DNA of 64,000 nucleotides from Candidatus Thorarchaeota archaeon (GTDB taxonomy: Archaea; Asgardarchaeota; Thorarchaeia; Thorarchaeales; Thorarchaeaceae). The number at the start of each line of letters is the position of its first letter. Position 1 is the stretch's first letter. Shown here piece by piece: positions 1 through 64,000 of this stretch. Where the stretch lies: positions 1 through 64,000 of the forward strand of contig SDNP01000009.1 of NCBI GenBank assembly GCA_004524445.1, in the 5' to 3' direction. The position numbers and the translations under genes are program-made. The notes below the pieces were generated by a model. That model did not search any database, was not told the origin of the DNA, and saw only the letters and a list, made by a program, of their open reading frames with translations.

Positions 1-99
1 AATGGTTGTCCACCCAAACTTTGCCTCTTTCCGCGCCTAAACGGCTGTACCTAAAAACCTGTTCATAACGTCTTGGATTTGCTCAACACATGACGTATT

Positions 100-1194
100 C
101 TACCAATATTTCTTGACAATACTGTGAACGGTTGATATAATCTCCTCGTTGCTGGCTGCTATCTCTTCGTCTTCTAGCCGGTCAATTTGGTCGTCCATTT
201 TCTCCATCTTCATCCCCGAAAGCCCCTCTATTGTAAGCCGAATAGATGGACCCAACAGCATGGGGTTATAGCCCCCTTCAAGCACACTGAAGCTGCCCAA
301 TGCATTCGTCCTGCTCGTGAGGTCATCAATGTATCTTCCAATCTTATAGTAGCTAGACGTATCAAGATTCATGTTGCCCACAGGGTCTGCATAATGTGTA
401 TCAAGTCCTAGTGAAACCGCTATCAAATCGGGAGAAAATACCTCTATCGCTGGAATCACTACTCGTTCAAACGCTCTTGAATAACTGGCATCAGAGGCTC
501 CCTCAAGCAGAGGAATATTCACATTCGTTCCTAGTCCCTCGCCATAGCCAATTTCGTCGTAGTGTCCCACTCCGAACATCTCATAGTCATATTCATGTAT
601 TCCAATGTACTGGACATGTGGGTCTGCATAGAAGATTTCTGAAGTTCCGTTTCCAAAGTGATCGTCAGTATCAATGATGCTCACCTTTTTCACATGTTCT
701 GATTGTTGTGCCTTTCTTATTGCTATAGCGATATTATTGAAGTAACAGAGTCCCGATGGAGTTGATTTGGATGCATGATGGCCTGGAGGGCGCATTATGG
801 ACAATGTGTGTTTGAATTTGTTGTTCACGACAAGCTCTGCTGCATATTCAGCTCCTCCTACAGCTAGCAAGGCACTATTGAGAAGCCCTGGGCTGGCGTA
901 AGCGGATTCCCCAAGAACACCGCTTCCTAGATCCGATAGCAATCTAACCGAATCCAATAGATAGGGTGAATGAACGGACAATATATCTTCGAATGATGCC
1001 TTAGGAGCCCGCTTATTGGTGAGTTTTTCCAAATATCCGACCTTCCGCAGATACTCAACAATCATTTGGGTGCGTATTGGTGCCTCAAATGACTCAAGAT
1101 GAGGTCGAGGAAAAGGTGGAATATGGTCCCCTGACTTTGGATGTGTGATGATTGCTAGTTCGTTGAATGCCACAATATCAATTCTCCTTCGCAT
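100..1194 (-). CDS. Histone deacetylase family Zn-dependent deacetylase
   Basis: RPPGHHA, GLCYFNN, DTDDHFGNG, GLD and LEGGY motifs intact; start overlaps cca stop (TAATG). Confidence 0.92.
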   Translation of the reverse strand: MRRRIDIVAFNELAIITHPKSGDHIPPFPRPHLESFEAPIRTQMIVEYLRKVGYLEKLTNKRAPKASFEDILSVHSPYLLDSVRLLSDLGSGVLGESAYASPGLLNSALLAVGGAEYAAELVVNNKFKHTLSIMRPPGHHASKSTPSGLCYFNNIAIAIRKAQQSEHVKKVSIIDTDDHFGNGTSEIFYADPHVQYIGIHEYDYEMFGVGHYDEIGYGEGLGTNVNIPLLEGASDASYSRAFERVVIPAIEVFSPDLIAVSLGLDTHYADPVGNMNLDTSSYYKIGRYIDDLTSRTNALGSFSVLEGGYNPMLLGPSIRLTIEGLSGMKMEKMDDQIDRLEDEEIAASNEEIISTVHSIVKKYW

Positions 1195-2663
1195 TATTCG
1201 TTGCTTTCTTCAGCATCATCAAGAGTGAAATTCGTTTCGATTTGTAGGATGTATTTATGCAGCACATTGAGGTTCTTTCTGGACACATCTCCTATCTCAG
1301 GCAATCGACGGAGCTCCTCTGGCATTTTTTCAGAGATACTCGAATCAATCAGATTGGACGCGTTTGTCCATTCTCTTTCCTCTATTGTCCAGACGTATCC
1401 ATCCTTCTCAATGATTCTGTCATGGCTTTCTTTGAAATTGCGAACCGCTTCCGAAAGATGGATGGGCGGTCCCCTTCGCTCATATTTCTTTGAGATATTT
1501 GGAGACTCAACCAGAAAGGCTATCGAGTAAATCGGCTCTTCAAAGTAGACCTCGAAGAGTGCTCTTCCAAACCTCTTCTCACCAGTCCTCTCTTTTTCGA
1601 GCAAGTACTGCAGCTTATTCCCCAGACTGTAAAGCTTGTCACGTAGAATGGTATAATGGACATTTTCATCAGATTTGAATTCAGAAACATGGGCGTGGTT
1701 TTCGATTCTTGATGGTGGAGCAGAAACAGGTATCGGCTTCTCAATCACTTGCTTGATTATGGCCGCGCTGTCCTCTTCTTTGATATCGCCTAATAGTTTC
1801 TCTATTCTCAAGTTGGTCCATTTCACCGTTCTTGAATCGAAACTGGATGCTGCATTCCTATTTGTGTCTGTAGGATCTATTATGATCAAGTGGTCGTCTT
1901 GAAATCCTTCTATCTTCATCAATTCCTCGAGTGTTCTATTTTCGGGATCTAGAGGCATATCTCTCAGGTTCAGAAATCTCACGATAGCTGGAATTAAGCC
2001 ACCCGAAAAAATTGACAATACTTCTATTGTGAATCCTGTTATCCCCATCCGACCTATCGCGCATTTGTCTCCGTATCCATACCCTGCTTTCACAAAGGAT
2101 TTGAATATTCTTACATCTTGACGCAGTTTATCATCCAGCTTCTGAGCCACATAGTTAGTATGATGTGGTGTTCTATCAACAGCAGTAATAGGACCACTTT
2201 CCATGATCTCTTGTCTGCTCAAGTCAAAACAGAATACAATATCAATATCCACACCATCAATCTCCCCTGTTAGATAGGGATGTTGAGAATACGCTTTTTG
2301 GATTTGCTCTGCAGAAACCTCCTCAAGAACAGGCTGAAACCAGGTATCTACAAGCCGATCTAAGGTTCTACCAAGCTTTCTATCGCGTTTATCCGAGTCA
2401 AGGGCAAGTGTTTCTTCGTAGTCTGAGGTATCTAAACCAACAAATAAGTCAATATCCGCATCATATCTCAGCTGAGTCTGCTTCTTACCTGTGGATCCTT
2501 GTGGCTCTATAAAGGCATAATTGACATCAAGAATGTCTGCCCGGTTTCTCAGTAGGCGACATAATTGCTCTATAATCCTTTTTTGAAGTTCGATTTCTTT
2601 TTTGGTTGGCACTAGGAGGTCAAGCATTTTCTCTCTGATTCCGGGTGCAATCTCTAATGCCAT
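1194..2663 (-). CDS. cca: Archaeal class I CCA-adding enzyme (ORF open to 2750; ATG at 2663 more likely)
   Basis: GS..K.TQLR.DADIDLF nucleotidyltransferase motif, YSQHPY, TAVDRTPHHT, IDPTDTNRNAAS, C-terminal RGPP. Confidence 0.88.
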   Translation of the reverse strand: MALEIAPGIREKMLDLLVPTKKEIELQKRIIEQLCRLLRNRADILDVNYAFIEPQGSTGKKQTQLRYDADIDLFVGLDTSDYEETLALDSDKRDRKLGRTLDRLVDTWFQPVLEEVSAEQIQKAYSQHPYLTGEIDGVDIDIVFCFDLSRQEIMESGPITAVDRTPHHTNYVAQKLDDKLRQDVRIFKSFVKAGYGYGDKCAIGRMGITGFTIEVLSIFSGGLIPAIVRFLNLRDMPLDPENRTLEELMKIEGFQDDHLIIIDPTDTNRNAASSFDSRTVKWTNLRIEKLLGDIKEEDSAAIIKQVIEKPIPVSAPPSRIENHAHVSEFKSDENVHYTILRDKLYSLGNKLQYLLEKERTGEKRFGRALFEVYFEEPIYSIAFLVESPNISKKYERRGPPIHLSEAVRNFKESHDRIIEKDGYVWTIEEREWTNASNLIDSSISEKMPEELRRLPEIGDVSRKNLNVLHKYILQIETNFTLDDAEESNE

Positions 2664-2816
2664 ATTCCGACTGTCCTGATTTCTTGAATGAATCTGATGA
2701 ATTTCTAAGTAAGGATGGAATGGATTGAAGTTTTCTACACCTAAATCCATTCATCTTAATATGTAGACTTCCCATACAAAGATGCATAATTATGAACTTG
2801 AATTCACCTAAGGAGA

Positions 2817-3323
2817 TTGCTATTATTGACACAAATAACTCCTATTGCCATCACAATTCTGCAACATCCTGAAGGATTTCTATTCATCAAAAGAAGAAAA
2901 GCTCCTTATGAGGGCTTGTGGGCACTTGTGGGTGGAAAAATTGCGATGGGCGAGCATATACCTTCTGCTGCGGAAAGAGAAGTCATGGAAGAAACATCCT
3001 CACAATCCCTTACGGATTATAGATTGCATGCCATTGTATCGGAGAGGTTGATTGATACCTACGGCTTGTTGAGCGGGCATTTCCTCATGTTTCTCGGAAG
3101 TGCAAAAATTCTTGATTTCAAGGATTCAAATAGGGAGGGTGATTTGGCCGTATTTACAATGGATGCAGTACGAGAGAACTCAGCCGCGTTTCTCCCCTCC
3201 GATCTAGAAATGTTTCAGCGGTTTGTATCACATGAAGACAAGGCGATTGAATATCACGAAGCAGAGCTAGTCTACACTGGCGGAGGTTATGACCTGAACT
3301 ACTACAGAGATGATATTCTGTGA
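2817..3323 (+). CDS. NUDIX hydrolase
   Basis: WALVGGKIAMGE...AAEREVMEET Nudix box. Confidence 0.88.
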   Translation: MLLLTQITPIAITILQHPEGFLFIKRRKAPYEGLWALVGGKIAMGEHIPSAAEREVMEETSSQSLTDYRLHAIVSERLIDTYGLLSGHFLMFLGSAKILDFKDSNREGDLAVFTMDAVRENSAAFLPSDLEMFQRFVSHEDKAIEYHEAELVYTGGGYDLNYYRDDIL

Positions 3324-4330
3324 AAATCGGTTCAATTGAAGTTACGCCAGTTGCTGCAGAGAGCATGGGCGTGCGCTCACTCAGTACCTTCATCAAAACT
3401 CCGGATGTTTCTATACTGCTCGATCCCTCCGCCGCTTTAGCAATGCGAATGTCGTTGGAACCTCATCCACAGGAGTATATTGCACTCTATCAAGCCCTAA
3501 TCGAGATCCTTGAATATTCTGAGAGGGCTGATATCATCACGATATCCCATTATCATTATGATCATGTCCGCCCATCTTTGGAAAACTATAGATACAATTT
3601 CAGTAGTCCGGAGAACTTCCAAGCAACGTTTCGTGACAAACGAATTATCGCCAAAGACAACCGCGATAACATCAACCCCTCTCAGAGACGGCGAGGGTAT
3701 TATTTCGAAAAGGATGTGGGAGATATTGCTAAGAGCATTTCTTGGGCTGACGGTGAAACCCACCAAATTGGTGACACAACGATAAGATTTACTGAAGCGA
3801 TTCCGCATGGGCCGGAAGGAATATTTCTTGGCTTCGTTATTTCTACTCTCATAGAATACGATGGTCAAAAGGTTCTCTTTGCTCCTGATGTACAAGGCCC
3901 GGTTTCTCGAAACACGCTTTCACTTTTCCTTTCACTAGCACCTGATTTTCTTCTAGTAGGCGGCCCTCCAATCTACATCAACAAATTCTCCAAGAAGGAT
4001 AGAAGAAACGCGTTATTTTCGGCCACTACGCTTGCAACATCCACCAATGTGATGGTAATTGATCATCATCTGCAGAGATCAAAAGAGTGGGAGAAATGGT
4101 TGGCACCAGTGATGAGAGCAGCTAGGGCGGCAGAAAACCGGGTTCTCACAGCTGCCGAGGTCAGAGGACAGGACAATCGATGTCTGGAAGCCCAAAGAAT
4201 CCAGCTCTATGAAATCGACCCCCCCTCTATGGATTTCATTGCATGGACAGATGCGACAGAGAAGTATAAGATGACTGAACCGCCCCCCATTCCTGAAATC
4301 GACTACTCTAAACTTGGTGGTACATCGTAG
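3320..4330 (+). CDS. UPF0282-type metallo-beta-lactamase-fold hydrolase
   Basis: AAESMGVRS, ISHYHYDH, PHGPEG..LG, DVQGP, IDHHL motifs. Confidence 0.85.
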   Translation: MKIGSIEVTPVAAESMGVRSLSTFIKTPDVSILLDPSAALAMRMSLEPHPQEYIALYQALIEILEYSERADIITISHYHYDHVRPSLENYRYNFSSPENFQATFRDKRIIAKDNRDNINPSQRRRGYYFEKDVGDIAKSISWADGETHQIGDTTIRFTEAIPHGPEGIFLGFVISTLIEYDGQKVLFAPDVQGPVSRNTLSLFLSLAPDFLLVGGPPIYINKFSKKDRRNALFSATTLATSTNVMVIDHHLQRSKEWEKWLAPVMRAARAAENRVLTAAEVRGQDNRCLEAQRIQLYEIDPPSMDFIAWTDATEKYKMTEPPPIPEIDYSKLGGTS

Positions 4331-4363
4331 CTTAGTTTTTACTAAGTAGTTACGAACCTGTAA

Positions 4364-4645
4364 TTGACAATGAACACTCCGCATGACGTAATCGAACGCA
4401 GGATTGACACCAGTCAGACCAAATATCTGTTGGGAGAACTTGGCATCCAGACTCTTGCCCTTATAAACGAGGGCTGCAGTTCTGACGATGAACTCAAGTT
4501 TCTGAGCACTATCTCCCAGTCATGTCTAGACGTAAAGATACCGTTACTCTCTACATTAGGTTTGATTGAGAGGAGTGAGAGCGGATATGTTGTCGTTGAA
4601 CGTGGAAAGAACTTCTTGAGTGAGGTCAGAGGATGGCAGGCATAA
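4364..4645 (+). CDS. Small winged-helix protein
   Basis: L.TLGLIER...Y.V.ERG wing pattern; first gene of a 3-gene cluster. Confidence 0.6.
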   Translation: MTMNTPHDVIERRIDTSQTKYLLGELGIQTLALINEGCSSDDELKFLSTISQSCLDVKIPLLSTLGLIERSESGYVVVERGKNFLSEVRGWQA

Positions 4646-5070
4646 GGCGCCTAACGAAGGGTACTATCTCCGAAATAGACGAAGGCTCCATATCTATCTC
4701 AGACCATATGAAAGAATTAAAAATCGAGAAAGGAACCCGGATGTTACTCATAAGTTCAAAGAGCAACTTCATCCGCGTCATACCTATAGGAGAAGGAATT
4801 CCTTCTCTTCTTAGGGTTTCCTTAAGTTTGAATCTCTTTGCGAAATCAGCGAAAGTTTTGTACACTCATATAAAAGACGAGGGTCTGAATATTATCCATT
4901 CAACAGGATTTTGTCCATTGGAGGAATATTGCGTTTGGGAGGGATATTTCCTCCTTAGCAGTTCAGATGAGCTATCTCACCTGATTGATTGGTTTAACAA
5001 ACAAGAGGGTGTTCTAAATACTGAAGTAGAATCACTCCAAGAACAGCCTGATGAGTCCCTAAAATGGTGA
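4633..5070 (+). CDS. Hypothetical protein, AbrB-like N-terminus plus ACT-like domain
   Basis: ID.GSISI....KELKIEKG pattern, then GLNIIHSTGFC...CVWEGYF. Confidence 0.5.
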   Translation: MAGIRRLTKGTISEIDEGSISISDHMKELKIEKGTRMLLISSKSNFIRVIPIGEGIPSLLRVSLSLNLFAKSAKVLYTHIKDEGLNIIHSTGFCPLEEYCVWEGYFLLSSSDELSHLIDWFNKQEGVLNTEVESLQEQPDESLKW

Positions 5071-5077
5071 AATAGAA

Positions 5078-5620
5078 ATGGTAGAGAGTGAATCGGACTC
5101 CACTAGGTCGCTGCTCAAGCGATTCAAGCGTGCAGCGAAAGAGGCTGAGGACTCTCTGTTAACCGAAGAATTTCAAAAGGCTATGGCGCTCTATTATGAT
5201 GCAAGCCAAACCGCCGATGAAATGACTGAACGGTTTCTCACTCTTTTGGTCAAGACCTCGCCTAGCAACGCGTATAGAACCGTACTTGTTGAGTTGCTTA
5301 GCTGGCGCTTACGTTATTACACTGCGCAATATGATTATCACCTCGCCGTGGCGCAGACGCTCTCTGGTTTACCTCGAGAAGAATGGGTCGCCCGCGTTGA
5401 AACAATACTAGTACTTTCCCAAAGCCTTGTCGGAAAACTAATCCCAATAATGAGAGAAACAGAAGAGCCCAGCCTATACAACAGAATTCAAAGCTTGCTG
5501 AATGATTGGGTAAGAGGGATTCGAAATTTGGTCAACAATCTTCAAAGCTGGGAGATGGCTAGTGCACAAGCTGCCCAAGTTTTGGAATGGGCTCTCGATA
5601 ATGAATTAGAGGCTGAATAG
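5078..5620 (+). CDS. All-helical hypothetical protein (possible MIT-like N-terminus)
   Basis: 180-aa ORF 7 nt after previous gene; A..A.......F.KAMALYYDA pattern. Confidence 0.6.
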   Translation: MVESESDSTRSLLKRFKRAAKEAEDSLLTEEFQKAMALYYDASQTADEMTERFLTLLVKTSPSNAYRTVLVELLSWRLRYYTAQYDYHLAVAQTLSGLPREEWVARVETILVLSQSLVGKLIPIMRETEEPSLYNRIQSLLNDWVRGIRNLVNNLQSWEMASAQAAQVLEWALDNELEAE

Positions 5621-5656
5621 AGTTGAGGAAAAATCCCGGCAGACTTTAGAATGAGT

Positions 5657-5881
5657 TTATCCTTTGGAATGAGCATCAACAGCAGCCACAGCAACTTCCG
5701 TGTCTGCTAATTGGTAGTGACTGTCAACATAACAAATCAGATAATGATCTTTGTGCTTGATTACTATGGGGGCGGGAAATCGCTTAACTTCCTTTAGTTG
5801 CTTAACTGGCAACTTAAAGTAGATAGTCTCCTTGGTTATCGGGTCCTGAAGCCATTTCAGCTCATCAGCCATGAATACCAC
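5657..5881 (-). CDS. Small hypothetical protein, Asgard-type beta-rich domain
   Basis: GGTGG SD-like tract before ATG GCT GAT; H.LICYVD.HY pattern. Confidence 0.55.
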   Translation of the reverse strand: MVFMADELKWLQDPITKETIYFKLPVKQLKEVKRFPAPIVIKHKDHYLICYVDSHYQLADTEVAVAAVDAHSKG

Positions 5882-6059
5882 CTAATCTAAGCCGCTTGTA
5901 CAAGTTGTCAGTGAATGCAATCGCACTAAAAACGTTTTCCAGTGGGAATATGAACACCAATCCTCGACCACGTCTGTTGATAAGATGTTATTGAGGTCGG
6001 CTGATTGTTTAATCTATCTATCGCTTAAAGAGAAGAATCTAGGTGACTTATGACCCTCT

Positions 6060-6917
6060 CTAATCCTCCAAATCGATATCCCATGCACCAGGATCATCAA
6101 GGTCTCTACTTAGAATTGGCCCTTTCCTTCTTGTCAGGTCAGTGATGTCAATTCTGTCTGGGTCGACAACGATTTCGAGTGAAGTATGGTCTATGTATGC
6201 TGGAATGTATCCTTTTCTTATGCCTCTCTCAACCAGCGTCTGAATCCGATCCAGTGACATACCTGTACTCTCTGATAGGCTCGAGAGAGACAGCACAGTT
6301 TCGGATTCTAATGATGATCTTACAAAACCTACAAGTGCAAAGAAGAAGACCTCCTTGACTCGATCCATTTGCTTTCTATCCAAGACGCGCGCTAATGCTG
6401 CTCGAATGTACATATCCGCATCGCCAAAATGGTACTCAGTCAGCATCAGAGCGAGATTAATGAGTTCTTTTGAGGAACCACGAGCTCCCGCCGCTCCAGC
6501 ATGCAACAGGTGTCTTGCAAAATCGAGGTCTCCGCCCAATATTGCGCAAAATGCACCATAAATCAAATGTATTGGCTTCTTGCTCTTCTCAGCAGCATAG
6601 ACATACGCTTCTGACGCGATTTGATTATCAATCTCGAATTTATCATGTTCGCCCTGTGCCATCCATGCATTGGACGCTTGTACCATCAAATCCGATGCTC
6701 TGGTATACTGATGGCATAGCATTGCGTGTTCGTATGCCCGTTCAAAAGCTTCAGCAGCTCTGGAGAAGAATTCCCAGCGAAGCCAACATTCAGCTGCTGC
6801 GCTGAAGAGATCGGTTGCTTCATCATTGCAACCTTCTCTAGCTTTTTCCTCTGCGGTGTCAGTCTTTTCTTGACAGTCAGAAGTTTGCGTCCTAGAAACC
6901 TCCTCATCACTAGTCAG
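6060..6917 (-). CDS. Helical-repeat (TPR/SNAP-like) plus C-terminal PCI winged-helix protein; probable CTG start
   Basis: Frame of ORF 6060..6722 stays open upstream (TSDEEVSRTQ...EATDLFSAAAECWLRWEFFSRAAEAFERAYEHAM) until a TAG about 15 nt above CTG 6917; PCI-like LSLSSLSESTGMSLDRIQTLVERGIRKGYIPAYID. Confidence 0.72.
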   Translation of the reverse strand: MTSDEEVSRTQTSDCQEKTDTAEEKAREGCNDEATDLFSAAAECWLRWEFFSRAAEAFERAYEHAMLCHQYTRASDLMVQASNAWMAQGEHDKFEIDNQIASEAYVYAAEKSKKPIHLIYGAFCAILGGDLDFARHLLHAGAAGARGSSKELINLALMLTEYHFGDADMYIRAALARVLDRKQMDRVKEVFFFALVGFVRSSLESETVLSLSSLSESTGMSLDRIQTLVERGIRKGYIPAYIDHTSLEIVVDPDRIDITDLTRRKGPILSRDLDDPGAWDIDLED

Positions 6918-6987
6918 GAGGCAAATGGTCTAAAGCTTTGTGACTTATTCACTCTGTACATATGATAGTACTCTCGGGTACGCCATT

Positions 6988-7680
6988 CTACCCTTGACGA
7001 ATCACACCGTCTTTCATTCTCAGAGTCTTTTTTGCGAACTTCGTCAGGCTCTCATCATGGGTGACTAGAACTACTGTCATTCCTTTCTCCTTATTCAGTC
7101 TGGCAATTATCTTCATGATATTCTCGCCAGTCTTTGAGTCGAGATTGCCAGTTGGTTCATCGCAGAATAGGATTGGCGGGCTATTAACCAGAGCTCGGGC
7201 AATTGCAACTCTCTGCTGTTCTCCACCACTCAGCTGCAGTGGTCTATGGTCTCTTCTCTCCAGCATATCTACCTCTCGGAGAACCTTTAGCGTCATAGAC
7301 TCCTGTTTCTGCTTTGAGAGCTCTTCGATTGGCCACAATACTGCTTCAACGTTCTCGTATGACGTCAGGTCTTCAATCAACAGAAATGACTGAAACACGA
7401 ACCCAATTTTCTGGGCTCGTACCTTGGGAAGGTCTCGCTCGCTAATGAGCGTTACATCGACTCCATCAAGGAGAATTCTCCCACTAGTGGGCTGCTCGAG
7501 GCCGGCCATGACATGTAATAGCGTACTCTTGCCACACCCTGAAACACCGACAACAGCTACGAAGTCTCCTGCTTGAATCTCAAGGTCGACATCCTTCAGG
7601 GCCGCAACAGTATTCTTTCCACTGCCATATTCCTTGTTGACATTTTCGAGCCTGATTATTGGATTTGTCATTCTATTCAT
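6988..7680 (-). CDS. ABC ATPase, LolD/MacB/FtsE family
   Basis: GVSGCGKST, IGFVFQSF, LSGGEQQRVAIARAL, DEPTGNLD, VTHD. Confidence 0.95.
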   Translation of the reverse strand: MNRMTNPIIRLENVNKEYGSGKNTVAALKDVDLEIQAGDFVAVVGVSGCGKSTLLHVMAGLEQPTSGRILLDGVDVTLISERDLPKVRAQKIGFVFQSFLLIEDLTSYENVEAVLWPIEELSKQKQESMTLKVLREVDMLERRDHRPLQLSGGEQQRVAIARALVNSPPILFCDEPTGNLDSKTGENIMKIIARLNKEKGMTVVLVTHDESLTKFAKKTLRMKDGVIRQG

Positions 7681-8237
7681 TCCTCCCTCAGAGCCTGCAT
7701 AGGCGGAATTCTCATGGCTCTCAGTTGAGCCAAAACTAGCCCTGGAATCTGCAACACTACAATGTAGAAGAGAGTAACTCCCATGGCACCTGCCTCAACA
7801 GAAACCAGTTCCTTGAGTTGCTCTAAGAAAGATGAGCCAACTGCTCCAAAATAGGCTGCAAGGCCAAGTATTTCCACACTCACTTGGAAGACGACCAAGA
7901 ATGCAGACACTGATACTAGTACCACCTCACCGACCAGTAATAGCAAGACCTCCGCGTTGCTCCATGATACACATTTCAAAATGGCAATATCTCGACGACG
8001 AAATTGTGCTATTAGAATGGCATAAGCTGTTGCAACAATGAATGCCATTACAATGCTTGGGATCCCAAGAATCGGAACCGTCAGACCCTTTGCAACCCAA
8101 ACGAACAGTATGGCATACACTACAATAAAGAAGAAGACTCGCTTTTTGGCGCGGAAAGCGAATTTCATGCTCTTTAACAAGATTCTCCAATTCAAGTTTT
8201 CTACCTCCAGCGTGACTATAATGCAGAAAGTCTGCAT
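7677..8237 (-). CDS. Minimal FtsX/MacB-type ABC permease (about 4 TM; real start likely TTG of LNWRIL after GGAGG)
   Basis: RRRDIAILKCVSWS and AMRIPPMQALREE type VII ABC signatures; ATGA overlap with ATPase. Confidence 0.8.
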   Translation of the reverse strand: MQTFCIIVTLEVENLNWRILLKSMKFAFRAKKRVFFFIVVYAILFVWVAKGLTVPILGIPSIVMAFIVATAYAILIAQFRRRDIAILKCVSWSNAEVLLLLVGEVVLVSVSAFLVVFQVSVEILGLAAYFGAVGSSFLEQLKELVSVEAGAMGVTLFYIVVLQIPGLVLAQLRAMRIPPMQALREE

Positions 8238-8274
8238 TCTTAATTGTCTTTCGTATATCTAGCCTACGATGAAA

Positions 8275-8478
8275 TCAAGCATCTGAGGGCTCGCTTGCCG
8301 TTTCAGTACTCGGAGCAAGCTTAACAGGCATCCCCTCATTATTCCATAACTCCTTCATAAGAAGATCCCTGATAGCGACACGTATCGCCTCGCTTCTCGA
8401 TGGATACATTCCCGCCTCAACTAGTCTATCCAATCCATTGACGTAGATGTCGCTCATCTTGACTGTAATCAGTTCCAC
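8275..8478 (-). CDS. Ribbon-helix-helix regulator, CdrS/CopG-like (GTG start 8478; ORF open to 8559)
   Basis: ELITVKM.......LD.LVE.G.YPSRSEAIR.AIRDLL; GGGAGG upstream of GTG. Confidence 0.85.
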   Translation of the reverse strand: MELITVKMSDIYVNGLDRLVEAGMYPSRSEAIRVAIRDLLMKELWNNEGMPVKLAPSTETASEPSDA

Positions 8479-8731
8479 ATGAAGGCCTCCCGGCAGTAGG
8501 TTCCTTTTTGGGCTAAGGATATAATTTCTTCGCGTATACACCGTTGGGCTACTACCCATGGCGCCACCCGGTTTATATCTCTCAAGAATGCTAGGGTATT
8601 CAACCCGATAAAGGCTAAATATACATCATCAGAGATAACACATGATATGGTAGTGCTCTCACCCAAAGCCATCTGATGAATGAAAAACACTCATAATGGG
8701 TACATGATACAGGTGGGGATCACTAACGTGA

Positions 8732-9340
8732 ATGGGGCTAGTGGATTGCATATCATGGCCCGCTGGAAAAACAGCGAAAACAGAAAAAAAGATGGAGGAT
8801 CGAGTTATTAGCCAATCATTTGATTTCATGCGGAAGGTTTGCATGATAGGTGCAGGTGGTTGCGGGAAAACCGCCCTCGTCAATCGTTTTCTTACACAGA
8901 AATTCACAAAACAGTATATCGTAACAATTGGGTCTCAGTTTGCCGTGAAGACAGTAGATGTTCCGAGAAACAATGGGCACTCAGTGACGGTTAAACTTCT
9001 CGTATGGGATCTGGCCGGCCAGAAGCGGTTTGATTTTATCCGTGGCAGCTACTACAAAGGTTCCAAGGGTGCTCTCTTGGTGTACGATGTAACTCGAAAG
9101 AGTACGTTTCGGGAATTGCCTAATTGGATTGCGGAAACTGAGAAGGCATTAGGTCACCGAATTCCCATAGTTCTTCTAGCAAACAAAGTAGATTTGGCAG
9201 AATCCCGTCTTATTTCTCCTGATATGGGCAGGCACTTCGCTGAGGAGAACAATCTTAGCGCTTATCTGGAAACGAGTGCACTCACGGGTCAGAACGTAGA
9301 AAATGCATTTGAAATTCTGGCGAAGAACACACTCACTTAG
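8732..9340 (+). CDS. Rab-like small GTPase
   Basis: GAGGCGKT, YIVTIG, WDLAGQKRF, YYKGSKG, NKVD, ETSAL; no C-terminal prenylation Cys. Confidence 0.93.
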   Translation: MGLVDCISWPAGKTAKTEKKMEDRVISQSFDFMRKVCMIGAGGCGKTALVNRFLTQKFTKQYIVTIGSQFAVKTVDVPRNNGHSVTVKLLVWDLAGQKRFDFIRGSYYKGSKGALLVYDVTRKSTFRELPNWIAETEKALGHRIPIVLLANKVDLAESRLISPDMGRHFAEENNLSAYLETSALTGQNVENAFEILAKNTLT

Positions 9341-9410
9341 CGCTTTCGTGCAGTCCAAAAAGCAATATACTCCTTCTTCACCAGACCTCACAAGATAACA
9401 TGCCTTAGAT

Positions 9411-10553
9411 GTGAGTACCATGCCGAAATCAAAACTGGATATTGAGCTCTTGGAAAAATTATGCAACGAATTTGGCCCTAGCGGGCATGAAGAAGAAGTT
9501 CAACGAATTGTTCGAAAGTATGGTGAAAAATATGCGGATGACATTGTGTTTGATCGTTTGGGCTCTCTTGCCTTCAAGAAGGGCACAACGGGTCCGAAAA
9601 TAATGTTAGCAGGCCATGTTGATGAAATCGGCTTTGTGATCAGTGAGGTTACCAAAGAAGGATATCTAAAATTCCATCAGCTTGGCGGATGGTGGGATCA
9701 GACATTGCTTACTCAACAGGTCTTACTTCGTCCATTCAAAGGAGCGGAAAAAATCATAGGCGTCATTGGTGCGCCTCCACCTCATGTTCTCAAAGAAGAA
9801 CAGAGAAACAAAGTTGTGAAAAAGGAGGATATGTGGATTGACATTGGCTGCAGCTCAAAGGAAGAAGTGGAAAAACTGGGAATTCGTGTCGGAGACCCCG
9901 CAGTTCCAGTCAGTAAGTTTAGAATCATGAAACGGAAATGGATTGAGAAAGACGAAGACAATGGTTCCAAAAAGACACGGGAAGTCACTCTTGGGATGGC
10001 CAAGGCATTCGATGACCGGATTGGTGTCTTCATCGCGTTGGAGGTCTTGCGCAGGTTATCTGAAGAGGGAATTGATCATCCCAACACTGTCTATGCATGT
10101 TCAACAGTACAGGAGGAAGTTGGTCTTCGCGGAGCGCAGACGGCCGCTAAGATGATTGAGCCCGATTTGGGTTTCGCTCTAGATGTCGATATTTCCGGTG
10201 ACTCTCCTGGAAGTGAAGGGCTCGTTCAAAAAATGGGTAAGGGTGTTGCAATATCTGCCGGAGACAGTTCAATGATTCCTAATCCTCGATTGAGGCGTTT
10301 CGTACTGAATGTCGCTGAAGAAACGGGGATTCGACATCAAGCCGCATTTTTGAAATCGGGAGGTACTGATGCTGGAGCCATTCATCTCACGGGAATGGGT
10401 GTCCCCTCCCTATTCTTGGGCATACCCACTCGATATATTCACTCCCATAATGGGATTCTTGATTTGGGTGATGTAGAAAATGCTATCAATCTTCTGATTG
10501 AGATTATCAAAAGGATGGATGAAAAGACAACTAAGAGCTTCACTGAAATATGA
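9411..10553 (+). CDS. M42 (TET) aminopeptidase
   Basis: GHVDEIG, AKAFDDRIG, QEEVGLRGA, GGTDAG, RYIHS. Confidence 0.93.
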   Translation: MSTMPKSKLDIELLEKLCNEFGPSGHEEEVQRIVRKYGEKYADDIVFDRLGSLAFKKGTTGPKIMLAGHVDEIGFVISEVTKEGYLKFHQLGGWWDQTLLTQQVLLRPFKGAEKIIGVIGAPPPHVLKEEQRNKVVKKEDMWIDIGCSSKEEVEKLGIRVGDPAVPVSKFRIMKRKWIEKDEDNGSKKTREVTLGMAKAFDDRIGVFIALEVLRRLSEEGIDHPNTVYACSTVQEEVGLRGAQTAAKMIEPDLGFALDVDISGDSPGSEGLVQKMGKGVAISAGDSSMIPNPRLRRFVLNVAEETGIRHQAAFLKSGGTDAGAIHLTGMGVPSLFLGIPTRYIHSHNGILDLGDVENAINLLIEIIKRMDEKTTKSFTEI

Positions 10554-10565
10554 AATGAGAATATG

Positions 10566-10600
10566 GTTGCCTAGAAACCTAGGCAACTCTCTCTTTTTTT
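10566..10600. terminator. Hairpin plus U-tract between convergent genes
   Basis: GTTGCCTAG-AAAC-CTAGGCAAC followed by tctctcttttttt. Confidence 0.7.
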
Positions 10601-10601
10601 A

Positions 10602-11690
10602 TTATCTCTCGCGCTTACCCTCAATAAATTCGTCAACTCTGTTCCGGGCCTCGAAATCGTCAATCTGATACCTTGGATGTTTGAAGCAATATGAACTGAT
10701 GCTAGAGAGTTCTCCGCTTATTCCTCTATCAAGCGCAATTTTCACAGCTCGAGCTACGTCAATAATAACTCCGCCACTATTTGGTGAATCTTGAACAGAT
10801 AATTTCAGATCAAGGTCAAGTGGCAGGTCCCCAAACGCCTTTGAGCGCATGCTTATGTAGCACACCTTATTGTCATCCAAAAAGGGCACGTAGTCACTCG
10901 GGCCTATTTTTGTCGGCAACTCATATTTGACACAGCTTGTGACTGCCTCAGTTTTGCTGATTCTCTTCGATGAGAGCCTTTCTTCGACCTGCATATTCTC
11001 AAAATCTGTGTTGCCGCCGATATTCAACTGATAGGTATTCTGAAGCTCAAGTCCACGTTTGTCAAATAGTTGGGCCAATACTCTGTGAAGAATCGTGGCT
11101 CCTAATTGGCTCTTTATGTCATCCCCTGCACAAGGGAGCCCCTTCTTATCAAAACCTTGAGCAATCGGAGAATTGGGATCTGAAACTATGAATTCGGGAA
11201 TGGCGTTGATGAAGCCAATTTCTGCTTCAAGTGCAGCTTTCGCGTACATTCTCGAACTATTTGCACTACCCACGGGAAGATATGAAACAAGCATGTCTGC
11301 TTTTGATTTTCTTAGCTCTTCTGCAACATCTACCGATTCTATCTCATCTTCATCGTAAGCAAAGAAGGACTCGCGCATATGCGGCGCAACACCGTCCGAG
11401 ATAGGCCCTGGTAACACATTGGTACCAGTCTTGGGCACATCCGGAGCAAATTTCACACAGCAATTTGGTTTTACCCACATTGCATCTGCTATATCTTTGC
11501 CTATCTTGTGTCTGTTCGCTTCGAACGCCGCTACGAATTTCAAGTCCTTTGGATAATACCCGCCAAAGTCCACATGCATGAGGCCCGGGACATTATCCCC
11601 TGCCTTAGCATTTCTGTAATAGTGTGCACCTTGTATCAGGGCTGATGCGCAGTTTCCGAGTCCAGCTATTGCTATTCTCACGTCACCCAT
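10602..11690 (-). CDS. ino1: myo-inositol-1-phosphate synthase
   Basis: GLGNCASALIQG, YLPVGS, GDDIKSQLGAT, QLNIGGNTDF, DSPNSGG. Confidence 0.95.
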   Translation of the reverse strand: MGDVRIAIAGLGNCASALIQGAHYYRNAKAGDNVPGLMHVDFGGYYPKDLKFVAAFEANRHKIGKDIADAMWVKPNCCVKFAPDVPKTGTNVLPGPISDGVAPHMRESFFAYDEDEIESVDVAEELRKSKADMLVSYLPVGSANSSRMYAKAALEAEIGFINAIPEFIVSDPNSPIAQGFDKKGLPCAGDDIKSQLGATILHRVLAQLFDKRGLELQNTYQLNIGGNTDFENMQVEERLSSKRISKTEAVTSCVKYELPTKIGPSDYVPFLDDNKVCYISMRSKAFGDLPLDLDLKLSVQDSPNSGGVIIDVARAVKIALDRGISGELSSISSYCFKHPRYQIDDFEARNRVDEFIEGKRER

Positions 11691-11784
11691 TTCAGAATCA
11701 TGCTTCCTGTTCTCGTCAAACTTCGAAGATAGGACCTCTCTTATAAAGTTTTATGGCCATATAATAGTTCTATGTCTATTTGTG

Positions 11785-12606
11785 CTACTCTATTTCTTCT
11801 CCGTTATCGGAGTCTGACCCGTACTCTGCAAAGAGTAATTCCTTTGCAGAATTGAGTGTCTTCTTACCAACGCCATGGACATCAGTCCACTCATCAATTC
11901 TAGAAATTGCCTGTGCGGGGTTGCCGAAGTGCTCTAGAAGGCTCTTGGCACGTACAACATTGACGCTAGGAAATCCTGCCATAAAAAACTCCTGCTCATC
12001 GTCTATTGTGTCCAATCCCTTTCTTGTTCGAACAACCGGCAATCTCTGTGTCTTCTCATTATCTAAAATATCTCCCTCGGTCAGGACTCCGTAGAGCAAG
12101 CCGGCTGAATGAAGAGCATTGAAACCCTTGAGAATCTTGATGCCTCTATCCTTGACACTATCAATCAGACCAAGTAATGAACTAGGGTGAATGAAGCTCA
12201 CTCGTTCCATAGTAACATAGAATGGCTTCCCTTTTGTCTTGTTGCTCTTGAATGGAATGTAGATGCATCCTTTTGAGGGATCCCTCCTTATTGCTAATAT
12301 GTCCTCAATAAGAAGGAAGGGCTTTTCATACTCTACGAGGGCGTCCATCTGCTTTTGGAATCGAGGCACACCTGTTGCGCTTCCTTTTAATGTATTTACT
12401 AAATCGCTAACTGTCTTTCTTTCAATTGCCACTCCATTCATTCCTAAGACGTCACCGATAGGTATCTTCTGAATGGCATACTTGATATCTTCTTTTTCTA
12501 ACATCGACATGAGATGTTTTACGGCATTCTTTCTCTTCCCCTTGGTTTCATGGATGTCGATCACAATTAGAGGTACGTTACCATAAAGGTCTGTTTGCAT
12601 GGTCAA
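11785..12606 (-). CDS. xpf: XPF/ERCC4 structure-specific endonuclease with HhH domain
   Basis: IDIHE, IGD, IERKTVSDL nuclease motifs; C-terminal VHGVGKK. Confidence 0.82.
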   Translation of the reverse strand: MTMQTDLYGNVPLIVIDIHETKGKRKNAVKHLMSMLEKEDIKYAIQKIPIGDVLGMNGVAIERKTVSDLVNTLKGSATGVPRFQKQMDALVEYEKPFLLIEDILAIRRDPSKGCIYIPFKSNKTKGKPFYVTMERVSFIHPSSLLGLIDSVKDRGIKILKGFNALHSAGLLYGVLTEGDILDNEKTQRLPVVRTRKGLDTIDDEQEFFMAGFPSVNVVRAKSLLEHFGNPAQAISRIDEWTDVHGVGKKTLNSAKELLFAEYGSDSDNGEEIE

Positions 12607-13241
12607 TCTCCCTCAAATAGTGTCAATACTGCTGCCATGGAAACTTCTCGAGCCAAATTCTCACTCACTGCAGTTCCAATCACTACAGCATCACCATCTT
12701 CTACTCTCAGGCTTTCCGAAATGAGAAGCGCCTCATCTTCATATACAAGAAGTATCTTGAAATCATCGGGTGGAATAACAAGAACCCCGTCCTTCATCAC
12801 TAGGGTTGTAGCACCAGCTTTTCCAGCACCGCCTCTTATTATTGCTTCATCTCGTTGTCGTATTCCATCAGTGACTGCTTCCGCCTTATCAGAAACTCTG
12901 TTGGCAAAAGAGTGACCAAAAACTGCAAGTTTGCGAAGTGGAAGTGAGAGTCCAATAGGAATGTCCTCCGTGACACGATTATACAACTCCTGCCCATCTT
13001 CAGTGAGCTTCTGACCTTGCCGACTCACTGCAGTGATTAGATTTGATTCTGTCAGACGTTTTAGAAGCGTTCGTACAGTGCCCTCACCTATAGACATCCG
13101 TCTGCAAAGCTCGTATCGCCCCAAAGGCTGTTCTCTGCCGATAAGAATGAATGCAACTGCTATATGATGCGCTTCAAATGATGGTGGTACACGACCATCG
13201 ACAGGTTCTGCAAGAGCAACGAACTCCTGTTTCCAAGACAT
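12603..13241 (-). CDS. DUF2111/DUF4443-type winged-helix regulator
   Basis: PLGRYELCRRMSIGEGTVRTLLKRL; GIRQRDEAIIRG.....GAT. Confidence 0.8.
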   Translation of the reverse strand: MSWKQEFVALAEPVDGRVPPSFEAHHIAVAFILIGREQPLGRYELCRRMSIGEGTVRTLLKRLTESNLITAVSRQGQKLTEDGQELYNRVTEDIPIGLSLPLRKLAVFGHSFANRVSDKAEAVTDGIRQRDEAIIRGGAGKAGATTLVMKDGVLVIPPDDFKILLVYEDEALLISESLRVEDGDAVVIGTAVSENLAREVSMAAVLTLFEGD

Positions 13242-13282
13242 TTCTTATGACGCTCCCTTTATTTTGTCTTCCAATCCTCTTT

Positions 13283-13873
13283 TTATTCTTCGGAGTATAC
13301 GTGCTTATCTGATGACCATATCTCATATCTGAAATGATTCTTCAATACTGTTTCCAATGTTGGGACCACCTGACTAAAGATCAGAATGTTGGATGCTATG
13401 TGTATCAAACTCCATGAGAATCCGGTTATGATTGCAACACCAAAGGGTATACCGAATGCCAAGGAATATCCCAAGTTTGTAGAAAGGTCGAAAAAGAGTG
13501 TCACTACCCCTCCAATGAATCCCATTTTCAATGGAAAATATATGTCATAGGACACGATTTCCTCTCCTTTTGCCATTAACGAGCCAATCAGCGCTACAAA
13601 TAACCATCCAAAAACTTGCGCTAACCAAATTTGCGGAATGAAACCCCCCCATGGGTTTACCATCCCGAAGATTACTGACATAATCATGACACAGGCAATT
13701 GCCATACCCAGGTCAAACACGAATGCTGTGATGAATATTATTGAGGTGCCAAGTTCCATGTTTGGAAGAAAGACCAACGCGTAATTTCCAATGAGTGCGA
13801 GGGCCGCCATGTTTGCCGTGATAGCAACTCGTCTACTACTCGATATTCCCTCAGGTAACTCGTGGTTTGTCAT
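13283..13873 (-). CDS. ECF transporter S component (CbrT/cobalamin-like)
   Basis: About 6 TM, AAL..IG......LPNME, P.IW.AQVFGW, H..SN; next to DUF4430 gene. Confidence 0.75.
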   Translation of the reverse strand: MTNHELPEGISSSRRVAITANMAALALIGNYALVFLPNMELGTSIIFITAFVFDLGMAIACVMIMSVIFGMVNPWGGFIPQIWLAQVFGWLFVALIGSLMAKGEEIVSYDIYFPLKMGFIGGVVTLFFDLSTNLGYSLAFGIPFGVAIITGFSWSLIHIASNILIFSQVVPTLETVLKNHFRYEIWSSDKHVYSEE

Positions 13874-13880
13874 GCGTGCT

Positions 13881-14639
13881 TCACACTGCCTCTCGCTTCA
13901 TCTTAGATATAGCTAGTGCCGCCCCAAGCACCACGATTACACTGATCAAACCAAGTGCGTATAGAGGGGGCTGGTGTACACTTCCCACCGATTCCAGTTC
14001 TACAACCAATGAGTATGGCTCACCAAATGAGTAGCTGGTGTTTCCTCTGACCAAGAGGCCCGATGTGGTGTCATATGCAAGTTCAGTCCTCTGGGGTTCT
14101 CCAAAGGCTGTGGGATCTTGCTCATAATCAAATACGATGCACTCATAGGTTGTAGCACCGATGGTAATATTGCGAAAATCGCTCTCCATCGTTCCATTGA
14201 GGTAATTACCCTGCACACGTTCTGCTGAATCATGAGCTGTATCATTGAGTTCAGCAAGCTCAGTATCTCCTATGGGTACTACTAAGCCAGGAAAGAATGA
14301 CGTTAGCCCCCATACTCCCAGAACCAATTCTCGGGCGATATCCGTGTCATTTGCAGGCAGGGAGAGATTTCCTATTGAGAACCTGCCTGCAACATCTTCT
14401 CGTATTTCCGTTACTTCAAAAGCCATCTTGCCTTGTTCTCCCGCAATCCAAGCCTTCTGTCCTGTCCATCCCCAGGCAAAGGCTACATCTGGAGACTCAA
14501 GAATATCCCAAACGAAATAGGGATGAGAAAAGTAATCCGGCTTGGCAATACTACTGTATCCGTCAGAAGAGTAGGGGGTCAAAATGGATATTGATAGCAA
14601 AATCACGATGAGAAACTCTGTATACTTCATTATTTGCAA
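13881..14639 (-). CDS. Secreted, C-terminally membrane-anchored hypothetical protein
   Basis: Signal peptide, YD..SGLL motif, C-terminal TM plus basic tail. Confidence 0.7.
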   Translation of the reverse strand: MQIMKYTEFLIVILLSISILTPYSSDGYSSIAKPDYFSHPYFVWDILESPDVAFAWGWTGQKAWIAGEQGKMAFEVTEIREDVAGRFSIGNLSLPANDTDIARELVLGVWGLTSFFPGLVVPIGDTELAELNDTAHDSAERVQGNYLNGTMESDFRNITIGATTYECIVFDYEQDPTAFGEPQRTELAYDTTSGLLVRGNTSYSFGEPYSLVVELESVGSVHQPPLYALGLISVIVVLGAALAISKMKREAV

Positions 14640-15137
14640 TCACTCTGTGCTTCTATTTTTCAAAAACAAGACAACTCCAATTGCAGCAATTGGTAATAAG
14701 AGGAGAGCAGCTACTGTTGAAACATCGATGTCAGTCGCGCCATCATCTGCACTTTGAGGGGGTGCCCTTCTCCAAGCAATTTCATCTCCTTGCTGAGGAA
14801 TGTACTTGTTCGCTGCCACGGGTGCTAGCTCATCATTCACCCAATATTGCCACCATAATCCTGCATCCGCATCATTGGATACTCCAGCGATTGCCGTTAC
14901 GAAAACATTGTCTGCATACCAATCGGCTTCTACGGATACAACAGCTCTGGTTGCATTGAGAACAGTTGTTCCATTGACCGATGGGAATTCTAGGATTGTT
15001 TCATTACCAAAGTCTATCTTGAGGTGAAGGTCTGTTGTCTGCGGCTCAAATTTGACTGACGGGACTCGGGCTCCCGATACTTCTGCCATATATGGTAGAA
15101 GAAGCATAAGGATAATGAAAACTTGTGTCCGGCCCAT
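14640..15137 (-). CDS. DUF4430 (transcobalamin C-terminal-like) membrane-anchored protein
   Basis: TVLNAT, FVTAIAGV, WWQYWVN...APVAANKY....GDEIAW. Confidence 0.85.
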   Translation of the reverse strand: MGRTQVFIILMLLLPYMAEVSGARVPSVKFEPQTTDLHLKIDFGNETILEFPSVNGTTVLNATRAVVSVEADWYADNVFVTAIAGVSNDADAGLWWQYWVNDELAPVAANKYIPQQGDEIAWRRAPPQSADDGATDIDVSTVAALLLLPIAAIGVVLFLKNRSTE

Positions 15138-15284
15138 TTCATCACCGCGTAGGATAACTTAACCTACAAGATGTTGTTTGGATTATAAATATTGTCTTCT
15201 TTGTCTGTCACCTAGACTTTGACCGAAGCATCTAATACGGACAAAAAACCGCTGGGATTTGATTATGTTAGGAGATAATGTTGC

Positions 15285-15926
15285 ATGAGTCCCATTGATT
15301 CCTTTGATTATCCTGGCCATCTCTTTGTCATTGAAGGTATCGACGGGGCAGGCAAGACAACCGTCTGTGATAGAATAATTTCCATTCTTAGGCAATCAGG
15401 CCATGAAGTGGTCAAGCTGCGAGAACCTACGGATGAAAATCCCTATGGTCTAGAAATCCGGAAACGTTCTCCGAAGGGAGAATTATCACCCAAAGAAGAA
15501 CTTGAATTATTTATTCGAGATAGAGAGTGGAACGTGAACAATCGTATTCTTCCTGCGCTCAGGAATGGAGTGATTGTTCTCTTGGATCGCTATTTCTTTG
15601 CAACTGGAGCTTATCAATCGGTGAGTACGGGAATAGACTGGCGTATTATTTTGGAGCGAAATCGGACTGAGATTGATGCTCCAGAGCCTGAACTCGTGTT
15701 TATCCTTGATATTGCTGCAGACGAAGGGCTGAAACGGATTTCCGGCAGTGGTCGTGAAATTAACCTGCAATTTGAAAAACTTGAACGTTTAGTAAGGGTG
15801 AGAAACGCCTATCTCGAGATGGCTCGAGAAGACACAGGTCGGTATAGAGTAATCGATGCAACGATGCCCTTACCGAAGGTAGTAGAGATAGTACTTGATG
15901 AGATACAGTCGATCATCTCGTCTTGA
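15285..15926 (+). CDS. tmk: Thymidylate kinase
   Basis: IEGIDGAGKTT, REP, LDRYF...GAYQ. Confidence 0.95.
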   Translation: MSPIDSFDYPGHLFVIEGIDGAGKTTVCDRIISILRQSGHEVVKLREPTDENPYGLEIRKRSPKGELSPKEELELFIRDREWNVNNRILPALRNGVIVLLDRYFFATGAYQSVSTGIDWRIILERNRTEIDAPEPELVFILDIAADEGLKRISGSGREINLQFEKLERLVRVRNAYLEMAREDTGRYRVIDATMPLPKVVEIVLDEIQSIISS

Positions 15927-16048
15927 AAGCAGAATTTCATATTCCGCGGAAGGTCTAGTGACAAGCTTTTTTAGGAACTCAACACGTTTGCCTACAAAGT
16001 ACAGCATCTTCGCTGGCCTACCTCGATGGGACCGGAGATAGGTAAAAT

Positions 16049-17188
16049 ATGCCTGTTGCAATGCTACTAATAGATTGGGATTCGAAAGTTGGTGCAGTTC
16101 TCAAAGCCAAAGTGCCTGCAGACTTCGCCGACTACTACAAAGAAGATCTCAATACAGAAATCATGCGAATTTTCACATCACACGCCATGGGTGATGCTAC
16201 TGCAGGATTCTCAACTTTAAGTGTGAGAATTGGCGGAGAAGAATACAGTGTTGCATCATATTACACTGGAATTGTGCGTGAAGAAGAGCAGTATTGTATT
16301 TCTCTGCTCCTAACCCCCTCAGAAGACGCAAAAACCTACGAGGCTGCTATTACTTCTGTGGTCTCTCCAATTACGAATTCTGTTGTATCGATGACGGATG
16401 CTGAACTTCAAGAAGAACTTGATAACACCTATCGTAGAATCATTCGGCTTGCAGGGATGACTGATGAGTCACGCTTGGCTCGTTTGTTCTCTGACGAAGT
16501 GTCCCGTGCTGTCTTCCCCAAACTATGGAAGGGTGGCATAACAAAAGAGGACCTAGAAGAATGGCTCAAGATGGTTACAGGGCTTCCAAGCGTCAGTGTT
16601 GATTCTATTATAGCACCGTTCGAAGAACTGGGTCTCGTGAAAACTGAATGGGTGGACGAGATTGGTAGATCATGCGTTTTCATGATTAAGGACTTGGAAG
16701 TGTTTAGAGCACCCCCATTGACTTCCATGGAGGCTTCCAGCTCAATTCTTGATCCGGAGTTGGCTGCAGAATATAAGGCAGAAGTCTTGGAATTTCTGAC
16801 AGAGTGGAAGAAAACTCCCGAAGACACGGTTGCTATCGCAGAGATATTAGCTGACCCCGACGCTTATGATGTTCTGAGTATTTTACGACGTGGTCCCGTG
16901 AATATTTCTGAACTTGAGGCAACCTTAGGCATCCCGCCAAAAGAACTCAAACAAGCGATACAGAGCCTGAAGAAGTATCGGATCATTTCAGAGAAACGCC
17001 GAAAGGGGCCATCTGGTGAATATGACAAGTGGCTATTTCTACTAAATGATATCCGAGTTAGGCTCTTTTTCCCGGAGTACTTCCTCAACACATTGGTCAC
17101 AGAATTGGAAAAGAACCCGGATGATGAACGAATGATGGAACTTGTTCATCAGCATCTCCGGCTCTTGCGTGACAACTTTCCGAGATGA
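16049..17188 (+). CDS. uDENN/longin-like domain plus tandem winged-helix protein
   Basis: LLIDWDSKVGAVLKAKVP start typical of uDENN/NPRL2-type longins; two wHTH segments. Confidence 0.65.
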   Translation: MPVAMLLIDWDSKVGAVLKAKVPADFADYYKEDLNTEIMRIFTSHAMGDATAGFSTLSVRIGGEEYSVASYYTGIVREEEQYCISLLLTPSEDAKTYEAAITSVVSPITNSVVSMTDAELQEELDNTYRRIIRLAGMTDESRLARLFSDEVSRAVFPKLWKGGITKEDLEEWLKMVTGLPSVSVDSIIAPFEELGLVKTEWVDEIGRSCVFMIKDLEVFRAPPLTSMEASSSILDPELAAEYKAEVLEFLTEWKKTPEDTVAIAEILADPDAYDVLSILRRGPVNISELEATLGIPPKELKQAIQSLKKYRIISEKRRKGPSGEYDKWLFLLNDIRVRLFFPEYFLNTLVTELEKNPDDERMMELVHQHLRLLRDNFPR

Positions 17189-17502
17189 ATTCAGGCGCAG
17201 CTATCGTTTTCACATAACCGGGGTTTGGGATGGGTTCCTATTTGCAGGATTAGTATGTTAAGTGAGCTGGAATCTCTTCACCATATGTAGACAACGTATA
17301 CTGATGTCGGAATATTGACATTCTTGGGAACTTTTGCACACCTGCTGCTTTATTTGAGCCAGAATCTCACTTTCTGCAAAACGAGGAATATTCATATATC
17401 TATAGAATAATTCTCCGCTTACCTGAAGTATGGGTGTACAATATCCCCCTCCAGAGGCTCAAAATGATACGCTTGTTAACGCGGTCCCATTTCCGTCATT
17501 GT

Positions 17503-17810
17503 TTAATGATGGACGAAGCCTTTGGAATACCAGCAGATTCTGTTGGTGAGGTCCCCGTAGATGTGAGGTTCTATTCTCACAAATTCGCACAATTTTTTGT
17601 ACACTTGTGCTGACGGTGTCCACGGATGCGGAAGGGGTATGCTTCGGCAGCCCATTCCGTTTCCAACTTTCTGACAGTCTGTTTTTTTTGGATTAGTCTC
17701 CTCTGCTGGAACAATGTCATCAATTTCTGAGTGGGGCTTTGCGGGACACGGGAATTCATCGCAGCAAGAACAAAATAGATGTCTGGTAAGGCTATAATAC
17801 AATAGACCAT
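17503..17810 (-). pseudogene. Probable degraded DUF3795-like Cys-rich gene
   Basis: FCSCCDEFPC in one frame; YC and RKLETEW...KCTKNC in another; T8 tract at 17682-17689. Confidence 0.4.
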
Positions 17811-17883
17811 ATCTGGGAAGTTATATTATTAGTGAAGATTGGAAAATGTGGCGATAGCGAAGATACCTCTCTGGTGATCACGG

Positions 17884-19812
17884 ATGATTCATAACACATT
17901 CCTCATGAGAATCTCTAGTAAGGAGATATTGGCCTCTAGTCAATACTGGCCAGTAGAGGTTACAGCTGAAAGCCTAGAGGAATTCATAGAAACAAGAGAA
18001 GAGCTTCGAAGTGATGATATTTCTCTAGCCAATTTGCCCCTGAGTATTGATGACGACAAATTCGTTGGCGCAGACGTTGTAAAGGATCTTGTTTTGATAT
18101 TCGTGAGCGATGTGGGTGAACAGGAACACACACTAATCGAGCATCTAGACTCCGCTGCAAAGATACTCAAGAGTCGCATTCAGCGTGATGGGCTTGAATA
18201 TGTTATAGACCACTATGAGTCTTTGATTGAGGACTCTATTACTACAAGGCTCAAGATTGCTCTAGTTGGAGAGGGCGGTACCGGTAAGACGACGACTCTC
18301 CATTTGTTATTGGGCGATACCCCGCCTCTCCAATATGTACCTACTATTGCCCTTAATCTTGAAACTGTTGAGAATATCAGATTTGGGAATTATTCGCTGG
18401 TTCTATGGGATTTCGCGGGGCAGGAGCGATTTAGAAACCTATGGCGGTTCTATTTCCATGGTGCGGATGTAATCTTCTTAGTGTGTGATTCCACACTTCG
18501 GAATGTCATTATCAGCAAAGACATTCTCAAGCTCATCAAACGTGATGCTCCTAAGGTACCTGTCTTTGCTTTGGCAAACAAACAGGATAAACCCAATGCC
18601 ATGAAGCCCGAGGTAGTTCAGAAAATTCTCGGTGTACCAACCTATCCAATGGTAGCAATTGATAAAAGCCGGCGGGATGAAATGCTTAGAATTCTAATGA
18701 ATGCTGCAGCACAATATGTGGGAGTTGCTCTTCCTGATTTGCCCCCTCAAGAATTACTCAGATTCACTGATGAAGCCACTGAGAGCGCAGCTGAAGCAAT
18801 CGAGAAGGGAGAACTATATGAAGAGGACGATGGATACGAAGAGATGGAAATTATCGAAGAGGTCTATATGGATGAAGAGGGGCATATTGTTGAGGCTACA
18901 GATGATTATGTGGTAGTAGAAGAGGTAGTCGAAGTAGTCGAGGATGAAGAAGTCGCTGAGCCAGAGGCAGTTGCCCAAGAAGCAACCGTTGAGTCACCCA
19001 AGGCAATGGTGGATGAGGAGTGGGCAGTTGAAACAACCTCACAAGGAGGAGATCGATCAGAAGAGATAATGATAGAAGCTGCGGAACCAGATGAGATTGC
19101 CTTAGAAGTGGAGGCGGTAGAAGAACAAGAAGAGGAATGGGAAATCGAACCCATATCAATCGAGGCACCTATGCCCAAGCAGATACCTGTTGAGACTCTG
19201 GAATCAGAGGAGATTGTGACCGAAGAAACGGAAGCAGAATGGGAGATAGAACCTGCACCAAGTGAGGAAGGCCCGCCGGCAAGGATCTCTGTTGAAGTCA
19301 GCGAACCTGAGGCGACTGATTTAGAGGCTGAAAAATCTCTTGGCATGCCATCTTTTGAGCAGGAAGAGAGAGAAGCAATACCAGCTGATTCTGATACATC
19401 CGTTCTGGCTGAAGAAGCGTTAGGCAGCGATGAAGATGGTCTCGAAACCACTGATAAGGAGGACGAGATGATAGATGGAAGTCAGATGGCTAGAGAACTA
19501 ATCTCCGAAGCTCTGGGTGCTGATGATATTGTGAGTGAGGAGATAGAACGCGCTTCGAAGGAGGATCTCGATACAGCACTTGAGGCTTTTTCAAGTGATG
19601 AAGTGCTTCCCCCTGATGAGGAATCTGAAACCGATAGTGAGGTGGATGATGAAGCAATCAGGGAGATTTACGGCATCCTAGGATCCGAGGAAGAGGATTT
19701 GGCGCATGTAACCGAAACTGAAGAAGATGAGGATGAGGAAGCAGATATCGATGAGCAATTGGCTGAACTTGATGAAATGTTCACAATGTTAGACTTTGAA
19801 TCTTCTGAATAA
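17884..19812 (+). CDS. Longin-like plus Arf-like small GTPase with about 350-aa acidic disordered tail
   Basis: GEGGTGKTT, YVPTI, WDFAGQERFRNLWRFYF, NKQD; Glu/Asp-rich tail. Confidence 0.88.
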   Translation: MIHNTFLMRISSKEILASSQYWPVEVTAESLEEFIETREELRSDDISLANLPLSIDDDKFVGADVVKDLVLIFVSDVGEQEHTLIEHLDSAAKILKSRIQRDGLEYVIDHYESLIEDSITTRLKIALVGEGGTGKTTTLHLLLGDTPPLQYVPTIALNLETVENIRFGNYSLVLWDFAGQERFRNLWRFYFHGADVIFLVCDSTLRNVIISKDILKLIKRDAPKVPVFALANKQDKPNAMKPEVVQKILGVPTYPMVAIDKSRRDEMLRILMNAAAQYVGVALPDLPPQELLRFTDEATESAAEAIEKGELYEEDDGYEEMEIIEEVYMDEEGHIVEATDDYVVVEEVVEVVEDEEVAEPEAVAQEATVESPKAMVDEEWAVETTSQGGDRSEEIMIEAAEPDEIALEVEAVEEQEEEWEIEPISIEAPMPKQIPVETLESEEIVTEETEAEWEIEPAPSEEGPPARISVEVSEPEATDLEAEKSLGMPSFEQEEREAIPADSDTSVLAEEALGSDEDGLETTDKEDEMIDGSQMARELISEALGADDIVSEEIERASKEDLDTALEAFSSDEVLPPDEESETDSEVDDEAIREIYGILGSEEEDLAHVTETEEDEDEEADIDEQLAELDEMFTMLDFESSE

Positions 19813-19879
19813 ATAAGTCCGCTAACATACAACTCATTATTGTCACTTCGTAAGACTGATTTACATATGAATTCTGAAT

Positions 19880-20260
19880 ATGCTTGAGAGGTTCCCATAT
19901 TTGAAAATTAGTGACGTGGAAATTGGAGAAGATGTTCCGGAACTTGCTGTCAGAGTAATGAAAGTCGGGCATCCACGAATAATTCGTACTCGAACTGGAA
20001 AAAAGACCCAATTGACTGAGGTTCTCTTGGGTGACGAAACAGGGACAACGATTTTGACGCTGTGGGGATTTCGAGAAGCTGAAGATTTGGCAGCAGGCAA
20101 GATCATCAAAATCACAGATGGGTGGGCGAAGGAATGGCAAGGCAAGATGCAGTTGACGTTAGGGAGATCGGGTAAGATGGAAGAGGTCCCTGATGATGGT
20201 ACTATCCCCTCCACAAGAGAAATAATAGAAGAGAACAAAGAGGACAAACACATTAAGTAG
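19880..20260 (+). CDS. ssb: Single-OB-fold ssDNA-binding protein (SSB/RPA)
   Basis: GDETGT..LTLWG, KITDGWAKEWQGKMQLTLGRSG. Confidence 0.85.
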   Translation: MLERFPYLKISDVEIGEDVPELAVRVMKVGHPRIIRTRTGKKTQLTEVLLGDETGTTILTLWGFREAEDLAAGKIIKITDGWAKEWQGKMQLTLGRSGKMEEVPDDGTIPSTREIIEENKEDKHIK

Positions 20261-20261
20261 T

Positions 20262-20771
20262 GTGCTTTTCTCATCTGTGATCAATATGGTGCAAGTATAC
20301 CTCTCAGGACCCATAATCCATGAAGGTCTTCGTAAAGACGACTTCTATAAAAGTGTGATAGAGCATCTCGAAAAAAGAGGAATTGATGTTTTTGCGCCTC
20401 AATTCATGGCTTCTACTGATGCAAAACATATCTATGAACGAGATGTAGAACAGGTCAAAAAGTCTGATCTGCTAGTTGCAGAGGTTTCAAGCCCTTCATT
20501 AGGGGTTGGCATGGAATTGATGCTAGCCATAGAACTGGGGAAACCAGTATTGATATTCAGACATCGAGAGTCAGAAAGACTATCACGAATGGTGTTTGGA
20601 GCGACAGGCAAGGTGCTATTCGAATATAGTACTCTGGGTGAAGTCGAAGACATGCTTTCGCAGATTCGTATCGAAGAATTAACTCTCCACCAGTGTACTC
20701 AATGCGACTCTCACGTTGCTGAAGTTCAATCTCGCGGATATAGATGCGTATTCTGTGGTTCAATCAATTAG
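20262..20771 (+). CDS. DNPH1/Rcl-like deoxynucleotide N-hydrolase with C-terminal Zn ribbon
   Basis: VYLSGPI, IYERD, AEVSSPSLGVGMEL; CTQC...CVFC. Confidence 0.82.
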   Translation: MLFSSVINMVQVYLSGPIIHEGLRKDDFYKSVIEHLEKRGIDVFAPQFMASTDAKHIYERDVEQVKKSDLLVAEVSSPSLGVGMELMLAIELGKPVLIFRHRESERLSRMVFGATGKVLFEYSTLGEVEDMLSQIRIEELTLHQCTQCDSHVAEVQSRGYRCVFCGSIN

Positions 20772-21708
20772 GGGTATGGGTCATTTGCAGAACGGATTAA
20801 GAATTGTTGAAGAAGGTCAAGAGCTCAAAGTCATTCTTCTTCTGATTCTCTCAGTTACTATGGTTTCGTCTGCAAGTATACTAATCCGTTATAGTGCATC
20901 TCATCCTCTAGCAATAGTTTTCTGGCGTACACTATATGGATCGATTGTTATGGCCCTAATTGGACTATTTCGAGGTGATACGGGAAAAGTGAAAGAATCA
21001 CAAGCCGTATCCAATTGGCCTTGGCTAGTGCTCATTGGAGTAGTTCTTTCGCTGCACTTTTCTACTTGGTTCACATCCCTATTTCTCACAACTGTTGCAG
21101 CAAGTGTTGTGTTGGTCAACACATCGCCTATATTTACCGCTATATTTTCAACAATTGTTCTGGGCGAATCTCTTAGGAGAAAATCTTGGGCTGGAGTTGT
21201 AATTGCGGTTGCAGGTGCAGTACTATTGGCCTGGAATGACCTCATGACTGTGGGCGCAGGAGCCCTGTTGGGCGACCTTCTCGCACTATCGGGAGCCCTT
21301 TTTTTGGCAATTTATTTTATTGGAGGTAGGCGCTTTGCAAAGGGCATTCCTATAACTGTCTATACAACGATTGTGTACTTGACAGCTGCCGTGGTCACCC
21401 TTGTTGTATGCTTGGCTCTTCAGATTAATGTACTAATATTCAATCCAACTGAGGTTTTGATTTTCCTCGCCTTGGCAATCTTTCCCACTGCGCTCGGCCA
21501 CTCAGTGAATAATTATCTCTTGACGCTTGTTCCCGCCTATGTCGTATCATCTGCAGTCATCGCTGAGCCAGTTGGCGCTACTTTGCTCGCTGTAGTATTT
21601 CTAGGCGAGATTCCAACAGCCTTTACATTTCTTGGATTTGCAATAATCCTAATTGGCGTGTCACTTGTTTTGGTGGATATTGCTCGGGAACGCGAAGAGC
21701 CTTCCTAG
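20716..21708 (+). CDS. EamA/DMT transporter (real start likely about 20777)
   Basis: 10 TM, AIVFWR, TSPIF, GDLLAL, EPVGA. Confidence 0.9.
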   Translation: MLKFNLADIDAYSVVQSIRGMGHLQNGLRIVEEGQELKVILLLILSVTMVSSASILIRYSASHPLAIVFWRTLYGSIVMALIGLFRGDTGKVKESQAVSNWPWLVLIGVVLSLHFSTWFTSLFLTTVAASVVLVNTSPIFTAIFSTIVLGESLRRKSWAGVVIAVAGAVLLAWNDLMTVGAGALLGDLLALSGALFLAIYFIGGRRFAKGIPITVYTTIVYLTAAVVTLVVCLALQINVLIFNPTEVLIFLALAIFPTALGHSVNNYLLTLVPAYVVSSAVIAEPVGATLLAVVFLGEIPTAFTFLGFAIILIGVSLVLVDIAREREEPS

Positions 21709-23219
21709 CCTTTGATTACTCCTAGTGGTCTCAATCTAACAGCATTTGTAGCGATGCCCACTGCGTCCGAAACCCGTACAACTTCGTCAACATCCTTGTA
21801 AGCTCCTGGGGCTTCTTCTGCAATGACAACGCCCTTCGTTGCCTTTACAATGATTCCTCGTTTCTCCAAGTCTGTCTGTACATCTCGACCGTAGAAATCT
21901 TTCTTTGCTTGAGTGCGGCTCATTACCCTTCCAGCTCCATGAGCAGTTGATCCAAAAGTAAGCTCCATACCTCTCTGATCTCCTACTAAGATGTATGAGG
22001 CAGTTCCCATGGTTCCTGGTATGATGACAGGTTGACCAATTTTCTTGTATGCGGCTGGTGTTTCAGGATGTCCTGGTGGAAATGCTCGAGTAGCCCCTTT
22101 TCTGTGCACGACAACTTTTCTTCGTTTTCCATCTATATCATGATGTTCTACTTTGCCCATATTGTGTGCTATGTCATAAATCAGATTCATATCCAGGTCC
22201 CGAGAGCTTTCACCAATGACTCGTGCAAAGGACTCCCGTGCCCAATGGAGCATGGACTGTCTATTTGCAAAGGCGTAATTTGCCGCAGCACTCATTGCCT
22301 TCAGATAATCCTGACCTTCTGGCGAAGTGATAGGCGCACTACAAAGCTGCTTGTCCGGAACCTCAATATTGTACCTCTTCATGGCCTTGTTCATTATTTT
22401 GATATAGTCGCTGCACACTTGGTGCCCAAATCCACGGGACCCACTGTGAATCATTATGGTGACTTGTCCCTCTCTTGTTATCCCCATTGCTTTAGCAGCT
22501 TCCTCGTTGTAGATTTTGTCAACTGCCTGAATCTCTAGGAAATGGTTTCCTGAGCCGAGGGTGCCAACTTGAGATAGCCCTCGTTTCTTGGCTTGATTTG
22601 AAACTTTAGTGGGGTCTGCAAGGTCAATCCTCCCATTTGCTTCCTGGTGCTCAAGATCATCCTCCCATCCATATCCATTCTCAACAGCCCATTTTGCGCC
22701 GCCTGTTAAGACCGCATCCAGTTCACGGTTGTTGTTCAATCTGATATTTCCTTTTCTTCCGATTCCTGTTGGAACTTCATCAAATAGGGTGTCAATCAGC
22801 TGTCGAAGCTTGGGTCTTACATCACTCTCATCAAGTGATGTTCTCATTACTCTTACACCGCAGTTAATATCGTAGCCGACTCCCCCAGGTGAGATAACGC
22901 CATCTTCGTAATCAACAGCAGCTACACCACCTATCGGAAAACCATACCCTTGGTGCCCATCTGGTAGAACAATACTCTTCTTGTATATTCCGGGAAGACT
23001 TGCTGTGTTCACGGCTTGAGTTAAAGTCTTGTCACCCTTAATTTTTTCCAGCAATTTGGGTGAGGCATAGATTCGAACCGGTACTCGCATCCAGGGTTTG
23101 GTGTCCTTGGGAATCTCGTAAATATAATTATCAATCTTATTAATTTGCAACAGTAGCCTCTCCGGGTTGTAATCATTGTTAACTACGTTATACGCGCTAT
23201 AAGGATTTTGAAGTGTCAC
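21705..23219 (-). CDS. rtcB: tRNA-splicing ligase RtcB
   Basis: PDGHQGYGFPIGGV, GYDINCG, GSGNHF, HSGSRG, HRKGAT, STAHGAGR, EEAPGAYK. Confidence 0.97.
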   Translation of the reverse strand: MTLQNPYSAYNVVNNDYNPERLLLQINKIDNYIYEIPKDTKPWMRVPVRIYASPKLLEKIKGDKTLTQAVNTASLPGIYKKSIVLPDGHQGYGFPIGGVAAVDYEDGVISPGGVGYDINCGVRVMRTSLDESDVRPKLRQLIDTLFDEVPTGIGRKGNIRLNNNRELDAVLTGGAKWAVENGYGWEDDLEHQEANGRIDLADPTKVSNQAKKRGLSQVGTLGSGNHFLEIQAVDKIYNEEAAKAMGITREGQVTIMIHSGSRGFGHQVCSDYIKIMNKAMKRYNIEVPDKQLCSAPITSPEGQDYLKAMSAAANYAFANRQSMLHWARESFARVIGESSRDLDMNLIYDIAHNMGKVEHHDIDGKRRKVVVHRKGATRAFPPGHPETPAAYKKIGQPVIIPGTMGTASYILVGDQRGMELTFGSTAHGAGRVMSRTQAKKDFYGRDVQTDLEKRGIIVKATKGVVIAEEAPGAYKDVDEVVRVSDAVGIATNAVRLRPLGVIKG

Positions 23220-23299
23220 CCAGTTAAAATATCGAAATTCTATTAATGGGGTTATGACCCATCATAACAGGGACTACTCCCAAAGAATAATGGAGGTTG

Positions 23300-24343
23300 A
23301 TGTATCAAGTGCCAGAGATGCGATTGACTGCAATGGTTACAACTCATGGATGAAGCTGTAAGATCAAGAAGACGGATTTGACAGCACTACTGCAGAAGGC
23401 CGGGCTTCTTCCGCTTAATGCGTCATGTAGTGACTTGCTTGGCGATGATGCCGTTGTCAAGATTGCAGCCGATGATATTGCTCTTGTTGAGAATGTGGAT
23501 GTATTTACTCCAATAATCGACGACCCCTTTACACAGGGAGAAATCGTAGCATGCAATGCTACCAACGATGTATTCGCTATGGGTGTTGAAAGGATATTGT
23601 CCCTTCAAGCTTTCTTGGCATATCCAGCAGAGATGTCTGATGATATCGCTGTGGGTGTGCTTAAGGGGATGAGCCACTTCATGAGAAACCTCGGCTCGGA
23701 TGTAACAGGTGGTCAGACAATCACCAATCCTTGTCCCGTCTTTGGTGGTATCTGCATTGGTGTAGCACATCCTGATGATGTCATATACTCTTCAGGTGCA
23801 CGACCCGGGGATGCTGTGCTTCTAACAAAACCTCTGGGCATTCAATCTGCCATGAGGTCATATCGAGACCTCAAAGATGAGAAGCGTGATGCACTATTAG
23901 AGAGGTTCACTGAACAAGAGCTTGAAACAATGCAGGATATTGCCATTCGCATAATGACTCAAAGCAATCTTGAGGTTGCGAAGGCAATGCAACACGTTGG
24001 TGCTCATGCTGCCACCGACATAACGGGATTCGGTCTTCTCGGACACGCCGAGAATGTTTCATCTCTCAGTGGAGTAGATATCGTATTCGAATCTCTTCCA
24101 GTGATCCATGGTATTCTGCCATTGGCTGAATACTTTGGTCATAAGGTATCTACCGGATTCGCTGCAGAAACTGCTGGTGGAATGCTAGTCTTTCTCGACC
24201 CCGAAAAAGTAGAGGCCTTCTCTTCTTTACTGCAGGAGTCGAGACTCCCTTGTTGGTCTGTTGGATATGTTTCTGAATCCATGAATACGCCCTCGTCAAG
24301 ACTGGCGGAGGACGTGCAGTTTATTGAGACTGAGTTCCCATGA
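23300..24343 (+). CDS. selD: Selenophosphate synthetase, selenoprotein (Sec at TGA 23351-23353)
   Basis: In-frame extension MYQVPEMRLTAMVTTHG-U-SCK above ORF 23378; GGAGG at 23292; DDA, DVFTPIIDDP, NATNDVFAMG, LTKPLG, TDITGFGLLGH. Confidence 0.93.
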
Positions 24344-24380
24344 TGTTATCAAAAACCAGAATGGAGTGATAACGGAGGAG
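24335..24380 (+). promoter_or_regulatory. Eukaryote-type SECIS element
   Basis: UUCC-C-AUGA-UGUUAUCA-AAAA-CCA(GAA)UGG-AG-UGAUAACG-GA-GGAG. Confidence 0.8.
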
Positions 24381-24397
24381 GGCCGTAGCAAACGGCC
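24381..24397. terminator. GC hairpin immediately after SECIS
   Basis: GGCCGT-AGCAA-ACGGCC. Confidence 0.4.
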
Positions 24398-24451
24398 AGT
24401 CTCATTCTTTCATAAGAAAAAAAGCAATGTTTTCTTGTCAACGACAATCTT

Positions 24452-24649
24452 TCATTCGAGCAGATGATTGAGCTTGGTGAACAGCTCGTCAATTCCCTTA
24501 AGAGGTTCCAAATCTAACTCTGGGGGAATGAATTTGCGTAGCTCAGTTACCTCTGCCTCTTCTATGTCATGGAAGAGCCAAAACTCCCTTGTTGTGACTT
24601 CTTTTGTTTGGGACACTGTTGAATATCTCCGACGAGATAGTATGCTCAT
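24452..24649 (-). CDS. Small hypothetical protein
   Basis: 65-aa ORF filling an intergenic gap; no motif recognised. Confidence 0.4.
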   Translation of the reverse strand: MSILSRRRYSTVSQTKEVTTREFWLFHDIEEAEVTELRKFIPPELDLEPLKGIDELFTKLNHLLE

Positions 24650-24869
24650 TTGGAGTTATTAATTAATCGGTAAAGTTCGTCATTCGACGAATCACTAGAG
24701 TATTTTCGTCATTAGATGATGTATGGACCGTAGCGAAATGCATTGTAAATAGGCAAACAATTTATCACTTAATTATGCAATCAGTGGCATACATACAAGA
24801 GAAGAATCTCGAGTGTCCTATTTTCGAGCATTCTTCCATGGTCGAATCTACAGGAAGAGAGATAGTCAG

Positions 24870-25571
24870 ATGAAGATAGTAGTAACAGGTCCCTATGAAT
24901 CTGGAAAGAGCTTGATGATTCATCACATTACTGATGGTGCTTGCATCAATGTAGAACGACGTGGGACAACGATTGCTATGGATCATGGTGTTGCAAACGT
25001 CGATGGAATGAGTGTTTTCTTGTTTGGGACCCCTGGCCTTCTCAGATTTAGGACAATGCGGAAGATTCTGAGCTCGGGCGCTGATGGAATCATTTTCGTA
25101 GTAGACTCGGTTAATCCTGAATCGGATGCGCGGGCAAAGCTCTTCTTTAGAGAGATCGCCTTTTTCTTGCCTGGAGTTCCTTGCGTTGTAGCAGCAAACA
25201 AACAGGATCTGGATGAAGCACGACCTGTTGATAAATTACGAGAAAGCATGAGTTTCTTGGCTGGTCTTCCTGTAATTCCTGTTTCAGCAAAGACAGGGAA
25301 AAACGTTGAGGGTATGCTGCGAACGCTTCTTTACCTATCCATGATGCAATGGAGCTCCGTCCTTGGTAAAATCGCAGAGTATAGCGGAAACACTAAAGGA
25401 CTGGACAAAATTGTGAAGGATCTGAACATCGAGAGAGACCGTGCAGTTGGCCATCTACGGCGATTTGAGCTTCGAAAATTGCTGACTTTGCAGGTTGGTG
25501 ACGAACAATTTCATGTAAATGAAAATGTGAAGGCTCTTTTGGAGAATCCTGTGCTGATAATGCGTCGCTGA
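24870..25571 (+). CDS. MglA/CvnD-like small GTPase with C-terminal wHTH
   Basis: GPYESGKS, TTIAMDHG, FGTPGL, NKQD, VSAK; start MKIVVTG. Confidence 0.85.
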   Translation: MKIVVTGPYESGKSLMIHHITDGACINVERRGTTIAMDHGVANVDGMSVFLFGTPGLLRFRTMRKILSSGADGIIFVVDSVNPESDARAKLFFREIAFFLPGVPCVVAANKQDLDEARPVDKLRESMSFLAGLPVIPVSAKTGKNVEGMLRTLLYLSMMQWSSVLGKIAEYSGNTKGLDKIVKDLNIERDRAVGHLRRFELRKLLTLQVGDEQFHVNENVKALLENPVLIMRR

Positions 25572-25626
25572 ATCACAATCAGAAAGAATCAAAAGCAGCT
25601 TACACTTCACCCAATCTCACAGAAGA

Positions 25627-26493
25627 ATGGTGCATCCCATGAGTGATGAAGAAGATACTATGGATGATTTGGACCCAGCAGAACTCTTGGAACAGGCCGC
25701 AGAAGCTCTAGATGCTGGTGAGAGTGAGATAGCTGCTAAGATATACAATGCAGCCGGAAATATCTTCATGTCTGTTGCTGAATTTGAAGAGGCTTTAGAT
25801 TCGTTTGAGAAGTCATTGGAGCTTTATGAGGAACTGAAAGAAGAAACAGGGATTGCTGATACATATTACAATCTTGGAGTTGCACACATTAACCTTGAAA
25901 ACTGGATTGAAGCAGATGAAATGCTCCAGTCTTCCATAGAAATGTTCGAGAAGTCATCAAACGAAGAAGGCGTAGCAGATGCTACATACGCTCTCGCCTT
26001 GGCAAAGCTTGGGAAAGGCGAATTTGACACAGCAATGGATTTCTTCAAGCAAGCACAAAAGGCCTATAGAACTGCCAACAATGAACAGGGTCAAGCAAGT
26101 GTGATAATGGACATGGGCAACGCATATGCTGACAAGGAAGATTGGACTAAAGCTGAAAAGACATTCAAAAACGCCCTCAAAATCTACAAGGAGCTTGATG
26201 ACAAGGGGGGAATTGCCGATGCATTGTCACTTCTGGGTGATATCGCAGAGATAAATAACAATCAGAAGAAAGCAGCAGAATATTTCACAGAGGCTGCGGA
26301 ATGCTATCTTGAAGCAGAAATCTACGATATTTCTTTGGAAGTTGTGGAGCGGGCAGAAGCAAAGATGTGGGACATACCGAAGTCTACTCGAAGGCGTCTT
26401 CGGAAACGCTGTGATGCAGTGAGGGATACCCTTCCTGAAGATATTGAAGATGAAGATGATGATGACTTCGACGAGGACCTCCTTGATTTCTAG
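25627..26493 (+). CDS. TPR/SNAP-like repeat protein with acidic termini
   Basis: Repeated A..Y.NLG..H / A...F..AL..Y helices. Confidence 0.88.
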   Translation: MVHPMSDEEDTMDDLDPAELLEQAAEALDAGESEIAAKIYNAAGNIFMSVAEFEEALDSFEKSLELYEELKEETGIADTYYNLGVAHINLENWIEADEMLQSSIEMFEKSSNEEGVADATYALALAKLGKGEFDTAMDFFKQAQKAYRTANNEQGQASVIMDMGNAYADKEDWTKAEKTFKNALKIYKELDDKGGIADALSLLGDIAEINNNQKKAAEYFTEAAECYLEAEIYDISLEVVERAEAKMWDIPKSTRRRLRKRCDAVRDTLPEDIEDEDDDDFDEDLLDF

Positions 26494-26607
26494 TCATCCT
26501 CAATCAACTACTCACTGTCTAGCCGGATCTCCCACCTACCGTTAATGTCCCACTAGAAAACCCTATTTACCAAACGGGCTTCTCTCTCACAGGAGCTACG
26601 CTGCTGG

Positions 26608-29600
26608 ATGTCCATCAATAAAAAACTCGTCGTGTTATTGGTCTCTGTTCTTATTGTGGCCGCCACCAATCTGCCTATCTTGGCTCAGTTCAACGCCACT
26701 CAGTTAGAGGGGCATGTCAAGAGGAGTTCCGCCCTAGCAGCTAGTCTAGCCGCAAGTAGCAGTTCAATACCGTTGCGGCGAGCCATTTTCGTTGCTGCGG
26801 ATTCTGAATCCTACTTGGATGAATTTGCATATATGGCAGCAGTTCCTATGTCTATTTTCTATGATTCTGGAACAAAGTATGTATCCCCTTTGCTCTACTC
26901 TGATGGCAAGGCTAAGCAGGATAATTTGCTAGAAGATTGGGTGGAATATTTGCAGCCAGATGGAGGCATATCTCAGGCGATATCCGTTGGAGATATGTCT
27001 GCATCAAGAATTACTCAGCTCCAGCGTCAGACGGGTACTCGTGTATATCCACAGATTATTGGGCAGACATCCCATGAGATAGCAGCCAAGCTGGCAGCTA
27101 ATGACTGGAACGAATCCGATATTGCTGTTATTGCTTTGGCTAAAGATCACTTCGAGATACCGCTCGTTCAGGCTGAGTCCTCATCTTATGTATTCGAGAA
27201 TATGCAGTTAGAAACAGAGCGCATTGAAAGAGCAGTGCCCATTGACTCACCTCTTCTCGTCAACTTTGAACCTCCAGAAGGCGCTGGCTGGATATATGGG
27301 GTCTTTAATTGGACCACAAGTGACCCCCTAGTTCATCAACTCAGAGATCCAGCAGGAAGAATCGTTGACTACTCCGTTTACAGACAGGCTTTCTTCAAAA
27401 GAAATAGTGCATATGTCAGCAATTTGGTGCCTACCCACTTTTGGCTTCCGAAAAATATGGATGGTACATGGGAAGTGAAAATTGAGCCGGGTGGCACGCT
27501 GATGAACAGCCTACCCATCGATATGACCATCACCTATTATCCTAGTTTCCAGCAAACAATATCAGTGCCAGCGAATGCAAATTGGCTGAATATTACTGCA
27601 GACTGGAGCAATGCTGGCACCATCGTGAACATGGCCCTAATCGATCCTAATGGTAGGATGGTGCAATGGGAGCCTTCTGAGAGTCTGCTATCGGGGGCTG
27701 GTGGGAAGAGTATGGAAATGCCCTATCCTGTGCAAGGAGATTGGAATCTTATCTGTGCATGGATGAATCCAACCGATGAAACCAACGCTCTTGGTGTGGA
27801 TTGGGCTATCAGCACTCTGCCCACGGGAATTGGGGGGTATCTTGAATCTGCATCGAATGGCGCAACACTTGCTTCATTGTTGAACGTACCTCTTTTATAT
27901 GCAAATTCCGATTCACTCCCTGCCATTACCGAATGGGCATTGAGTCGCTTAGGCGTGACGAATACAATTCTTGTTGATCCAGCTGGATTGCAGTCTGGGT
28001 CTTTGTCAAACGATATCACTGCTCTAGTTAATTTAACCAATCTCAATACATATCCTGCTGTTTCCCAAATGATTTCCAGCCTTTCAAACTGCAATGATGT
28101 CATTTTGACCCTTCCATTTGCAAATAATAACGAGCTATTCCCTGCAGCTTCTTTATCAGGCGCATTTCATGGGGCACCTATCTTCTCTTTGGGCGGAGAT
28201 GATAACTCGATGACCACACGTGCCGAAGAAACTTGGGCACCGTATTTGATTGGTCCCAATATTGATATCTTCGTGACGAGAGGATTCGAAAAACGGATAG
28301 AGAATGGATGGTATGATGAACGGATACCGAATATTTATTCCATGTACAATTCGGCTGATTCCTTTGAAGACTTTCTCACACAGCGAGGTGCATATAACGA
28401 TTCAGCGAACCAAAATATACTGATCTTATCTCGGACTGAAACGATAAAACCCAGTTTTGACAGATCACTTCAGAGTCATTTCATACCTGGTCGCATTCCC
28501 GCCGGGACTCCCCAATCAGCAGCCTTCATGATCAATAAGGCTACACTTCATTCATTCATCTTTAGAATTGCTGAATCAGCAGATACATCTCTGCTCACTA
28601 TGTATGCTTACACTGACGGAGATACTTATCTCGATAATTTTGGCAATGCAGTTCAGATACGCCAGTATGACGATATCGAAGCCGAATTATCATCTGTAGG
28701 ATTCAGTATTGAGTCTCATATTGGCGTAAACGAGGTTTTCAATTCACTCAACTCACAAGTTTCTCTATGGTCTTTCAGCACCCATGGAACTCTTAGCCAG
28801 TACCCTGACGACCCTCCACCGCGTCCTAATGGTCTCGGCGTATTTTCCCTTCGCGACGAGGATGCTCCTTACGGATTCGAAGTCAGTCTCTCGGAAACTA
28901 CTGTGGATGATAATTTGGTTAATCCTGTTGTCCACAGCTCTGAGAATGCTCATCATATCACACGAACCACTGATGATTTGGCAGCGTCTGTTGATTACTT
29001 GGGATCTCCCATTGTTACAACCACCGCATGTCTGCTTGGTGGGACAAAGTTGCCAAGAGTTCTAATGGAACGTGGAGCAGTTGCGGTGATAGCTGCACCT
29101 CGAACTGTATATTTCCAGCCTGCTGGTCTTCTTACTGTATACTTCACACAGGCTCTAGCAAATGGCAATTCGACAGGAACTGCGCTGAACTATGCCTTGA
29201 GGTCCGTGTCCTACGATTATACTAACATTCAATCCTACACTCCAAGGGATTATGCCAACCAGCAGATTCTCTTTGGCGATCCATCAATTCTTTTGCTAAA
29301 TCCAAATACTGTGGACCGAGTGCAGTCCGTTGACCCCAATAATACATTCGGCGCCCATACCCCTAACCAAGGAGTCCCCTCCATAGCGGCAATTGGGGCA
29401 ACTTCATATCTCCCGAGCATCTTAGATGATCTTGGTGTTGAACATGAATTCTATATCGAATCAAACCTCTCCGAGTCTTTGCATCTCTTCAGCTTATTCA
29501 AAACAGTAATGATAGAACCTGATATTCTTGATACAATTGACAGCTTCTTCTCCAGCAGAATTGACCTTCTAAGAAGCTTTGTCCGCAGGGGTGGAACGCT

Positions 29601-30468
29601 CGTTGTTCTTGGAGTTGATGGTGAATATTCTTGGATGCCCACTCTTGTTTCATATAGTGTCGATAGCAGTGGGTCTGAAATAGAAATAGACGATGCAGGA
29701 CACCCGCTCATGAGTATTCCAAATGATATCGAAGGCGACATTCACTATACCGGCGTCTTCACTCAGCACTCCAGCAATCTGTCTATATTGGCAACCGCTG
29801 GCATGCATCCGGTAATATTGGCTGGACAGCATGGTTTGGGCAAACTCGCACTAACTACAATCGATGAGCAGGGCCCATCAAGAATCCAAATCATTGAAAA
29901 CGCAGTCACATGGAATTCGCAACCATCCATTGTTATAGGTAGCATCCTTAAGAATCAGGAAATAATCTGGTCTGGGGATCGAGTTACTATTGAAATAGAA
30001 CTTGTCGACAGAGAGGGAAACCCGATAGAAGGTGCTGAAGTTCACACCTGGATAAATTCCTCGCCCGTAGCAGTGACAGAATCTGGTAATGGATACTATT
30101 CGATTATTCTTAACGAGAATTGGACTTCTTCTAGAACAGGAATTTATGATATTCGGATTCATGCTGCTCTAAATGGAATGGACACACTTGATGCTACTAT
30201 TCTTGATTTCATATTTATTCGACCTTTCCCATGGCCTGTAATATTGGGATTAGCTGGAGTTATGGTGGCAGTTGCTGTAATCTGGGTATATCGAAAGCGT
30301 AGAAAAGGCGAACCTATCTTGGAATATAAAGAGTATCAAGACTCGGATAGATGGAAAGAACTTACGCGGAAAGAAAGAGAGCGCCTCAAGAAGGAAGAAG
30401 AGGAAAAAGAGCGTAGACAAAAAGAGGAAGATGAAAAATTCAATCCCAAAGAATTCTTTGGGGTATGA
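26608..30468 (+). CDS. Large surface protein: CWB2-like repeats plus C25 (gingipain-like) peptidase domain plus TM anchor
   Basis: Signal peptide; LASLLNVPLLY..SDSLP repeats; STHG...TACL...AVAVIA...LFGDP; C-terminal TM and charged tail. Confidence 0.75.
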   Translation: MSINKKLVVLLVSVLIVAATNLPILAQFNATQLEGHVKRSSALAASLAASSSSIPLRRAIFVAADSESYLDEFAYMAAVPMSIFYDSGTKYVSPLLYSDGKAKQDNLLEDWVEYLQPDGGISQAISVGDMSASRITQLQRQTGTRVYPQIIGQTSHEIAAKLAANDWNESDIAVIALAKDHFEIPLVQAESSSYVFENMQLETERIERAVPIDSPLLVNFEPPEGAGWIYGVFNWTTSDPLVHQLRDPAGRIVDYSVYRQAFFKRNSAYVSNLVPTHFWLPKNMDGTWEVKIEPGGTLMNSLPIDMTITYYPSFQQTISVPANANWLNITADWSNAGTIVNMALIDPNGRMVQWEPSESLLSGAGGKSMEMPYPVQGDWNLICAWMNPTDETNALGVDWAISTLPTGIGGYLESASNGATLASLLNVPLLYANSDSLPAITEWALSRLGVTNTILVDPAGLQSGSLSNDITALVNLTNLNTYPAVSQMISSLSNCNDVILTLPFANNNELFPAASLSGAFHGAPIFSLGGDDNSMTTRAEETWAPYLIGPNIDIFVTRGFEKRIENGWYDERIPNIYSMYNSADSFEDFLTQRGAYNDSANQNILILSRTETIKPSFDRSLQSHFIPGRIPAGTPQSAAFMINKATLHSFIFRIAESADTSLLTMYAYTDGDTYLDNFGNAVQIRQYDDIEAELSSVGFSIESHIGVNEVFNSLNSQVSLWSFSTHGTLSQYPDDPPPRPNGLGVFSLRDEDAPYGFEVSLSETTVDDNLVNPVVHSSENAHHITRTTDDLAASVDYLGSPIVTTTACLLGGTKLPRVLMERGAVAVIAAPRTVYFQPAGLLTVYFTQALANGNSTGTALNYALRSVSYDYTNIQSYTPRDYANQQILFGDPSILLLNPNTVDRVQSVDPNNTFGAHTPNQGVPSIAAIGATSYLPSILDDLGVEHEFYIESNLSESLHLFSLFKTVMIEPDILDTIDSFFSSRIDLLRSFVRRGGTLVVLGVDGEYSWMPTLVSYSVDSSGSEIEIDDAGHPLMSIPNDIEGDIHYTGVFTQHSSNLSILATAGMHPVILAGQHGLGKLALTTIDEQGPSRIQIIENAVTWNSQPSIVIGSILKNQEIIWSGDRVTIEIELVDREGNPIEGAEVHTWINSSPVAVTESGNGYYSIILNENWTSSRTGIYDIRIHAALNGMDTLDATILDFIFIRPFPWPVILGLAGVMVAVAVIWVYRKRRKGEPILEYKEYQDSDRWKELTRKERERLKKEEEEKERRQKEEDEKFNPKEFFGV

Positions 30469-30572
30469 CTTTGGAATGCGCAATTTTCGAAAGAAAAAGG
30501 TGTATTAGCATAACAACATTCAATAGATAACGAGATGGATTGCTTGTTATAAGGCAGAACTGAGGTAATGCG

Positions 30573-30935
30573 ATGTCAAGCCGTGTTGATAAGATAAATG
30601 CCGCAATTAGAGATTTTGAAACAGTACCGGGAGTCGAAGGGGCTGCGTTGGTGTCGCTCGATGGATTGATGATATCCTCTGCCCTTCCTGAGAGCGAGCA
30701 GGAGAGAGTGGCTGCAATAAGCGCTGCAATGTTGTCATTGGGAGAGAAGGCGACGAATGAGCTCGACAGAGGTAACCTCATGGAGATTTATGTGAAGGGC
30801 GATAAAGGCTATACACTCATGACTTCAGTTGGAGAAAGTGCCCTTCTATTAGTTCTTGCCAAGGCAGACGCACAGCTAGGACTAATCTTTGTTGATATGA
30901 AGAGAATGTCAGACAATCTGCTGGATATTCTTTAG
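30573..30935 (+). CDS. Roadblock/LC7 (MglB-like) protein
   Basis: GVEGAALVSLDGLMISS, VAAISAAMLSLG, LGLIF. Confidence 0.93.
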   Translation: MSSRVDKINAAIRDFETVPGVEGAALVSLDGLMISSALPESEQERVAAISAAMLSLGEKATNELDRGNLMEIYVKGDKGYTLMTSVGESALLLVLAKADAQLGLIFVDMKRMSDNLLDIL

Positions 30936-30969
30936 TCAAAACACTGGCTAGTATCACTGCAGACAGAAA

Positions 30970-32232
30970 TTAAAGCAATTCAAGTATGGCATCTACCACG
31001 GCTTTTGCCACTTCGCGTTTTGATGATAAAGGTACCATTCTCTGGGTATCACCTTTGCCAATGATAATGACCTGATTAGTATCTCCCTCAAAGGCAACAC
31101 CTTCTCGGTCCGCATCGTTTGCAACCACCATATCGCAGATGCCTGATTCGATTTTTTCCTTTCCTCTGGCCACTAATTCCTCATCGGACACTCCTGATTC
31201 TACTTTGAATCCTACAATGAGGAGATCTTTACTCAGTTTCCTGGCTTCTTCTATTATTTTGTCGGTAGGTACTAGCTCGATTGTAAAGGGTTTCCCAGAT
31301 GGGCGTTTCCGCTCTTCCTTCTTCGAGGGCGTATAATCCAATACTGCTGCTGCTGAGATGAATGCATCAATCTTGTCTGATTGCAATTTGTCAAGAATTG
31401 ACTTTTGCATTTCTTGAGACGTTTCAACATTGATTACTTCCGCATTATCTGGCGGCTTCTCCTTCGTTGGACCTAAAACAATAGTGACCTCCCCACCACG
31501 AGAGAGAATTTCTTCAGCTAAGGCGATTCCCATTTTTCCGGTTGATGGGTTTGTGATATACCGGATTTTGTCCAACCAGCCACGAGTTGGACCTGCGCTC
31601 ACTAAGAAATATTTTCCCACCAAGTCATTAGGGCCTACCAGAGTGAGAACATGAGATACTATGGCATCAATACTGGGTATTTTTGCCTTAGCCTCCTCCA
31701 TCCTTGGAGATATGACCGTAACTCCTATGGCTTTTAGTTTCTTCACATTATCAATTACCGCAGGATGATCATACATGCTCTCGTGCATGGCCGGAACCAC
31801 GACTACTGGAATATGCGCCCCGATGCCTGATGATACGGTTGTAGTGACGGGTGTATCATCTATTCCGTTGGCCACTTTACCAATCGTATTCGCAGTAGCT
31901 GGTGCAACAAGAATAAGATCGACTCTCCCCGAATGCTTTCCGGCTAAGGTGACATGCTCAATCTGTCCTGTAAGTTCTGTCACCACCGGATTTCCTGTTG
32001 CCCACTCCAAAAGATACGGATGAATAATCTGCTGACTGGATGGGCTCATGACACAATGCACTTCTGCGCCATGCCGCATCAATCTTCTTGCCAAATGAAC
32101 GGTTTCAACAGCTGCAACACTTCCAGTTACGCATAGAGCAATGGATTTGCCCGCTAGAAGGTTACTAATGCTTCCGAGGATGAGTTTCGATGTATGTTGC
32201 ATGACAGATTCATCTATTTTAGACGAGGACAT
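30970..32232 (-). CDS. coaBC: Bifunctional PPC decarboxylase/PPC synthetase
   Basis: APATANTIGK..GIDD, PAMH..MY, AGPT...D..RYITNPSTGKMG, AAAV.DY, VGFK.E, VVAND. Confidence 0.95.
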   Translation of the reverse strand: MSSSKIDESVMQHTSKLILGSISNLLAGKSIALCVTGSVAAVETVHLARRLMRHGAEVHCVMSPSSQQIIHPYLLEWATGNPVVTELTGQIEHVTLAGKHSGRVDLILVAPATANTIGKVANGIDDTPVTTTVSSGIGAHIPVVVVPAMHESMYDHPAVIDNVKKLKAIGVTVISPRMEEAKAKIPSIDAIVSHVLTLVGPNDLVGKYFLVSAGPTRGWLDKIRYITNPSTGKMGIALAEEILSRGGEVTIVLGPTKEKPPDNAEVINVETSQEMQKSILDKLQSDKIDAFISAAAVLDYTPSKKEERKRPSGKPFTIELVPTDKIIEEARKLSKDLLIVGFKVESGVSDEELVARGKEKIESGICDMVVANDADREGVAFEGDTNQVIIIGKGDTQRMVPLSSKREVAKAVVDAILELL

Positions 32233-32333
32233 GCTCGTTCTTAATCTATTCGAATGTGGATGGAAGTGATTCCAACATGAATTTGATTCTTTTTACTGAA
32301 AATTATACTGGGATGATGCCACAAATCGAGAAT

Positions 32334-32469
32334 CTTGTTGAGCTCTTACACGTACTGCATGCGAAAACGTAGGTGGGCAAAGAATATATGTTGCATAATC
32401 ACTCAGCCTTCCCACCGACACCGCACGCCCTAGTCGTTTCGCCGTCGGCCATAGCGTCGCAACAACAAG
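32334..32469 (+). ncRNA. Candidate structured RNA or leader
   Basis: Closing CTTGTTG/CAACAAG; GCGAAAACG/CGTTTCGC; GGTGGG/CCCACC; CCGAC/GTCGG; BRE-TATA-like gaaaattata about 32298. Confidence 0.4.
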
Positions 32470-32561
32470 GGCAGAAATTAACAATGACTCAACCAAAAAG
32501 TCTGTAATCCAGAATAGGTGTGAATTGACGTGTCCAGAATTTCTTATCCCCGAGGAGGCAA

Positions 32562-33380
32562 ATGCTAACCTTGAGGAGAGAGAAGAAGGCACGATTCGAT
32601 GCCTATGAAAAGGTGGTTTCGGATTTTGGCACCCCCTCACAGTCTCTTTTTGTTGTAGACGGTGACAACGAGGTCGACATTTTCAAACGTGACTTCAACG
32701 AGTTTCTGGTTGCTTCAAATAGAATGGAGAAGGACTCTGAAGAGTTACCATATCATATGGTCCGATTTGGGTACGATGGGGATATGCTAGATGATTTATT
32801 CCGATTGACTATCTCAGAAGAGGCAGACAATTTCGAACCAGCGAAGATGGACTCCAATATACTGTTCTCAAAACAGAGTATATTTCAGAATCTCTACGAA
32901 ACCATCACCAAGGATAAATTCGCCATCTTTCACATCACCGAGTTTCCCCTTGCATACTATTTTGAGACTGCCATAACAGTGGATGTAGAGGATCTCTCTG
33001 ATGTCATGGATGGTGATGTTCATGATCAGACAATCCATAGGTATCTAAACGACCTCCGCCAACAGGGCAGTGAAGAACATAGGAAGACATACAGCTTCTT
33101 CTATAGAATCAGTACCTCTCTCCTGATGGAGCTTTCTAATGCATTCTTGGTCGTGCCTACTGCTGGTATGAACCGCCATATGGTCGTCACCAGTTGGAGA
33201 ACTCAGACTCTGCTTCTTGGCTTCAGTCCACTGACATGGTCTTCTGGCAGCTTCAAAGTATGGGATCTCAGCGGACGTGATATTGATGCTCGATGGGCAT
33301 ATCCTGCCCCACCACCGTACGATGATCCTCGCATAAAACAATACACCAGTCTTGTTCCTCTGGGAAAGCATGACGATTGA
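32562..33380 (+). CDS. Hypothetical protein
   Basis: 272-aa ORF with GAGGAGG SD; no family recognised. Confidence 0.7.
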   Translation: MLTLRREKKARFDAYEKVVSDFGTPSQSLFVVDGDNEVDIFKRDFNEFLVASNRMEKDSEELPYHMVRFGYDGDMLDDLFRLTISEEADNFEPAKMDSNILFSKQSIFQNLYETITKDKFAIFHITEFPLAYYFETAITVDVEDLSDVMDGDVHDQTIHRYLNDLRQQGSEEHRKTYSFFYRISTSLLMELSNAFLVVPTAGMNRHMVVTSWRTQTLLLGFSPLTWSSGSFKVWDLSGRDIDARWAYPAPPPYDDPRIKQYTSLVPLGKHDD

Positions 33381-34416
33381 TAGACGAGTGTCAGAACCAT
33401 TCATGTATATACATTTTATACTCATATATCCGCGGAAACAAAATCCTATACATATCTTTATGAACGGCCCTGTTCAGGATGAGTTGACGGAAACATTGAA
33501 GCCTTCAGTTGGAACTGCAACAGCATTTGTTCCTGGACACATCACTGGGTTTTTCAAAATCCATGATGCCAGCAGCAATCTCTTGGAGAGAGGGTCAACA
33601 GGTGCTGGATTTTGTATCACAGCGGGAACCGTCACCACTATAGAATTAGTGGAACAAGACGAACATGATGTATTAGTGACCTATAATGGTGAGCGCATAA
33701 AGGCAGAAATCACAGAAATGGTGGTTGAACGAGTGTCAGAATTATATGGAAAGAGATTCTCAGCTAAGGTAGAGCATGACTCAGAGCTACCCATAGGTGT
33801 CGGGTATGGTGCATCAGGAGCTGGTGCATTGGGTACGGCCCTTGCTATGAACTACATCCTGGATTCTGAAATGACACCCCAAGTAGCTGCACAATATGCT
33901 CATTACGCCGAGGTCGCAAAGCAAGGCGGCCTTGGTGATGTGATTGCTCAGTTCACTGGCGGGATGGAAATTCGAACACGTCCCGGTGCGCCTGGAATCG
34001 GAGAGATTGATCCCTTCAGATGCGAGTCGCCCGTCAGTGTAGTCTTGGCTGGTTCAACTGGTCTGGAGACTAAGTCGGTGCTAAGCAATGAGGGATATAG
34101 ACGCCGGATTAATGAAAGAGGAAGCCAGCTAGTCGGTGGCATGCGAGATAGGCCCACCTGTGAACAATTCATTAAGGCTTCAAGAGATTTCGCCCATTTC
34201 ACGGGTCTCATGAGCGATAGAATAGACGCAGCTCTGTCAGAATTAGATAATGCCAACCTGAAGAATTCTAGCATGGTGATGTTGGGAGATTCGCTGTTTT
34301 GTCTATGTTCGCAGAGCGACGTGGATAGAGCTCGCAATATACTGACTGATTATTGGATGCCCGAGGAGATGCTCGTAACAACAATTGCTAACAGGGGAGG
34401 AGGTATACTACATTGA
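33352..34416 (+). CDS. pok: Pantoate kinase (GHMP); true start likely about 33484-33496
   Basis: AFVPGHITGFF, GSTGAG, LPIGVGYGASGAGAL, AHYAEV...GLGDV, MVMLGDS. Confidence 0.92.
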   Translation: MFLWESMTIDRRVSEPFMYIHFILIYPRKQNPIHIFMNGPVQDELTETLKPSVGTATAFVPGHITGFFKIHDASSNLLERGSTGAGFCITAGTVTTIELVEQDEHDVLVTYNGERIKAEITEMVVERVSELYGKRFSAKVEHDSELPIGVGYGASGAGALGTALAMNYILDSEMTPQVAAQYAHYAEVAKQGGLGDVIAQFTGGMEIRTRPGAPGIGEIDPFRCESPVSVVLAGSTGLETKSVLSNEGYRRRINERGSQLVGGMRDRPTCEQFIKASRDFAHFTGLMSDRIDAALSELDNANLKNSSMVMLGDSLFCLCSQSDVDRARNILTDYWMPEEMLVTTIANRGGGILH

Positions 34417-35210
34417 CAGAGATAGAGATTCCATCCGACCACCCCCGAAGAGTATCTCTAGAAACACGTGAGAGAATAATTGAGGGGCACCAAGATAATA
34501 TTGTAGCTACTGCAGGTCTGCTAGCTCATGGACGCGGAGAAGCGTTCGATTATCTAATTGGAGAAAAGACTAATGACCAAGCTATGAAAGCCATCGATGC
34601 AGCAGTGGCGTCTATGCTTTTGGCGGATCACCCAGTGATTAGCGTTAATGGTAATGCGTGTTCCCTGGTACCAGAAGAGCTTGTGGAATTATCAGAGATT
34701 TGTGGAGCGCCACTAGAAATCAATCTTTTCTATTATCGAAAGGAACGTGAGGATGCGATTGTAACGGCCCTAAAGAAAGCAGGAGCAAAAGAGATTCTTG
34801 GCACTATTGAACGACCATCAGAGACTATTCCCGAGCTGAGCAGTAATCGGCGCAAAGTGGACTCTGATGGAATAGGCTCTGCAGATTTAGTAGTTGTTCC
34901 ACTTGAAGATGGAGACCGAACGGAGGCTCTGAAACGAATCGGCAAGTTCGTGGTCACAATTGATTTGAATCCTATGAGCCGTACGTCCGTTTATTCCGAT
35001 ATTACTATCGTTGATAACATAGTTCGAGCAATGCCTTTGATGGTTGAACGTTCACGTGATTTGAAACACGAACCTAGAGAGAAACTAGAAGCGATAGTCA
35101 AGGCTTTTGATAATAGGAAGAATCTAGAAACCGCTATCGAAAGAATTATTGAACACTTAGAAAAGCAAGCGGCTGGTTTCGCCAACATCACAAAGGAGGA
35201 AAATAGATGA
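34413..35210 (+). CDS. pps: 4-phosphopantoate--beta-alanine ligase
   Basis: HPRRVSL, AHGRGEAFDYLIGE, PLEDGDR, IDLNP.SRT. Confidence 0.95.
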   Translation: MTEIEIPSDHPRRVSLETRERIIEGHQDNIVATAGLLAHGRGEAFDYLIGEKTNDQAMKAIDAAVASMLLADHPVISVNGNACSLVPEELVELSEICGAPLEINLFYYRKEREDAIVTALKKAGAKEILGTIERPSETIPELSSNRRKVDSDGIGSADLVVVPLEDGDRTEALKRIGKFVVTIDLNPMSRTSVYSDITIVDNIVRAMPLMVERSRDLKHEPREKLEAIVKAFDNRKNLETAIERIIEHLEKQAAGFANITKEENR

Positions 35211-36196
35211 ACATTGTCATAATGGGTGCTGGAGCCATAGGAAGCCTATTTGGTGGTATGATGGAGATGGCACAGCCTGGTGCTGTAACGCTGATTGCAC
35301 GTCAGCCCCATGTTGAGGTAATCAAGAAGAACGGACTTCAGATAAAGGGTGTTGTGGGTGAAACTGTGTTGGATATCAACGCGGAAACAAGTGCCAATGG
35401 CATCGCGGAAGCTGACGTTGTTTTCATAACTACAAAAGCATATGATTCAGTTGCAGCTGCACGAAAAATAAAGCACTTGATTGATAATGGAGCATATGTT
35501 GTAGTTGTTCAGAACGGTCTAGGTACTGAAAACCAGATTGCGAAGGTCCTTGGAAGTAGGAGAGTGCTCAGAGCAACCACATGTATGGGCGCTATCTTAG
35601 AGTCTCCGGGAGTCGTGAATGCGACTGGAGAAGGAATCACAGAAATTGGGTCACACTACCCTGAAAACAGTGAACTGATTAAGATGACCGTTGAGCTCAT
35701 CAATGACGCCAATATCAAAACACGGGGTAGTGAAAATATTGAGGGTGTAGTATGGACCAAGACTATTGTCAATTGTGGTATAAACCCAATTGGTGCAATC
35801 ACTGATATGAAGAACGGTGAGGTCTACAGCAGTGCTGTACTGAGAGAACTCGTCATTAAACTAGTGGAAGAAACCGTTGAAGTTGTAAAGGCACTTGGAA
35901 TAGAACTAACCACAACCGACCCCATTCGTTATACACTTGGTACAGCAAAAGCAACTGCCAATAATACGAACTCAATGCTTCAGGACATAAAGGCGCGCAA
36001 GAGAACCGAGATTGAAACGATTACTGGGGCAGTGGTTAAAATGGCGCATAAACTCGGTTTGGAAACTCCAACAAGTGAGGCCGTGTATGCGCTCGTCAAG
36101 GCCATTGAAGCGAAATACTTGGAGAACGAAGATGTTCCTGATGAAGATATTACAATGGCGACAGATGAACTGATAAAGACACTGTCTACACATTAA
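35207..36196 (+). CDS. panE: Ketopantoate reductase
   Basis: GAGAIGS, TKAYD, QNGLG, WTK..VNCGINP, SMLQD....RTEI. Confidence 0.93.
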   Translation: MNIVIMGAGAIGSLFGGMMEMAQPGAVTLIARQPHVEVIKKNGLQIKGVVGETVLDINAETSANGIAEADVVFITTKAYDSVAAARKIKHLIDNGAYVVVVQNGLGTENQIAKVLGSRRVLRATTCMGAILESPGVVNATGEGITEIGSHYPENSELIKMTVELINDANIKTRGSENIEGVVWTKTIVNCGINPIGAITDMKNGEVYSSAVLRELVIKLVEETVEVVKALGIELTTTDPIRYTLGTAKATANNTNSMLQDIKARKRTEIETITGAVVKMAHKLGLETPTSEAVYALVKAIEAKYLENEDVPDEDITMATDELIKTLSTH

Positions 36197-36866
36197 ACCA
36201 GGATTTTGCAGTCTTATAAGACGACATTGCTGACCTCTGAGCATTAGTAAGCATTGGACGCATATGGCCCGGTAATGCGGTACTGAATTCAATTTTTGTT
36301 AGGATTTCTAGGGATTCGACTAGTTGCTGTGGATTTCCAGTTGGAAAATCAACCCTACCAAAGCTCCCTCCTGCGAATAGCGTATCCCCCGTAAACATCA
36401 CTCCTTCCTCCTTGAAATAGAAGCAGCAACTTCCCTCAGAGTGCCCCGGAGTATGTATGACTGTTGCCTGCAATTCACCCAGTTTCAATTCATCTCCATC
36501 TCTAAAGGGCCGGTCAATCTTCATCTTTGGAAGCTTAACACCAAAGGTGCTTGATAAGGTCAGTTGCATGTCGCCCGCGTTTATGCGATTTGCCTCTCTT
36601 TCGTGGAGATGAAGCACAACATCGGTCCTGTCCATTATTGGTGCGACGCCTCCAATATGATCTATATGACTGTGTGTAAGAGCAATATCTGTGATATCCT
36701 CAATCGAATAGTCCAATGATAGAAGTGCTTTCTCAAGATTTTGCAGATGTGCCCCTGTTCCGGAATCGATTAGAACCAGTCTATCTCCCGACTCAATTAA
36801 ACCAATATTTGAGTCGAAGGTACTACTGACTTGGAGATGAATTCCTTCTGTTATCTGTTGAAACAT
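36186..36866 (-). CDS. MBL-fold hydrolase (glyoxalase II-like)
   Basis: THSHIDHIGG, TPGHSEG, TGDTLF, PGH. Confidence 0.9.
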   Translation of the reverse strand: MFQQITEGIHLQVSSTFDSNIGLIESGDRLVLIDSGTGAHLQNLEKALLSLDYSIEDITDIALTHSHIDHIGGVAPIMDRTDVVLHLHEREANRINAGDMQLTLSSTFGVKLPKMKIDRPFRDGDELKLGELQATVIHTPGHSEGSCCFYFKEEGVMFTGDTLFAGGSFGRVDFPTGNPQQLVESLEILTKIEFSTALPGHMRPMLTNAQRSAMSSYKTAKSWFNV

Positions 36867-36870
36867 TAAG

Positions 36871-37995
36871 TCACCTCATTTGCTCCATCAGGAGGTCAAT
36901 ATCATCTTTTGTGTTGTAAAAATGCGGGGATACCCGCAATCTTCCATTGCGAACAGAGCAGTGGATATTTTCCTTCAGCAAAGAATTATGAAGCATTTCA
37001 ACATGGGATGGCTTGCAGGATACAATAGGTGAACGGTTTCTTTCTTCAAACCTGTAGTATTCTATGTCGGATTCATCCAAACATGTTCTAAGATAATCCG
37101 ACACCTCAAGAGCTGCTTCTTCCCGTTTCCTGGAAGGAATATCTAGCAGCAAATCGAGGGATTTCAGGAATCCAACATACGCCATCATGGCTGGTGACCC
37201 TACCTCGAAGCGTCTGGCATCATCAAGAGGCTTTCTCATAGCATAACCAAAATCCTCCATATTCTTTACTCCCCACCATCCAAGATACGCAGGAGTCACT
37301 ATATCAAGGAGCTCCTTTCTAAGAAAGAGAAATCCAGCTCCGATCGGTCCAATCAACCATTTGGCTGCTTGAGCTGTTGCGAAATCCACTCCCATTTCTT
37401 GAAGGTCTATGTCTTTCCATCCTGCAGCTTGAATTATGTCAACAGCAATGAAGCCGCCCATTTCATGCACAGCATCAGCCAGCATTTCTATATTGGGAAC
37501 ATATCCTGAGGAAAATTGAACCAAACTAATTGCCACAACACTTGTATTCTCATCAATAGCATTCAAGAAATCATCATCAGAAACTGCTCCCTGTTGTGAC
37601 CTAACTACTTTGAGTTCTATATTGTTTCTTTTTGCAATGTACTGCCAGGGAATATAGTTTGCCGGAAATTCAAGGTCACAAATTACGATATTAGAATCTT
37701 TGGGGTAATCCAATCCATTTGCAAAGGTATTCAGGCCGGTTGAAGTATTGGGCACGAATCCATACTCTTCACGAGTTCCGCCTAGTAACTTGGCCAAGTT
37801 ACTTCTTATTATGTCAAATGTGGCAAGGGTCTTCTCAAAATCCCCTTTAGCCGCTACTCTACTTTGAAGATATTCTCCTACTGCCTTAACGGTTCTTTGG
37901 GGCATGATGCCTGTGGAGGCATTATTGAGATAGACCATTGTATTCAGAGTCGGGAACTCAGTCTTGCGGAGCTTCTCAACAAACGATGATGTCAT
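36871..37995 (-). CDS. Class V PLP-dependent aminotransferase/lyase
   Basis: YLNNAS, EFPAN, D.IQAAG, AAKWL.GP.G.G, RVSPHFYN. Confidence 0.88.
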   Translation of the reverse strand: MTSSFVEKLRKTEFPTLNTMVYLNNASTGIMPQRTVKAVGEYLQSRVAAKGDFEKTLATFDIIRSNLAKLLGGTREEYGFVPNTSTGLNTFANGLDYPKDSNIVICDLEFPANYIPWQYIAKRNNIELKVVRSQQGAVSDDDFLNAIDENTSVVAISLVQFSSGYVPNIEMLADAVHEMGGFIAVDIIQAAGWKDIDLQEMGVDFATAQAAKWLIGPIGAGFLFLRKELLDIVTPAYLGWWGVKNMEDFGYAMRKPLDDARRFEVGSPAMMAYVGFLKSLDLLLDIPSRKREEAALEVSDYLRTCLDESDIEYYRFEERNRSPIVSCKPSHVEMLHNSLLKENIHCSVRNGRLRVSPHFYNTKDDIDLLMEQMR

Positions 37996-38093
37996 GATAT
38001 GGCGAACTCAATAAATTGGCTGATAAAGCTCACTGATTACATTCACCTAAAGTTTAAGTCTATCCTAGCATTTTTGTGTGACTGGAGAGAGGT

Positions 38094-38984
38094 TTGTCCC
38101 TATTCCGTAGAATCATTGCCCGACTAAAAGGGAAGAAGGAGGAAAAGGAAGAAAAATCAGAGGACACCACGACCTCAGAAACTACGCAGCGAAGAGATAT
38201 GGACAAACCAAAAAAAGTCGAAAAACCAACCCCAGAATCCAAGGAAGTCCCTGCTAAGGCAGAGCCTCCGAAAAGGAAAGTGTATGAGGATTCAACTCCT
38301 CCCGATGGTAGCATTCTTGCATCATCAGCAAGCTTTAGGGTCAATACTGAAGAAACAAAGAACCTGGCTGAAGAAGCAAAAATAGGGGAACATTCTACAG
38401 CTGAGATGGTTCCAGGATATGCTTTGAAGCGAGATGATCAGGGCAGAATCCACATCAAGATTGTGTTCTATGGTCCATCTTTATCAGGAAAGACTACAGC
38501 CCTTAGATGGTTGTTTTCTCACGTTAGATCTCTATCCAAAGGTAAGCTTGTCGAAATTGCAGACGATTTGGGACGAACCACTTTCTTTGACTTTGTACCT
38601 GTTACAGCTAGCGAGAAAATAGTATTTGATGTCTTCACCGTAGCAGGTCAGAGGAGGCACGCGCGTCAGAGAATCAATGTCCTTCGCGATGCTGATGGCA
38701 TAATATTCATGGCTGACTCTCGACCCGAGATGACAAATGAGAATCTGGCGTCTTTGGAAGAGCTAAAGATTGCACTGGGGACTGATAGGATAGCTAACAT
38801 GCCCATTGTTGTTTCATTGAATAAACGTGACCTTCCAAATGCTTTGCCGGTTGACTATATGGTCGATCTGTTGGATGTTGATGGATACCCTGTCTTTCCC
38901 ACAATAGCCACCGAAGGCAAGAACCTTCTGAGAATGTTTCAACGCATTCTTAGAGACTCTCTAATCTTTCGCGTAGGGCTCTAA
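38094..38984 (+). CDS. mglA: MglA-like GTPase with N-terminal basic helix and disordered linker
   Basis: KIVFYGPSLSGKTT, GRTTFFDF, TVAGQ, DADGIIFMADS, NKRDLP. Confidence 0.85.
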   Translation: MSLFRRIIARLKGKKEEKEEKSEDTTTSETTQRRDMDKPKKVEKPTPESKEVPAKAEPPKRKVYEDSTPPDGSILASSASFRVNTEETKNLAEEAKIGEHSTAEMVPGYALKRDDQGRIHIKIVFYGPSLSGKTTALRWLFSHVRSLSKGKLVEIADDLGRTTFFDFVPVTASEKIVFDVFTVAGQRRHARQRINVLRDADGIIFMADSRPEMTNENLASLEELKIALGTDRIANMPIVVSLNKRDLPNALPVDYMVDLLDVDGYPVFPTIATEGKNLLRMFQRILRDSLIFRVGL

Positions 38985-39757
38985 TCTTGGCTTCTTTCGT
39001 TGAGAGGCAATTTTCCCATCTCAAGTTCTTCAATGAGTGTAATGATTTCTTGCTTTGCTTGTTCCATTATGGCTTTTCCCTTCTCTGCTGTTGCTTTCGT
39101 CGGATCGCCATACGTCGCTTTAGGATAAAGCTCTTCTCTATACCAGGCTGATACAACTCGATATCTGGTTGCAACTCTAGCCGGGTTTGCGGATTGCATG
39201 TCAACCAAGTCGGGCCTAACAAACAGCATTTCAGAGGTTTCGTCCTCTCCTGCATGTCCCATCGGGGTTTCCACCAGCTCATTTCTTACATCCTTGGCAA
39301 GATCCCGCCACCAATTTATTATTATTACTACGCGTTCGCCCTTTTTGGTAGCAAGTCTAGCAGCACTCTCTAGATGCGGAGTATTCCCGCCATGCCCATT
39401 TAGTGCAACTATATACTTGAATCCATGAATGAAGACGCCCTTCATGATATCAGTGTAGAAATCAATGAGTGTTTTTGGCTGAACGGAAATGGTGCCTTGA
39501 AACTGATTGAAAATCCAACTGTCTCCAAATGGAATAGTTGGAAGTACTACCGCTTCTGTATTCTCAGCTATGTGCTTGGCGAGATGCTCTGGGAGTATGG
39601 TATCTGTCCCAAGTGGCAAATGCCTACCATGCGCTTCAAGTGAACCTGTTACAAATACAGCGATATTGGTATTCTTGCACTCAGACAGGAACTGCCCATG
39701 GGTAAATTCGTTCCAAAATGGCATTGTTACTCGAATTACATTGCACATCAACTCCAA
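38981..39757 (-). CDS. Creatininase family amidohydrolase
   Basis: GSLEAHG.HLPLGTD, NGHGGN, HAGEDETS, GDP..ATAEKG. Confidence 0.92.
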   Translation of the reverse strand: MELMCNVIRVTMPFWNEFTHGQFLSECKNTNIAVFVTGSLEAHGRHLPLGTDTILPEHLAKHIAENTEAVVLPTIPFGDSWIFNQFQGTISVQPKTLIDFYTDIMKGVFIHGFKYIVALNGHGGNTPHLESAARLATKKGERVVIIINWWRDLAKDVRNELVETPMGHAGEDETSEMLFVRPDLVDMQSANPARVATRYRVVSAWYREELYPKATYGDPTKATAEKGKAIMEQAKQEIITLIEELEMGKLPLNERSQD

Positions 39758-39871
39758 TATTAATCATCTGCTCAGTATCTGAATGCGAATCTGTATAACC
39801 ACCGAAAAGGATTAAAGAACACCATAGTAGGGCGGTGCTTAGTATTGGCTACACGGCCTTGCTTTGATGAT

Positions 39872-39981
39872 AGCCCCGTGGTGTAGCGGTCCATCATGAG
39901 GGGTTCTGGTATCATTGAGCTCTTTTAGCTCTCAGATAGGAACTCCCCTTGACCCAGGTTCAAATCCTGGCGGGGCTACCA
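39872..39981 (+). tRNA. trnQ: tRNA-Gln(CUG) with 34-nt intron (39910-39943) at 37/38; CCA encoded
   Basis: AGCCCCG/CGGGGCT acceptor, AGGGG/CCCCT anticodon stem, CTG at 39906-39908, T-loop TTCAAAT; BHB: UUCU/AGGA helix with GGU and ACU bulges. Confidence 0.95.
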
Positions 39982-40110
39982 CTTTCCCCATGTCTGCACT
40001 CAGAAAAGATGCCCTCCGCGCGTCTGTCGTCTCTTTTCTTTTTTCGAATAATTTAACCTTTTTAGCGCAATACTATACATTTAAAGGGATTGATGACCAT
40101 TAATTAAAGA

Positions 40111-40195
40111 CGACAGTAGACCCGTAATTCAACGGTTTTCTGTTGCTTTGACTGGCGTCCCTCCCGGCGGCTATCAATGAATACGGGTCCTGTCG
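40111..40195 (+). ncRNA. Candidate three-way-junction sRNA with CCUCCC loop
   Basis: CGACAG/CTGTCG plus GACCCGTA/TACGGGTC closing stem, two inner hairpins, TTTAAA about 26 nt upstream. Confidence 0.55.
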
Positions 40196-40264
40196 AATTC
40201 CTATTCTCAGCAGGACAACCTTCATATCAATGTAGAGCCTCAATTACTATGGAAAGTATGCATC

Positions 40265-41044
40265 ATGGAAACAGTCGAGCTCGGCTGGGATAAATTTTGG
40301 GCCGAACTATTTCGAGTGAAGCATCGTCGTTCGATTCCAGGGATTGAGCATTATGATGAGATGGTTGTGGATTTTTGTTTAGAAACCCTGAATCTCAAAG
40401 AAGGGGACGCGATTCTTGATATTGCATGTGGCGCAGGGGATCATAGTGTTCTTTTCGCAAAGAATGGTCTTGAAGTAACTGGATTTGACCTGTCACAAAC
40501 GCTTATCGATGCGGCCACACAGCATGCCCAAGAAGCGAACGTTGATATCAATTTCTATCGTGGAGATATGAGAGAGATTAACTTCGTCCAACGGTTTAAA
40601 GGTGCTGTTCTACTCAGCCATAGCTTCGGTTTCTTTAACCATGAGGAAAATAAGTTGGTGCTTGAGGGTAGCTACAACGCTTTGATTGAGGGTGGTAGAC
40701 TGCTCCTTGATTTGATGAACCCTTACAATCTTCCTAAATTCCAAAAGTCTTGGACTGAGCTTGACGGCGGCTACCTTCTCAGCGAGCCACATTTTCTTGA
40801 TGCTCCTGCTGGGGTTCTACGTGGCAGACCTGCTACCTACATTGATGCAGAAGCCTCGAGAATTGTCTTAGCCAATCAAGACGCACTCGCAAACAACAAT
40901 ATTCGCATGTACACCGCCCTTGAAATTTGTGCCCTTATATCAGAGGTTGGCTTTGAGAAGACTGAACTCTTTGGGCAGAATAAGCTTCCTCGCTGTCAGT
41001 ACACTGCGGGATCTGATAGGATGGTTGTCGTTGCCACAAAGTAG
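40265..41044 (+). CDS. Class I SAM-dependent methyltransferase
   Basis: ILDIACGAG, VTGFDLS, GDMR, SFGFF, L..GGRLLLD. Confidence 0.92.
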   Translation: METVELGWDKFWAELFRVKHRRSIPGIEHYDEMVVDFCLETLNLKEGDAILDIACGAGDHSVLFAKNGLEVTGFDLSQTLIDAATQHAQEANVDINFYRGDMREINFVQRFKGAVLLSHSFGFFNHEENKLVLEGSYNALIEGGRLLLDLMNPYNLPKFQKSWTELDGGYLLSEPHFLDAPAGVLRGRPATYIDAEASRIVLANQDALANNNIRMYTALEICALISEVGFEKTELFGQNKLPRCQYTAGSDRMVVVATK

Positions 41045-41093
41045 CTCCTCTGACGGAAATCTTTTAAGAACCTGTTAGACTCGTCGCGCATGC

Positions 41094-41155
41094 CACCGAA
41101 CTACTTTCGGTGACCCCGCCGAGTTCTCTCGCGCTAACTCTGGCAGTCCGGGTCA
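41094..41155 (+). promoter_or_regulatory. Structured 5' leader of EF-2 paralog
   Basis: CACCGAA/TTCGGTG and TGACCC-GCC-GAGTT/AACTC-GGC-GGGTCA hairpins between TATA-like cttttaag (41061) and ATG 41191. Confidence 0.5.
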
Positions 41156-41190
41156 GATTATGGTTATTACTCAAAACGAGTGTGAAAAAG

Positions 41191-43404
41191 ATGGTTAAGA
41201 TTAAGGAGCCTGATGCAATTAAGAGGCTCATCAAGTCAGATAATTACGAACAGAAGCGCATTATTAGCATATCTGCGCATATCGATCACGGTAAGACGAC
41301 AACCACCGACTATTTGATGCGTCGTGCTGGTCTTATGAGTGATGCCGCAGCCGGTCAGGCACTGATGACTGACAGCGATGAAGAAGAACAGGAAAGAGGA
41401 ATCACAATCTTCACCTCCGTTGTCCTCCTGAACTTCGAAATTGACGGCGAAGAGTATCTAGTACAGTTATCCGATACCCCCGGTCACTTGTCATTTACCG
41501 GCGAGGTTTCACGCGCTCTAAGAGCTAGTGATGGTGTAGTTATTCTAGTAGACGCACTCGAAGGTGTAATGACTCAAACTGAAACAAATATCAGATTAGC
41601 AGTTGGCGGAGAGGCATGCAAGCCAGTACTATTCGTGAATAAGGTTGACAGACTGATTAACGAGCTGAAGCTGCCTCCCGAAAAGGTATACGAGAGAATT
41701 GACATCATTATTGCAAAAGTGAATGAACTCATCAAAAAAGTTGCGCCAGACGATTTCACGAAGAACTGGCGAGTCAGCTTCGAACAGGGCAGCGTTGCTA
41801 TTGGCAGTGCAAAGACTGGATGGGCATTCACCATGGAGACTTTGAAGAAGAATAACATCAAGCCCACAGTAGTCTTTGAGAAATATAATGAAGGCGATGA
41901 GCGGTGGCTTCGAGAGAACCTTCCCCTTGATGATGCTATACTGGAGATGATTGTCAAACATCTTCCAAATCCGAAGGAAGCTCAGATCTACAAAATACCA
42001 CGAATCTGGAAAGGAGACCCTGAGAGTCCAGAAGGAAAAGCATTGCTCAAATGCGATCCTGATGGTCCACTCCTCGGAATGATTACCAAAATCTTTGTTG
42101 ATCCCAAGAGCAAGAGGCCCACTCTAATTGGACGAGTATTTTCAGGCACTCTGCACTCTGGTGAAGAAATCAGACTTGTGAATATGAAGCAAACCGCTAG
42201 AGTTCGAAGGTTAGGGGTACAAGAAATCACTGACATCCTTCCCATGGAAGAGATACCTGCGGGAAACCTATTCTCAATATTTGGCTTCATGTGTCCTTCT
42301 GGAGAAACTTTTGTGGCTGAAGGTTCCGATATGAAAGGCTTTGAGGCAATAGAATATGTGAGTGAACCAGTTGTGAGCCGAAGCATAAAGCCTGTCGACC
42401 CTCAAGACATTGCCAAACTGGGTGAAGTTGTTCGGAAATGGATTATGGCAGATCCGACAGCCAGATTCTTCCATGACAAGGAGTCTGGAGAATACCGCTT
42501 AGATGGAATCGACCCTCTTCAGATAGAGATTCTTACAAAGCGTATCAATGAGCAAGTGGAAATCAGTGTATCTGAGCCAATCATTGTCTATCGAGAAAAA
42601 ATGACTGAGACCGGAGATGAATTCCATACCAAATCACCAAACGGTCACAATAGAATCAAGATGTTTCTCGAACCTTTGGACGAGAAGACCGTGGAACTGA
42701 TCAAGAAAAAGAAAGTAACCATAGAGATGCCCGAGCGTGAACGTGCGCAGCTTCTCAGAGATGAAGCAGGATGGGATGCCAAAGAGGCTCGTAAAATCCT
42801 TGATATCTACGAGAATTGCATGTTAGTGGACCAGATGAGTGGTGTACAGCGATTTGACAGGATCGAGCCTTACGTCAAGAGCACATTCAAGGAATTTGTG
42901 GAATCGGGCCCACTGGCTCATGAACCTGTAATGGGCGTGAAGGCAACAATTACAGACGCAACAATTCATACAGACCCTGCTCATACGGGCTACAATGAGG
43001 TTGCCACAATGACCAGTGCTGCTTTAAACCTGAGCTTTCTAACTGGGCGTCCTGGTCTATATGAGCCTATCCTCAATGTGGATATCAAGACTCCAACGGA
43101 CACTCAGGGTGGAGTTATCAAGGTTCTGACTTCCCACCGTGGACAGATTGTCACGATAGAAGGTGAAGAAGAGGCGGTTGCGGTCAAGGGCACACTACCC
43201 ACTGCAGAAACAATAGGCATTGCTGATGAATTCAGAAGTGCAACGGCTGGTAGAAGCTTCTTTGGTTACGAATTTAGAGGCTTTGAGGCACTGCCCTCCA
43301 ATCTTCAAGAAGAGATTATCCTTGAGATACGTGAGCGGAAGGGAATGCCCAGCGAACTACCTACTCTGGGTTCATGGAGCCGTTGGGTATACAGGCGTAC
43401 ATAG
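41191..43404 (+). CDS. fusA: Elongation factor 2 family GTPase, stand-alone (probable Asgard aEF-2 paralog)
   Basis: AHIDHGKTT, EQERGITI, DTPGH, NKVD, KSPNGHN; diphthamide loop HTG instead of HRG; no ribosomal protein neighbours. Confidence 0.88.
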   Translation: MVKIKEPDAIKRLIKSDNYEQKRIISISAHIDHGKTTTTDYLMRRAGLMSDAAAGQALMTDSDEEEQERGITIFTSVVLLNFEIDGEEYLVQLSDTPGHLSFTGEVSRALRASDGVVILVDALEGVMTQTETNIRLAVGGEACKPVLFVNKVDRLINELKLPPEKVYERIDIIIAKVNELIKKVAPDDFTKNWRVSFEQGSVAIGSAKTGWAFTMETLKKNNIKPTVVFEKYNEGDERWLRENLPLDDAILEMIVKHLPNPKEAQIYKIPRIWKGDPESPEGKALLKCDPDGPLLGMITKIFVDPKSKRPTLIGRVFSGTLHSGEEIRLVNMKQTARVRRLGVQEITDILPMEEIPAGNLFSIFGFMCPSGETFVAEGSDMKGFEAIEYVSEPVVSRSIKPVDPQDIAKLGEVVRKWIMADPTARFFHDKESGEYRLDGIDPLQIEILTKRINEQVEISVSEPIIVYREKMTETGDEFHTKSPNGHNRIKMFLEPLDEKTVELIKKKKVTIEMPERERAQLLRDEAGWDAKEARKILDIYENCMLVDQMSGVQRFDRIEPYVKSTFKEFVESGPLAHEPVMGVKATITDATIHTDPAHTGYNEVATMTSAALNLSFLTGRPGLYEPILNVDIKTPTDTQGGVIKVLTSHRGQIVTIEGEEEAVAVKGTLPTAETIGIADEFRSATAGRSFFGYEFRGFEALPSNLQEEIILEIRERKGMPSELPTLGSWSRWVYRRT

Positions 43405-43416
43405 ATTTTTGTTTGA

Positions 43417-43455
43417 GTGGCATCCCCTAAAGGATGTCACCTTTCCTCTCTTTTT
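43417..43455 (+). terminator. Hairpin plus pyrimidine tract after EF-2
   Basis: GTGGCATCC-CCTAAA-GGATGTCAC then ctttcctctcttttt. Confidence 0.65.
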
Positions 43456-43499
43456 GGATAGATATAAGTTATTAGAGCTCTATTGCCCAACTGATTGTC

Positions 43500-44819
43500 A
43501 TGGCATTTGATGTAAAGGAAACTCTTGAAGCCCTAGTCTCTTTTGAAACAACAAATACAGATGAGAAGAAGTCTGGATCCGAGTGCCCCAAGTACATCTT
43601 GAGTCGCTTGGAAGATTATGGATTCAGGACCGAGCTTATCGAGTCTGAAGGATATTACAGTGGACTTGGAGAATTCGGTGAGGGGGAATACTCTGTGCTA
43701 TTTCTTGCACATTTTGATGTAGTTCCTGTAAGTGACAACTGGGAATACCCAGCTTTTGAAGTCACCTACGACAGCAACAGGGCATATGGAAGAGGAACTT
43801 GTGATGATAAAGGGAATATTGTATCGCTGCTCAACATGGCAAAAATGATCAGTGAAGGCGAACCGAGCTGTATCACAATGATTGGTGTTACTGGTGATGA
43901 AGAGATTGGAGGGCGGAATGGCGCATACGTTCTGCAGAAGAAGCTGCTTCATGAGGATCGTTTTCCTGACTATGTGATTATCGCAGATGGCCTGAATCAA
44001 GATATAATCAACCGGCGGCGTAACATTCTTCCGACAATATTCAGAACCAAGAAGAAAAAAGCGACCATTATGGGAACTAGGGACACCCTGCGTTTTGAAA
44101 CGGAAACATTCGGAACTGATACTAGACATTCAGCATATCTAAGATTAGGCGTAGATAGGCATGCCATGCTCGCCGCATCAAAATACATGGATTTACACTC
44201 TGATTTACTAGTGACAAATGTACGAGGCGCCTTTGTTAAATCAAATGTTGTCCCCGATTGGGTGGAGATGGATATCATTGAGCCCACGGATGATGGTGAA
44301 GAATGTGAATATGATGGAAACTTGACCAATCTCATGAGAGAGCTGCTAACAATAGCAAGTACCAGCTTTCCTACTCGCCTCTCGGATAAGGGAACCATAA
44401 TCAATCCGAACATCCTCGAAGACCGTCGTGATTCATGGAAACTACATTGCGACATACGAGCCATGACTAATGATGCTGAAGAGGTGAAAGAGTCCTTTGA
44501 AAGAAATCTGAAGGATAGAGTGAATCTCGAAGAACTTAAGGTTCATGCTGGAATGGGCTATGTTGATTCAGATCCCTCTTCAAAGCTTATAGGGACTGCC
44601 CGGAAGGTACTAGAGGAATTGTCAATACCATATGCAATCGTTGAAGGCTTTGGCGCATCGGACTCAAGATATTTTGCAGGACATGGCTCCGATGTATTTG
44701 ATTTTGGCCCAAGAGGCGATAATTTGCATGGGCCCAATGAATGGGTGTGGCTTCCTTCACTCGATGAGAATGCCCGTTTCTATCACCAATTGGTAAAGAA
44801 AATTGCTGATAGTGAATGA
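43500..44819 (+). CDS. M20 family (DapE/ArgE-like) metallopeptidase
   Basis: AHFDVVP, GRGTCDDKG, DEEIGG, GASDSRYF, HGPNE. Confidence 0.9.
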   Translation: MAFDVKETLEALVSFETTNTDEKKSGSECPKYILSRLEDYGFRTELIESEGYYSGLGEFGEGEYSVLFLAHFDVVPVSDNWEYPAFEVTYDSNRAYGRGTCDDKGNIVSLLNMAKMISEGEPSCITMIGVTGDEEIGGRNGAYVLQKKLLHEDRFPDYVIIADGLNQDIINRRRNILPTIFRTKKKKATIMGTRDTLRFETETFGTDTRHSAYLRLGVDRHAMLAASKYMDLHSDLLVTNVRGAFVKSNVVPDWVEMDIIEPTDDGEECEYDGNLTNLMRELLTIASTSFPTRLSDKGTIINPNILEDRRDSWKLHCDIRAMTNDAEEVKESFERNLKDRVNLEELKVHAGMGYVDSDPSSKLIGTARKVLEELSIPYAIVEGFGASDSRYFAGHGSDVFDFGPRGDNLHGPNEWVWLPSLDENARFYHQLVKKIADSE

Positions 44820-44825
44820 TATTCC

Positions 44826-47800
44826 TTACAATGGTGACATTCCGACTTTTATCTCAAGGTCATCTATTTCCCAAGTCTTAACATGGTCGTACTGACCCCA
44901 TTTTGGCTCTTCTTCAGGACCTACTAGATTTGTGGACTCTGACCGAGTTTCATTTGACAGATACCCCTCATACATTTGTGCAAGCTGGAGGGAATCCTCA
45001 TCCGAAAACTGAACGAGCAGGTCGATGTTTTTGTCGACGTCCAGATCCAGCTCTTTTCTCATGACCTGCACTCTTCTCGTTACATCTCTAACAAGGCCTT
45101 CTGCTTCAAGGTCCTGTGTTCTTGTGAGGTCCACGTATACCTCACCTATTCTGCTTTCTGCCCGGCTAAGGTATTTTGGTAATGTTTCTTCAAATTCCAC
45201 ATCATCAACTTCAATCTTGAGGTTGTCTTCACCAACTCTGAGGGATGCCTCTCCCTTCTGCAAGTCAGTTCTCAACTTGTTAGCATCTGTTTCTTGAAGC
45301 ACTTTTACTAGGTCCTTCATCTTATCCTTATACTTCGGACCAAGTGTTTGATAGTTTGGCTTTATACTCAAATCGAGGAATTGAGAAACAACATCTGAAT
45401 CTAGTACTTCGAATTGACGTGTATTCAAATCCTCGAGGAGCAGCCCCCTCAATGAGAGCGCTCTTTGTCCAACTTCATCACTTGCTGGTATTAACATAAC
45501 CTTGGCAACTGGATGACGAAGCTTTACACCTTTCTTATTCCTAGCATGACTTGATGCAGAACGCAACTCTTGAAGCACATGAAACGCTGCCTCTATTTCT
45601 GAATCAAATAGTGAATCAGAAACTTGGGGCATCTCCGTCATATTGATGGATTCGAAATTTCTGGCAGTGAAGCGGTCCAAGAAGTGTTGGTACAAATATT
45701 CGCCTAAGAAGGGAGTGAATATATTCAAGCAACGAAGGATAGTATCCATCGCGTAAAACAATGCGTCATATGCCATAATTTTCTTTGGATTGTTCGCATC
45801 GAGCCAGACCCTTTTCTTCACTAGAGGGAGGTAGACCCGGCTAAGGTCTTCTGAGATGAATTCTAACAGAACTCTTCCTGCTAGGTGCCAGAGATACTTG
45901 TCCATATGCTTGTGAAACTCTTTGAGGACACTCTGCACACGGGATAGAAGCCACTTGTCTTCCATTTCCGCCTTGTCCAAGTTGTCCAGCATGCGCTTTT
46001 CGTCATACTTGAACTCATCCAATTCCATGTATGTTTCGGCAAAGAGCACAACATTCCAGAGAATGTCAAGATTCCTTCTAGTCAGTTCTATCTGTTTTTT
46101 GCTGAAATTGGTTCTTGTCCACGAAGCTGAACGTGTAAGCATATACATTCGGAATGGATCTGCACCCAAGTCCTCGAATGCATCTTTAGCCCAGACGACA
46201 TTACCTTTTGACTTGCTCATTTTTCCTCCATCTTCATCCAATACATGCTCTTGACTTACGCACGCCTTGAATGCAACATCCCCATGAAGAAGAACAGAAG
46301 TGTACAAAAGACTGTAGAACCAACCTCGAGATTGATCAACCGCTTCGGTGATGAAGTCAAATGGAAATATCTCTTCGAATAATCTTGGGTCCTTCAGGTA
46401 ATGTAGACTGGCTGTGTGTGCCATTCCCGAATCCAACCAGCAGTCCAAGACAAACTCTTCACGATACATTTTCCCATCGCATTTTGTACATCGCAGAACA
46501 ACCTCGTCAACCCAAGGTCTGTGCATTTCAAATTCATCTGGAAATTCTATTGCTCGTTCCCTCAGCTCCTCGCGACTTCCTATGACTATCTCTTCATCGC
46601 AATCTTCACAGACCCAGACCGGTAGTGGTGAACCCCATATTCGAGAGCGAGATATACACCAGTCATCTGCATTTGCGACCCAGTCTCCGAATCTGCCAGT
46701 ACCAGCCCATTCGGGGGTCCAGTCAACTGACATATTCTTCTCTACCAGCTTTTCTCTCACTCCCTCCATTTTGAGGAACCATTGAGTGGCGTCTGCAAGG
46801 TAGATTAAGGGTGAGTCGCATCGCCAACAGTGAGGATACTCGTGTTCTATAGTTTCTTTATGAACCAAGAGACCTTTGTCTGCTAGAATCTTAGGCACCA
46901 TCTCATTTGTATCAAAGACGAACTTTCCTTCAAACATAGGGACTTCGTCAGTGAATCTTCCCTTGCTGGTGACTGGATTCAAGACTGGAACCCCGAATTC
47001 CTTGCCCACCTCAAAGTCATCTGGGCCGAACCCTGGCGCGGTATGGACCAAGCCTGTACCCTCTTCTACAGTCACGTGAATTCCAGTTACTACTGCATGC
47101 ATGAATTTCTCATTATGTTCTTGATGGAAAGGAACTTCTTGTTTGAATGGATGAACGTATTTCCATCCAAGCATCTCCTTGCCCTTTATTCGCTCTTCGA
47201 ATTCATAATCTTCAATTCCAGCCTTCGCCATGACGGTTTCAACTAGATCCTCTACTATCCACCAGAACTCATCCCCCACTTTCAGTTTCACGTACGTGTA
47301 GTCGGGATGAACAGATACGAGTTCATTCGAGAGGAGTGTAAAGGGCGTTGTAGTCCATATTACCAGATATTCATTTTTCTTGTCTTGCCTTCTGAACTTC
47401 ACATAGATGGATGGATCCTCTTTTGTTTGATACCCCTGTGACACCTCATGTCCAGATAGTGCTGTTTCACATCTCGGACATATTGGATTCACTCTGTAGC
47501 CTCTTCCAAGGAGTCCCTGCTCACTTGCTAGCTTTAGAAAATGCCAGACATGTTCAATATAATCATCTCTTCTTGTCTGATATGCGGTTTCATAATCTAA
47601 CCACAGACCTAATCGGACTGAATCTTCCACCCATCTCTCCAGATAGAAGTCGACTAGTTCCTTACACTTCTTCACGAAGGTTTCAAGACCGATTTCTGAC
47701 TCTATCTCTCCCTTCTCAGCCAAGCCCTCATTCTTTTCCACTTCGAGCTCTACTGGAAGCCCTTGCATATCCCAACCGCCCCTTCTCCATACATTGTATC

Positions 47801-48023
47801 CTTTCATTGTCATGTACCGAAGCTGGGCATCTTTCATAGCTCTTCCGCGGGCATGACCTACATGCATGAAACCATTTGTTGTGGGTGGGCCTTCCAAGAA
47901 GTTCCATCTTGGTCCGTCTTTTCTCATCTCCACAGTTTTCTCTTTGATATCATTTTCCGCCCAGAAATCTAGTATCTCATCTTCAACGAGTTGCGGATTG
48001 TATCTCTTTGGGAGTGGGCTCAT
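44826..48023 (-). CDS. ileS: Isoleucine--tRNA ligase (ORF open to 48113)
   Basis: EGPPTTNG..HVGH, WTTTP, HEYPHCWRC, DWCISR.R.WG, DQSRGWF, KMSKS. Confidence 0.96.
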   Translation of the reverse strand: MSPLPKRYNPQLVEDEILDFWAENDIKEKTVEMRKDGPRWNFLEGPPTTNGFMHVGHARGRAMKDAQLRYMTMKGYNVWRRGGWDMQGLPVELEVEKNEGLAEKGEIESEIGLETFVKKCKELVDFYLERWVEDSVRLGLWLDYETAYQTRRDDYIEHVWHFLKLASEQGLLGRGYRVNPICPRCETALSGHEVSQGYQTKEDPSIYVKFRRQDKKNEYLVIWTTTPFTLLSNELVSVHPDYTYVKLKVGDEFWWIVEDLVETVMAKAGIEDYEFEERIKGKEMLGWKYVHPFKQEVPFHQEHNEKFMHAVVTGIHVTVEEGTGLVHTAPGFGPDDFEVGKEFGVPVLNPVTSKGRFTDEVPMFEGKFVFDTNEMVPKILADKGLLVHKETIEHEYPHCWRCDSPLIYLADATQWFLKMEGVREKLVEKNMSVDWTPEWAGTGRFGDWVANADDWCISRSRIWGSPLPVWVCEDCDEEIVIGSREELRERAIEFPDEFEMHRPWVDEVVLRCTKCDGKMYREEFVLDCWLDSGMAHTASLHYLKDPRLFEEIFPFDFITEAVDQSRGWFYSLLYTSVLLHGDVAFKACVSQEHVLDEDGGKMSKSKGNVVWAKDAFEDLGADPFRMYMLTRSASWTRTNFSKKQIELTRRNLDILWNVVLFAETYMELDEFKYDEKRMLDNLDKAEMEDKWLLSRVQSVLKEFHKHMDKYLWHLAGRVLLEFISEDLSRVYLPLVKKRVWLDANNPKKIMAYDALFYAMDTILRCLNIFTPFLGEYLYQHFLDRFTARNFESINMTEMPQVSDSLFDSEIEAAFHVLQELRSASSHARNKKGVKLRHPVAKVMLIPASDEVGQRALSLRGLLLEDLNTRQFEVLDSDVVSQFLDLSIKPNYQTLGPKYKDKMKDLVKVLQETDANKLRTDLQKGEASLRVGEDNLKIEVDDVEFEETLPKYLSRAESRIGEVYVDLTRTQDLEAEGLVRDVTRRVQVMRKELDLDVDKNIDLLVQFSDEDSLQLAQMYEGYLSNETRSESTNLVGPEEEPKWGQYDHVKTWEIDDLEIKVGMSPL

Positions 48024-48326
48024 TCTATTCTCCTCTCTGTTTTGTTGGCACTGAAATTCAAATATGGCAGAAGTAGTCTGCTCGTCCCCAAGTTTGAGAG
48101 AAGCATATACCAATCACTAGTTGAAAGGCCAATATTATTGGCTAATTTGGCAATCCATCCTTTACTCTCCTTGTGGACTACTCGTTATGTCAAGCGTTCT
48201 GGTTAAAAATCTTAGGCTAAGCATAATTGACCACTCTTATACTGATCCGTTTGAATAAGTGCAACCAACACTTAATTGTCAGCCACCTGAAAATCATATG
48301 CATTGAACATCGTACGGTGATTACAA

Positions 48327-49001
48327 TTGTCGCGTCTTGAAGAACAATCATTGGATAAGCTTGCTGACATTATCTACAATATCCTTTGGCAGGATTTGCT
48401 TGAGGTCTGGCGAATAGTACATGCGAAGATGGAAGAGGAAGGAACAGAGGCAGTCCGTTCTGCTTTTAGTGACGCCCAAGAACGTTTTCTCAAAGGGCCA
48501 TTTGAAGATTATCTGGAAGTCAGATGGGGGATGAACCTATGTGTTCATTGTAATGATAATAATGTTGAGAAGAATGGAATTGCCTATGTGGATGAGGATG
48601 GGGATGGACTAGAATTCAATCAATGCCTGAACTGCCAAATAGGAATAATTTACAACATTAAATTTGCAAAGGCTGTTTTCGAAACCTATACTATTGGATT
48701 GGGTGGTCGGGACGAGTTCAATGGCATGTCGATTTTCTGGAATGCCATCGTACCCAAATCACTAGAAAAATTTCTCCCGTCATATGAGATAATAAAGAAT
48801 GGACAGTGGATTGGTACTGTTTCCTTGGACAACTCAGGGAGTACGAAATTCTTGCCTTTCAAAAATATGAAACATGGTATTGAGAGGGACGCAGACGCAC
48901 CTTGGATAGAAGATATCCCGGATGATGTTGCACAAGCTCTAGACGATTTCAAAGAAAAGGCGAAGGAACATATCGAAGTCGCAATGATATTGGCTGAGTA
49001 A
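48327..49001 (+). CDS. Hypothetical protein with CxxC...CxxC
   Basis: 224-aa ORF; CVHC...CLNC. Confidence 0.65.
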   Translation: MSRLEEQSLDKLADIIYNILWQDLLEVWRIVHAKMEEEGTEAVRSAFSDAQERFLKGPFEDYLEVRWGMNLCVHCNDNNVEKNGIAYVDEDGDGLEFNQCLNCQIGIIYNIKFAKAVFETYTIGLGGRDEFNGMSIFWNAIVPKSLEKFLPSYEIIKNGQWIGTVSLDNSGSTKFLPFKNMKHGIERDADAPWIEDIPDDVAQALDDFKEKAKEHIEVAMILAE

Positions 49002-49017
49002 ATGGGGGGGGAACGGC

Positions 49018-49338
49018 ATGGATTCAGACGAGAAGTTGGTGAGAGACCGTATACCCGAACTGATCGAAAATGATGGGCAGAAGCCTAAATATAGACGTGC
49101 CAGCGGTGAAGAGCTGGACTATCTTCTGCGGGCGAAAATAGTGGAAGAATCAAAAGAGCTTCTTGAATCGGGCGATACAGAAGAACTTGTTGATATCTTG
49201 GAGGTTATTGAAGCTCTGCTTCGGCTCCGCAATGTGGACTCAGCATTCTTGGAGATTCAAAAACACGCCAAGCGTCTGGCCCGTGGTGCATTCGAGAAGG
49301 GATATGTTCTCTCTTTGGATAGTCTCGATAATCATTGA
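49018..49338 (+). CDS. MazG/PRA-PH-like nucleoside triphosphate pyrophosphohydrolase
   Basis: KLVRDRIPELI, K.VEE..E, EELVDILEVI, RGAFEKG. Confidence 0.88.
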   Translation: MDSDEKLVRDRIPELIENDGQKPKYRRASGEELDYLLRAKIVEESKELLESGDTEELVDILEVIEALLRLRNVDSAFLEIQKHAKRLARGAFEKGYVLSLDSLDNH

Positions 49339-49453
49339 CTCCCTATTCATACTCTGAATGCTCGGATAAAGATTATATTGCTTCAAACGAGGCGACATAC
49401 ATCAATACCACCCTGTTCAGTGGTGGTTACATTTTCATGGGAGATCAATACTA

Positions 49454-51100
49454 ATGGAAATAGAAAACGTTGAGCCAGTACCTGGCAAGGAGATTCATCA
49501 TGAGGATGGCGGTGATCTTTCCCGCTACCATGTTGAGAAACATGAGGTAAGAGAACTTCCTTACAATACTAAATCAATTTGTCCGGAGTGTCTCCTAGTG
49601 GATGATGAGGTTCATGTCATCGATGCCACTTTGTATGAAGAAGACGGCAAAGTAATGTATAAGAAAAAATGCGACAAGCATGGTAAATTCCTTGATATCT
49701 ATTGGGGCGATGCCGACATGTTTAGGACGGCACAGCAATGGTGGTATAAGACCGTTGGACTAGATAATCCCCGGACTGAAACAGTAGACGGATGTCCAAA
49801 TGATTGCGGACAATGCCCAGAACATAAATCGCATACAGCTCTTGCACTGCTGGACGTCACAAACAGGTGCAACCTTCGTTGCCCGATATGTTTTGCACAT
49901 GCAGCTGAGTCTGGAACTGTCTATGAACCGGAACCAGAAGAAGTTCTTGAAATGATGCGAAATCTTCGCAGCAATCTTCCTGTTCCAGCCCCGGCTCTAC
50001 AGTTTGCTGGGGGTGAACCAACTGTGTCCAAACATTTGCCCCAATATATCCGTTGGGCCAAGGAATTGGGCTTTAAACACGTGCAAATAGCCAGCAACGC
50101 AATCCGAATCGGAAAAAGCAAGCAGTATACCCAGGAGCTTCTTGATGCTGGTCTATCAACTATTTACATGCAGTTTGATGGTGTCACTCCTGAGCCATAC
50201 ATTGAAGCCCGGGGAACAAACCTTCTTCCCTTGAAGGAGCAAGCCATACAGAATTGTCGCGAAGTTGGACTGGATTCACTCGTACTTGTTCCGACCGTCG
50301 TACGTGGCGTCAACCACGATCAACTGGGTTCCATTATAGAATATGCTGTGGAGAATTATGATGTTATCCGTTGTGTCAATTTCCAGCCTGTGAGCATTAC
50401 TGGTCGTATTGATTATGATGCTAGAACCGACATGAGGATTACAATCCCCGATTGCATACATCTCATAGAGGAACAAACCAATGGTACGATTCCAGCCACA
50501 GAATGGTATCCTGTACCAGCTATGATGCCAGTGGGTAGAGCTCTTGGAATGATGAAGGGTACTCCTCAGTTAGAGCTTAGTGCACATTTTGCATGCGGGA
50601 TGTCTACATTTCTCTACATCAATGATGATGGTTCTTATGAACCCATCACGAACCTGATTGATGTGGACAAATTCATCCAGCTTCTTGAGGACATTGCTAA
50701 CCTTTATGCTGATGAGAAAATGGCCGCCAGCAAACGGGCGAAAGCCAAGTTAGCTGCGGGAATCAGACACATCAAGCGTAAGGGCATCATGAAAGACCTG
50801 TTGTCAGCTTTCCTGAGGCGGGGTGACTATAGCTCGCTTTCCAAGTTCATGGAACGCGTTATTATGATTGGCATGATGCACTTCCAGGATCCCTACAACT
50901 TCGACTTGGAACGAGTACAACACTGTGATATCAACTACTCTGTTCCTGATGGCAGAATTATCCCATTCTGCACAATGAACACTATCCACCGTTCGCGAGT
51001 TGAGAAGAAGTTCAGCATGCCAATAGAAGACTGGCGTGGAAGACACAAGCCTGACAAGGTTGAGGAAGAGAGCATTTCTAAACCCTACAAAGGCGATTAA
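49454..51100 (+). CDS. tes: Tetraether lipid synthase (radical SAM)
   Basis: TKSICPEC...C.KHG Zn domain, GCP.DCG.CPEH, CNLRCPIC, FQPVS, MHFQD.YNFD..R...C.I.Y..PDGRIIPFC. Confidence 0.9.
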   Translation: MEIENVEPVPGKEIHHEDGGDLSRYHVEKHEVRELPYNTKSICPECLLVDDEVHVIDATLYEEDGKVMYKKKCDKHGKFLDIYWGDADMFRTAQQWWYKTVGLDNPRTETVDGCPNDCGQCPEHKSHTALALLDVTNRCNLRCPICFAHAAESGTVYEPEPEEVLEMMRNLRSNLPVPAPALQFAGGEPTVSKHLPQYIRWAKELGFKHVQIASNAIRIGKSKQYTQELLDAGLSTIYMQFDGVTPEPYIEARGTNLLPLKEQAIQNCREVGLDSLVLVPTVVRGVNHDQLGSIIEYAVENYDVIRCVNFQPVSITGRIDYDARTDMRITIPDCIHLIEEQTNGTIPATEWYPVPAMMPVGRALGMMKGTPQLELSAHFACGMSTFLYINDDGSYEPITNLIDVDKFIQLLEDIANLYADEKMAASKRAKAKLAAGIRHIKRKGIMKDLLSAFLRRGDYSSLSKFMERVIMIGMMHFQDPYNFDLERVQHCDINYSVPDGRIIPFCTMNTIHRSRVEKKFSMPIEDWRGRHKPDKVEEESISKPYKGD

Positions 51101-51374
51101 TACATAGATTAGTGAGAGTCCGCTGAATTGCCCGGACCTCCTCACTTCTCTGTTTAATATTTTCATCTTTTATCTTTGGCAGGTTTAACCTGAGAATATG
51201 CCACGATATCTGGGTTTCTTAAAAATGAAATCTGGAGCCTTTTCTTTGTTGTTTTGTAAGAGATGGGAGGAAAAGAACTTAGATGCGCCCTAACATTAAA
51301 CCCAAGTTAAGTTTTTTAAAGCGTCTACGACCTCAAAGAAAACCTTAATAAGAAGTACCACAAACGTGAGAGTG

Positions 51375-51512
51375 TCGAGTGGTAGCCAATGAGGGAAACG
51401 GGGCTACGACTATGATGCAAACGAACATTGGCGGGTACGTGGGCTAGTTTTTCGTTACATGCCCTCAATTACGAAACTCCCCCCTCCTACCACGATTTCC
51501 CACGTCCCGCCA
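51375..51512 (+). ncRNA. Candidate switch-like structured RNA with mini-ORFs
   Basis: 14-bp GC stem TGGCGGG-T-ACGTGGG/CCCACGT-CCCGCCA; alternative pairings of the 5' arm; BRE-TATA-like gaaaaccttaata about 51338-51350. Confidence 0.55.
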
Positions 51513-51555
51513 CCTTCTTCTACACAGCATTATCTGACCAAGCGACGTCTTTAAA

Positions 51556-53628
51556 GTGGGTCTTTTTTTGTATATTCTGTTGGAGATACTCTGCTTGAAC
51601 GACCAGTTGCCCTATCTTGATGAAACGTTAAGCATTGAAGAGCGATTGCAAGACCTACTTTCTCGCTTGACCCTTAAGGAGAAATTCTCCCTTCTTAGCA
51701 GTCAAGGTCGCCACCGAATCTATGTCACAAAGGGAATAAAGCGGCTACAAATTCCCCCTTTCAAGGTGACTGATGGCCCGTTAGGGGTTGCACGACACTC
51801 AAGCTGGTTCAAGAAGAACACAAGATTTCCCGCCACAATCTCTTTAGCAGCCTCGTGGAATAGAGGTCTCGCGCATAGTGTTGGAACTGCAATGGGACAG
51901 GAAGTACGGGCATGTGGGCGGCATGCTCTCCTTGCACCAGGAATCAACATCCATAGAACTCCCCTCTGCGGAAGAACATTCGAATACTTCAGTGAAGACC
52001 CGTTTCTCACAAAGGAATTAGCTGTGCAATTTGTCAAAGGTGTACAGAGTCAGGAAATTGCTGCATGTGCAAAACACTATGCGGCGAACAATCAGGAAAT
52101 CGACCGAAAGACGATGAGTGCTGAGATAGATGAACGAACATTACATGAGATCTATCTCCGGGCATTCAGAGCATTGGCAAGAGACGCAGAAGTTTGGTCT
52201 TTCATGACTTGCTATAATATGGTAAATGGTGTCTATGGTGCAGAACATGAATACCTGATTAGAGATGTTCTGATTGACAAATGGGAATTTGATGGTATGG
52301 TCATGACTGACTGGTTAGCGACTGGCGGAATAGAGGATACAGGATCCTGCGTAGATGCAGGACTCACACTTGAGATGCCCTTCCCCGCAAAATACAAGGT
52401 AAGCTCTCTTGAGAAAGCCTTCGAAGAGGACAAGTTCACCGAGGATTCATTGAATGACTTAGTCATCAGAAATCTACGGACTATGATTCGAACAAGAGCA
52501 CTCGACCAGGATGAATTTGTACCTTCAGGAGCTCGAAATACACCCGAGCACCAGGATCTCGCACGACATGCAGCTGAAGAGGGAATGGTTCTACTAAAGA
52601 ACAAAGGAGATCTTCTTCCTCTGAACATTGAACATGTAGATCGCATTGCATTACTAGGGCCGAATCTAAAGAAGAAGTTTGGCAGGTTCCTTTATGGTGG
52701 ATCATCAGCAGTAGTCCCACCATATGAGATAACTCCACTTGAAGGAATGAAGAACAAGTGCGGCGATACGGTCAGAGTAGTCCACGATCCCGCTAAAGCT
52801 GATGTGGCTGTTCTCTTCATGGGCCTTGACCACAGCAGAGGCATGGACTCAGAAACTTACGATAGAAGCTCATTACACTTACCAGAGAAACAAATCGACC
52901 TAATTCTAGAAACCACGGCTCAGAATGAAAATACGATTGTCGTTTTAATTGCTGGAAGTCCCATCGCTATGGATCCATGGTTGGATGAGGTGTCCGCGGT
53001 TCTCAATGCATGGTATGCAGGAATGGAGGCGGGAACTGCCATCGCTAATATCCTCTTTGGAGATATCAACCCGTCTGGACGGCTACCAATCACATTTCCG
53101 AGGAATCTCTCTGATTCTCCAGCGCATCATTCAGGAGATCCTCGAAATTATCCTGGTGATAAAGAGAAAAAGGTATACTATGAAGAGGGCATTTTCGTTG
53201 GTTACCGGTGGTTTGACAAGAAGAGAATTGAACCGCTATTCCCATTCGGCTACGGGCTTTCGTACACCACATTTGATCTCGAATCAGTGAAAACCAAGCA
53301 GAATATCCTCGTTTCATCGGATGAAGATATAATCCTTGAATTGCAGTTGAGAAACACTGGGGCGACATCAGGTTCCGAGGTTATTCAAATTTACTCACGA
53401 GATTTGGATTCCTCTGTTGAGCGCCCCGTGAGGGAATTGGTCGGGTTTGAGAAGATATTCCTTAGACCAAATGAAGCCAAGCAAGTTTCTCTTAAGATCG
53501 GCGCTGAGGAGCTTGCCTTCTATGACACCAATATCCATGACTGGACAATAGAACCCGGGGATTTTATGCTGGAGATTGGACAATCTTCAAAACATATTCT
53601 GGCAAGGACCGAAATCAGCTATGGATAG
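51556..53628 (+). CDS. GH3 beta-glucosidase (start likely TTG about 51595)
   Basis: TDGPLG, GRTFEYFSEDP, KHYAANNQE, VMTDW, NPSGRLP, YEEG..VGYR, PFGYGLSYT. Confidence 0.95.
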   Translation: MGLFLYILLEILCLNDQLPYLDETLSIEERLQDLLSRLTLKEKFSLLSSQGRHRIYVTKGIKRLQIPPFKVTDGPLGVARHSSWFKKNTRFPATISLAASWNRGLAHSVGTAMGQEVRACGRHALLAPGINIHRTPLCGRTFEYFSEDPFLTKELAVQFVKGVQSQEIAACAKHYAANNQEIDRKTMSAEIDERTLHEIYLRAFRALARDAEVWSFMTCYNMVNGVYGAEHEYLIRDVLIDKWEFDGMVMTDWLATGGIEDTGSCVDAGLTLEMPFPAKYKVSSLEKAFEEDKFTEDSLNDLVIRNLRTMIRTRALDQDEFVPSGARNTPEHQDLARHAAEEGMVLLKNKGDLLPLNIEHVDRIALLGPNLKKKFGRFLYGGSSAVVPPYEITPLEGMKNKCGDTVRVVHDPAKADVAVLFMGLDHSRGMDSETYDRSSLHLPEKQIDLILETTAQNENTIVVLIAGSPIAMDPWLDEVSAVLNAWYAGMEAGTAIANILFGDINPSGRLPITFPRNLSDSPAHHSGDPRNYPGDKEKKVYYEEGIFVGYRWFDKKRIEPLFPFGYGLSYTTFDLESVKTKQNILVSSDEDIILELQLRNTGATSGSEVIQIYSRDLDSSVERPVRELVGFEKIFLRPNEAKQVSLKIGAEELAFYDTNIHDWTIEPGDFMLEIGQSSKHILARTEISYG

Positions 53629-53657
53629 AAAATCGAGATAGATTATTTGTTTCTCAA

Positions 53658-54560
53658 TCAATCTCTATGCAATGCAAATTCACAACTCTTATTTCCCATA
53701 GCTCTGCATGAAGTTTCTTCCACAGAGATGCTAGGATTTCTCAATACCCCTTCAATAAACCCACTGAAAAAGTGACAAATGGGTCTATTGGCAGTCTTGC
53801 CGCGGCATACTGGGCATAACACGATATCATAGACTTCTTTATCACTGTCAAACTTCGTCACAGAGATTTCGTTCAACAAGTCTAGGAGCTCACTCTGTTG
53901 TATTACGAGCTTATCTTTGTACTCTGCCTTTGCAATCCGGTATCCAGCATATCTGCCAATGGTTCTAGCAACCAGGTCTTCAAGTTCTGGTTGATTTCCG
54001 AAGTAATTGTTCAGTTCTCTAACCAGTTTTATTGTATCCTCCGGGAAGTTTTGGATTATATCAAGTCCTAAATTCAAAACCATATAGAGCTGAGAGAGGG
54101 GAATGACCGAAGGTAGAAACTGAATAATCTCCGGATAATCGTTTCTAATCCTCATAAGGTGGTTATACAGATCACGAATATTCGATTTGAAACGCTGATA
54201 CCTCTCTCCTCGCACATACGCTTCTTCTTTCTGAAGGTGTCCTTCAAACTCCTGGAAGAACTGATTTTCAATTTGCTTTACCAGAATCTTAGCGAATTGA
54301 TCGTACTCCTGTTTCTCCACGTGAACGACAAAGAGAACAGGGTCTCTGGAGCTGTAGACCAAGAGCCCATTACCGGATTCTATTGCTTTCAGTTCTTCAT
54401 GACCTAATTCTTTTACGAGATTATTAATGGCGCTTGTGAAGCCTCCAAATAATTCCTCAAATGATTGTCGATTATCCCTTGCAGACCCATCCAAATTAAC
54501 ACTTACAAGTGGAATTCCAGCCAAATGGACGATATATACAGTCCTTACAATACCATTCAT
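53658..54560 (-). CDS. Longin/roadblock-like N-domain plus V4R (Bet3-like) domain protein
   Basis: VYIV..AGIPL...LFGGF.SAI..L..E; CPVC...PICHFFSGFIEG...VEETSC.A.G..SC.F. Confidence 0.8.
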   Translation of the reverse strand: MNGIVRTVYIVHLAGIPLVSVNLDGSARDNRQSFEELFGGFTSAINNLVKELGHEELKAIESGNGLLVYSSRDPVLFVVHVEKQEYDQFAKILVKQIENQFFQEFEGHLQKEEAYVRGERYQRFKSNIRDLYNHLMRIRNDYPEIIQFLPSVIPLSQLYMVLNLGLDIIQNFPEDTIKLVRELNNYFGNQPELEDLVARTIGRYAGYRIAKAEYKDKLVIQQSELLDLLNEISVTKFDSDKEVYDIVLCPVCRGKTANRPICHFFSGFIEGVLRNPSISVEETSCRAMGNKSCEFALHRD

Positions 54561-54931
54561 CTGCTTTCTTCTCCAAAAAGACGTCGTGAGAAGTCGTAAA
54601 ATTGACCGAAGGCAATGACGAGTAGGAATATGCTGATTAGAAACAACCAAAGTCTGGTTGGCTTCCAGATATAATCATAAAACTCTCCCGGAGTGAACCA
54701 AAACCACTCATCAAATGCATCCATTGCAGAGCTTATGATTCCAAAAACCGAAGAAACGAGCAACGGATAGAAAGTTCTCTTTCTTTCAATCATTGGATAT
54801 CTTCTTGCTGCATATATGATCACAACAAGTAGCAGCATGAATGCAAACACTGTAAACAAATCCAAAAATGCCTTCACAATCTCTAAAATGCCGCTGGGAG
54901 GATGAAACTCGAAGGTAACTCCTTGCATCAA
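54557..54931 (-). CDS. 3-TM membrane protein
   Basis: Three hydrophobic helices, RRYP loop, DAFD at end of TM2; ATGA overlap with V4R gene. Confidence 0.75.
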   Translation of the reverse strand: MMQGVTFEFHPPSGILEIVKAFLDLFTVFAFMLLLVVIIYAARRYPMIERKRTFYPLLVSSVFGIISSAMDAFDEWFWFTPGEFYDYIWKPTRLWLFLISIFLLVIAFGQFYDFSRRLFGEESR

Positions 54932-55273
54932 TTATAACCCCCATTGCTTTGCGCCATAGTCGGCAATCCGATATACCCCATAGGCGAATAGAAGCAGTCC
55001 TATCACGAATGTCGAACCATCAAAAAGATTGAGAACATCAACGAGCGAATCATCGAATTGCAGCGTATCCAAGGCATCGAAAATTGCATGAAACATCAGG
55101 AGTGCAATGCCTGCCACAATAGACGTCCAACCCTCTGAGGTGATTCGTGGGTGCTTCTTTCTGATTTTGTATGCAAACAATGTGGCTACAAAAAGGCCTA
55201 GGGCTATCAAAGACTCCATGCTAATCAGGAACAGATCCTCTGGGTCTAAAAGGCCTATCTGCATGGCAAGCAC
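54932..55273 (-). CDS. 3-TM membrane protein, probable paralog of neighbour
   Basis: Three helices, KKHP loop, DALD at end of TM2; abuts next gene. Confidence 0.75.
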   Translation of the reverse strand: MLAMQIGLLDPEDLFLISMESLIALGLFVATLFAYKIRKKHPRITSEGWTSIVAGIALLMFHAIFDALDTLQFDDSLVDVLNLFDGSTFVIGLLLFAYGVYRIADYGAKQWGL

Positions 55274-55399
55274 TGAATATCAACTATTAGAAGCGGGAAT
55301 TAAATCTTCCTGAGGAGAATAAGGAAATTAGTGACATGCAATCCTTGCTCTATGAGGTAACGAATACCTATTGATTGCTACGAGAGAAAATCCTTTCTT

Positions 55400-56227
55400 A
55401 TGCTGGCTTATTTTTCGGAGGGTGAACAGACCATGGACCTAGAATACTTCTCAGACGAGGAGTATCACCGAGCCTTTATTGACTTCGGTGGAGTCCGAGA
55501 AGAAATTGCTCGTCTTTTATTCCATAGCCTTGGGATGAATACAGAAATAATCCTAGATATTCCTGCTGGCCATGGCTACCTTTCCTTTGAAGTTGCGAAA
55601 CGATTCAAACAGAGTCGTGTCTTGGGTATAGGCCTCCCAAATGATTGCACCGCGTATCTGAGAATTCGGAATCAAAACAAATTCTCGCCTTTCTATGATA
55701 GAGTCGATTTCACTGCCTGTGATGCAACGAGATTGGCTTTGCCTGCTGGCTCTTGTGATTTAATAGTTAACTTCCTTGGACTCGAAGATATAAGGATGAC
55801 AAGGGGTGAAACCGGAGTACTTCAGACACTATCCGAGTTCGCTAGAGTGCTAAGAGGCGGTGCAATACTTGAGCTTACTATCGCAGAATATGGCGATACA
55901 CCTGAGGAGGAAATTGCCAAATCTGTTTGGGAGAGCATAGGATTGAATGCTGTTTTCCAGCCTATCAACTTCTATAGTGATAAGCTGAACGAACTTGATT
56001 TTAAGCTGACAAAGAAGAGAAAAATGTTGTATCCGAAAAAGATGAAAGCTAACCAGGCGAGAGAAGAGATTGAGTTTGCTTGTTTGAATGCCCCCAAGAT
56101 ATACAAGTCATTCGGCGTGAATTCAGTTTCATTTGATGAGATATGGTCCGAGTTCGGTTCTCTGATTGAAACACACGGAATGGCATACTGGTCAAAATTG
56201 TGGGTATTAATTTTTCAGAAGGTATGA
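55400..56227 (+). CDS. Class I SAM-dependent methyltransferase
   Basis: ILDIPAGHG, CDAT.LAL...SCD, EFARVLR.G. Confidence 0.85.
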   Translation: MLAYFSEGEQTMDLEYFSDEEYHRAFIDFGGVREEIARLLFHSLGMNTEIILDIPAGHGYLSFEVAKRFKQSRVLGIGLPNDCTAYLRIRNQNKFSPFYDRVDFTACDATRLALPAGSCDLIVNFLGLEDIRMTRGETGVLQTLSEFARVLRGGAILELTIAEYGDTPEEEIAKSVWESIGLNAVFQPINFYSDKLNELDFKLTKKRKMLYPKKMKANQAREEIEFACLNAPKIYKSFGVNSVSFDEIWSEFGSLIETHGMAYWSKLWVLIFQKV

Positions 56228-56273
56228 TAGGACGAAAGTCTGTTCTTCTGATCATGCCAAATAAGGAGGCAAG

Positions 56274-57248
56274 ATGTTACCCATGCAATTCTTAATTAGC
56301 AGTGCTACCTTATTCTCGGCGAGTTGCGATAGAATGTTACGTAAGAACGAACTGAATTTCCTTCAAGTGGATGCTTTCACAGATACCCGTTTTGGGGGAA
56401 ATCCCGCTATTGTTGTGTTAGATGCTGACTCTCTTGATGATGAACAGATGTATATGATTGCAGAAGAGATGAGCTCACGGGAAACTGTCTTTGTTTGTAA
56501 ATCATCTGTCGCTGACTTCTGTTTTCGATTTCTCACGTCAAAGGGTGAAATTGACTTTTCAGGACATTCTGCAATTGCTGCCTTTCATGCACTAGTTGAG
56601 GAGGGCAAAGCAGAAGTGGTATACGATGTGACAATGCTCTCATTGGAAACCAAATCTGGGGTTCTGCAGGTTGAGATCGTGAAGAATGAAACCACCCGCA
56701 CCCATGAAGTCCAAATAACTCATTCACGACCCGAGTTCATGAACACTTATGATACTAAAGCATATGCGGAGGCGCTCGGACTCAATCTTGTCGATATAAT
56801 GTCTTTGTATCCTATACAGACAGTGAGTACTGGGACTCCTCATTTGGTTATCCCATTGATGAGTCTTGATGCCTTAGAACGGGTCAAACCGAACTTGGAT
56901 TTGATTGAGAGTTTATCCGCTGATGGTGACTATGACTCAATCATTGCATTCACGAAAGAAACGCATGAAGTAACTTCTGATGCGCATCTCAAACACTTTG
57001 CTCCTGCGCTTGGTGTTGCCGAAGAGCCGGCATCGGGGGTTGCTTCAGGATGTTTGGGAAGCTATCTTATTCGGCATGGTATTATTGACTCTACAAATCG
57101 TGTTTCAACTATTGTTCTAGAGCAAGGATACCATCTGGGCCGTCCAAGTAAGGTGATAGTGGAAGTAATCGGAGATAGAGAGGGAATCGAACAAGTCAAA
57201 GTGAGCGGCACAGCAGTCACTGTGATGAAAGGTGAAATATACATCTAG
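56274..57248 (+). CDS. PhzF family isomerase/epimerase
   Basis: VDAFT...FGGNPA, ETVF, EIDFSGH, STG, EQG..LGRPS. Confidence 0.9.
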   Translation: MLPMQFLISSATLFSASCDRMLRKNELNFLQVDAFTDTRFGGNPAIVVLDADSLDDEQMYMIAEEMSSRETVFVCKSSVADFCFRFLTSKGEIDFSGHSAIAAFHALVEEGKAEVVYDVTMLSLETKSGVLQVEIVKNETTRTHEVQITHSRPEFMNTYDTKAYAEALGLNLVDIMSLYPIQTVSTGTPHLVIPLMSLDALERVKPNLDLIESLSADGDYDSIIAFTKETHEVTSDAHLKHFAPALGVAEEPASGVASGCLGSYLIRHGIIDSTNRVSTIVLEQGYHLGRPSKVIVEVIGDREGIEQVKVSGTAVTVMKGEIYI

Positions 57249-57407
57249 TTTGATTTCATGTCCCCTGATTGAAAATATGACTCATATGAGAGCATTTTAC
57301 TTGTTTTGATAGTTCCATGTAATAGTCGTTAATTCATGAAATGATTTTCGACAGATTCAGAAACTCTAAAAAAGGTGTTTGAGGGTGCCAGCTGCGGAAG
57401 ATGCTTG

Positions 57408-58487
57408 ATGAATGAGTACAAGGCAATTATAGCAGAGGAGCAGAAGAGAGTTAACGACGCTTTGGTGAAGTATCTAGATTCAAAAATTGAACAAGTAAGT
57501 CGATTAGGAGATTGGCACACAAAGTACTATGCCAATATCAAGGAGTATATCATGCGCGGGGGAAAACGGCTTCGTCCTATTCTTGTGGCAGTAGGCTATA
57601 AATGCATACGAAAAGAAGTAGACATTCAGCATCTCTATCGCGCAGCGTGTTCCGTAGAAATCTTGCATAACGGATCACTCCTCCATGATGATTTAATCGA
57701 CCATGATGAATCTAGACGTGGAGGCAAGACATTCCATGCCACCTATCGAGACTGGTATAAGACCAGATCTAACAACATGGAAAAGGCTCAAGACTTCGGA
57801 ATGACCATGGCTATTCTTGGTGGTGATTCTCTCCTCAATATGGGATCAGAAGCGATAAGCGACTCGCACCTGGAACCTGAGATTGCAGTCAAATGTCAGA
57901 AGCTCTACCAGACCGCATTCCAATATCTGGCTGATGGTGTGATGCTGGAGATGACAATGGTGAATCAACAGGACACACCTCCGGAAACCTATCTAGAAAT
58001 GGTCGCCATGAAAACAGCTGTCCTGTTCGAAAAGGCGTTATTAATGGGTGCAACTCTGGCTGGTGCTACTGAGGTGCAATTGAATGCCTTGCAGGAGTAT
58101 GGTATCAAAGTTGGGCAAGCTTTTCAGATGCAAGATGATATCTTAGGGACTTTTGGCGACGAAGAAATCACTGGCAAACCAGCAGACGGGGATATTCGTG
58201 AAGGAAAGAAAACGATGCTGGTCATCTTAGCTTACAAAAACGCAAATGAAAAGCAGCGAAACTTGCTTGATAATCTTCTAGGCAAAGAAGGCATGGATCA
58301 TGAAGAAGTAGAACAGGTTCGACAGGTATTCCGTGATACAGGTGCTCTAGAAGAAACTGAGGGTTTCATGATGGATTTGCTCAGAAAAGGTCAGAGTGCC
58401 TTGGAAGCAGCAGTTCCTCCATTTACTCAAAGATACAAACACTTCCTTCTCAATCTTTCGCAGTTTCTCGTAGAGAGGCAGTATTAA
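57408..58487 (+). CDS. idsA: Polyprenyl (probably GGPP) synthase
   Basis: GGKRLRP, LLHDDLID.DE.RRG, KTA.LF, FQMQDDILG, DIREGKKT. Confidence 0.9.
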   Translation: MNEYKAIIAEEQKRVNDALVKYLDSKIEQVSRLGDWHTKYYANIKEYIMRGGKRLRPILVAVGYKCIRKEVDIQHLYRAACSVEILHNGSLLHDDLIDHDESRRGGKTFHATYRDWYKTRSNNMEKAQDFGMTMAILGGDSLLNMGSEAISDSHLEPEIAVKCQKLYQTAFQYLADGVMLEMTMVNQQDTPPETYLEMVAMKTAVLFEKALLMGATLAGATEVQLNALQEYGIKVGQAFQMQDDILGTFGDEEITGKPADGDIREGKKTMLVILAYKNANEKQRNLLDNLLGKEGMDHEEVEQVRQVFRDTGALEETEGFMMDLLRKGQSALEAAVPPFTQRYKHFLLNLSQFLVERQY

Positions 58488-58515
58488 ACATAAAATATCA
58501 CTGGTCGATTTTCTA

Positions 58516-59112
58516 TCAACTCGCTGCATACCTACTCTCAATCAGGTGAAGACTAAGAAGAAGAAGATCTTCTCCTTCAGCATCAAGTAGCCTTCTCATG
58601 GGCTTGAGTAATTCAGGGGCATCTTGCTCCAAATACTCAATAAATTTGGAACTGGACCTCGATAGGGCTTTGCGCATCTCTCTAGCATGAAGGATTATTG
58701 TTTCGTTTGCCTTTGCCTGGCCAGCATATTCAGTGAGTAAAAGATGATCCATGAGTTTCACAATTTCCTCTGCAATTTTACTCGATTCGCTTACCATTCC
58801 CTCGTCAGCCTTTCTACCCTGTCCATATTTTGACCTGACAAATTCGAGAATTGGCTTGTGCCTATCGATATCCTCATCGTATGGCTCTTTCTCTAGTTCA
58901 CTTGCATCAATATCTCTCTTCCAACACACCTTTCCATGTAGATATGCCTTGGAGATGTATCCCTTCTTCTCCATGTCCTGTAAATGCTCTTGGAATATGT
59001 CTCTCGTTATTAACGAGCCACGAGCAGAAAGCAGTAGATACTTGTGAAAGAGGGTTTCCTCGAATTCTATCAAAGCCGTACCAAAGGCGCGTAGGATATC
59101 TCTCTCCAACAT
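58516..59112 (-). CDS. Hypothetical protein, N-terminal wHTH-like
   Basis: F...L.DMEKKGYI.......CWKR pattern. Confidence 0.6.
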   Translation of the reverse strand: MLERDILRAFGTALIEFEETLFHKYLLLSARGSLITRDIFQEHLQDMEKKGYISKAYLHGKVCWKRDIDASELEKEPYDEDIDRHKPILEFVRSKYGQGRKADEGMVSESSKIAEEIVKLMDHLLLTEYAGQAKANETIILHAREMRKALSRSSSKFIEYLEQDAPELLKPMRRLLDAEGEDLLLLSLHLIESRYAAS

Positions 59113-59250
59113 CTCTATTTTCCCACTCAGAGGTCTCTTTTATCATTAAATCAATGCTTAATGTCAACTAACTACTTACGTATTTGATAATAAGAACATT
59201 GGCAGGCTAGACCCATTCCATAAAGAGTCCGTAGAATCTTTCTACGGTAA

Positions 59251-59278
59251 GAAGAAAAAAGGCGGCAAAAAGCCGCCT
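59251..59278 (-). terminator. Terminator hairpin
   Basis: AGGCGGC-N5-GCCGCCT followed by T-tract on minus strand. Confidence 0.7.
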
Positions 59279-59284
59279 AGCTAA

Positions 59285-61213
59285 CTATCTTCTCCTAAGC
59301 AGAATTATCACAACAAGGACAATTACTACGGCGGCAATGCCAATTCCGAGAAAAATCAGCATTGTTGGGTCGAGTACTAGAGCAGTATCAGTGGTGCCTG
59401 TACCAGCTCCCCATGAGATATCAAAATATGCTCTGACTGCAGTATTGCCATTGGCATCCGTTGCAATAATGCTAAACGTGAGATTTCCGCTAGTCACATC
59501 TGGAATCTCCACTGAGTACTCATCGCCCATGGCAGACATATCCAGTTCAACACTAGTTGAGTCTGTGGTATAATTGAGCCTCACGGACTCTATTCCATAT
59601 GGGTCTGTAACCCCTGCAGATATGGTGACGGTGTTTCCTTCACCTGGGTTTTCGGGTGTCCAACTAACATCCTTAATCCGTGGACCAATCTCATCTTCGT
59701 TGCTGATATTCTCGATAGACCTATTTGTTGTCGACCAATCAATGAAATTCTCTAAGAGCTGAATATTGCTAAAGATAGCAGTCTTCCCATAGTCAAAGTT
59801 GCTGAAGAAAGTGGTACCGGCAACAAGTAACCGCAAATCACCAATTTCCTCGACTGCAACCAAGGGGATTTGATTACCATATACTCCATCATCCGTATCA
59901 TCATAGATGACTTCTGGAGCGGGAGCTACCTGATCTGTCTGATATGCACTCTCTTCTCCATAGACAATTGGTAATGTGGGATTTTCATCAATGAAGTAAA
60001 GGGAAGTCGGTGAGAACAATGTTAATGCTGATACACCATATGTCAAATCGTTTGTATCCTGAGGTTCTGGAATATCATAAATGTCATTGTACCAGAGTTG
60101 GTAGGTCCCGAGCATGTAGACATTATCGTCATTTATTCTTATGTCTGAACCAATTGCGTTCAGTATTTGATTTGGTCTTGCGTTGTCAACATATTCAGAG
60201 AAATCTCCTCTGGCAGTCAGAATCATAGACTTATTTCCGGTCGATGCCCAGTTTGAGATGGCAGTCAATTCTGATGAAGTATATTCATCAAGTGCGCAGG
60301 TTGCAATGAACAGGTCCACATCAGAAAGGTCCTCGGTAGTAAATGATGTTGTTTGCTTTCTAAGCTCATAGTGATTGCGTTCGAGTGTCTGTTCAATAGA
60401 TGAAAGCTGATCCTCGCCTTGATAGTCGATGTAGTCATTCGTATGAGCATAGTCGATTAATGCCACATGATCATATGTTATGGTAATATCTGGAGCTGAA
60501 ATGGAATCTGTTATGGTATAGAAAAGAGAGAGAACCCCATCTACGGCCTTGAAGAGGCAGTTCTCCGTTATTTCTTTGACCTCCGGATCATCTAAGGCTC
60601 GCGAATCCTCATCATCATAGTGCGCAACTATTGTATCATAGAATTGATGAGAATACTCTGCATTCTCAATGACAAGGTCAGTCACATTTTCAACAATAGA
60701 TTCGGTTGGGTCATCAATCTCAAGTGAGCCAAGATTCTCATTTATGTCCTTTTCATAGCCGGAGTGCCCTGGCCAATAATCGTCAGTGTGCACCGGAATA
60801 CACGGGTCCGAAAAGTAGTGAGTCAGTACTCCTGCAGCGAAGAAACCATCTTCCCAGTTTCCTGCAGTGAAGTTATCTCTGGTAAATTCAAACCACTCAG
60901 CTGCAGCCCATGGTGCATTGTAATCCCCTGTTTCCGGATAGTAGAGATGATTTTCCCAATCTTGCCATACTTGGTCCGGCGTTGTTGATCCAGTGATGAG
61001 TTCAGGCAAGTAATATTGAAACGCCTCCAACCAGCTGGAGTTCGATATGGCATTGACTGCGGTGTCAACAATGTACATGTGGGTGGTCAATCCCCACGCA
61101 CTGGCTGGCTGAGCACTTGGCAGAGTTATTGTCATTGGCACAAATGATAGCAACAAAACACAGAGAAGGACCTTGGATCTTTTCATATTGGAACAAGGAT
61201 AATATTGCCACAA
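59285..61213 (-). CDS. Secreted Zn-dependent phospholipase C/S1-P1-like domain plus GIFT-like domain, Ig-like domain and TM anchor
   Basis: Signal peptide then WGLTTH; PD, HLY, HYFSD...PVHT, H..YE; IDYAHTN...N.IL..IG..I..NDD...VAGTTFFSN. Confidence 0.82.
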   Translation of the reverse strand: MWQYYPCSNMKRSKVLLCVLLLSFVPMTITLPSAQPASAWGLTTHMYIVDTAVNAISNSSWLEAFQYYLPELITGSTTPDQVWQDWENHLYYPETGDYNAPWAAAEWFEFTRDNFTAGNWEDGFFAAGVLTHYFSDPCIPVHTDDYWPGHSGYEKDINENLGSLEIDDPTESIVENVTDLVIENAEYSHQFYDTIVAHYDDEDSRALDDPEVKEITENCLFKAVDGVLSLFYTITDSISAPDITITYDHVALIDYAHTNDYIDYQGEDQLSSIEQTLERNHYELRKQTTSFTTEDLSDVDLFIATCALDEYTSSELTAISNWASTGNKSMILTARGDFSEYVDNARPNQILNAIGSDIRINDDNVYMLGTYQLWYNDIYDIPEPQDTNDLTYGVSALTLFSPTSLYFIDENPTLPIVYGEESAYQTDQVAPAPEVIYDDTDDGVYGNQIPLVAVEEIGDLRLLVAGTTFFSNFDYGKTAIFSNIQLLENFIDWSTTNRSIENISNEDEIGPRIKDVSWTPENPGEGNTVTISAGVTDPYGIESVRLNYTTDSTSVELDMSAMGDEYSVEIPDVTSGNLTFSIIATDANGNTAVRAYFDISWGAGTGTTDTALVLDPTMLIFLGIGIAAVVIVLVVIILLRRR

Positions 61214-61240
61214 ATAAACTGTACGGAAAAAAATTAGAAT

Positions 61241-61269
61241 GAAGTAGCGGGCAAAAACCCGACTACTTC
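61241..61269 (-). terminator. Intergenic hairpin
   Basis: GAAGTAG-CGGG-N6-CCCG-A-CTACTTC. Confidence 0.6.
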
Positions 61270-61278
61270 GAATTTGAA

Positions 61279-62361
61279 TTATTTCCTTCTCATGACGGCT
61301 ATAATGATGATTACAACCACAACAGCACCAATAGCTCCGATAGCAATTATCAGAGTCATGTCTTGGGCCTGTGCTTGGTTCATGCCAAAGTCAATAGCCT
61401 GTGGGACTATCCTCTCTGACAGCTCAACACCATAGTATTCGGATTCGAACATCGGTCGGTAGTCACCGTAGGGTGATGCTCCAGACACAATGATTACGTT
61501 GTCGCCAGTTTCACCAGCGTTAATCTCGATGGTTGCTGCGACAAATGAACCTGTGTCTCCCTCATCATGTACATAGCCATCAATCAGGTCTGCGTTTACG
61601 ATGGTTGCATCCTCGGAGTAGTAGAGGAATGGATACACATTAGCAATCTCTTCTGTTTCCAGCGCAACGGGGTCAACTCCAACACCAGGGGTATCGGAGT
61701 CACTACCATAAAGGCAGGTTGGTCCGTGCATAAGGACTGCATCAACACCCTCCACAATGGGGGCGACGAATGGGTCATCGCTGGTAACAGTGGCAACGGG
61801 TCGATAGCCAGCTCCAGCATTAGACTCGGGGTCTTCTACTGAGAGTGGTTCTCCGTACACATGTGAACCCAACGGCTCTAGAATGGCTGACATGTTATCA
61901 AAGATGTACTGATTGCCACCATAATCTGAATCATAAGCGATCCAGACGAATTTTCTTCCATCTGCATACCAATCTTCGATCGCAGATATCTCGCTACTTG
62001 TATATCCGTTGCTAGTTCCATACATGGATCCTGCAACAAATCCAACTGCGCCATCCAGCACGCTTGAGTTGATCCCACCCTTGGCCCACACAACAGTGTA
62101 GCCCAAGTCGGTCAGGTTATTGGCCAACCATAAGTCGGTTGTATTGATCAAGTTGCTATTTTCTTGACCATGTGAATAGTCAAAGACTATTGTACCTGTA
62201 CCTGCAGCCTTTACGGGGGCAGGACCAATCAGAAGCGCAGCCATTAGAGCAGTTAAAATGCCTAATGTGAAGGCACGTCTTGCTAAAAGCTTGTTTGTCA
62301 TCTGATCAGATTCCTCCTTCTCAATAACTCTGAGAAGATACTTCCCAGTCGGTATTGCCAT
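61279..62361 (-). CDS. Membrane-anchored GIFT (GldG/IFT52-like) domain surface protein
   Basis: Signal peptide, IVFDYSHGQ, YTSSE..AI..W, IIVSGAS, C-terminal TM plus RRK. Confidence 0.7.
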   Translation of the reverse strand: MAIPTGKYLLRVIEKEESDQMTNKLLARRAFTLGILTALMAALLIGPAPVKAAGTGTIVFDYSHGQENSNLINTTDLWLANNLTDLGYTVVWAKGGINSSVLDGAVGFVAGSMYGTSNGYTSSEISAIEDWYADGRKFVWIAYDSDYGGNQYIFDNMSAILEPLGSHVYGEPLSVEDPESNAGAGYRPVATVTSDDPFVAPIVEGVDAVLMHGPTCLYGSDSDTPGVGVDPVALETEEIANVYPFLYYSEDATIVNADLIDGYVHDEGDTGSFVAATIEINAGETGDNVIIVSGASPYGDYRPMFESEYYGVELSERIVPQAIDFGMNQAQAQDMTLIIAIGAIGAVVVVIIIIAVMRRK

Positions 62362-62602
62362 GATAAAACCTTTTCGCGTGATGTGTTCCTAAAATGGGCA
62401 TAATCGACGAATATGGATTAAAAAATCGTCAAAACGTGCTTGGTTTGCATATTTATTGAGTAAGAAATTTGGGGCACAATTGATTCAGATATTCCCTGTT
62501 TGGTAAACCTTAATTACTGGAAGTTAGTCATCTATTTATTGGATGAATGATTGAAACTGGAGCAAGCTTTTGCTTCAGTTATTATGAGAGAGGATAATAC
62601 GA

Positions 62603-64000
62603 ATGAGCGAATTTGAATCAGGCCGAAATACGAGAACGATTCTTCTTGCAGTTGTTGTAATCGTTGTTGTTGTCGCTGGTGGAATTATTGGCTTCTTATT
62701 CTTAGGAGGTCAGGGACCAACTGACACCACAACAGACACCGAACCTAGTGGTGACCGAATAACCATCCTTACCAGACACGATGTGGCTATTCATAATGTC
62801 TTCGAACCACTATTCTTAGAGAGTGATTTCGCACAGGATAATGGAATTACAGATATTCTGTGGAAGACCCCCTCTGCTGAGTTCTGGGATGATCTAATTG
62901 ATAGGGGAGAGATCGATGTCGCTTGGGGTGGAGGTCCGACCATCTTTGATCAACTGATGAGAGATGAAAGACTGGCCACGCTTGACAGTGAACTCATGCA
63001 GGAAGTAGCAGGCCGTGTACCGGATCAGATTGCGGGCGCGAACATGAAGCGGAATGACACTTCTGGCGACCTCAAATGGATGGCTGCCGCAATCTCTACA
63101 TTTGGCTTTACGGTCAATCATCAATTTTTAGATGAATATGAGCTACCTACACCTAACAAATGGACTGACCTAGCAGATGCAACTTATGGCAGTCTGCTTC
63201 CAACAATACCCACCATTGCAATGGGCAATGCTCCGGATACAACCTCAAACACTAGAATCTATGAGATTATCACGCAAGGTCTCGGTTGGGATACAGGCTG
63301 GCAGACCATGGCACGAATGGCTGGAAGCGCAAATATCTACAGCGGCTCTGTTGAAACACAAGCAGCTTCAGAGAATGGAGACGTAGGTGTTTCCATGTCG
63401 ATTGACTTCTATGGATATCTCACCCAGTACAGAAACCCTGACTGTGAATACATCATTCCAGAAGGTCAAACAATTGTCAATGGAGATCCTATTGCCATTC
63501 CGCATAATGCTCCAAATCATGAGTATGCTGAAGGTTTTCTCGACTTCGTTCTTTCCTGCGAGGGTCAAGCCCTTTGGTTGGACCCATCCATCCGTCGAAT
63601 GCCTATTCTTGAATGTGCATTTTGGGAACCGGCTGCTGAAGATGCACAGGACTTGTATGCAGTATACAATCAGACTGTAGATACTGTGGGCATTGACTTC
63701 AATGATACCTTGTCGTTGCAGATTAACGCAGCATTCACTCGTTACTTTGAAGCTGTATTCACACAAGCGCATACCGAACTAGTAGACACATGGAATCTCT
63801 TGGTGACCTCCTATCTAGACGGTGATATCAGCGAGTCCCAGTTTGAAAGCTTCGCAGCAATGATGGGTACTCCAGTGACTATTGTGGACCCCAATACAAG
63901 TGAAGACGAGAAATTCACTGCAGAGTATGCAGTAGAAATCAACGAACAGATGATCTACGACAGTGATTTCGCTTCTACTATGCAATCACTATGGACCGCT
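62603..64000 (+). CDS. ABC substrate-binding protein, AfuA/Fe3+ family (runs off window end)
   Basis: Not in ORF track; MSEFESGRNTRTILLAVVV TM, ILTRHD, IDVAWGGGPT.FD, GDPIAI. Confidence 0.85.
   Translation, partial: MSEFESGRNTRTILLAVVVIVVVVAGGIIGFLFLGGQGPTDTTTDTEPSGDRITILTRHDVAIHNVFEPLFLESDFAQDNGITDILWKTPSAEFWDDLIDRGEIDVAWGGGPTIFDQLMRDERLATLDSELMQEVAGRVPDQIAGANMKRNDTSGDLKWMAAAISTFGFTVNHQFLDEYELPTPNKWTDLADATYGSLLPTIPTIAMGNAPDTTSNTRIYEIITQGLGWDTGWQTMARMAGSANIYSGSVETQAASENGDVGVSMSIDFYGYLTQYRNPDCEYIIPEGQTIVNGDPIAIPHNAPNHEYAEGFLDFVLSCEGQALWLDPSIRRMPILECAFWEPAAEDAQDLYAVYNQTVDTVGIDFNDTLSLQINAAFTRYFEAVFTQAHTELVDTWNLLVTSYLDGDISESQFESFAAMMGTPVTIVDPNTSEDEKFTAEYAVEINEQMIYDSDFASTMQSLWTA

Follow-up and report, generated by a model that had tools for sequence, protein, structure and literature searches.

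A SECIS element at the end of Thorarchaeal selD in which the UGA of the AUGA core is the stop codon of the gene

The selD gene of the Thorarchaeal genome analyzed here ends in a eukaryote-like SECIS element, and the UGA of the AUGA core of this element is the stop codon of the gene itself. The present analysis confirms that this element is real and was correctly read in the original prediction, which was made from the window, that is, the whole 64,000 nucleotide stretch of DNA. Most likely, the element is the Thorarchaeal selD SECIS, a kink-turn embedded in a three-way junction, that serves the UGA at codon 12, whereas the UGA of the core itself is read as stop.

The SECIS type, its overlap with the stop codon and the argument that such a stop lies too close to the element to be recoded are already published, as documented in the texts of two earlier studies (Mariotti et al., 2016; Huang et al., 2024), and accordingly the present case adds little to the record: one more Thorarchaeal genome with a SECIS type and an overlap that have been described. 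For the specialist, the use of the analysis lies in the clear phylogeny of the overlap, which is fixed in one family, in selD as well as in vhuU, but is absent in ten families that keep the same RNA, and in a clean case of dual coding that involves six codons and the stop. Furthermore, judging from sequence comparison, the three-armed architecture with its conserved pentaloop could provide a concrete target for efforts to identify the SECIS-binding factor of Asgard archaea.

The selD gene and its genome

The source genome (2.79 Mb in 64 contigs) has a completeness of 90%. SelD is identified by the match to the TIGR00476 selD profile (216.5 bits against the curated cut-off of 125), and homologues are found in 63 of the 85 genomes of the same family (Thorarchaeota), with exactly one in-frame TGA within each full-length match. 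The start of the gene is ambiguous (23292-23320): the selD homologues start to align at the ATG in position 23318, and an in-frame ATG in position 23300, 3 nt past a GGAGG (23292-96), is an alternative. On the 3' side, 108 nt of intergenic sequence separate selD from a convergent ORF at 24452, and the first 60 of these are taken by the SECIS element. The machinery of selenocysteine (Sec) incorporation is present in this genome, where EFsec/SelB (scoring above the cut-off), SepSecS and tRNA-Sec are clustered within 3.5 kb (G000 contig C49:35951-39446, outside the window).

A 451 nt contig from a salt lake metatranscriptome, 95-99% alike, covers positions 23998-24443, including the stop codon and the whole element; it differs by A24348G, which leaves the respective pair of helix II intact as G.U. 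Given that such data consist of assembled contigs, which carry no strand, have ends that are not transcript ends and might stem from DNA carry-over, this contig is a weak hint of expression of the selD 3' end; stretches that no metatranscriptome contig covers are uninformative.

Architecture of the element

The complete element is a three-way junction that extends from 24326 to 24403, with the 5' edge located 15 nt before the stop codon (Table 1). Within the closing stem P1, there are two arms, one of which consists of the kink-turn, helix II and the ministem, and the other one is the P3 hairpin. In the core, G24342 and A24343 are located opposite A24376 and G24375, respectively.

Table 1. Features of the selD gene and its 3' element (window coordinates) and the vhuU genes of the same genome
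Feature	Position	Strand	Pairing, evidence or remark
selD (selenophosphate synthetase) CDS	23318-24343	+	341 aa and stop; translation, profile match, homologues
Sec-UGA, codon 12, motif ..TTHG-U-SCK..	23351-23353	+	990 nt 5' of the stop/core UGA
P1, 5' strand GAGACU, Glu-Thr codons of the C-terminal ..IETEFP	24326-24331	+	pairs with 24398-24403
C-stem, 5' strand UCC (Phe/Pro codons)	24336-24338	+	pairs with GGA 24377-79
Kink-turn bulge C-A-U, 3 nt; U24341 is base 1 of the stop codon	24339-24341	+	conserved columns
selD UGA stop, identical to the UGA of the AUGA SECIS core (A24340)	24341-24343	+	sequence; translation
Helix II, 5' strand UGUUAUCA, 8 bp	24344-24351	+	double changes at all 8 pairs
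Unpaired AAAA atop helix II	24352-24355	+	two A columns (near-)invariant in A1
Ministem CCA 24356-58/UGG 24362-64 with GAA loop, type II apex	24356-24364	+	minimum-free-energy fold
Helix II, 3' strand UGAUAACG	24367-24374	+	covariation
Core GA, non-bulged strand	24375-24376	+	GA in 31/32 aligned sequences
C-stem, 3' strand GGA	24377-24379	+	covariation
P3 hairpin, 5-6 bp stem, pentaloop AGCAA (consensus N-G-C-R-A)	24381-24397	+	covariation, invariant loop bases
P1, 3' strand AGUCUC, 3' end of the element, followed by a U-rich tract	24398-24403	+	covariation, fold
vhuU copy 1	L116:382-534 = G000 C23:2893-3045	-	50 aa, Sec codon 23
vhuU copy 2	G000 C16:72709-72861	-	50 aa, Sec codon 23

The original prediction had listed a core that includes the stop codon, helix II, the AAAA stretch, the ministem, the GA dinucleotide and a lower helix; all these features are present, and the fold into which they were combined is the minimum-free-energy fold (z = -2.6, and -3.1 for a longer stretch). 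Three points of this description have to be amended. The lower helix UUCC 24335-38/GGAG 24377-80 is present, but only the 3 bp UCC/GGA are conserved, and although the hairpin core of the SECIS was delineated correctly, the closing stem P1 had been missed and the segment 24381-24397 had not been recognized as a conserved third arm. As for the P3 hairpin (24381-97), its interpretation as a terminator was rejected given that the covarying stem P1 encloses this arm.

The selD element matches the characteristics of the Asgard type II SECIS, namely, an AUGA...GA core, a stem within the range of 7-15 bp, unpaired adenines and a ministem within the range of 2-8 bp. The mark of the euryarchaeal SECIS, an asymmetric GAA_A bulge between two stems, the upper of which contains three G-C pairs, is absent from both the fold and the conserved structure. 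The sequence pattern of a simple kink-turn, that is, a C helix, a 3-nt bulge, tandem G.A/A.G pairs and an NC helix, is present and conserved as well, and the RNA is predicted to be kinked. A scan of positions 23000-25000 with the Rfam models, at E values up to 10, detected no SECIS family but only a chance match to an sRNA on the opposite strand; thus, in this region, Rfam yields no other SECIS that would explain the recoding, and there is no intergenic room for one.

Conservation and covariation in the Thorarchaeota

Conservation was assessed in 62 distinct selD 3' ends from the family to which the window belongs (Thorarchaeota), and covariation at 22 base pairs in 32 family members aligned with MAFFT in an unbiased manner, with 500 shuffles and slid structures as controls. 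The signal of covariation is strong. In the alignment of the 32 selD 3' ends, 91% of the cells pair, compared to just 31-46% in the slid controls, and double-sided changes occur at 15 of the 22 pairs, which is not matched by any of the 500 shuffles. Stem P1 is paired in 100% of the cases, and three of its six pairs covary despite encoding Glu-Thr, the variants being GAGACY/RGUCUC, GAAACY/RGUUUC and GAGGCC/GGCCUC; the C-stem is 99% paired. In helix II, every pair is doubly changed (8/8), with a compensatory replacement of U-A by C-G already in a relative from the same genus. The first pair of this helix is non-standard in 15 of the 32 sequences, as expected for the 3b.3n position of kink-turns, which is often occupied by a non-Watson-Crick pair. 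The P3 stem is 95.6% paired, with double changes at four of the five pairs, and the G and A of its pentaloop are invariant across the alignment, and so is the C of the bulge (24339). The original proposal of a eukaryote-type SECIS on selD, a Sec-containing gene, is supported, and the element belongs to the Asgard type II.

One Thorarchaeal selD element (L035, 1600-1689, plus strand) departs from this pattern in that UA replaces the core GA and the base of helix II contains a C.C mismatch and a bulged A; this deviation may reflect either natural tolerance or an assembly error.

The constraint that the RNA imposes on the coding sequence is apparent at the very end of the gene. In all 62 family members, the stop of selD is TGA and coincides with the UGA of the core, with a variable helix directly 3' of it, against a background of 36% TGA among the long ORFs of this genome. 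The UGA is preceded by a purine in 61 cases (A in 35, G in 26, with C in the remaining one), at a four-fold degenerate proline position where CCR accounts for merely 50% of the codons genome-wide. Likewise, the C-terminal phenylalanine codon is UUC in 61 of the 62 sequences, compared to 53% genome-wide, and the sole UUU is offset by the change of GGA to GAA on the opposite strand. In the latter locus (L078, G318 C1:103580-103810), the C-stem has changed from UCC/GGA to UUC/GAA in a compensatory manner, and the last two residues are Phe-Arg instead of Phe-Pro. In this clean case of dual coding, RNA pairing shapes the final six codons along with the stop.

Could the core UGA itself be recoded part of the time, yielding a SelD protein with a C-terminal extension? 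This is a UGA on a SECIS-bearing mRNA, and in the window, another 14 codons can be read before the frame closes. However, there is no conservation of the frame past the stop, the next in-frame stop being located anywhere from 0 to 74 codons downstream and following immediately in 7 of the 62 sequences, and furthermore, the element cannot be folded while that codon is being decoded. We therefore consider partial recoding to be extremely improbable and, in what follows, treat the core UGA as the stop codon.

Other selenocysteine genes of the genome

The overlap extends to the two vhuU genes of this genome (Table 1), both of which end in GGA-UGA. Here, too, the stop UGA belongs to the AUGA core, in a SECIS of the three-way-junction type that, in this case, is enclosed by an additional outer stem of 8-10 bp (GGAAGGAG/CUCCUUCC). 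Among the vhuU loci of the family, the stop is within the core in 30 of 30, the structure is 94.8% paired, and 11 of the 23 pairs are doubly changed. The Sec codon of vhuU is located 84 nt 5' of the stop, which implies that the element would work at a distance of 84 nt but not at a distance of zero.

A strict genome-wide pattern scan yielded 116 matches, nearly all of them due to chance (one, on contig C7 at 16476, is inside a hydrolase gene), and apart from selD, both vhuU genes and one more candidate Sec gene, no locus showed the conserved form of the element. Examination of the HdrA/FlpD genes in this genome for Sec and a SECIS showed Cys forms throughout, with no such element in any of them.

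Outside the window, a small putative selenoprotein (76 aa) with an in-frame TGA is encoded at L151:305-535 (G000 C52:53104-53334, plus strand). The predicted protein starts with a membrane helix at the N-terminus and contains the conserved motif PDNRT-U-xxYEYID; a SECIS-like AUGA...GA element with a GUAAAG loop is located approximately 30 nt past the TAG stop of the gene, and the TGA is kept in all homologues, from six genomes that represent three genera of the family.

The distribution of the conserved form bears on the possibility that the element is not a SECIS at all but rather a general kink-turn or L7Ae-binding 3' element involved in mRNA stability, 3'-end formation or translational repression. 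Such an interpretation is compatible with the fit of the core to the pattern of a simple kink-turn and of box C (RUGA), with the lack of a match to the Rfam SECIS models, and with the failure to find SBP2: a search of this genome (90% complete) for an L7Ae-domain protein of the size of SBP2 returned none, but only two ORFs of the L7Ae family (125 and 122 aa); L7Ae of this genome maps to C30:20636-20914. The alternative is hard to reconcile, however, with the specificity of the conserved form for genes with a Sec-UGA in this genome (selD, the two vhuU genes and one candidate), while the Cys-type HdrA/FlpD genes lack the element, and with the A-rich apex that is typical of SECIS elements; moreover, no other recoding signal is present. 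A function other than that of a SECIS therefore seems distinctly improbable.

selD in other Asgard families

The comparison with 40 selD loci, drawn from ten further Asgard families, reveals the same layout, namely, P1, a C-stem of 2 bp, an A/G-UGA core, helix II, AAAC, a ministem, GA and a P3 arm with a GCRA-type loop. In these families, the C-stem covaries, UU/AA alternating with UC/GA; in the largest of them, the structure is 95.9% paired, with double changes at 15 of the 21 pairs, and in the f22 family, the equivalent ministem covaries. By contrast, the overlap with the stop codon is not conserved across the Asgard archaea but is confined to the family of the window: at none of the 40 loci is the stop in the core, being instead mostly UAA or UAG, located 4-21 nt 5' of the core UGA and usually abutting P1.

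Three loci from families f17 and f18 (L037, L043 and L046) show an intermediate register: the UAA stop of selD follows P1 and precedes the UGA of the AUGA core by 4-7 nt, such that P1 is part of the coding sequence at these loci as well. In two f22 loci (L069 and L075), the core of the selD SECIS is UUGA rather than A/G-UGA.

In an alignment of the C-termini, the Thorarchaeal SelD is no longer than that of f22 and is 3 aa longer than the SelD of the families in which the protein ends in 'IEV-stop'. A scenario in which the Thorarchaeal protein was lengthened through loss of the stop and read-in to the SECIS is not supported by this alignment. To the extent that the sequences tell, it was the RNA that came to occupy the last six codons, rather than the protein that extended into the RNA.

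The P3 arm is common to the vhuU elements, selD and several Asgard families. Tentatively, the Asgard SECIS would be kink-turn three-way junctions rather than simple hairpins, and this third arm (a hairpin of 4-6 bp with an N-G-C-R-A pentaloop) could be a second functional determinant, either as a docking site for the Asgard SECIS-binding factor or as a tertiary contact that holds the kink, and would have been lost in the line to the eukaryotic SECIS; we view this as a possibility that falls short of being probable.

How the stop codon would be read, and why it might lie in the core

Under the simplest scenario, the SECIS would direct Sec insertion at codon 12, 990 nt upstream, and the UGA within its core would be read as stop. 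Because of the size of the mRNA channel, a terminating ribosome unwinds the RNA around its stop codon, and therefore a ribosome that terminates at 24341 should have unwound the element. The geometry bears out the earlier proposal that a terminating ribosome must melt the SECIS: with the stop UGA in the A site, the ribosome must already have melted P1, the C-stem and helix II, the 5' strand of the latter being the one unwound. The same reasoning has been published to explain the lack of recoding at nearby UGA stops (Mariotti et al., 2016). At termination, there would thus be no folded SECIS on that mRNA to recruit EFsec, and since there is no second SECIS on the selD mRNA, the stop UGA would be readable only by a release factor. 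After termination, the SECIS might refold, by analogy with the bacterial in-frame SECIS after each ribosome passage.

The placement of the stop in the core would then be a lineage-specific compaction, subsequently frozen by the RNA-structural constraint on each of the last six codons and on the stop itself. We infer that the overlap is a neutral compaction and was not selected for itself, although either route would result in the same fixity. The alternative is regulatory coupling, whereby the overlap is advantageous as such, with terminating ribosomes stripping and resetting the SECIS complex and so gating the output of SelD by ribosome traffic or by the supply of the binding factor. The fixation of the overlap throughout the family (62/62 selD and 30/30 vhuU) is in line with this idea, and so is the position of the vhuU Sec codon just 84 nt before the stop, a spacing at which terminating and decoding ribosomes could interfere. 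Nevertheless, the RNA constraint on every codon involved explains the fixity equally well, and in the candidate Sec gene of this genome, the stop is separated from the downstream core by approximately 30 nt. Above all, ten other Asgard families keep the SECIS architecture with the stop, mostly UAA or UAG, 4-21 nt 5' of the core, and given that these families manage without the overlap, the function does not need it. Coupling of termination to Sec insertion, as suggested in the original prediction, is not needed to explain the data, and we regard it as unlikely. Neutral compaction remains our preferred explanation; the proposed replacement of UGA by UAA would break a G.A pair of the core and therefore cannot separate the role of this codon as a stop from its role in the core.

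Comparison with known systems

The closest known relatives of the element are the SECIS of other Asgard archaea. The lokiSECIS of the selenophosphate synthetase (SPS) gene has been described as type II-like, with a shorter stem and an apical ministem (Mariotti et al., 2016, PMC4989117). The same text notes that many selenoprotein genes of Lokiarchaeota have UGA stops, with the argument that their proximity to the SECIS precludes recoding, and that in VhuU.1 the AUGA motif doubles as the stop, the overlap being named there for VhuU.1 and not for SPS (Mariotti et al., 2016, PMC4989117). The selD element shares with the lokiSECIS the AUGA...GA core, the short main stem, the unpaired adenines and the placement at the end of the coding sequence, but differs in that the text on the lokiSECIS includes neither a closing stem within the coding sequence nor a second hairpin (PMC4989117).

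Among the 'eSECIS-like' elements of Asgard archaea, type II has been reported as the main form for selD, with AUGA_GA or GUGA_GA cores in Thorarchaeial selD and with [U/A][A/G]AA adenines, and a frequent overlap of UGA stops with the AUGA motif has been noted (Huang, Xiao and Zhang, 2024, PMC11227280). The 'lower stem' G[A/U]G_C[U/A]C of that model agrees with the GAG...CUC of P1; the model, as laid out in the text of the article, comprises a core, an upper stem and an apex, and the third arm P3 and the junction do not figure in that text (PMC11227280). A search of article full texts for a SECIS in a three-way junction returned nothing relevant.

The type II SECIS of eukaryotes, which is bound by SBP2, has in common with the selD element the A/G-UGA...GA core, helix II, the unpaired adenines and the ministem, and likewise serves a UGA located some distance upstream, with a minimum spacing required. 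The differences are the shorter helix II in the present case (approximately 8 bp), the three-way junction with its extra hairpin, the overlap with the coding sequence, the lack of an Rfam match, and SBP2, which was not found in this genome.

The bacterial SECIS, a hairpin bound by SelB, lies in the path of the ribosome, is melted by every translating ribosome and must refold (reviewed in PMC13188914). The selD element also lies in the path of the ribosome; however, the bacterial SECIS is located directly 3' of the Sec codon and contains no kink-turn, whereas the selD element is 990 nt away from that codon and is melted at termination.

Finally, with simple kink-turns, box C/D RNAs and k-junctions, the element appears to share a C helix that ends in a C-G pair, the 3-nt bulge and the tandem G.A/A.G pairs, with RUGA resembling box C. 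Unlike in a simple kink-turn, the C helix here consists of only 2-3 bp and opens into a three-way junction.

Follow-up and report, generated by a model that had tools for sequence, protein, structure and literature searches.

Y RNAs are 80–110 nt long, have their ends paired in a long stem around a pyrimidine-rich loop and occur as several paralogues. Bacteria have multi-copy C-rich small RNAs (sRNAs) that bind Shine–Dalgarno (SD) regions (PMC8079631, PMC4615179). The LhrC siblings of Listeria (LhrC1-5, Rli22 and Rli33-1; PMC8079631) are ~100-nt RNAs with two stem-loops, including an intrinsic terminator, and conserved unpaired C-rich motifs that can bind AG-rich SD regions, and the cuckoo RNAs of Alphaproteobacteria (RSs0680/CcsR and SmelC397; PMC4615179) consist of 2–4 adjacent hairpins with CCUCCUCCC in each. 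Relaxed BHB introns, for which we use the motif definition of PMC6379350, occur in archaeal tRNA, rRNA and pre-mRNA. Almost nothing is catalogued on the small RNAs of Asgard archaea.

Here we analyze an RNA locus in a 64,000-nt stretch of Candidatus Thorarchaeota archaeon DNA, the window. The thorarchaeal RNA is like the Y RNAs in size, end-paired long stem, pyrimidine-rich loop and number of paralogues; unlike them it lacks a conserved bulged-C Ro site and an Rfam match, and no Ro60/TROVE gene occurs in the 41 family genomes searched (0/41, with a positive control found in Deinococcus). With LhrC it shares a length of ~100 nt, several homologous copies and unpaired C-rich motifs that could pair SD regions, but it has one closing stem and an ACC tail where LhrC has stem-loop and terminator, and it differs further in its archaeal TATA promoter, BHB introns, antisense leader and lack of sequence relation; its mRNA targets are putative. 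With the cuckoo RNAs it shares variable compensated stems, a conserved anti-SD-like loop and several copies per genome, but its single closing stem around one large loop, its motif CCUCCUACC and its ~50 invariant bases place it outside that group. Searches of Rfam 15 gave no window match at the gathering threshold and none credible at E≤10, and for five other loci returned neighboring tRNAs only; a literature search of partial coverage found no description of the family. The thorarchaeal RNA is uncatalogued and is placed near the C-rich sibling small RNAs as a member of no known family.

Anatomy of the locus

The RNA locus is the 450-bp gap between the tetraether lipid synthase gene (tes) and a GH3 glycosidase gene. 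The tes gene marks the orthologous locus and precedes 36 class I copies of the RNA (classes are defined below), to which its only demonstrated link is one of position. The usual downstream neighbor at tes loci is a PhzF-family gene, which in the window lies at 56274-57248. The features are as follows.

49454..51100, + strand: upstream neighbor, tetraether lipid synthase Tes (NF045702, 632 bits against a cut-off of 450)
51338..51351, + strand: BRE-like purine run and TATA box, the latter CTTAATAA at 51344-51
51374..51429, + strand: 5′ leader, with the start predicted at G51374 from TATA spacing
51389..51447, + strand: two overlapping mini-ORFs, present, not conserved and outside the functional element
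51430..51443, + strand: closing stem, 5′ arm, with covariation; probable 5′ end of the mature RNA
51444..51476, + strand: core part 1, comprising a U-run, the inner hairpin UUUCGU/ACGAAA and the loop motif ACAUGCCCUCA (51457-67)
51477..51494, + strand: core part 2, the C-rich motif CUC6-UCCUACCACG with CCUCCU at 51483-88, predicted unpaired
51499..51511, + strand: closing stem, 3′ arm, with covariation
51512..51521, + strand: ACC tail and, behind it, a pyrimidine tract; probably the 3′ end or a trailer
51556..53628, + strand: downstream neighbor, GH3 glycosidase (Pfam PF00933/PF01915), a lineage-specific insertion

A sequence-only reading had proposed a BRE/TATA-like site, a 5′ hairpin and a long stem enclosing the inner hairpin, and each of these is present. 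The BRE/TATA site, whose TATA box lies 30 nt before the predicted start, is conserved in orthologues although the rest of their leaders cannot be aligned. The 5′ hairpin of GUAGCC (51382-87) with GGCUAC (51402-07) is part of a leader hairpin (51374-87/51402-17); UGGUAG (51380-85) in its 5′ arm and UGAGGG (51390-95) in its loop read as a degenerate antisense of the core. The stem 51429-43/51499-512 has 13 bp with one bulged U plus the pair U51429-A51512, and encloses UUUCGU (51450-55), CCCUCA (51462-67) and ACGAAA (51471-76). Core part 1 shows little or no variation in alignments A1 and A2; core part 2 is the most universal element, with columns invariant in both alignments, and is retained in a class IV sibling that has no core part 1. 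Of 106 copies, 90 have ACC directly after the stem and 84 have U as the next base; behind the tail of the window copy a U7 run lies at 51563-69.

Fold, covariation and transcription

The segment 51430-51516 (+) folds with a z-score of −4.59 (0/200 shuffles as good), compared with −1.66 for the minus strand, and the leader reaches −2.98 in a shuffle test. Across 45 homologues the closing stem is paired in 97.6% of alignment cells, and both-sided changes occur in 12 of its 14 pairs (0/500 shuffles, far above slid controls), with many G-U pairs that point to the + strand as the sense strand; in classes II/III the figure is 11 of 13 pairs. The inner hairpin is invariant, so covariation speaks neither for nor against it, and a pseudoknot or kissing geometry is likewise beyond demonstration by covariation because the core does not vary. 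Near-invariance of the ~50-nt core extends across 16 genera, the only variables within it being the spacer between the two motifs and the length of the C-run (5–9).

The core is on record in 11 RNA runs, and in RNA libraries from four studies it lies on short contigs of 141–184 nt, one of them 100% identical over 51431-51529; as contigs, these matches carry no ends, strand or level and their uncovered flanks are uninformative, so they give a weak hint of transcription.

Known types of element were compared and set aside. A tRNA or tRNA-like RNA was rejected on the grounds that ARAGORN does not call the locus, the fourth tail base is A in only 3 of 106 copies, and a cloverleaf, T-arm or CCA end is absent; a replacement for SRP RNA or RNase P RNA, because both canonical genes are present elsewhere in the genome; and a peptide encoded by the core or its minus strand, because synonymous sites are invariant, indels are not in threes and the wobble falls on the + strand.

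We are highly confident that the locus is a real, stand-alone RNA gene. Comparison shows a module of ~82–95 nt, composed of a paired variable stem, a near-invariant C-rich core and an ACC tail under its own TATA box, that is inherited at several fixed loci independently of the downstream gene.

Distribution and classes

BLAST with 51430-51519 found the RNA in 35 of 36 family genomes and one sister-family genome, at 1–13 places per genome. A two-motif pattern extends this to 75 of 76 Thorarchaeota-family genomes, with ~220 other Asgard genomes at control level only, and a covariance model agrees. Outside Thorarchaeota the family was not found in the genomes searched, where the few pattern hits fold without the closing stem. 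Core matches titled 'Promethearchaeota/Hermodarchaeota' were discounted because the sequences are identical or similar to loci of the family (L052 = L019). The sequence-only reading had offered an independent ncRNA as its second option, and the homologue search at several loci, the covarying stem and the individual TATA box all bear this out. Presence in practically every Thorarchaeota genome and rRNA-like conservation of the core suggest that the RNA does something basic, and the family supplies a ready marker sequence for Thorarchaeota.

Homologues fall into four classes. Class I copies follow tes, with a PhzF-family gene as the usual next neighbor; class II copies adjoin a histidine kinase or an unknown gene, and class III copies OsmC; class IV retains only the C-rich motif of the core. 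The source genome (G000) holds three close copies, namely the window copy, C6:72980-73070 and C63:31050-31145, and looser ones on C12 and C43. The C12 copy (3057-3142, −) is a class IV sibling which, as in L359-L370, has the closing stem, ACC tail and C-rich motif with one additional A and lacks motif 1; that on C43 (813-897, −), a candidate RNA of 85 nt with a TATA box and a GC clamp, matches both motifs more loosely.

The core of the window copy recurs in leaderless siblings, which have the TATA box 29–31 nt before the first G of the stem in 26 of 28 and a Y-G initiator in 25 of 28. This placement of the TATA box, 30 nt before the stem G with a pyrimidine-G initiator, indicates that in classes II/III the stem-core module is the complete transcript, to which class I adds a leader of 18–65 nt. 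A class I subgroup without a TATA box follows, at a distance of 5–13 nt, the stop codon of a gene of ~200 aa with no Pfam match (L172:1509-1591, L179, L230, L235, L318, L325-L327 and L334), and from this position these copies are probably cut out of the 3′ UTR, at the base of the stem.

Further copies vary in arrangement. In L029 and L155 the RNA gene occurs twice in tandem at a spacing of ~350 nt, and both members of each pair have a TATA box of their own. A genus-specific 18-nt hairpin that is not BHB-like is inserted between the two core motifs in L206 and L343, showing that the motifs are separable. In the sister-family genome G037, the RNA converges on an RNase Z-like MBL-fold gene (L170:3104-3859, −) across an 18-nt gap, probably by coincidence.

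BHB-type introns in homologues

Eight homologues contain inserts of 30–31 nt at several core positions, five of them with BHB inserts in core part 1; the window copy is intron-free. The 4-bp central helix of the BHB motif is complete in seven of the eight inserts and 3/4 in the other (null 0.7% each). All seven BHB-type inserts have an A-A/A-C bulge, and their excision in silico restores the core exactly, which suggests a transcribed RNA whose core must be exact. The inserts resemble archaeal relaxed BHB introns in length, central helix, 3-nt bulge spacing and intron hairpin (PMC6379350), but the host here is neither tRNA, rRNA nor mRNA, and splicing is predicted from sequence; the exon-side outer helix of the strict motif has 0 bp in the five inserts scored, leaving a relaxed motif only. 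Tying tRNA-type introns to an RNA of this kind would extend the set of RNAs on which the splicing endonuclease acts.

Several related inserts were seen. One L155 copy combines a BHB intron with a second hairpin insert. The 16S gene of the source genome (C9:96950-97060, L244) carries two similar inserts of ~30 nt towards its 3′ end, one of them immediately preceding the anti-SD. The window carries a tRNA-Gln(CUG) with an intron at 39872-39981 (+), and ~30-nt introns occur in many tRNAs of the source genome, which also has a tRNA-Sec on C49.

Proposed leader–core pairing

The sequence-only reading had proposed that the 5′ arm could instead pair through GUGGUAG (51379-85) and GAGGG (51391-95) with 51482-93. 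These segments are present, and the antisense tendency recurs across unrelated leaders; the alternative itself fares less well, being 11 kcal/mol worse than the main fold at full length. We compared leader–core complementarity with that of leader shuffles in 24 non-redundant leaders (<62% identity). The mean duplex z-score is −1.75, with 13 leaders below −1.64 and the window leader at −2.7, whereas the two controls, the sequence preceding the TATA box and a reversed core, give 0.14 (2/24) and −0.06 (1/24), respectively; the leaders share ancestry, so these z-scores are not independent. An alignment-score version of the test agrees. The best-kept leader word, UGGURGG (46% identity), has an A and a G at its variable position that both pair with core U, and some leaders (L029, L155 and L154) correspond collinearly, in degenerate form, to the antisense of the entire core. 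Leaders are therefore antisense-like beyond composition, which indicates that the core has a natural G-rich pairing partner.

The leader–core fold is predicted to be the most stable as long as the 3′ arm has yet to be transcribed; in the nested full-length model the main fold then prevails, and leader–core pairing with the closing stem kept would be a pseudoknot. The predicted leader-motif duplex (−22.3) and the leader hairpin (−15.6) are comparable in energy. The 24 leaders match the antisense of the core in degenerate form, so that in the precursor the core is probably masked by the leader, and we lean slightly towards a functional pairing of this kind. Many copies have no leader, and the complementarity could be a relic of local inverted duplication of the core, an event seen once (L335). 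A leader antisense to the active loop offers a testable built-in switch.

Proposed function and alternatives

The best explanation, to which we give a probability of roughly 0.45, is a stand-alone multi-copy small RNA that pairs G-rich ribosome-binding sites in trans. The window copy would be transcribed from G51374 with a 56-nt leader that would pair the core during transcription and afterwards balance between its own hairpin and the core, masking the latter. Trimming at the stem base would then yield the mature module that leaderless siblings produce without such a step, and the freed C-rich strands CCUCCU and CCCUCA would pair G-rich Shine–Dalgarno-type sites of mRNAs and damp their translation, in the manner of the LhrC and cuckoo RNAs. 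The source genome uses SD sites (AGGAG 106 versus 17; ~41% versus 11%), and the core holds their exact complement, CCUCCU, predicted unpaired.

Target searches gave no specific mRNA above controls. Pairing energy of the core motifs with start regions equals that of the anti-SD, but, unlike the true anti-SD, the motifs do no better than their shuffled or reversed versions, and an apparent TGCCCTCA excess proved an artefact of the reversed control, explained by Markov expectation. Against 16S, 23S, SRP and RNase P RNA the core finds only G-U-rich matches of 8–13 nt unshared between genomes, the shared exception being an 8–9-nt UGGUAGGG site in 16S that is at chance level; for the tRNA D-loop the best duplex is weaker than those of shuffles. 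Against an sRNA role stand the ~50 invariant bases, ACC tail and intron invasion, which exceed the needs of a 6–9-nt seed.

These same features are better explained by a protein-binding housekeeping RNA, an RNP scaffold or decoy with tRNA-like maturation that would be cut at the stem G and behind the unpaired A, and whose core would bind a protein or ribosome factor and possibly mimic the 16S 3′ end. It draws further on the near-invariance of the core across 16 genera, the G-start stem with A-C-C tail in 90 of 106 copies, BHB introns otherwise typical of tRNA and rRNA (PMC6379350), the processing that TATA-less copies behind a stop codon need, the recurrence of UCGUAACA, CCUCCU and CACCU in the 16S tail (short, and perhaps chance) and the lack of an mRNA target above controls. 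However, no partner gene travels along (neighbors are Tes/PhzF, OsmC, a histidine kinase and unknowns), Ro60 is not found, the tail is not CCA although tRNA genes of the source genome encode CCA, C-run and spacer vary, and antisense-like leaders point to base pairing. We rank this tentative explanation close behind the ribosome-binding-site sRNA. A further reading, a lineage-wide Asgard housekeeping class with tRNA-like processing and intron invasion whose core is held off by the antisense leader until cut and then acts on the ribosome or a translation factor and not on single mRNAs, is rather unlikely.

A trans-acting ligand sensor or ribozyme, in which the core folds a pocket and the leader is an on/off strand, is improbable: an invariant core enclosed by a stem free to vary is typical of aptamers, and leader hairpin and leader–core duplex are similar in predicted strength, but no Rfam riboswitch or ribozyme matches even at E 10, the core is mostly unpaired and C-rich, and neither an expression platform nor a constant downstream gene is present.

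The sequence-only reading had put first a translation-coupled attenuator or riboswitch for the GH3 gene, built on two coupled mini-ORFs, and the homologues leave this very little room. The mini-ORFs MRETGLRL and MMQTNIGGYVG translate as described, each to a stop, and overlap by ATGA, but are no more than expected by chance: the coupled pair occurs in 1 of 55 long leaders, the first ORF is frameshifted in a genome of the same genus, and recurrence of the second reflects only the stem sequence, which reads GGYVG-stop. RNA and GH3 gene do lie on the same strand, and the alternative fold exists and is favored in nascent RNA. Yet GH3 lies downstream in only two genomes (G000 and G001) among 30 loci, and on these two counts we reject the proposal; moreover, in 33 of 103 copies the downstream gene lies convergent to the RNA on the other strand, neither a terminator hairpin nor SD sequestration is seen in the module, a TATA-like TTTAAAG of GH3's own lies at 51550-56, and siblings without a leader have the same core. 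A mobile element or MITE-like transposon-end remnant in place of an RNA gene, which the sequence-only reading had raised against itself, matches the 1–13 dispersed copies per genome with terminal inverted arms but is largely refuted by arms that vary with G-U wobble on one strand around an invariant interior, synteny fixed at three loci across genera, individual TATA boxes, and the absence of a transposase neighbor or of copies in viral contigs.

A second, distinct conserved small RNA lies in the window at 40110-40200 (+) and is found by BLAST in 16 of 40 family genomes. Missed by the models of the main family, it nevertheless has the same design, with a TATA box 30 nt upstream, a varying paired closing stem, a mostly A-C tail and an invariant hairpin with the loop CCCUCCC.

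Follow-up and report, generated by a model that had tools for sequence, protein, structure and literature searches.

Two paralogous membrane proteins and a longin-V4R protein are encoded by a conserved gene trio, likely a membrane-linked module, in Asgard archaea

The window analyzed here is a 64,000-nucleotide stretch of genomic DNA from a Candidatus Thorarchaeota archaeon (contig SDNP01000009.1, positions 1 to 64,000). On its minus strand lie three closely packed genes, which we term A, B, and C and which together occupy ~1.6 kb:

54932-55264, minus strand: gene A, 110 aa, three transmembrane (TM) helices, no family match in Pfam or NCBIfam
54557-54928, minus strand: gene B, 123 aa, three TM helices, paralog of A
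53658-54560, minus strand: gene C, 300 aa, soluble longin-V4R fusion
54138-54560, minus strand: C residues 1-141, longin domain in the AF2 model and by structural matches
53661-54113, minus strand: C residues 150-300, V4R/Bet3-fold domain by Pfam V4R, structural matches, and cysteine conservation

The longest open reading frame of A spans 54932-55273 from a GTG start at 55273, and alignment of orthologs places the real start at the ATG at 55264, giving the 110-residue protein. A ends with TAA (54934-54932), followed by TTG and then by the ATG at 54928, the conserved start of B; because the TTG directly follows the stop codon of A, the gap between A and B is either 0 or 3 nt. The TGA of B (54559-54557) and the ATG of C (54560-54558) share an ATGA overlap, and C ends at 53658. 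The original prediction, made from the letters of this DNA, had described junctions with zero gap or an ATGA overlap, and the ATGA overlap is found as described. A, B, and C are real genes under purifying selection; relative to G001, a genome of the same genus, nucleotide differences at codon positions 1, 2, and 3 number 19, 4, and 38 in A, 16, 8, and 43 in B, and 24, 7, and 110 in C. One 195-nt contig from a metatranscriptome library matches 53754-53948, within C, with 2 mismatches. Since RNA libraries may carry DNA and this contig spans no junction, we take it as evidence neither for transcription nor for co-transcription. DNA runs X2 and X3 contain relatives at ~91-99% identity, which do not inform the function of the trio.

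A and B share a common plan. Between TM1 and TM2, A carries RKKHP and B carries ARRYP, and TM2 closes with FDALD in A and MDAFD in B, matching the predicted (R/K)(R/K)(H/Y)P and DA(L/F)D motifs. Basic loop 1 of A reads KIRKKHPR, and the DxxD(T) at the outer end of its TM2 is invariant, with D63 and D66 unchanged across 34 loci. B keeps P45, D73, and E74 in at least 90% of sequences across 34 loci. Both proteins thus conserve acidic residues where TM2 reaches its outer end, as had been proposed; the conserved features of B further comprise a (Y)P loop, DE-WF closing TM2, WK(P) opening TM3, and a tail reading FSxRLFGEE. Three TM helices each had also been predicted. Hydropathy gives three peaks for A and two above threshold for B, and the AF2 model of B (pLDDT 89.9) contains three long helices (14-43, 49-75, and 81-117), so that the count is recovered by hydropathy for A and by the model for B. 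Glycines are conserved in TM2 and TM3. The N-termini of A and B carry acidic residues and loop 1 basic ones, and A is predicted to adopt an N-out/C-in topology. The outer loop of B is rich in aromatic, interface-type residues, and the predicted cytoplasmic exposure of A and B consists of short loops and tails of about 7-13 residues.

The relationship between A and B is deep. BLASTP finds no significant similarity between A and B (E 3.2), and profile-profile alignment with hhalign relates them at 79% probability (E 1.5e-5, 109 columns). In divergent loci, the A and B profiles cross-match, with the B-type protein of locus L057 matching the A profile at 3.9e-9, and a joint tree resolves into two clades (support 100/98), each with one member per locus across 34 loci. 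By these profile and tree comparisons, A and B are ancient paralogs, in agreement with the original prediction. Both are always retained, as would be expected of an obligate heteromer. Family groupings seen in the A tree recur in the B tree, a pattern that favors mostly vertical descent. The B family has only 22 representatives in a set of 1.84 billion proteins; none of the 22 is fused to A or C, and the longer ones carry acidic low-complexity tails. In genome G004, B and C lie in one reading frame with a single TAG between them, which we did not count as a fusion.

Searches for a recognizable output or fold returned little. As the original prediction held of kinase, cyclase, and DNA-binding domains, Pfam and NCBIfam searches of all three proteins give no match to a kinase, cyclase, HTH, or methyl-accepting domain. 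With the B model as query, Foldseek reaches a best E of 0.78, and the VIA-wide fold search a best Z of 9.3, which is within helical-bundle noise; the VIA matches at Z 7-9 are Vtc1, NINJ2, and SdhD-type three-helix proteins, and no histidine-kinase membrane domain matches the B fold above that noise. The ESM Atlas search with B returned unnamed clusters only. A and B thus define a small membrane-protein family that lacks a Pfam or NCBIfam model.

Protein C joins two domains. In its AF2 model (pTM 0.80), the N-terminal domain runs strand-strand-helix-strand-strand-strand-helix-helix with a five-stranded sheet (strands 5-12, 17-22, 58-62, 65-72, and 75-81; helices 31-52, 84-109, and 125-141). The helix at 31-52 is conserved and is modeled with low confidence. 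Its structural matches include Sec22b (Z 14.9, rmsd 2.8 over 127 residues; target-normalized TM-score 0.69 by Foldseek), VAMP7 (Z 14.6), the signal recognition particle receptor domain SR-alpha SRX (Z 13.8, rmsd 2.1 over 119 residues), Fuzzy longin domain 1 (Z 13.7), synbindin (Z 12.8), and sedlin (Z 12.5). The model shows the longin fold that had been suspected from sequence, with its expected topology. No Pfam longin family matches C itself; phmmer relatives of C reach Fuz_longin_1 above cut-off (for example, L017 at 37 bits vs 26.1), and the C profile matches the VAMP7 longin domain weakly (E 0.018-0.06). The closest sequence relatives of this domain are longin-Arf/Roc GTPase fusions and longin-wHTH proteins.

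The C-terminal half matches Pfam V4R (PF02830) at residues 244-298 (E 6.5e-14, 52.2 bits vs a cut-off of 31). Helices here pack on a four-stranded sheet, as in solved V4R and Bet3 structures, and cysteines 249, 252, 262, 285, and 293 (CPxCR...C...C...C) are nearly invariant, each present in 90% or more of the 34 sequences, a cluster that forms a putative zinc-type site. The fusion of a longin domain to a Cys-rich V4R domain is therefore upheld. Its reading as TRAPP-like holds in part: the Bet3/V4R fold is there, but residues of about 170-300 match the bacterial sensors MopR (Z 12.8) and PoxR (Z 12.6) at least as well as Bet3 (Z 11.8) and Thor-TRAPPC3 (Z 11.4), which places the modeled domain in the V4R superfamily and not specifically with TRAPP. 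NCBIfam matches on the cysteine region, to BchJ and MsvR, both fall under cut-off, and the C profile matches the Thor-TRAPPC3 sequence marginally (E 0.49). Single-sequence searches of C and of its V4R half against PDB sequences returned only multicystatin, MoaC, and uS11, which we rejected as spurious. Genome G000 additionally has a second, separate V4R gene (C10:7418-7609).

The trio is conserved across Asgard archaea, as a synteny check established: we verified it complete in 32 genomes, which belong to 10 of the 30 Asgard families sampled and include Hodarchaeota-labeled records. Strong B matches (E <= 1e-8) occur in 38 of 301 sampled genomes, and these are the genomes with a full-length or both-halves C match. 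In G104 and G214, where B falls below this cut-off, C was confirmed to adjoin it; G108 was left out of the verified set, and G192 has B on one contig and C on another. All 30 loci fetched with the B profile have A and B adjacent, and C adjoins the pair in 28, the remaining 2 stopping at a contig end. Every one of 20 extended loci contains the complete trio, the next commonest neighbor family appears in only 4, and no other conserved neighbor lies beside it. Three gene orders occur: A-B-C; C-A-B (families f16, f29, and f30); and A-B convergent with C (f17). Linkage that persists across all three was counted in favor of one module. That module is dispensable, judging by its patchy presence in 38 of 301 genomes and in 7 of the 16 genera (g1-g16) of its own family. 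C can also persist without A and B, as at a locus in G063 (f16, about 100% complete), where it lies beside a Y-GTPase gene pair, A and B are missing, and the B profile finds no match. A metagenome scan with divergent C sequences yielded 4 loci, all from already sampled lineages.

The original prediction had named a Rab-like protein encoded at 8732 as a partner. That gene (8732-9340) encodes a real small GTPase, but it lies unlinked, 45 kb from the trio, and nothing singles it out because it is one of 22 Roc-family matches in G000; genomes here have 10-57 such matches each. Of 20 extended loci, 17, this window among them, lack a small GTPase at distances up to about 8 kb from the trio, and a consistent genomic link to a Rab-like GTPase was accordingly not found among them. 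Adjacency is confined to two divergent families, f16, in which the trio directly borders a GTPase-Y gene pair, and f17; in f30 a GTPase lies farther off. A GTPase gene in one operon with the longin gene, the MglA/MglB-type layout, is absent in this window and in f1 and present only in f17, where a Ras-family GTPase, uncharacterized protein X (267 aa), and C follow one another with a 10-nt gap and a 4-nt overlap. Protein Y bears no relation to C by hhalign and has no usable match in the ESM Atlas. Adjacency in 2-3 of about 10 family lineages, against ~0.3-0.4 lineages estimated by chance, is a borderline excess. A structural study of Asgard GTPases and TRAPPC3 notes in its main text that a GTPase partner is hard to identify from genome layout (PMC10933270). 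The f17 operon offers a specific candidate partner for C.

Several known systems resemble parts of the trio. In SR-alpha SRX with SR-beta, and in Ragulator, a longin- or roadblock-fold domain is held at the membrane by a small anchoring partner, and SRX is among the top structural matches of the C N-domain (Z 13.8). The anchors there, a single-TM GTPase or a lipidated protein, are unrelated to A and B, and to our knowledge neither system has a V4R domain. C has the two fold types of the eukaryotic TRAPP core, in which Bet3/TRAPPC3 is combined with Bet5, Trs23, and sedlin as longin subunits. TRAPP, however, is soluble, assembles from separate subunits into a hetero-oligomer, acts in Rab exchange, and contains no integral membrane subunit, whereas in C the two folds share a single polypeptide accompanied by two TM proteins. 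The bacterial V4R sensors PoxR, MopR, and DmpR and the archaeal regulator MsvR are likened to the C-terminal domain by its best structural matches (MopR and PoxR, Z 12.6-12.8) and by the sub-cut-off NCBIfam match to MsvR; they couple V4R to AAA+ or HTH transcription outputs, whereas in C the V4R domain is joined to a longin domain and no DNA-binding domain is present. The stand-alone Thor-TRAPPC3 (about 155 aa; 7YH2 and 7YH3) aligns with C residues 173-300 (Z 11.4, rmsd 3.1 over 128 residues; Foldseek E 7.5e-4) but lacks a longin domain. The main text of PMC10933270 describes a cysteine-bound zinc site in the Thor-TRAPPC3 crystal structures, zinc bound in Thor-TRAPPC3 and PoxR at a site matching the cysteines of C, ligand cavities in both, and a zinc site with a ligand pocket in the V4R sensors and regulator named above.

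The nearest published parallel to C is a Heimdallarchaeial fusion of longin and TRAPPC3, given in one Discussion sentence and as a single sequence (Tran, Akil, Senju & Robinson 2024, Commun Biol 7:273, PMC10933270; Supplementary Fig. 10g). The likeness is one of architecture as that sentence states it; the main text of that paper connects the fusion to no membrane partner or operon, and the word "transmembrane" is absent from it. This one-line mention is the only published account our literature search found, and the available portions of PMC12962969 and 10.64898/2026.10.28.762692 do not describe the trio.

We consider the trio likely to be a membrane-linked longin-V4R module. The fuller reading, which taken whole we regard as about evenly balanced between right and wrong, is that A, B, and C form one operon, found only in Asgard archaea, in which a membrane pair of A and B holds C, with V4R as input and longin as output. 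A and B would most likely pair as a six-helix heterodimer, their N-termini and acidic, aromatic loops outside and their basic loops and short tails inside, and in a physical complex would keep soluble C at the cytoplasmic face of the membrane. The V4R domain, with a putative Zn-Cys-type site and ligand pocket, would sense either redox state or a small hydrophobic ligand, and the longin domain would provide a surface on which other proteins dock, a small GTPase or a regulator of one being the most plausible partner. Counted for this module were the tight coupling, synteny, shared presence and absence, A/B clades, topology, the folds of C, and the f17 operon; counted for GTPase docking were that operon and the longin relatives fused to Arf/Roc GTPases. 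The cytoplasmic loops and tails of A and B, which offer little surface, were counted against docking of C, and the G063 locus against an obligate trio. In B, D73 and E74 may pair with conserved K89 in a structural role rather than form a ligand site.

The invariant acids at the helix end and the conserved glycines of TM2 and TM3 can be read otherwise. Two paralogous 3-TM subunits might form a small cation channel or transporter, an acidic ring and Gly-rich helices lining its pore and C acting as a cytoplasmic subunit gated by ligand or redox state, V4R being a ligand-binding fold; B matches no known channel or transporter fold (Foldseek best E 0.78; VIA best Z 9.3, in the noise range) and neither Pfam nor NCBIfam gives a transporter match, and we judge this unlikely. 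The conserved DxxD and DE at the outer end of TM2 equally suit the view, carried over from the original prediction, of A and B as a split receptor with an outer acidic ion or ligand site and of C as a one-chain TRAPP-like exchange factor activating a Rab-like GTPase. Both TRAPP-core fold types do occur in the single C chain, longin-domain relatives are fused to GTPases, and GTPase genes stand in the f17 GTPase-X-C operon and as the GTPase-Y pair beside the f16 trio. Yet 17 of 20 extended loci have no GTPase near the trio, the gene at 8732 is unlinked, V4R of C is as near to bacterial ligand sensors as to Bet3, and TRAPP exchange, per the main text of PMC10933270, needs a longin heterodimer flanked by Bet3-type subunits; we regard this view as slightly more doubtful still.

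Two further proposals rest on the V4R domain of C. Its pocket might take up a membrane lipid or isoprenoid, with A and B as the membrane dock; Bet3 binds palmitate and Thor-TRAPPC3 has cavities (main text of PMC10933270), the module is membrane-associated, and aromatic, interface-type residues abound in the outer loop of B. Against such lipid handling, which we consider distinctly improbable, no conserved lipid enzyme lies beside the trio, and conservation of the polyprenyl synthase 2.8 kb off in this window does not extend to other genera. Alternatively, V4R might sense an infection signal and the small TM proteins act as membrane-damaging effectors of a conflict (defense) system. The available part of preprint 10.64898/2026.10.19.760177 predicts V4R-effector fusions, including a 2-TM domain, in immune systems, and the distribution of the module is patchy, but A, B, and C have no PADLOC match at E <= 1, their neighbors are housekeeping genes rather than defense islands, no asparaginase partner is present, and the A and B trees argue for mostly vertical descent; a defense role thus appears highly improbable.

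Beyond the membrane-linked module that we favor, a bolder view, for which we see only a slim chance comparable to that of the split receptor, holds that TRAPP-type GTPase regulators had a forerunner in this trio, a unit resident in the membrane and coupled to a receptor. A and B would sense an outside cation or ligand, or the V4R pocket of C an internal one, and the longin domain of C would recruit or activate a small GTPase at that patch of membrane. If true, a prokaryote would possess a signal-to-GTPase pathway assembled from the two folds that went on to make up the TRAPP core.

Longin and Bet3/V4R folds make up the eukaryotic TRAPP core. Compact, retained across at least 10 Asgard families, and carrying both folds in one chain tied to a membrane-protein pair, the trio offers a concrete handle on the use of TRAPP-like parts before eukaryotes, and an expressible, assayable system for what an Asgard longin-V4R protein binds, be it zinc, a ligand, a membrane partner, or a GTPase.

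The minus strand carries the three genes one behind another; A and B encode small membrane proteins and C encodes a soluble longin-V4R fusion.

54932-55273, minus strand: longest open reading frame of gene A, GTG start
54932-55264, minus strand: likely extent of gene A, from ATG 55264, 110 aa
54557-54928, minus strand: gene B, 123 aa
53658-54560, minus strand: gene C, 300 aa

We favor ATG 55264 as the start of A because the alignment of 18 orthologs opens at MQ..LLDP. The near-absence of spacing in the original prediction holds at both junctions: only a TTG separates the TAA stop of A from ATG 54928, where B has its conserved start, and the TGA of B overlaps the ATG of C in an ATGA at 54560-54557. 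All three are genuine coding genes, as nucleotide differences from a same-genus genome (G001) at codon positions 1/2/3 number 19/4/38 in A, 16/8/43 in B and 24/7/110 in C. The sole pointer to expression, which is not conclusive, comes from a salt-lake metatranscriptome library, in which one 195-nt contig has 2 mismatches to window positions 53754-53948, in the V4R-coding part of C.

Full-length C orthologs were found in 10 of 41 related genomes, with one more cut by a contig end, and A-B-C was found at all 11 of these loci; a diverged form occurs in a second family. Among 301 sampled genomes of the phylum, 46 had a B-profile match at E ≤ 0.01; tightening the threshold to E ≤ 1e-8 left 38, spread over 10 of 30 families. 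A and B were adjacent in 30/30 fetched loci and C adjoined them in 28, the remaining two stopping at a contig end. The trio was complete in all 20 extended loci (6-19 kb), in which the most widespread other neighbor family recurred in only four and the neighbors were housekeeping genes. Overall, we verified the complete trio in 32 genomes, which bears out its predicted conservation. A C-profile search of the same 301 genomes found full-length C in genomes having B; three (G104, G108 and G214) fell below the cut-off, with C confirmed adjoining B in G104 and G214. Three layouts occur: A-B-C, C-A-B (families f16, f29 and f30), and A-B convergent with C (f17). Named records bearing C are labeled Thorarchaeota, Hodarchaeota or Promethearchaeota. 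The distribution is patchy, with 7 of 16 genera in the window's own family having the trio, and the trio is therefore dispensable.

Three further observations concern individual loci. In one genus (g7), a second longin-V4R copy, ~46-47% identical to the window's C, lies immediately upstream of A-B-C; by analogy with V4R or longin heterodimers, it might pair with C.

L025:521-1438 (genome G007): second longin-V4R copy
L041:161-1078 (G258): second longin-V4R copy
L023:3412-4452 (G022): second longin-V4R copy

In genome G004, a single TAG (L035:1498-1500) alone separates B and C in the same reading frame (GED*MERN). A weak B-profile match with four in-frame stops (2 TAG, 2 TAA) at G020:C191:100-336, in a genus otherwise without the trio, may be a decayed remnant.

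Three transmembrane segments had been predicted for each membrane protein, and this number was recovered by different routes: hydropathy gave three peaks in A and only two above threshold in B, whose AF2 model (32 sequences; pLDDT 89.9, pTM 0.79) contains three long helices (14-43, 49-75 and 81-117). In this model, WFWF (76-79), linking helices 2 and 3, forms a strand that pairs with another, short one at the N-terminus (5-8). The predicted shared motifs are likewise present, as RKKHP past TM1 and FDALD closing TM2 in A, and as ARRYP and MDAFD in B. Across 34 loci from 10 families, D63 and D66 of A are invariant, and at least 90% of loci retain E17, G45, G52, T67, G96 and W108 in A and P45, G63, D73, E74, W77, F78, Y84, W88, K89 and F107 in B. 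In the 34 sequences, the N-termini of both proteins are acidic (mean K+R 0.3-0.5, D+E 2.4), loop 1 is basic (mean K+R 2.2 in A, 3.4 in B) and loop 2 of A is strongly acidic (D+E 3.9); by the positive-inside rule, these charges would place the N-termini outside and the C-termini inside, less clearly for B. Pfam, NCBIfam and PADLOC returned no family for A or B, and no solved fold, histidine-kinase membrane domains included, matched the B model above helical-bundle noise. A search of 1.84 billion proteins with the B profile gave 22 representatives in all at E ≤ 1e-3, some with acidic tails and none fused to another domain.

BLASTP did not detect a relationship between A and B (E 3.2). Profile comparison did, over 109 columns, the full length (79% probability, E 1.5e-5), and in divergent loci the profiles each match the opposite type (e.g., 3.9e-9 and 1.2e-8). 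A maximum-likelihood tree of 68 rows separates A from B with support of 100/98; each of 34 loci contributes one member per side, and family groupings are repeated on both sides. These results uphold the predicted paralogy, and the two-sided tree places the duplication before the spread of the module. Both copies are retained throughout, which, together with the tree, suggests that A and B form an obligate heteromer.

The AF2 model of C (30 sequences; pLDDT 84, pTM 0.80) comprises two domains with nearly no linker. Residues 1-141 show the strand and helix order of a longin domain and align with Sec22b (Z 14.9, rmsd 2.8 over 127 residues), VAMP7 (Z 14.6), the SRX domain of SR-alpha (Z 13.8), Fuzzy longin domain 1 (Z 13.7), synbindin (Z 12.8) and sedlin (Z 12.5), confirming the proposed longin-like N-domain. 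Its helix 31-52 (LFGGFSSAI...ELGH) is at once the best conserved and the least confident part (pLDDT 50-56), a hint of a partner-binding surface. By sequence, longin-Arf/Roc GTPase fusions and longin-wHTH proteins come closest to this domain among proteins outside the family. Tandem pairs of ~300-aa and ~440-aa proteins (G000:C48:4935-6276 in the window's genome, and, e.g., L015:536-2799) occur in many of the family's genomes; with N-terminal longin-like (Fuz_longin_1) and C-terminal winged-helix (TrmB-like) parts, they are the nearest paralogs of the domain, alongside the GTPase fusions (L014, L017 and L018).

C was also predicted to be TRAPP-like, and here the V4R assignment stood (Pfam, residues 244-298, E 6.5e-14) and TRAPP specificity did not. 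Residues ~170-300 scored Z 12.8 to MopR, 12.6 to PoxR, 11.8 to Bet3 and 11.4 to Thor-TRAPPC3 (7YH3), with Foldseek concordant; counting values less than 1 apart as ties, we therefore assign the domain to the V4R superfamily and not specifically to a TRAPPC3-like group. Cysteines 249, 252, 262, 285 and 293 are conserved across families. Tran et al. 2024 (PMC10933270) describe zinc bound to four cysteines in Thor-TRAPPC3 and a similar site in PoxR, and report ligand cavities for the two proteins. The only other V4R-domain gene of the window's genome (G000:C10:7418-7609; 188-aa open frame) probably encodes a stand-alone TRAPPC3-like protein.

The original prediction had signals pass through C to small GTPases such as the Rab-like protein encoded in the window.

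8732-9340, plus strand: Rab-like small GTPase, 202 aa, with GxxxxGKT, DxxGQ and NKxD motifs

This is a genuine small GTPase; as a partner it is weakened by lying 45 kb off and being one of 22 Roc-family matches in the genome, five on this contig and three inside the window. A search over the 323 ORFs of the 20 extended loci placed GTPases close to the trio at three of these loci. The f17 arrangement, seen in two genomes of one genus and in a metagenome contig identical to one of those, is a tight same-strand cluster of a Ras-family GTPase (192 aa), a helical-repeat protein X (267 aa, without a Pfam family) and C, spaced by a 10-nt gap and a 4-nt overlap; no other layout places C in an operon with a GTPase. 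The f16 arrangement, shared by three genomes of one genus and a metagenome contig, has a Roc/Arf-like GTPase gene and an overlapping gene for a 189-aa protein Y convergent to C-A-B.

L079:4966-7218 (G114): f17 GTPase-X-C cluster, convergent with A-B
L088:4421-6692 (G044): f17 cluster, convergent with A-B
L091:12-2264: f17 cluster, convergent with A-B
L080:4544-5588 (G078): f16 GTPase-Y pair
L089:5114-6206 (G043): f16 pair
L090:6447-7548 (G063): f16 pair
L093:7414-8458: f16 pair

Protein Y had no Pfam family, Atlas match or relation to C. G063 lacks A and B between C and Y, with C still abutting the Y-GTPase pair. In f30, the GTPase is ~3 kb from the trio, with three unrelated genes intervening. 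Genomes carry 10-57 Roc-family matches, and we estimate that chance alone would set a GTPase no more than two genes from the trio in ~1.5-6% of lineages, or ~0.3-0.4 among the ten families; the two families observed are a borderline excess, not proof.

Both folds of C are already known. Structural work on Asgard TRAPPC3-like and longin proteins exists, and a Heimdall longin-TRAPPC3 fusion is mentioned in one sentence of the same article (Tran et al. 2024, PMC10933270). Full-text literature searches yielded no account of A and B or of the trio as a module; supplements may bear on this point.

We consider it rather probable that A, B and C form one complex. A GTPase as the output of the module is possible and somewhat doubtful, and a TRAPP-like exchange factor activity of C is improbable. 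Rival readings would make the trio a channel regulated by C, a lipid-handling module or a defence system. Our preferred reading, at about even odds, is instead a membrane-associated adaptor or sensor: an A/B heterodimer would keep C on the cytoplasmic side of the membrane, the V4R domain would provide the input through a putative ligand, redox or zinc site, and the longin domain would act as an output to which, most plausibly, a small GTPase or a GTPase regulator would dock.
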